Part shown: positions 1 through 64,000 of the stretch, one piece after another
How the letters are laid out: the number at the start of each line of letters is the position of its first letter
Numbering within the stretch: the first letter of the stretch is position 1
Source of the DNA: the human T2T-CHM13v2.0 reference genome, Homo sapiens
Length of the DNA: 64,000 nt
Assembly: GCF_009914755.1 (NCBI RefSeq)
Contig: NC_060925.1
Reading direction: 5' to 3' (one strand)
Translations under genes and position numbers: made by a program
Notes under the pieces: generated by a model
What the model saw: only the letters and a program-made list of their open reading frames with translations
The model's database searches: none
Told to the model about the DNA's origin: nothing

Positions 1-622
1 CATGCCATCTCTACTTTCTACCCCTGTTAAATATGAGATGAGATCCGTAAATGAGATAAATAAAGAATTTTATCAACAAGCCCAACATGGTGAAACTTTA
101 TCTCTACAAAAAAATAGAAAGATTAGCCATGTGTGGTGGCATGTGCCTGTCGTTCCAGCTACTCCAGAGGCTGAGGTGGGAGGATTACCTGAGCCCAGGG
201 AAGTCAAGGCTGCAGTGAACTGTGATTACGCCACTGCACTCCAGCCTGGGCAACACAGTGAGACCCTGTCTCAAAAAAACAATAATAACATAAAGTAAAA
301 TAAAAGGAAGTCCTAGCTTCCTTTATGACCATTGAATATATGTTACTCAAATTTATACTTTTGGCCAGGGAGTGGGAGTAGTGGATTCCCAAAATCCCTT
401 CCAGTCTAAAGTGTAATGATTCCTTTTTCCCTTGAGAGATTACATAGGTTTAAAATATAAGTCTTTTTTTAAAGAGTGATAAAAATTTGTGGATCATAAG
501 GAAGTTTATAATTTTGTGCCCATGTTGGAGAATACTAGCATCTGTTAATATTAATACAGCCCTTTTCAACCACCAGCACCACTATTTTAGATAAAATTCT
601 GCTGTGAATAAAACTTTGGATT

Positions 623-1165
<543 letters not shown>

Positions 1166-1509
1166 TAAGGTTGACAGACCAGTATCAATTTTGCAGTTTC
1201 AACTTTTTGAATTTTAATATTTTCTTTGTAGCCAACTTTCATAAATGTTCTTTGGGTTTTTGAAAAGAATGATTATTCTCTGGTTTGGAGTTTGGAAGTT
1301 CCATATGTATCTATTAAATCAAGTTTGCTAGTTATATTATTCAAATCTTCTGTATTATACTTTAATTTGTCTACTTGACCTCTCCATGATTATGCATTTT
1401 TAGTTACTTTTTGTTGTTTTGAATAGTTTGTTTGTATATTTCAGTAATGTCTTTGTCATAGAAAGATACACTACATATAAGCTTGGTGGATTACATTTTT
1501 TATATATAA

Positions 1510-2408
<899 letters not shown>

Positions 2409-3123
2409 TTAATATTTTTTCTATGATACATTATAATCTTCACATAAATCTTGTTTTATGAATCTGATAAATCTAATTCATCCCTGAAAATGATAGTAAT
2501 ATTTAAATTTCCACTTCATGATTTCAAAACTATTTTCATTAGTAAAGGAAATTAATTTTTATCTATTAATTCTCTTGCTTTTGTATTTTTAATGTTATAC
2601 ATGAATTATTTTCTTTAAATGTTCAGTGGTTGTATTGAGTCATCTCTAACATTCATTAAAGTGTTCTTATAGATGATAAAATGATAAAGAAAGGAACTCA
2701 AAAGACTTCCTTGGATTTGCTACTTTGGGTCATTTTCCACAAAGGTTTAAGCATATTTTAATTCCTTTGGACTTCTGGTAGTCATTGTCTTTTTCTACTA
2801 AATCCGTTTCTACCAAATACCCACTTTCTTTTGTGGTTCTCAGAAGTCTTGTAAATAGAATTTATTGGTTGATTCTTTTTCACTATATGGCTTCTATCTC
2901 CAAGAACTTAGAGAGTAGTGTGAGAAACTAAGTAAGTAATGAGTGCCACATAGTATAATAGGTGTTATCATGATAACGAAGTAACAACATTTAAGTTGCA
3001 AGAACCTGGTGTGTTTTGGGAATGTTGAGAAATACAAGGAATTGGAACATAGTATACTGCAGGCTATGAGGCTAGGAAGCCTTTGTGAGGCATTTTGTTC
3101 CATCCGAGGGTCTGGATTTATTC

Positions 3124-3426
<303 letters not shown>

Positions 3427-4085
3427 TGGATTTATTCTTAAGTAGCGAGATACCTTTCAAGGGAAAGAAATGGTCAAAGTTCCATTTTTGAAGCATGACT
3501 TTGGTATAGGTTAACTGGAAGAAAGGGTCTGGAGGCAGTGACCAGCTCTAGGCTCTGATCAGAATAATGTTATAAGTTCATGCTTTGAGGTCTCTTCTCC
3601 AAAGACATAACAATATTAGACACAGAAAGAGAAATTAATATAGCTAGTTTCAAAACCAAGATTAACTTCTCTGAGGACCAGATACAGAACACAAATGCAG
3701 CTCAATAAGACTGTATAGATTCAGGCCAAGAGGGAAAATTCTGATTTTAAAATTTATGAAGCGTAACAGTTCTAAGATGAAGCTAAAGTCTTAAGTATGG
3801 CTTCTGAGATAGGTTGCTAAAGTGGAAGAGATAGGAAGAAAAATCAGTGGTTTGAATTGGTCCTTGTTTTTTCTTATTTCTTTTCTCTTATTCTCTTATA
3901 CACATCTTTTTGTCTTTTTCTTTCCTTACTAATCTTTAAGTCTACCAACAACACAAAGAATCTAATTGTTAAATGTATAGTTCAGCCTAGTTATAGGAAA
4001 ATAGTTTTTTACCCTATACTAGGTGTTTTATTCTGTTCTTCAACGGGAAGTACTATTCTTTTTAATTTTTTAAAAAGATGGGGTA

Positions 4086-4520
<435 letters not shown>

Positions 4521-4661
4521 GAATTACTATTTTTGATTACTTTCAAAGTAAACAGTGATGAACAGGTTACAGTAAAATAAAAATGTAAATGAAATTCATG
4601 TAATTTTGATTATCATTTATTTTTATTTATTTATTTATTTATTTTACTTTTTCTAACCTAG

Positions 4662-4856
4662 GTTGTAGGTAGTATGGATGCACACCCAAGCAGATACTGT
4701 GCCACAGTAAGAGTTCAGAGACCCCGACAGGAGATCATCCAGGACTTGGCCTCCATGGTCCGGGAACTTCTTATTCAATTTTATAAGTCAACTCGGTTCA
4801 AGCCTACTCGTATCATCTTTTATCGGGATGGTGTTTCAGAGGGGCAGTTTAGGCAG
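4662..4856 (+). CDS. AGO3: AGO3 coding exon ([26 protein letters not shown]...[12 protein letters not shown])
   Basis: ctag|GTT acceptor, CAG|gttggt donor; 195 nt, phase 0/0; contains the catalytic Glu (QEII) and Asp (RDGV). Confidence 0.97.
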
Positions 4857-5178
4857 GTTGGTTACCTAGAATCTCATCAGACTATGGTGAAATCAGATAT
4901 TGTGTTTATAATATGGTGTCTAGTTCTAGAGTTAAAAACCTTGTTAGAGTTCCCCAAGTCAAAACTTGGTGTTTTGTTAGATTGTCTTTTTGAAAATGTT
5001 CACTACGAATGTGTATGCCTTGCTTGCTAAGACCATGTTCTAATAATCGTTAAAATGGAATCTATTAGCTATAGAGTGGTGAAATTAAGGAATCCTGAGA
5101 TTAAATCATTATCCTACTTTGAAGTATATAAAAACAAATAGCTGACTATATTGAATCTTTCCATTTCATATTCTCTAG

Positions 5179-5313
5179 GTATTATATTATGAACTACTAG
5201 CAATTCGAGAAGCCTGCATCAGTTTGGAGAAAGACTATCAACCTGGAATAACCTACATTGTAGTTCAGAAGAGACATCACACTCGATTATTTTGTGCTGA
5301 TAGGACAGAAAGG
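5179..5313 (+). CDS. AGO3: AGO3 coding exon ([45 protein letters not shown])
   Basis: ctag|GTA acceptor, AGG|gtaatc donor; 135 nt, phase 0/0; PIWI QKRHHTR motif. Confidence 0.97.
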
Positions 5314-5646
5314 GTAATCTCACCTCTGTTGTAATACTGTTATAAACCAAGCTTATCCAACATAGTTCATAGAGCATTCAACAAGGGCCCTCTGCCAACA
5401 GCAGGATTTCCAATATATAGTAGCAAATTTCAACAATTACATTATGAGTATAGAAGCATCAAAATAGATTATTTTTAACTTTCTAGAATTTCTAGTCACA
5501 CTCCAAATATTCAAAATCTCATTCTACTTTTTTGTTGTGAAGAAACTCATGGTTTTAAAATTATTCTTCTATTCATATTTTCCTAAAATCTTCAGAAAAA
5601 ACAGTACATTCTCTTTTTAAAATATCTCATACAAATTAGTTTTTTA

Positions 5647-6412
<766 letters not shown>

Positions 6413-6599
6413 AGAAATATGTTTTCTTATCTGTGTGCAGCAAGACAGCAGTCTTACTGTCATTTTCAGTGCTCTGATCACATCTGCCCCCATCCTGTAA
6501 ATCTTGGAGCAGAGAAATCTAATGATACCAAGTGTTGTTTCCCCTTGAGAAAGGGATTTGATAGAAAGGACTAAGAGAGGGGTGTTTTTCTTTGCCATA

Positions 6600-6770
6600 C
6601 ATACTCACTGTATTCCTTTGGGCAAGCAACTTAACATCTCTGTGTCTGTTTATTTCTTAGCAAGATTGGATAATATTAATATCTACCTTATTTGGGTTGT
6701 CGGGAGAATTAAATAAAATACGTAATGCACTTAGAACAGGGCTTGGCCCACACTAAGTACTCAGTAAAGA
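6600..6770 (+). mobile_element. MIR SINE remnant
   Basis: ttgggcaagcaacttaacatctctgtg ... taatatctacctta ... aattaaataa ... gcacttagaacag resembles the MIR core and tail. Confidence 0.65.
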
Positions 6771-6954
6771 TTGGCTAGCTCTCATTAGTAGAGTGATGAG
6801 AACAAAAAAAAATTAATAAATAAAGTTTGGCTAGCTGCAGAGTGGTGGTGATAGTGGTAGAATAGAGAAGAAGAAATAATAATAGATATTGTTCTAAGTA
6901 TTGCTTATAAATTTCATCAATTTAATCCTCACCAACAAGATTATGAGATAGTTG

Positions 6955-9614
<2,660 letters not shown>

Positions 9615-10009
9615 TAAGTTTCAGTTAAATAATTTAAAAAGTTTTTCTTATTCTTTCCAGAAAACCTTTTCATTAATGTGTTAGCTTTACTTGGTGGAAC
9701 ATAAGCTTTAAATCAGTGCATCTCAAACTTTCCAACAACAAAAAGTAAACTGACATTCCCAGGATGTCTGAGAGTCTATAACCCAAAACTATTTTAGGTT
9801 ACTTGCCATTATTGATTAAGATAGAAATTTCCAGATGTACCTTACCATACAGCTCTGTATCTTATAGCTTTATATGTCCCACATATACGAACCTGTTTCA
9901 GATTCATGGCTTTAAATTATTGTCTGACTCATTTATCCATGTTCTTATATCAGCTCCTCTTTACAATTAATGTTGTACATTTTCAGGGTTGGTGGTTAAT
10001 GGGAGGTCC

Positions 10010-17575
<7,566 letters not shown>

Positions 17576-17614
17576 GTTAATAGTATCTTCTAGGGATTAA
17601 AACCTATATATATC

Positions 17615-19787
<2,173 letters not shown>

Positions 19788-19818
19788 TCAACAGTGTATG
19801 TCATTGCCTTCTCTATAG

Positions 19819-20019
<201 letters not shown>

Positions 20020-20471
20020 TAATATAAAAGCATAACAGGTTCTCACCCAAATCCCAATATTGTCTGCATGGTAGGATTTTCAAGTTCCACAAGCTATTAG
20101 CGGAGTCAGTGATCCATGTGAAAAATGATGACAGAACTGACTGCCCAAGGTTTCCTATTGAAATATATTGTCTAGGCTCATTAGTAATAGAATCATGTAG
20201 TAACTTAGTTGTTTTACTACATTAATTCAAAGGAGAGATTATTGGTAATAAAGTGATACATTCAGACAGATAGACAAAATGATACGATATCTAGGTTTGC
20301 TTCTAATTAATTCTGGGGAGGTGAGAGAAGTAAAACAAAATTGGCCTTGAGTTAATAGTGATTGAAGCTGAGTGATGGACACATAGATTGTTACACCAGT
20401 CTCTTATTTGTTAATAATTTTGAAATTTTCTACAACAAATAGTATTTTTCGGAATTATTACATCAGAATAG

Positions 20472-20618
<147 letters not shown>

Positions 20619-21507
20619 ATAGTCCAAGTATATTCTCTGAGAGGAAGTACTGAAAGATGAATTGACATACAACGTATGTTTCCAGTGAAGTCAATTGAGT
20701 AAGGACACCTCCAGCCATACAGAAACCAACACTGTGTGGGGGCCAAGGTCTGATCCTTATGTTAATACAAGGAAGATTGTTTACTTCATCAAGGAACACA
20801 GCATCATTATGCAATATGAAACCAGCCAACTGCTTTTTGTGCGGTCTCCTATAGGAAGTATCGCAATTGTTTTGTTTTCATTTCTTGTAGTCTAACCCTT
20901 TTAATGCCTTTACCTCAAGTTGCTTGGCAGCACAACTATCTTTGCAAAAAAAAGTAAAGAAAAAGTAAATGATGGTTTAAAAAATACACACCTTCATGAA
21001 TAATCAAAGTGATTTTTCAGAATTATGTGTGCAAAAAATTAATGTGCATTCATATATTCTTGTAAAAGGTGTCTGTGTATTTTTAAAATATATACATCCA
21101 TACTTCATATGCATATATATCTAGATCTGGATTGATAATAGATATATATGTGTCTGTTATATATTTTAGAGTTCATTCCATTGGGGAATTTTCTTTCCCT
21201 TTTATTCTACCCCCACTACCGCCTTTATTTCTCTATTTCCCTTGCCTTCATCACCTACATTTTTTTCCCAGTCCTACCAGTGACATTCAAATGTTGATGT
21301 ATCTGGTTCGTTTGAATATAAAATATGGCAAACTAGAATTCTACTTTTATTTTGCATACCCTACTCCTGACTCCTATCTCATACACAATTCTGAGTTCTC
21401 AACTCTTGATATTGCTGTCTTAAGAAACAAAATTTTATATATATATGTATACATACATACACAGACACAGACACACACATATATATACATAAAATAACTT
21501 TCTGTGA

Positions 21508-35005
<13,498 letters not shown>

Positions 35006-36891
35006 CTACATGTTAGCATCAGAGGCTATTGTACAACTAGATGGTTATTCCCTGTTTCTTGGCCGATTTTTGGTACCTTTCTTTGAAGAAGAGGGTTAGA
35101 TTTTAAGAAAGAAAGTGTGCTTATTTCACTCATGTCTTTGCAGAATTTAACTTTGCTTTACTTTAAAAATTCCAATCATCATGTACCTATAAAGGTTAAA
35201 ATATAGTGAAAGTTTCTGCTTCATGTGAATTCAATTCTGAGCACCTGCAGGTCATATCAGGTGTCTGATGCAGTTACCTTTATAGATCGTGGCAGGTCCT
35301 TACATTTCAACAGGCTTATGCATTTCCATGGGGGGAAGAGATTCTGTTTCTAGGAAATTACAAAGGGCACACCACTGCAGGGAGTGTAAACAATTCTTTG
35401 TTGCAACAGACAAGATTTTTTTTAAAAAAAGAAAAAAGGATGCATTTTAGGTACACAGGGTATGGACGCATTCAACATTTACTTTTATCTCCACAGATGC
35501 CAACCTCCCCTTGTTGCAGGCAGTTGGGCTTTTCCAACTCATTGCTAACAAAGCTGGCATCTGCATTAATTTCAATGAGAATTTCAAGTACTGAAGATGA
35601 AAAGTTGGGGAGATTCATGTTTGAAAAATGAAAAATGAACAAAAAATCCACCTTGTGCAGTGAGATAGCTAACGCTGATATATCAGGAATAATTTTAAAC
35701 TATTTTTGCTGTAATGTGTAGCTTTAATGTCTCTTTTCAGTTATGGACCCATAAAAGTATTCCTATATCTTGTGAATAAAGATCATTCTTGTGGACTAGT
35801 ACGTGGATGCATTCATAGGCTTTGGGAAGCAGTGGTGTGCGTATGTGTGTCTATATCAATATTTTATGTTTATAACTCTGCGTATTAAGTTTATATAGAA
35901 AAAAATAATGTCTTTCTTTAGTGTTTGGGGGACTCAATGGTAATATGACCATTGCAGTGTAATCTGACTGCTCACTCTAGAGAACACTTCTGTTATACAC
36001 AATGCACATACAAACATACACCCCTAAAGCGTAGCTAACTGCTCCCACTAGATAATTGCTGCTAAAAACAAAACAAAACAAAACAATACAAAACAAAAAA
36101 AACCCTAAGTAATGGAGGAAGAAATAGCATTCTTTTAAAAGGGGCTTTTCTGAAGAGTAAAATGTAAATACAGGACATGTGGGGAGGGTGGGGCCGCCTG
36201 CAAAATGTCCTGAAGATGGACAAATAGCCTTTTAAATTCTACTTTTTAACCATCTTTACCGTGTGTGCCTATTTGTATTGCAGATGTGAACTACTATTTT
36301 TGGAGGTTGATATCAGTATGTTTTGAAACTGAATTATTACATAAAATCAGAGTAACCTCTTTCTCCATCCTCCTTTTCCACACTATTCTTGCCAAATATT
36401 TCTACTGAAACCCAGTTTCAGCAAGGCAAAATGATGGGACTCTCAAACCTCCCTCCTCATCTTCCCTTCCCCTCTGTCTTATGCCTGGCCTGGCCTTTTT
36501 TGTTGTTGTTGGCTTTTCATAAGTAAGAAAAATTTATTGTAGTATTTCAAGACTGCAGAATTTCAAGTGTATATCTATAAATCTTTTTTTAAAATCTTCG
36601 GCTACACAGTAACATCAATTAAAACAGAAGAGTGAGTCTAAGTCTGTAATATGCTGTAGGACCAGATAAGATTTTGAATGAGACTAAACTTGACTGCCAT
36701 ATTTTAAGAGGAAATTGAAACTTTATGGTGGAGAATGGATGAGAGCAAGTCTATGATATATATGTAGTCATTGTATAATTAGAAACACCAAATGCTGAAT
36801 CCTATCACTGTGTTCTTGGGGGCCAGGCCTTGGATTTGGTTGTCATTTAAACTCCTTGAAGATTATATGTAATTATAATGAGCAGAAGGCA

Positions 36892-36897
36892 AATAAA
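36892..36897 (+). terminator. AGO3: Candidate AGO3 poly(A) signal AATAAA
   Basis: AATAAA at the end of an Alu-free UTR block, followed by a U/GU-rich stretch (cttgttttc). Confidence 0.55.
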
Positions 36898-36954
36898 GTT
36901 TTTGAACAAAAGCCCTTGTTTTCAGTATTTAAAATTTGGTAATATATTTTCTTT

Positions 36955-37028
36955 TTCAGTTAAACTATCTTCCCCACAAAAAATATTATACTTCAGTTAA
37001 ACTATCTTCCCCACAGAAATTATTATAC
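36955..37028 (+). repeat. 37-bp tandem duplication (ttcagttaaactatcttccccaca...tattatac x2)
   Basis: Seen directly. Confidence 0.9.
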
Positions 37029-37347
37029 TACGAACAAGTTATGAGTGAGACTGAGAAGCTTGAAGAAGCTGGTTTTTAAGCAGCTCATATAATATTTTGT
37101 GTTAAAGAAAGTGTCATTGTTTCCTGTTGGGAGGCAAATAACAACAACAACAAAAGAAATTGTCATGATTCTTTCTGAGCCAAACTGTCACGAAATGTTC
37201 TGTGACAGAACCACTACTCTTTTTTCTGCCATTCTGCCTACTGGAGAGTTCTATGTTGTATTTGTTTTTAATCCTTGATTTTAAAAATATTAATGGTTTT
37301 AGTGTTGCTTAGCTTCAGTTTGAAGTATAACTTTCACTAATAACTGC

Positions 37348-37353
37348 AATAAA
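37348..37353 (+). terminator. AGO3: Candidate distal AGO3 poly(A) signal AATAAA
   Basis: AATAAA followed about 25-35 nt later by ctttctcttgtgtggt (GU/U-rich downstream element). Confidence 0.6.
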
Positions 37354-37863
37354 AAGAAAAGCTTTGCTCTTAAACTTTCTCTTGTGTGGTCATCATTACA
37401 GCTCTTCAGACTAGGGAACGAGACCCATGTGATACAGTGGAAGGCACTTAAGCTTTAGTCATGAAGTCCTGGGTTCAAACCTTGATTATGTGACACTCTG
37501 AGCAAGTTCCTTGATGCTTCTAAATCTCAGTTTCCTCCAGTGTGAAAGGAGAAAATAGAACTGTTGGAGCATTAAATGAGACAATGCATAGAATGTTTCC
37601 AGTGCTGGGCATGTGGCTGGAGCTCGGGTTTTTCAAAGACTGCCTACCTCCCCTCTACCCCACCCATTTTTCACCTTCTTAAATAAAAGACAGTGAGTGG
37701 AGTGAAAATGGGGAGACGACGCTAGGCTTCCAAACTTTGCCAGGAGGTGAAAGAATTAAGAATATGTAGGAAAAAAAGGAACCAAAATGAACTGGAGGAA
37801 TCTTTACAGGCCCAAAAGTGGATAAACAGCCCCGGTATGCGATGCAAGAAAACACTGGACTAA

Positions 37864-44854
<6,991 letters not shown>

Positions 44855-45184
44855 TCATATTAGAATAAGATCAGCTGACCAAATATTAATATTAACTAAG
44901 GTACTTTTAAACATTGTAAAACATTGTTCTGATTCGATGAAAGTTGTACTCTCTAAAGATTTTAATAATTGGACTTGAGGTAATCTATAACACTCGGGGA
45001 GAAAAATTAAGAACAGAGAAGATACATACCATAATACTTGACAGATTTTGAAAGCACTTAAAGCACTTATGGTCTCTTTTGGTGAAATCTCAATTACTTT
45101 AAAAAGCTATGAGTTTGCATTTTTCTGCTTCACATTTTTTTTTTCAAATTTCTTGCTTCATTGTCTATGTCTGTAGGATCCTTT

Positions 45185-46196
45185 TTAATCCCAGACAAAG
45201 CTGTATGGATAGTCAGGTACTTTAAATCTAAAGAGGGAAAGCAGCCGACTGAAGAATATGGCAACAAGACACATACCAGCCAGACACATCATCTTTCTCT
45301 TTCTGATGTTCATCGTAGAGGTGGCAGCCTTGTCTAACAGCACCATTCCCAGGCTAACACACATATTAAACAGGGAAATAATGAATGTTTCTGCTGCAAA
45401 CTGAGCCTGACTAAATTTACTGATATAATGTTTATGTCCTGTGTGAGGGTCCCTTTGGACATATGGTTCTCCTCTTATATAAGTCCACATTTGACCAGAC
45501 GTCATCACAATCACAAAGCACAGAGTTAAAACTTCGCACAAAATTCTGCAAGAAATAGATTTCCTATTCCATTTCAAGAAATACCCAAGTCCACCAATGA
45601 GAGCCAGAAGTATCCCTGGCTTGAGGAGACCATGATAATTTATTTGTAGGCTGTCTGATTCTGACGCTGACATGTGTTCTTTCTGCTACCCATTCAGCCA
45701 TTTGGTCAGCAACAATATCCCTTCCTCTCAAATTATAAATGTCATCTGTTGTAAATTTCCATTGGGCAGAAAAGTGGAAGAAACTCGGAACTGACGTTAC
45801 CTGGAGCGCTTCAAAGACCTCAGGGCTTTCATCATAATCCACCATTGCAAAAAATACCTTTGTGGTGAATGCACCAGGGCGTTGATAGGAATTTGCCAAG
45901 ATCTGAAATTCTTCAGCAGCACCTTTGCACATGACACATGAACTGAACGCGTGGAGAGCAGCAGTAAGCATCACAATAACAGAATAGTTTTTTGGTGCAT
46001 CTAATACAAAATGATAGAACATGGTGTCACTCATTCTTATCACTCTGTCTTTCTTGGTCCAACCCATCAGCTGGCTGACCTTTTTGGCCAACCCCTTCTT
46101 CCATCGGGAAGGATGTGTAGGAACCCCGGGAGCCACGAATAACAGGGCCACCACTATGGTCAAAAGTAGACGCCAAAGCCACCACACTTCTGCCAT
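45185..46196 (-). pseudogene. Intronless MAGT1-like (OST3/OST6 family oxidoreductase) retrocopy with a single 4-bp frameshift
   Basis: Two overlapping minus ORFs give KVSQLM.W, NYSVIVM, CVMCK, EEFQILANS, FFAMVDYDE, then MTSGQMW, SQAQFAAET, LGMVLL, YPYSF, collinear with MAGT1 as recalled. No introns and no internal stops in the homologous frames. The frame break is ATTTATTT at 45638-45645. The signal-peptide-like N-terminus fits MAGT1 better than TUSC3. Confidence 0.93.
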
Positions 46197-46478
46197 ATTT
46201 GCTTACTTCTTTGTGTTATACCACTGTTGCAAAATATGTAAGCCAAAATTTGATCATTTCTTCCTGCAATTAATTTGTCCAAGATTTTTTTCTTTCTATC
46301 TTCTTCAATCCTGGTAAAGAGGCTATATCACAAATTCTTGTTCATGTCCAGTTTACAAGTCATATATTAGAGTTTACAAAATAACCTGTGGAAAAAAATA
46401 CTCTGTAATGAAGGGAGTTTGGGAATTAGTGTTCTGGCTTCAGTCCTGCTGAACGACAGACTTGCAATTAACAAGTCA

Positions 46479-48755
<2,277 letters not shown>

Positions 48756-48799
48756 AAGACAACAAATGTTCATTTAATTTGTAAATCAAGTGAAAGCGC

Positions 48800-49320
48800 T
48801 GCCCTGATGCCCCCCACCTCTCCCAGGCTCGGCCGGCCGCCCCTCGCCTACCCTAAAGGCCTCCGGGGACGCCGCCCGACGCCGCCGCGGTTGCCAAGCG
48901 AAGCGCCCAGGCCGCGTTGGCCGCGGGGGGTTGGGGGGGTAGGGGAGGGGTGGTTGCCTAGCAACCGGTGGTGCCAAACACTGGAGCTCAGAGCGGGGGG
49001 CGCGGAGAGCGAAGCGGGAAAGGAGGTAAGGGAGCTAGGGAAGCGGGGGCGCCCCCTTCCTCCGCGCTGGACCGGGGTACTGATCTAAACCAAAGGCGAT
49101 CATCCTGCGGAGGGGAAGAAAGGGGTTTGACGGGGAACCGGACTGACCCCAGCTCTTCCCACGGGGCTCTCCCTGTCCGGCCTTCCCCTCCAACAGTAGG
49201 CGAGGGCGGAGGGGCGGGAGGGCGTGGCGGCTACCAGACGGGGAGGGGGCCGCCCCGGGGGCCGCCCCCCAGCTCCCCAGTGCCAACAGGCACGCGTCCC
49301 TGGAGACAGAACAGGGCTCC
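48800..49320. promoter_or_regulatory. TEKT2: CpG island / TEKT2 promoter with RFX X-box GTTGCCTAGCAAC (48953-48965), a second GTTGCC half-site (48890) and a G-quadruplex-forming tract (48925-48950)
   Basis: High GC and CpG density; near-palindromic X-box typical of ciliary genes; G6-G7-G4-G4 runs. Confidence 0.85.
48970..49025 (+). other. TEKT2: TEKT2 probable non-coding exon 1
   Basis: Strong donor GAG|gtaagg at 49025/49026 just downstream of the X-box; matching acceptor tgcag| at 49745. The start is approximate. Confidence 0.65.
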
Positions 49321-49797
49321 TGCCCTTAGATCCCCCACGGGGACTGGCCCGCAGCCTGGGGAAGAAAGGAAAGGAAGATCAACAAGGCATGGTTGGCTGG
49401 GGGCAGGTGTGGAAAATGCATTAAGGGCAATTTTTTTCTGCCATCCGCCTACCCCCCAGGCATTTGGCACTTCACACACACTTCGAGGCTTCCGGGACTC
49501 CATTATTCCTTTTTACCTGCTCCAGGACCTGCAAGGTCCAGGGGTTTGTGTCCGCCTGGGGACGGGAGGGAGGGAAACTTAGTTAATACCTCACACAAAG
49601 TTGAGTAAAGCAAGGGCTGTCTCCAAGCAGGCTTCCAGCAGGACAGGGCTCAGAGCAAAATGGACAGGAACAAGTCCTGCGCAGGGGGCGTGTGATCCAG
49701 GAGGTCTCCGGAAAGGTCTCCCGCAGCAGTGTTTTCCCTCTGCAGGTGGTGTCTGTGAACAGGCCTAGGGGTTTCTGACCCTTCTGGTTTCTGTGCC

Positions 49798-52700
49798 ATG
49801 GCCACGCTGAGCGTCAAGCCAAGTCGGCGCTTCCAGCTGCCCGACTGGCACACTAACAGCTACCTGCTATCCACCAATGCCCAGCTGCAGCGAGATGCTT
49901 CCCATCAGATCCGCCAGGAGGCCCGGGTGCTCCGCAACGAGACCAACAACCAGGTTGGGGATGGGAACTCAGCTGGGTGGGCAAAGGGATAGCCCCCAAC
50001 CCCTTGACACCCTCTCTATCTGGCTCTGTCTCTCTCAGACCATTTGGGATGAACATGACAACAGGACTCGACTGGTGGAGAGGATTGATACTGTCAACCG
50101 GTGGAAGGAGATGCTGGACAAGTGTCTGACAGATTTAGATGCCGAGATCGATGCCCTGACACAGGCAGGGATCCAGGACTGGGTGCCCGGGGGCTGCTGC
50201 CGAAACCTCCCCTCCTTCCCCACAGCTAGGTTGAGAAGCCCTTGATGGGGGGTCATGAGTGGCATGTCCATCCGAGTCACTGGCCCCCTGCTAAAGTGGG
50301 GACAAGCGCTACTTCCCCATGGATGGCCCCACCAGCACCCCCGCCCACTCTTTTCTTTTCTTTTTTTTTCTTTCTTTCTTTTCTTTTTTTTTTTTTTTTT
50401 TTTTTTTTGAGACAGCATCTGGATCTGTTGCCCAGGCTGGAGTGCAGTGGTGTGATCGTGGCTCACTGCAACCTCCGCCTCCTGGGCTCAAGCGATTCTC
50501 CTGCCTCAGCCTCCTGAGTAAAGTAGCTGGGACTACAGGCGTGCGCCATCACTCCCAGCTAATTTTTGTATTTTTAGTAGAGACGGGGTTTCACCATTTT
50601 GGCCAGGCTGTTCTCGAACTCCTGACCTCAAGTGTTCCATCCAACTCGGCCTCCCGAAGTGCTGGGATTACAGATGTGAGCCACCGTGCCCGGCCGCGCC
50701 CTCTTTTCTAGATGAAGGAGTCAGCAGAGCAAAACCTGCAGGCCAAGAACCTGCCTCTGGATGTGGCCATTGAGTGCCTGACCCTGCGGGAAAGCCGGCG
50801 AGACATTGATGTGGTGAAGGACCCTGTGGAGGATGAGCTGCATAAAGAGGTGGAGGTCATCGAGGCCACCAAGAAGGCCTTGCAACAGAAGGTCAGCCAG
50901 GCCTTCGAGCAGCTCTGGTAAGGGAGAGGCAGGTCGTCCGCATGTTCATGGGCCCCTGGAGGCTGTGTGCCTTCAATGTGGAACACAGGTATTGTGGATG
51001 AGGAGCAACTGGCTCTCGTGCTACATTTTGGCCCTCTGGTGCCTGTGACAGAAACCACTAATCAATTGTAGCACTCTTCCCACTGCCTGGACATGGGCTC
51101 AGAATACTTCTCACGACCCTGCCCTGGGCAGCCGGTATCCACTGATTGGAAGCATGAGAGGTGACACCCGTTTGCCACCACCCCTGAGTAGCTCCTGTGA
51201 GTGTGTGTGTATGAGCCTTTGTGAGCGCAGCTACATCCGTGTGCCCCGCAGGTGTATAGGGCTCATGGGGGTCAGCATTTCCACTCGATTTTCATCCTGC
51301 GGGTGTGTAGGACGCGTGGGGTCAGCATTTTCATCCGATTTTCATCCTGCGGGTGTGTAGGGCACGTGGGGGCAGCATTTTTATCCTACGGTGTGTAGGG
51401 CATGTGGGGGCAGCATTTTCATCCAGCTGTGCTGCTCTTGGTCTCAGTGGCTGAAGCTCCATTGTCTTCTGCTGGGAAGGGTCACCCCAGCCTCCTCTTC
51501 CTGTGGTGTCCCTTTAGTACAGTGAGGCCTGCCTCTGGCCCTTGGGGGATGGTCCTGATGGAGTCTGCGCTTTCCCCAGCCTCTTGCAGGAAGTCCAACA
51601 GCAGCTCAACTCCGACCATCGGGGCAAAATGGAGACACTAGAGATCGACAGAGGCTGTCTCTCTCTCAACCTCAGATCCCCAAACATCTCGCTGAAGGTT
51701 GACCCCACACGTGTACCTGATGGGTAAGAAGAGTGTTTCAGCCAGTCTCTTCTCCTCCCCTCCCAGGCCACACCCTCATGACCCCCATTTTCCCTGCCAC
51801 CTGCAGCTCCACCACACTCCAGCAGTGGGATGACTTCAGTCGGTTCAACAAGGACCGAGCGGAGGCTGAGATGAAGGCAGCCACAGAGCTGAGGGAGGCC
51901 ACTGCTCTAACTATTGCTGAGGTGACAGGCCACCCACAGCTAATGGATGGTCCCAGTGTGCGCTCAGCCCTTATCTTCTGTTCCCTGCTGTGCATGTGGC
52001 CCCCTGCCCCTCGCTTGAGTAATATCCTCAGGCAGCCCTGAGTGTAGACCCTCCCCTTGCCCTGTGTTTTCTCCTTCAGACCAACAACGAGCTTGAAGCC
52101 CAGAGAGTTGCAACGGAATTTGCCTTCAGGAAGCGGCTGCGGGAGATGGAGAAAGTGTACAGTGAGCTCAAGTGGCAAGAGAAGAATGTGAGCATCTCCA
52201 GGGGCCTGGACTTCCTGCTGTGGGATGAGAAGCCGCATGCCCCCGCCAGGAGGCACTGGACCAGGCATGCACGTGAGTCCAGCAGGTGGAAACCAGTCAC
52301 TCTGTCCCCTGCAGACCTTGGAGGAGATCGCTGAGCTGCAGGAGGACATCCGGCACCTGGAGGAGGATCTGCGCACAAAGCTCCTGAGCCTGAAGCTGTC
52401 CCATACCCGGCTAGAGGCCAGAACCTACCGGCCCAACGTGGAACTCTGCCGGGACCAGGTGAGAGGGTGTCCCAGTGGCGCACGGGCCCCCTAGCCAAGG
52501 TTTTCTCATATTCCTGATGGAGCAAGGGCACTGCTGTCAAGGGGCAGCACTCAGGTAAAGGACAGTGTGGCTGACTTGGAACTCCCAACCCCTCTGCCTC
52601 CAGGCACAGTACGGCCTCACCGACGAGGTTCACCAGCTAGAGGCAACCATCGCTGCCCTGAAGCAGAAGCTGGCGCAAGCACAGTAGGTCTCGGGAGTGG

Positions 52701-53062
52701 GCGGAAGGAGCAGTGAGACGCTGCCCACAAATGGGGCCTCTTGCTGGCTGCTGGCTCCCTGGGGCTGTCTTCCTGACTGAAGGCTATGCACGCAGCCCAG
52801 GCCTCCCAGCCTCATGGGGGCTGGGGGGTTGTCAATGTCCTTCCCTAGGGACGCACTGGACGCCCTGTGCAAGCACCTGGCCCGGCTGCAGGCTGACATT
52901 GCCTGCAAGGCCAACTCCATGCTGCTGGACACCAAGTGCATGGACACGCGGCGCAAGCTGACCGTGCCTGCTGAGAGGTTCGTGCCTGAGGTGGACACCT
53001 TCACACGTACCACAAATAGCACCCTGAGTCCACTCAAAAGCTGCCAGCTGGAGCTGGCCTAG
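49798..53062 (+). CDS. TEKT2: Tektin-2, 430 aa; coding exons 49798-49953, 50039-50164, 50712-50917, 51580-51723, 51807-51921, 52080-52187, 52315-52458, 52604-52683, 52849-53062
   Basis: Exons sum to 1293 nt (430 aa plus stop) with consistent phases; [12 protein letters not shown] start; tektin signature RPNVELCRD; one GC donor at 50165. Confidence 0.96.
50350..50695 (-). mobile_element. Antisense Alu in TEKT2 intron, ending 16 nt before the next exon
   Basis: Poly(T) tail and Alu body; imperfect TSD gcccactcttttct / gcgccctcttttct. Confidence 0.9.
51245..51425 (+). repeat. Minisatellite, about 4 degenerate 40-50-bp units (ggtgtgtagggcacgtgggggcagcattttcatcc...)
   Basis: Seen directly in a TEKT2 intron. 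Confidence 0.85.
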
Positions 53063-53131
53063 CCTTGGAGGACTGCAGGAGGAGGGCAGGGTTGGGTGGG
53101 CAATGGAAGGAGGGAGGAGAGAAATGAATGG

Positions 53132-53137
53132 AATAAA
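53132..53137 (+). terminator. TEKT2: TEKT2 poly(A) signal AATAAA
   Basis: 70 nt after the TAG. Confidence 0.85.
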
Positions 53138-53780
53138 TGCAGAGGATCTCAGGCCGGCTGTTCTCTGCCCCACTGTATGTAGCCAGCAGGGAGAGGGTTC
53201 TTGAACACCCTCCTGTCTATGGAGGAGCAAAGATGGGGAACACTATTCCTCCGAACTCCATGTACCAAATCCAGTTCTTTCCCTCCCCTCAGGGCACCCC
53301 TCTCTGGGCTGGGTCAGCACTCCTGGGCTGCAGCAGCGCGGCCTCTACCTGGCTGTGTCCCAGTTGGCCCCTGGTCCGCCCTCCTGATGCTTAAGGGAGG
53401 CCCACAGGGGGCAAGGGCCCGGTGGGAGGGCTTGGGGGTGGTCCCGGCCTCGGTGGGGAGGGCCGGCTGGGGGTGCGGAGTTAGGGTTGCTCGCCTGCGG
53501 AAGGCAGTGTGGGCTGCAGTGATCCAATGGTCTGGCTCAGTGCCCATCCCCCGGAGACCCCATAGTGGCCTTCCCACCCAGTTAGCCCAGTGGTGAGGAG
53601 CGGAAAACCGAGACTCAAAGCACAGGCTGGCGGGAAGTGCGCGGCGCCGCGACTCCGGGCCGCTGGGCGGCGCTGTGGGCCTGGCGGCGGAGTGGAAACT
53701 CTAGGCCCCAGGGAGCCCTGCGGACGGAAGTAGGGAAACTGTGAGGGCGGCACCGGAAGTGGCGAGCAGTCTGCGCGCGG

Positions 53781-58266
<4,486 letters not shown>

Positions 58267-58787
58267 TGAGGGCTACAGCTGTTGGGGCTCTGCCAGGTCC
58301 CCTGGGACCAACTACAGCTCCAATCAGAAACCCTGCGCTTCCTTGAGTGTGGCTTCCCACTTTTCCTGCATTGTGGAGCTGACTGAGTACACCGGTGAGG
58401 CTGGGGTCTCTGCAGGGGAGGTCACTGGAACAGCGAGCAAGGGACTGGTGCCTCGCTGGTGCTGGGTCTCTGGTTTGCTGCAGAGCCGTAGGACACTCCT
58501 GGCTCCTCAGTAGGACAGACAGACGCAGGCGGGTTTATTTTGGAGGGGTACTTGTGGCATTTTCCTGTATTGTCTTGGACATGGGATGTGGGGAGGTGGA
58601 AATGATGAGCAGTAGCATCATTTCTCCCTGTTGGGTTTTAGCCAGTTTGCCAGCAAGCGCATCCTAGCAGGGTCCCCGAGCAGCAGGTTGTGTGGATGAA
58701 GGGACAGGCACTTGCATCCAGCTGATCTAGGTCACACCTGGCTCTTGGCTGCCATGTGGCTTATTAACAGCTTCCAGTGGAAGTCGC

Positions 58788-58793
58788 AATAAA
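58788..58793 (+). terminator. ADPRS: ADPRS poly(A) signal AATAAA
   Basis: Followed by the GU/U-rich ctgtttcttgtttct. Confidence 0.85.
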
Positions 58794-60135
58794 CAGTTTT
58801 TGGTAAATCTCACCACTGTTTCTTGTTTCTCCTGCCCTGAATGGATTCTCCCCTGCCAGCCTGATCTCTGAAGACTAGTGCCTTTGTCTGTGCTGCACTG
58901 TCATAGAAGCTGGGGCCCCAAGGCCATGAGCTGCTGTGTTGCCAGGCACTCCAGCTGGCTGCGTGTTCAGCCAGGAAGGGCACAGCAGGCATGGTCTGGT
59001 GGCTTTTCCTGTTAGAGATCACTCAAAGTGGCCCAGGCTGCTGGGCCGAGTGCTTTGCCAGAGGCAGCGGGTAGGAACAAGCCAGATTTTTCTGTTCTCA
59101 GAGCCTGACTTCCCCAAACAGGAGCTAGGCCCAGCTGGGCCAGGAACAGGAACCCTGTAGAAGGATCCAGAGGGCCCTGCTATCATCAGACTACCAACCT
59201 TTGGGTGGGGAGGGCACCATCACGGGGCCCCGGGTGGACTGAGTGCCGTGTGCCTCCTCCTGTATCTTGGGACCAATCAAAAGCCTTTCCCTGCAAGGAA
59301 GTTTTACACAGCATGTTTTTAGAGATGGGGTCTCACTCTATTGCACAGGCGATCCTCCCACATGGGTTCCCAAGTATCTGAGACTAGCATCCATTCTGAA
59401 GAAGGGAAAATTGAAAGGGGGAAGATGCCTCCCCTCAAACTCCAGGGACATTCTCTGAGCATCCAGCCTCAGTGGCTAGCCGAGCATGTGCAGTCTGCAG
59501 CTGCCCTGCGGTTTCAGCACTCTCGGGCAGATCTGTTTTAGTGAAGATAGGGTTCTGGCTAGGCTGAGGACTCTTCAAAACACAGATTGCTTCAGGTCTG
59601 CCACCCAGACCCCCAGCGCCAGGGACAGATCTTTCGTGGCTGAGCATGGCAGGCTGTGAGCAGGTGCTTTCCGCCCAGGACAGCTCCCCCAGCCTGTCTT
59701 CAGCACTGGGCCTGACACTAGCCCAGCCCTTAGGAGCAAAGATTCATGATTTCATTCATAATTTGTATCAGATGTTGAAACTTGGCCCTCGGACTACTGA
59801 GCCAGCTGTCATGCTCCACTAGCCCTGAGAGCTTGCAGGAATATTCCAGTAAAGATTGAGCCATCGCCCCCAGCTCCAGCCACTACCTGCCTTTGGTTTC
59901 TTAAAATGCCTCCTGGCATTTGCCTGGCGCATGGCCTCAGCAGCTTACGAGCATCAGGCATTTGTGATGTGGTGGTGACAGAAATCCAGGTTAGGGAGCT
60001 GGTGAGGAGTGCATGATCCTTAAGAGCAGGCACACAAGCCCCAGAGAGCTTCCTGGACACCTTACAGAACCCAGAGGCTTGAGATACCTCTGTGTCAGTA
60101 TCAGTTTCAGCACAGTGCTGTTTTATACAACAGGT

Positions 60136-60141
60136 TTTATT
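60136..60141 (-). terminator. COL8A2: COL8A2 poly(A) signal (AATAAA on the minus strand)
   Basis: tttatt on plus, at the end of an AU-rich distal UTR segment about 2.3 kb past the stop. Confidence 0.75.
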
Positions 60142-62448
60142 GAGGATGTGTCAATACAGTTAACATGGTTGCTTGTCTTTTCAAAAAGAAGTTCCATTTT
60201 CTTTGATTCCCAAGTGCATTTTTCCTGAATCTTCTGTGATACAGGGCACATGATAGGTATGTAGAGAGCTAAGCTTCCTATACCAAGTTAGAAGTGAAAT
60301 GACTAGTGGAAAACATTTAAACTTTAATCTTAAAAAAAAAATAGGAATCAATATAAAAATGCACAAGGTAATGTCGTTTTCATAGTTAAAATCTGACATT
60401 GTTTATCAAAGCTAGTCAGTTAAGTGGACACCTGCAACTCAAATCCCATAAACATTTTAGAAACGCCAACCACCCCTCCTGAAAGGTTTGAGGAATGAAA
60501 TTTGGCAGAAGCTCAGCTCTGTGAAATAGCTCCCGTTTTTTTTCTTGGGACCCTACTTAGTTCCGTGGGCTCCCATTGGGAGCTGATTAATTTCTGCCAA
60601 TCAGAACCCATCCCTAACACATCAGATGATAGTGGCTTTGACCTAGGGAAGAAGAGGTTGAGCGAAGAACCCCCACCAGGTATGGTTTGAGAGTCCTTAG
60701 TTGGTTTTCTTGGGCGTTAGGTAGTAAGAAATCCACCAGGAACCCCAGCCAAAACCTTCTCAAGTGTCACTTGGGCAGATTTGGGTTATCATTCCTCCTT
60801 TTGAAGAAGTGAGCAAACAGCCTGCTTTGTTTGGAGAAGTTGTGGGCAGGGGAGGAGGGTTGGCAAGGAACCTGAAGGAACCCACTGCTCAGCCAGTCAG
60901 AAGTCAGCAGCCATCCTCCATTTTCAACATGGACCGCCTGGACACAGCCAGACTTGGAGCAGTGCAACGAGATCACAGACCGAATGACCCCAGTTCACAC
61001 TTGGTACAAGGAGTGGGGCTGGCCTGGCGAGGGCCGAGCGCGAGGCCCTGCAGCTGCGGGGAAAGTGGCCATCTTTGCACGAGCAGGAATGTCCACCACT
61101 CCCAGCACTCATCTCAGCCTTATCCACTCCGCTTGACGTAGGGACTGAGGGGTTGGGAGGGGCATCCTGCCTGTTTCCTGCAGAGGAGCTCTGATCGGGG
61201 AACAGGGCAGAAACGTCCAGAGCCAACTCATTCCCAAGGGACCTGTTGGCACCCTTTCTCTCCCAGCCTTAGCCTCCTGGGCCCTAGTCCTGCTTAGAAC
61301 AGGAAATTGGAACCAGAGGGTGGAAGGAGAGGAAGCCCCCACAGATGAACCCCTCTTGTACACACATACACCCACCATATGGTTCTTATTAAGGAAAAGG
61401 AAGTGGGAGCCGTCTTCATCCCCCAGCTCGCGTGCACCTTGTTCAGAGGGCCAAACGAGAGGTGCTCTGCCTTGGGGATACCTGGCTGGGGTGACAAGGA
61501 TCCTCTTACAATTTTGTATTGAGAAAACCAGCCCAGCCCGCAGCAGGTGGAAGGGGAGAAAGGGAAGAGTGCTCATGTTTGCTGATGGTCGATTCTGCCT
61601 CCGCCACCATCTGCACTAGATACTTCTAGACACTTCACAGAGGTTGATCTTTCTGGCCTGTAGGTGTCCCAGGGGCCTCTGTGCTGCCCTCAAGCTAAAC
61701 AGCCAGAGCTGGCGGGGGCAGCCCGGGAGAGACAGGGATGAACGTGAAGAGCTGCCTCCTGCCCCAGGTCTGTGCCCCAAGCCCTCACAAACTGCCTTCC
61801 CCATGGCTGCCACTGGAGCAGTGAAAGGGAGGTTGCCCTTTCCCAGGGCAACAGGCACTGTGCCCACCACGGACATGTCTGATGCCACAGCATCACCATG
61901 GGGGCTGCAGTCCTGGCAGGGTGTCCACACTCGCCACCTCGATGGTCCCCTCTTCTCCCTTCCCCTTGGAGGAAAACCCCACAGTCCTTAGTCCACTGTC
62001 ATATGCTGGAGGTCCCAGGGGGAGCTGGAGGAGCCCCAGCCAAGGGCTGTGAGGGAGGCCGTGCCCCTTTCCTCCAGCAGGTGCCATCAGGGAGCCAGTG
62101 GGAAGGGCTGTCTCCCCACGTGGCGGGGTGGGGAGTTGAGCTCCCTCTCAGCTCCTTCAGGGCCCAGCAGAGGCCAGGACTCACAAGGGGCTGGGCTGTG
62201 TGCCTCAGGGCCTATGGGGTGCAGCCCTGACACTGCACAGACATTTGGGGGAAAGAAACTCAGGCCAGCCCCTTCCAGAAACAATCTCAGCCTGCATGCA
62301 GGGAGAAAGCAAGTTAGTCTCCTCGGGCCAAGGCCACGGCCGCCTCTGTTCAGCTTTTGTTTTTTTTTCCAGGAGGTTCTTTGTAATTGAAAAGGTCGCT
62401 CTACCACTAAAGGGGAGGAGGCCAGGGCAGCAGGACACCCCCCGCGGG

Positions 62449-63999
62449 TTATGTGGGGCAGAGCAAGAATCCTGAAAAGGAGGAGTGGATGTACTCCGTG
62501 GAGTAGAGGCCGTTGGCCTGGTCCGACGGCATCTGCACCCAGACCTGGTCGTTGGGCCGCAGCTGGAGCACGGCCCCACCAGATGCCTGGTCCAGGTAGC
62601 CCTTCTTGTACTCATCGTAGGTATAGGTGGCCGGCACGTTGTTCTTGTACAGGGCCACCCACACGTTGGTGCCCTTGACGTGCACATGGTAAGCAAAGTA
62701 GTAGACGCCGCCCACAGGGCAGGTGAAGATGCCAGTGGCTGGGTTGTAGCCGCTGTGGCCATTGTAGAGAGTCCGGTCAAATTTCACGGGCATGCCCGAG
62801 GCGGGGAAGGGCGAGGTGAGCACCGCAGTGAAGGCCGGTGTGGCATGGGCAGACAGCTCGCCCAGCCCAAACTGTGGCTTGCCCCCCTTGCCCAGCACGG
62901 CACCCTCCACACCGCCGTTGGGCAGGTGCAAGCCTGCGATGCCAGTCTCATCGAAGGCCCCAGGGGCACCAGGGGGTCCCGGGGGCCCGGGAGGCCCCGG
63001 AGGGCCCGTGATTCCAGGGGAGCCAGGGACCCCTGGGGGCCCCGTGGGCCCAGCCGTGCCAGGTTCCCCTGCTCTCCCCTCTCCAGGGGGCCCTGGCAGG
63101 CCTGGTTCCCCCTTCAGGCCCGGCAGGCCTTGGGGCCCAATAGGGCCAGCTGGACCCTGGAGTCCTGGGATTCCTGAGGGACCCCTCAGGCCAGGCTGCC
63201 CAGGGAGCCCCAAGTCACCTTTCTGCCCCAGGGCTCCTGCCACCCCTGGTCCTCCAGGGCGACCCGTGAAACCCGGCTCACCCTTGGGCCCAGTTGGTCC
63301 AGGGGGTCCATGGGCCCCAGGAAGTCCCCTCTCACCTGGGACCCCTGGTTTCCCAGCCAGGCCACTAGGCCCCTGGTCACCTCGAATGCCAGGCACTCCT
63401 GGGGGTCCTCCAGGCCCTGCCTCACCCTTAGGCCCAGGGGGCCCACGTCTGCCAGGAAGCCCTGCAGACCCAGGAAGTCCAGGGGGACCCCCAAGACCCT
63501 GTGGGCCCTGCTCCCCTGGCTCCCCATCCTCCCCTGGCTCACCCCTGTCCCCCAAGAGTCCTGGGACCCCAGCTGGGCCCCTGTCCCCCTTGGGGCCTGG
63601 CAGTCCTGGCATCCCATAGCCAGTGGGGCCTATCAGCCCAGGGGGGCCCCGGGTCCCTGGCTCCCCTTTGGCCCCTGATGGGCCCTGTGGTCCTGGCAAC
63701 CCTGCTGCCCCTGGGACTCCCACACCGTCTACTCCAGGAGGTCCTTTTGGGCCCACAGCTCCTGGCTCCCCCCTGGGGCCTGGAACTCCAGGAGGCCCAG
63801 ACTCACCCTTGTCTCCTGGGGCCCCAGGAAGCCCATCCAAACCAGGTTTGCCTAAGCCAGCTGGACCAGGGAGGCCGGGGGGGCCGGGGGCACCCCCCTG
63901 CCCTGGGGCCCCAGGCAGCCCGGGCTGGCCCACTCCATTATCCCCCTTGAGGCCTCGATCACCTGGGGGCCCAGGCTCCCCCTGGGGCCCTGGTTCCCC
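62449..63999 (-). CDS. COL8A2: Collagen alpha-2(VIII) terminal exon, partial (Gly-X-Y COL1 domain plus NC1/C1q domain); continues beyond the window
   Basis: Frame is open from the window edge ([23 protein letters not shown]...) to TAA at 62451-62449; C1q motifs [30 protein letters not shown]. The ORF-track start at 63933 is an internal GTG. Confidence 0.97.
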
Positions 64000-64000
64000 C

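What the first reader, a model, noticed from the sequence alone, without database searches (positions are those of the whole stretch)
45185..46196. Ancient MAGT1-like retrogene disabled by a single 4-bp duplication: probable recently lost or polymorphic gene
Seen: the minus strand reads CCT ACA AAT [AAAT] TAT CAT GGT. Deleting one AAAT (plus ATTTATTT, 45638-45645) fuses the two ORFs into 1008 nt = 335 codons plus TAA, reading ...RQPTNYHG..., with strong Kozak (AATATGG) and no other stop or frameshift. It keeps a signal-peptide-like N-terminus, the NYS sequon, the CVMC redox motif, the SVP cis-Pro-like loop and the hydrophobic TM region. Known: MAGT1 (335 aa, X-linked, ...RPPNYAG..., CVVC) and TUSC3 are the oxidoreductase subunits of the STT3B oligosaccharyltransferase. 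By eye against the recalled MAGT1, only about half the residues are identical; a neutrally decaying copy that diverged should carry many stops and indels. Inference: this was a selected, fast-evolving third OST3/6 paralogue that is probably intact in other mammals and was lost late in the human lineage, or still segregates.
Basis: partly seen in the sequence, partly recalled or inferred. Interest (0 to 1): 0.85.

Follow-up and report, generated by a model that had tools for sequence, protein, structure and literature searches.

The report
Broken human copy of MAGT1-like retrogene
This is the frameshifted human remnant of an old intronless copy of the X-linked glycosylation gene MAGT1 that is still an intact gene in monkeys, rabbits, pigs, cattle, whales and elephants, so the human reference genome has lost a third member of this small gene family.

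Summary
On the minus strand, 46196..45185 is an intronless, full-length copy of MAGT1. It is broken only by a tandem AAATAAAT at 45638-45645; skipping one AAAT gives 335 codons plus TAA.

The interpretation also holds in its main points.
- The macaque orthologue reads ...RQPTNYHG..., exactly the predicted read-through.
- 23 "MAGT1-like" protein clusters from all four eutherian superorders, 17 of them full length, form one clade with the human copy (100/100). The clade sits inside eutherian MAGT1 and follows the species tree.
- All 21 members covering the site share a two-codon deletion.
- The clade evolves about 30 times faster than MAGT1 but keeps the CxxC cysteines and 36 invariant columns.
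- Neutral drift to this divergence would give about 8 stops.
- The human genome holds no closer parent.

Two additions. Human alone has an extra in-frame Ala just before CxxC. The frameshift sits exactly at the boundary between the luminal domain and the first membrane helix.

Not testable here: whether apes share the lesion, and whether it is fixed in humans. The loss postdates the split from Old World monkeys. I found no paper describing this gene.

The parts
45185..46196 (-). Whole coding region of the MAGT1-derived retrocopy (1012 nt as it stands; 1008 nt = 335 codons + TAA if one AAAT is skipped). RefSeq calls it LOC100128093, magnesium transporter 1 pseudogene.
45642..46196 (-). N-terminal piece, codons 1-185: signal-peptide-like hydrophobic start and the complete luminal thioredoxin-like domain
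   Evidence: It translates without a stop. It aligns to MAGT1 1-185 and to the TUSC3 crystal constructs. Pfam OST3_OST6 and Thioredoxin match.
45638..45645 (-). Tandem AAATAAAT: a 4-bp duplication that shifts the frame between codon 185 (N) and the Tyr codon that follows in the orthologues. This is exactly where the luminal domain ends and the first membrane helix begins.
   Evidence: Macaque and capuchin orthologues read QPTNYHG uninterrupted. In the macaque model the first membrane helix starts at residue 186.
45185..45637 (-). C-terminal piece, 150 codons + TAA: the four-helix membrane region, now out of frame with the start codon
   Evidence: It aligns to MAGT1 186-333. Pfam OST3_OST6 positions 157-294 match.
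45957..45962 (-). GCTGCT: an extra in-frame Ala codon (TAALH versus T-ALH), found only in the human copy
   Evidence: It is absent from 23 retro-clade and 10 MAGT1/TUSC3 sequences.
45927..45938 (-). CVMC, the CxxC active-site motif of the thioredoxin-like domain
   Evidence: Both cysteines are invariant in all 45 sequences of alignment A2.
45564..46196 (-). The open frame as it stands in human: 210 aa = 185 native residues + a 25-residue out-of-frame tail (KLSWSPQARDTSGSHWWTWVFLEME)
44865..45184 (-). Decayed remnant of the MAGT1 3' UTR carried by the retrocopy, running up to a later repeat insertion
   Evidence: It aligns locally to the first ~353 nt of the MAGT1 3' UTR. 0 of 300 shuffles reach the score at 60, 120 or 300 nt. 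It is indel-rich.

Best explanation
The locus is the human remnant of an old retrogene. A spliced MAGT1 mRNA from the X chromosome was reverse-transcribed and inserted between AGO3 and TEKT2. This happened on the eutherian stem lineage, after the split from marsupials and before the placental orders diverged.

The copy became a real gene and is kept as an open frame of about 335 codons in many placental mammals. Where it is intact, it encodes an OST3/OST6-family protein with three parts: a signal peptide, a luminal thioredoxin-like domain with a CxxC active site, and four membrane helices.

By homology, the helices dock it onto the STT3B-type oligosaccharyltransferase. The CxxC domain would hold cysteine-containing substrates so that difficult sequons get N-glycosylated. 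This function is inferred, not shown.

The parent is X-linked, so the most likely selective reason for the copy is supply of this function where or when the X is silent, that is, in male meiosis and after it. This too is inferred.

In the human lineage, after the split from Old World monkeys, a 4-bp tandem duplication shifted the frame at the junction between the luminal domain and the first membrane helix. No full-length protein can be made, and the luminal domain can no longer be anchored in the complex. In the human reference the gene is therefore a unitary pseudogene.
For: **Retrocopy.**
- I assembled the human MAGT1 coding sequence from 10 exons on contig 23, with junctions at CDS nt 102, 272, 390, 531, 672, 762, 826, 901 and 992.
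- The window copy is colinear across all 9 junctions.
- It carries the start of the MAGT1 3' UTR.

**No closer parent.** Searches find only this locus, MAGT1 and TUSC3.

**Intact orthologues.**
- 10 of the 23 hits are 52-93% identical to the human N half. True MAGT1 proteins are 45-51% identical.
- 23 of the 120 listed proteins are of this type, and 17 of those are full length.
- None of the source names carries a 'low quality' prefix.
- Macaque reads RIRQPTNYHG across the break.

**Single origin.**
- The clade of 24 rows has support 100/100 on a stem of 0.70.
- It is nested in eutherian MAGT1 to the exclusion of possum MAGT1 (98/96).
- Its inner topology is Xenarthra, Afrotheria, Laurasiatheria, Euarchontoglires.
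- 21 of the 21 members that cover the site share a two-codon deletion.

**Selection.**
- Against human MAGT1, dN is 0.33-0.36 and dS is 0.71-0.88.
- Simulated neutral drift to about 50% identity gives a mean of 8.2 stops, with P(0 stops) = 0.0004.
- With one aligner (gap open -8 to -12), the CDS has 5 gap events in 1021 columns, only 1 of them not a multiple of 3. The 3' UTR remnant has 9-17 events in about 380 columns, 6-12 of them not multiples of 3.
- 36 of 330 columns are invariant over a clade tree length of 6.37. Under equal rates e^-6.37 predicts about 0.6 (the arithmetic is mine).

**Fold.** The macaque model matches TUSC3 4m90 (TM-score 0.92, rmsd 1.6 A over 150 columns) and 6s7t_H (0.73 over 118 columns).

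**The human copy looks recently functional.**
- It keeps the clade consensus at 69 of 69 columns that are at least 90% conserved.
- Its end branch (0.036) is no longer than macaque's (0.047).
Against: - **No expression or protein data** for any species could be reached. The function and the male-germline rationale are inferred from homology and from the parent's X linkage.
- **Constraint is weak.**
  - The pairwise dN/dS of 0.39-0.48 is taken over a path half of which is the almost unchanging parent. The retrogene's own ratio is therefore probably well above 0.5.
  - CDS nucleotide identity (0.69) is no higher than that of the 3' UTR remnant (0.64-0.72).
- **Some orthologues may be broken.**
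  - 5 of the 23 orthologous models are partial: Aotus 313 aa, Tupaia 311, Dasypus 288, Choloepus 275, Nycticebus 256.
  - One model (P0032) has a garbled stretch of about 25 residues. These may be independent disruptions or just poor models.
- **Many lineages lack it.** No rodent, carnivore, bat, odd-toed ungulate or marsupial member appeared in three searches. The gene is probably dispensable and repeatedly lost. Absence from a word-seeded search of annotated proteins is weak evidence.
- **Orthology is not confirmed by synteny.** It rests on the tree and the shared deletion; no neighbouring genes of the other species were seen.
- **Human status is open.** Whether the human lesion is fixed, and when it arose among apes, is not known from this work.
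Confidence: 0.88

Rival explanations
1. Ordinary dead-on-arrival processed pseudogene of MAGT1 that has drifted neutrally since insertion. Its nearly open frame is chance.
For: RefSeq labels it a pseudogene (hub annotation). The substitution level in the CDS is about the same as in the 3' UTR remnant.
Against: - Simulated neutral drift to this divergence gives about 8 stops, with P(0) = 0.0004.
- 4 of the 5 CDS indel events are multiples of three, while the adjacent UTR is full of frame-breaking indels.
- 17 full-length open orthologues exist across four superorders.
- 36 columns are invariant over a tree length of 6.37.
Confidence: 0.01
2. The human locus is not dead. The single-exon transcript would escape nonsense-mediated decay. 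The 210-codon frame would give a signal-peptide-bearing soluble thioredoxin-like protein without membrane anchor. A second 162-codon frame could possibly supply the membrane part separately.
For: - The frameshift falls exactly at the domain boundary, codon 185/186. The first membrane helix of the macaque model starts at residue 186, so the whole luminal domain with CVMC remains in frame.
- The human copy keeps all 69 strongly conserved clade residues.
- The 162-aa ORF 45185..45673 starts 36 nt before the break.
Against: - The out-of-frame tail has no recognisable retention signal.
- The unique extra Ala next to the active site suggests relaxed constraint on this very domain.
- Human-lineage replacements are no rarer in the N half (4 of 185 codons) than in the C half (5 of 150).
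- No expression data are at hand.
- A frameshift at a domain boundary is what one expects by chance now and then.
Confidence: 0.05
3. The 4-bp duplication is a human polymorphism and an intact allele still segregates. The gene would be in the process of being lost rather than lost.
For: - Both human-specific indels are perfect short tandem duplications, with no later mutation in them.
- There is no excess of amino-acid change on the human branch.
- There are no stops in the out-of-frame C half.
Against: - RefSeq annotates the locus as a pseudogene. The same locus name was used with an older reference build in a 2018 paper (passages seen, PMC6162842). Whether that build carries the same lesion was not checked.
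- Two indels on the human branch, against none on the macaque or capuchin branches, hint at some time without constraint.
- The tests above have almost no power over a few million years.
Confidence: 0.08
4. The frameshift is an assembly or sequencing error in this genome.
For: It is a short AT-rich tandem repeat, a context in which some technologies miscount.
Against: The unit is 4 bp repeated twice, not a homopolymer. The annotation pipeline independently treats the locus as a pseudogene. No tool here could compare assemblies.
Confidence: 0.01

Closest known systems
MAGT1 (X-linked OST3/6-family subunit of the STT3B oligosaccharyltransferase; solved in 6S7T chain H)
   Same: It is the parent gene. 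Both are 335 codons and colinear end to end. They share the domain order of signal peptide, thioredoxin-like domain with CxxC, and four membrane helices. The NYS sequon and the C-terminal YPYSF are shared.
   Different: - The window copy is intronless and autosomal.
- It is only 52% identical in protein.
- The clade lacks two codons at the exon 1/2 junction and has 12 clade-specific replacements at sites invariant in MAGT1/TUSC3, for example SAP to SVP.
- It evolves about 30 times faster: root-to-tip 0.9-1.6 against 0.02-0.07.
- It is frameshifted in human.
TUSC3 (autosomal paralogue of MAGT1; luminal domain solved in 4M8G/4M90)
   Same: Same family and same fold. The macaque orthologue's model superposes on 4m90 with TM-score 0.92.
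   Different: TUSC3 is an old, intron-containing vertebrate duplicate that branches outside all MAGT1. The retro clade branches inside eutherian MAGT1.
Out-of-X retrogenes of mammals (the class described in PMC2276528, of which I saw only the search listing and the start of the abstract; examples such as PGK2 and PDHA2 are recalled, not from a call)
   Same: An X-linked housekeeping parent and an intronless autosomal copy. The copy originated on the eutherian stem and evolves fast.
   Different: Expression in the male germline is not shown here. This one has been lost again in human and apparently in several other orders. I found no paper that lists it.
Unitary pseudogenes of the human lineage (a gene lost with no remaining orthologue; as a class, recalled)
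   Same: Functional orthologues exist in other mammals, there is a single frame-breaking lesion in human, and there is no second copy in the genome.
   Different: Fixation in human and the branch of loss were not tested. Two paralogues (MAGT1, TUSC3) remain, so the biochemical function is not lost.

Membership tests
OST3/OST6 family (Pfam PF04756; MAGT1/TUSC3) | Match to the family profile above the curated cut-off | tested here: met
   The N half scores 123.6 bits and the C half 127.5 bits against a cut-off of 27. Together they cover profile positions 2-149 and 157-294 of 294.
OST3/OST6 family (Pfam PF04756; MAGT1/TUSC3) | Luminal thioredoxin fold with a CxxC active site | tested here: met
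   CVMC lies at 45927-45938. The cysteines are invariant in 45 of 45 sequences. The macaque orthologue's model matches TUSC3 4m90 with TM-score 0.92 and rmsd 1.6 A. The human domain itself was not folded.
OST3/OST6 family (Pfam PF04756; MAGT1/TUSC3) | Four C-terminal membrane helices joined to the luminal domain in one polypeptide | tested here: not met
   The helices are encoded. The macaque model has helices 186-207, 214-239, 258-290 and 295-323, and the human C piece aligns to MAGT1 186-333. In human they are out of frame with the start codon. The human locus is thus a broken member; the orthologues meet the feature.
OST3/OST6 family (Pfam PF04756; MAGT1/TUSC3) | Physical membership of the STT3B oligosaccharyltransferase complex and oxidoreductase activity | not testable with these tools
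   Inferred from homology only.
Processed retrocopy / retrogene | No introns; colinear with the spliced parent mRNA across every exon junction | tested here: met
   The 9 junctions of human MAGT1 were mapped. The copy is continuous across all of them.
Processed retrocopy / retrogene | Carries untranslated parts of the parent mRNA | tested here: met
   3' UTR homology over about 320 nt: 0 of 300 shuffles reach the score. For the 5' UTR, 155 of 300 shuffles reach the score, so no homology is detectable.
Processed retrocopy / retrogene | Poly(A) tail and target-site duplications | not tested
   The A10 run about 45 nt after the stop aligns to an A-rich stretch of the MAGT1 3' UTR, so it is not a tail. 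The true 3' end lies beyond later repeat insertions and was not sought.
Unitary pseudogene (lineage-specific loss of an established gene) | Intact, selected orthologues in other species | tested here: met
   17 full-length orthologous proteins. The clade has 100/100 support. Conservation pattern. Codon-level tests on the orthologues were not possible because no DNA was available.
Unitary pseudogene (lineage-specific loss of an established gene) | Disabling lesion fixed in the species | not testable with these tools
   Only one human genome is at hand.

The most novel reading that the evidence does not exclude
The human allele is a remodelled gene rather than a dead one. The frameshift sits exactly at the luminal-domain/membrane-helix boundary of a single-exon gene, so the transcript would be immune to nonsense-mediated decay. 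It could then produce a soluble, signal-peptide-bearing thioredoxin-like protein of 210 residues, cut loose from the oligosaccharyltransferase.

A milder version is much more likely (about 0.4). Placental mammals other than human and rodents would have a third OST3/6 subunit specific to the male germline. The middle of its active site (CxxC) would be under diversifying selection: 16 different dipeptides occur in 24 sequences.
Probability: 0.05. Interest if true: 0.8.

Novelty: new member of a known kind. Interest (0 to 1): 0.55.

Why it matters
MAGT1 and TUSC3 are treated as the only two OST3/6-type subunits of the mammalian STT3B oligosaccharyltransferase. Both are human disease genes (recalled: XMEN disease and intellectual disability).

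The data here indicate that many placental mammals carry a third subunit, including macaque, pig, cattle and rabbit, which serve as model or farm animals. This third subunit evolves fast and is retrogene-derived. Human has lost it, and mouse and rat apparently have too. That would explain why it has gone unstudied.

Three consequences follow:
- It matters for interpreting MAGT1 or TUSC3 loss in non-rodent models.
- It adds a clean example of an out-of-X retrogene that was kept for about 100 million years (age recalled) and then lost repeatedly.
- It offers a natural experiment on the CxxC dipeptide of an ER oxidoreductase.

It is not a new kind of thing. The class (retrogene, then unitary pseudogene) is well known, and gene-prediction pipelines already label the orthologues 'MAGT1-like'.

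Tried and rejected
- **Literature.** Six full-text searches found no paper on this retrogene:
  - MAGT1 + retrogene (1 unrelated paper).
  - LOC100128093 / MAGT1P1 / MAGT1-like / 'magnesium transporter protein 1-like' / 'MAGT1 pseudogene' / 'magnesium transporter 1 pseudogene' (5 papers held a term, 4 listed). The one paper with LOC100128093 uses it only as a position label for a GWAS SNP (passages read).
  - MAGT1 + retrocop* (0 papers).
  - MAGT1 + 'unitary pseudogene' (1 unrelated paper).
  - MAGT1 with retroposition terms (none of the 20 listed papers holds MAGT1).
  - A search for the title of the out-of-X paper. That paper did not come up, so its main text does not name MAGT1.
- **5' UTR homology.** None detectable.
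- **Indel comparison.** A first comparison with a lenient aligner (gap open -4) overfitted both regions: 49 'events' in the CDS against 36 in the UTR. I replaced it with a scan over penalties.
- **Timing the loss from amino-acid counts.** There are 9 human-lineage, 10 macaque-lineage and 5 unpolarised replacements. With recalled neutral divergences this is compatible with anything from a very recent loss to most of the branch. There is no usable power.
- **Programmed frameshifting.** AAAUAAAU is not a canonical slippery heptamer (recalled rule). I set this aside without a test.
- **Promoter.** There is no CpG-rich promoter at the retrocopy's 5' end (GC 0.35-0.46 over 45850-46599). The nearest GC-rich block is TEKT2's, at about 48700-49450. 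The idea that the copy borrows TEKT2's testis-specific regulation is only a guess.
Full report
**1. The observation**

Read on the minus strand, window 46196..45185 begins with ATG in a good context: A at -3, G at +4, and an in-frame TAA three codons upstream. It runs for 185 codons (window:45642-46196:-) to ...RIRQPTN.

The next bases are AAAT a second time (tandem AAATAAAT, minus-strand 45645..45638). From 45637 another 150 codons follow in the +1 frame down to TAA at 45185-45187.

As the DNA stands, the frames are 210 aa (45564..46196) and 162 aa (45185..45673). Both pieces match Pfam OST3_OST6 far above the cut-off. They align end to end with the solved human MAGT1 chain 6s7t_H, residues 1-185 and 186-333, and the N piece also aligns with the TUSC3 crystal constructs.

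**2. It is a processed copy of MAGT1, and MAGT1 is its closest relative in the human genome**

Six-frame searches of the window's own genome used each half and the chimpanzee MAGT1 protein. Besides the locus itself they found only the exons of MAGT1 on contig 23 and of TUSC3 on contig 8.

I assembled the human MAGT1 coding sequence from ten exons. It is 1008 nt, with junctions at nt 102, 272, 390, 531, 672, 762, 826, 901 and 992. Its translation differs from the chimpanzee protein at one residue.

The window copy is colinear across all nine junctions. It ends ...YPYSFVWD, which corresponds to the product of the exon 9-10 splice (...YPYSFLMS) and not to the read-through of exon 9.

Downstream of the stop, about 320 nt (45184 down to 44865, where a later repeat begins) still align with the first ~353 nt of the MAGT1 3' UTR. 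0 of 300 shuffles reach the observed score at 60, 120 or 300 nt. Upstream of the ATG no homology is left; 155 of 300 shuffles reach the score.

Identity to MAGT1 is 174 of 333 residues (52.3%) and 679 of 999 nucleotides (68.0%). So there is no parent at >90% identity that could explain the divergence.

**3. The copy is an intact gene in many other placental mammals**

A search with the human N half among longer proteins returned 23 hits. Ten of them are much closer to the human sequence than any true MAGT1:

| Source name | Length (aa) | Identity to human N half |
|---|---|---|
| Macaca fascicularis | 334 | 93% |
| Sapajus apella | 334 | 83% |
| Trichechus | 333 | 69% |
| Loxodonta | 327 | 65% |
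| an unnamed record (P0008) | 336 | 61% |
| pig | 337 | 60% |
| Megaptera | 337 | 59% |
| rabbit | 375 | 58% |
| Erinaceus | 341 | 58% |
| Echinops | 340 | 52% |

True MAGT1 proteins are 45-51% identical.

A profile of these ten found 13 more among the 120 proteins listed (286 hits at E <= 1e-30): Orycteropus, Aotus, Bos, Capra, Lemur, Choloepus, Dasypus, Tupaia, two Ochotona, Nycticebus and two unnamed records. A third search, with a profile of the rabbit, pika, tree-shrew and hedgehog members, re-found 20 of the 23 and no new one.

Species names are those given by the sources. None carries a 'low quality protein' prefix. Seventeen of the 23 are full length. Five are partial models (Aotus 313 aa, Tupaia 311, Dasypus 288, Choloepus 275, Nycticebus 256). 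One (P0032, 322 aa) has a garbled stretch of about 25 residues in the second membrane helix.

The macaque protein reads ...RIRQPTNYHGLLK... and the capuchin protein the same.

**4. One origin, on the eutherian stem**

I built a maximum-likelihood tree (IQ-TREE, LG+C20+F+G4, 1000 ultrafast bootstraps and SH-aLRT) of 46 rows:
- the human read-through;
- the 23 'like' proteins;
- 12 MAGT1 and 6 TUSC3 proteins from fish to mammals;
- 4 invertebrate outgroups.

They are mostly invertebrate or unnamed TUSC3-like sequences and MAGT1 isoforms.

The tree puts all 24 retro-type rows in one clade with support 100/100 on a stem of 0.70 changes per site. That clade lies inside eutherian MAGT1, to the exclusion of possum MAGT1 (98/96) and of platypus, bird, reptile, amphibian and fish MAGT1 (the quick tree agrees).

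Within the clade the groups are Xenarthra, Afrotheria, Laurasiatheria and Euarchontoglires. Human is sister to macaque (99/95) and the two New World monkeys are next (100/100). A gene tree that repeats the species tree is what orthologues give.

An independent rare change supports the same conclusion. All 21 retro-type sequences that cover the site lack the two residues (EM in MAGT1, EN in TUSC3) that straddle the exon 1/2 junction of the parent. All ten MAGT1/TUSC3 sequences have them.

Synteny in the other species could not be checked.

**5. Fast evolution, but under selection**

Distances from the therian MAGT1 node to the tips are 0.90-1.59 for the retro clade and 0.02-0.07 for eutherian MAGT1, roughly thirty-fold faster. 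Against human MAGT1, dN is 0.33-0.36 and dS is 0.71-0.88 by four methods, a ratio of 0.39-0.48. The parent hardly changes in protein, so the retrogene's own ratio must be higher. Constraint is weak on average.

Four results show that it is nevertheless real.

(a) *Stops.* In 5000 simulations each, neutral substitution of the MAGT1 coding sequence to about 50% protein identity gave a mean of 8.2 in-frame stops, with no stop in 0.04% of runs. Even at 65% identity the mean was 5.9 stops. The human copy has none.

(b) *Indels.* With one and the same aligner at gap-open penalties of -8 to -12:
- the coding region has 5 gap events in 1021 columns, and only one, the AAAT duplication, is not a multiple of three;
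- the adjoining 3' UTR remnant has 9-17 events in about 380 columns, of which 6-12 are not multiples of three.

A more lenient setting overfits both regions and was discarded.

(c) *Invariant columns.* I compared 22 retro-type sequences (P0032 left out for its garbled stretch) with nine MAGT1/TUSC3 sequences (the ray TUSC3 left out for its aberrant C-terminus).
- 36 of 330 columns are invariant and 69 are at least 90% conserved in the retro clade.
- Under equal rates, the clade's total branch length of 6.37 would leave about 0.6 invariant columns (my arithmetic).
- Columns invariant in the parents are more conserved in the clade than the others (0.724 versus 0.666, Mann-Whitney p = 0.002).
- Twelve parent-invariant sites carry a new residue in at least 80% of the clade, for example A to V in the SAP/SVP loop.

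(d) *Active site and fold.*
- Both active-site cysteines are invariant in all 45 sequences of alignment A2.
- An AlphaFold model of the macaque protein has mean pLDDT 74 and helices at 186-207, 214-239, 258-290 and 295-323.
- Its luminal domain superposes on the TUSC3 crystal structure 4m90 (TM-score 0.92, rmsd 1.6 A, 150 columns).
- Its membrane part superposes on MAGT1 in the OST-B complex 6s7t_H (0.73, 118 columns).

**6. What happened in human**

Human and macaque differ by 24 replacements and one codon. Polarised by the two New World monkeys, 9 replacements fall on the human side, 10 on the macaque side and 5 are undecided. The end branches are 0.036 and 0.047.

Human keeps the clade consensus at all 69 strongly conserved columns. 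Its most conspicuous replacement is W316R, at a Trp present in 17 of 21 other clade members and in MAGT1.

Two indels are peculiar to the human sequence, and both are perfect short tandem duplications:
- the frame-breaking AAAT;
- an extra GCT (Ala) at 45957-45962, seven residues before the first active-site cysteine, at a place where none of the 33 other OST3/6 sequences has an indel.

The frameshift lies between codon 185 and the Tyr that opens the first membrane helix. The human frame therefore still encodes the complete signal peptide and luminal domain, followed by 25 unrelated residues, and none of the membrane anchor. Such a product could not sit in the oligosaccharyltransferase.

The loss happened after the split from Old World monkeys. 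The replacement counts have no power to place it more closely, and no ape sequence or human variation data could be reached.

**7. Mechanism, with what is shown and what is inferred**

*Shown:*
- origin by retroposition from MAGT1;
- age (crown Eutheria at the latest);
- long-term preservation of the frame, of the fold-determining residues and of CxxC;
- the human lesion and its position.

*Inferred from homology:* the intact protein is an alternative OST3/6-type subunit of the STT3B complex with oxidoreductase activity.

*Inferred from the X linkage of the parent and the known out-of-X pattern:* it serves male germ cells when the X is silenced. For that pattern I saw only the listing and the start of the abstract of PMC2276528. 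The locus lies head to head with TEKT2, about 2.8 kb away, and has no GC-rich promoter of its own. This is compatible with that reading but proves nothing.

*Inferred from absence:* three searches found no member in rodents, carnivores, bats, odd-toed ungulates or marsupials. The gene has therefore been lost repeatedly, perhaps because autosomal TUSC3 can cover for it.

**8. Novelty**

Annotation pipelines already name the human locus a MAGT1 pseudogene and the orthologues 'MAGT1-like'. I found no paper that recognises them as one ancient retrogene or the human locus as its unitary pseudogene. The only paper naming LOC100128093 uses it as a map label.

The finding is a new, well-supported member of a known kind: an out-of-X retrogene that was later lost. 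It is not a new kind of thing. It will interest people working on the oligosaccharyltransferase, because the two species in which nearly all the work is done, human and mouse, appear to be among those that lack it.

Noticed in passing
window 45930-45935 (the two middle codons of CVMC) and the same columns in P0003-P0012, P0026-P0035, P0038, P0039, P0047: The two residues between the active-site cysteines are hypervariable in the retro clade. There are 16 different dipeptides in 24 sequences: VM, VA, AT, VT, EI, VI, TM, SL, LT, EP, AP, TT, IM, DA, GN, AN. In the aligned parents, MAGT1 has VV in 4 of 7 (also IV, LV and GV) and TUSC3 has SV in 3 of 3. This could mean relaxed or diversifying selection on redox properties.
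   Followed up: partly
codons 34-35 of the retrocopy (about window 46092-46097), against MAGT1 CDS nt 102: The two-codon deletion shared by the whole retro clade sits exactly on the parent's exon 1/exon 2 junction. The source mRNA may have used slightly different splice sites, rather than the copy suffering a later deletion.
   Followed up: no
protein P0032 (unnamed record, sister to the humpback whale protein), residues aligned to human 222-247: A stretch of about 25 residues does not align with any relative and then returns to register. This looks like a pair of frameshifts or sequence errors, and possibly an independent disruption in a cetacean.
   Followed up: no
L009 (G000 contig 23, MAGT1 exon 9) and P0016: Reading through the end of MAGT1 exon 9 gives ...YPYRY. 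This is the C-terminus of the elephant UniRef model P0016. The canonical ...YPYSFLMS needs the short exon 10, found in L029. P0016 is therefore probably a model that missed the last exon.
   Followed up: partly
window 46479-46776: An Alu-like repeat lies about 280 bp upstream of the retrocopy's ATG. It matches repeats in the MAGT1 3' region at 77-84% identity. A primate-specific insertion this close to the start could have affected the promoter before or after the loss.
   Followed up: no
window 45185-45673, minus strand: A 162-codon ATG-started frame begins 36 nt before the break and runs through the whole membrane region in the original frame. The two halves of the gene are thus each covered by an ORF with its own ATG. 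This is probably chance.
   Followed up: no
window 48700-49450: The only GC-rich block near the retrocopy (GC 0.66-0.71) is at the TEKT2 start. TEKT2 is head to head with the retrocopy, about 2.8 kb from its ATG (and the hub annotation).
   Followed up: no
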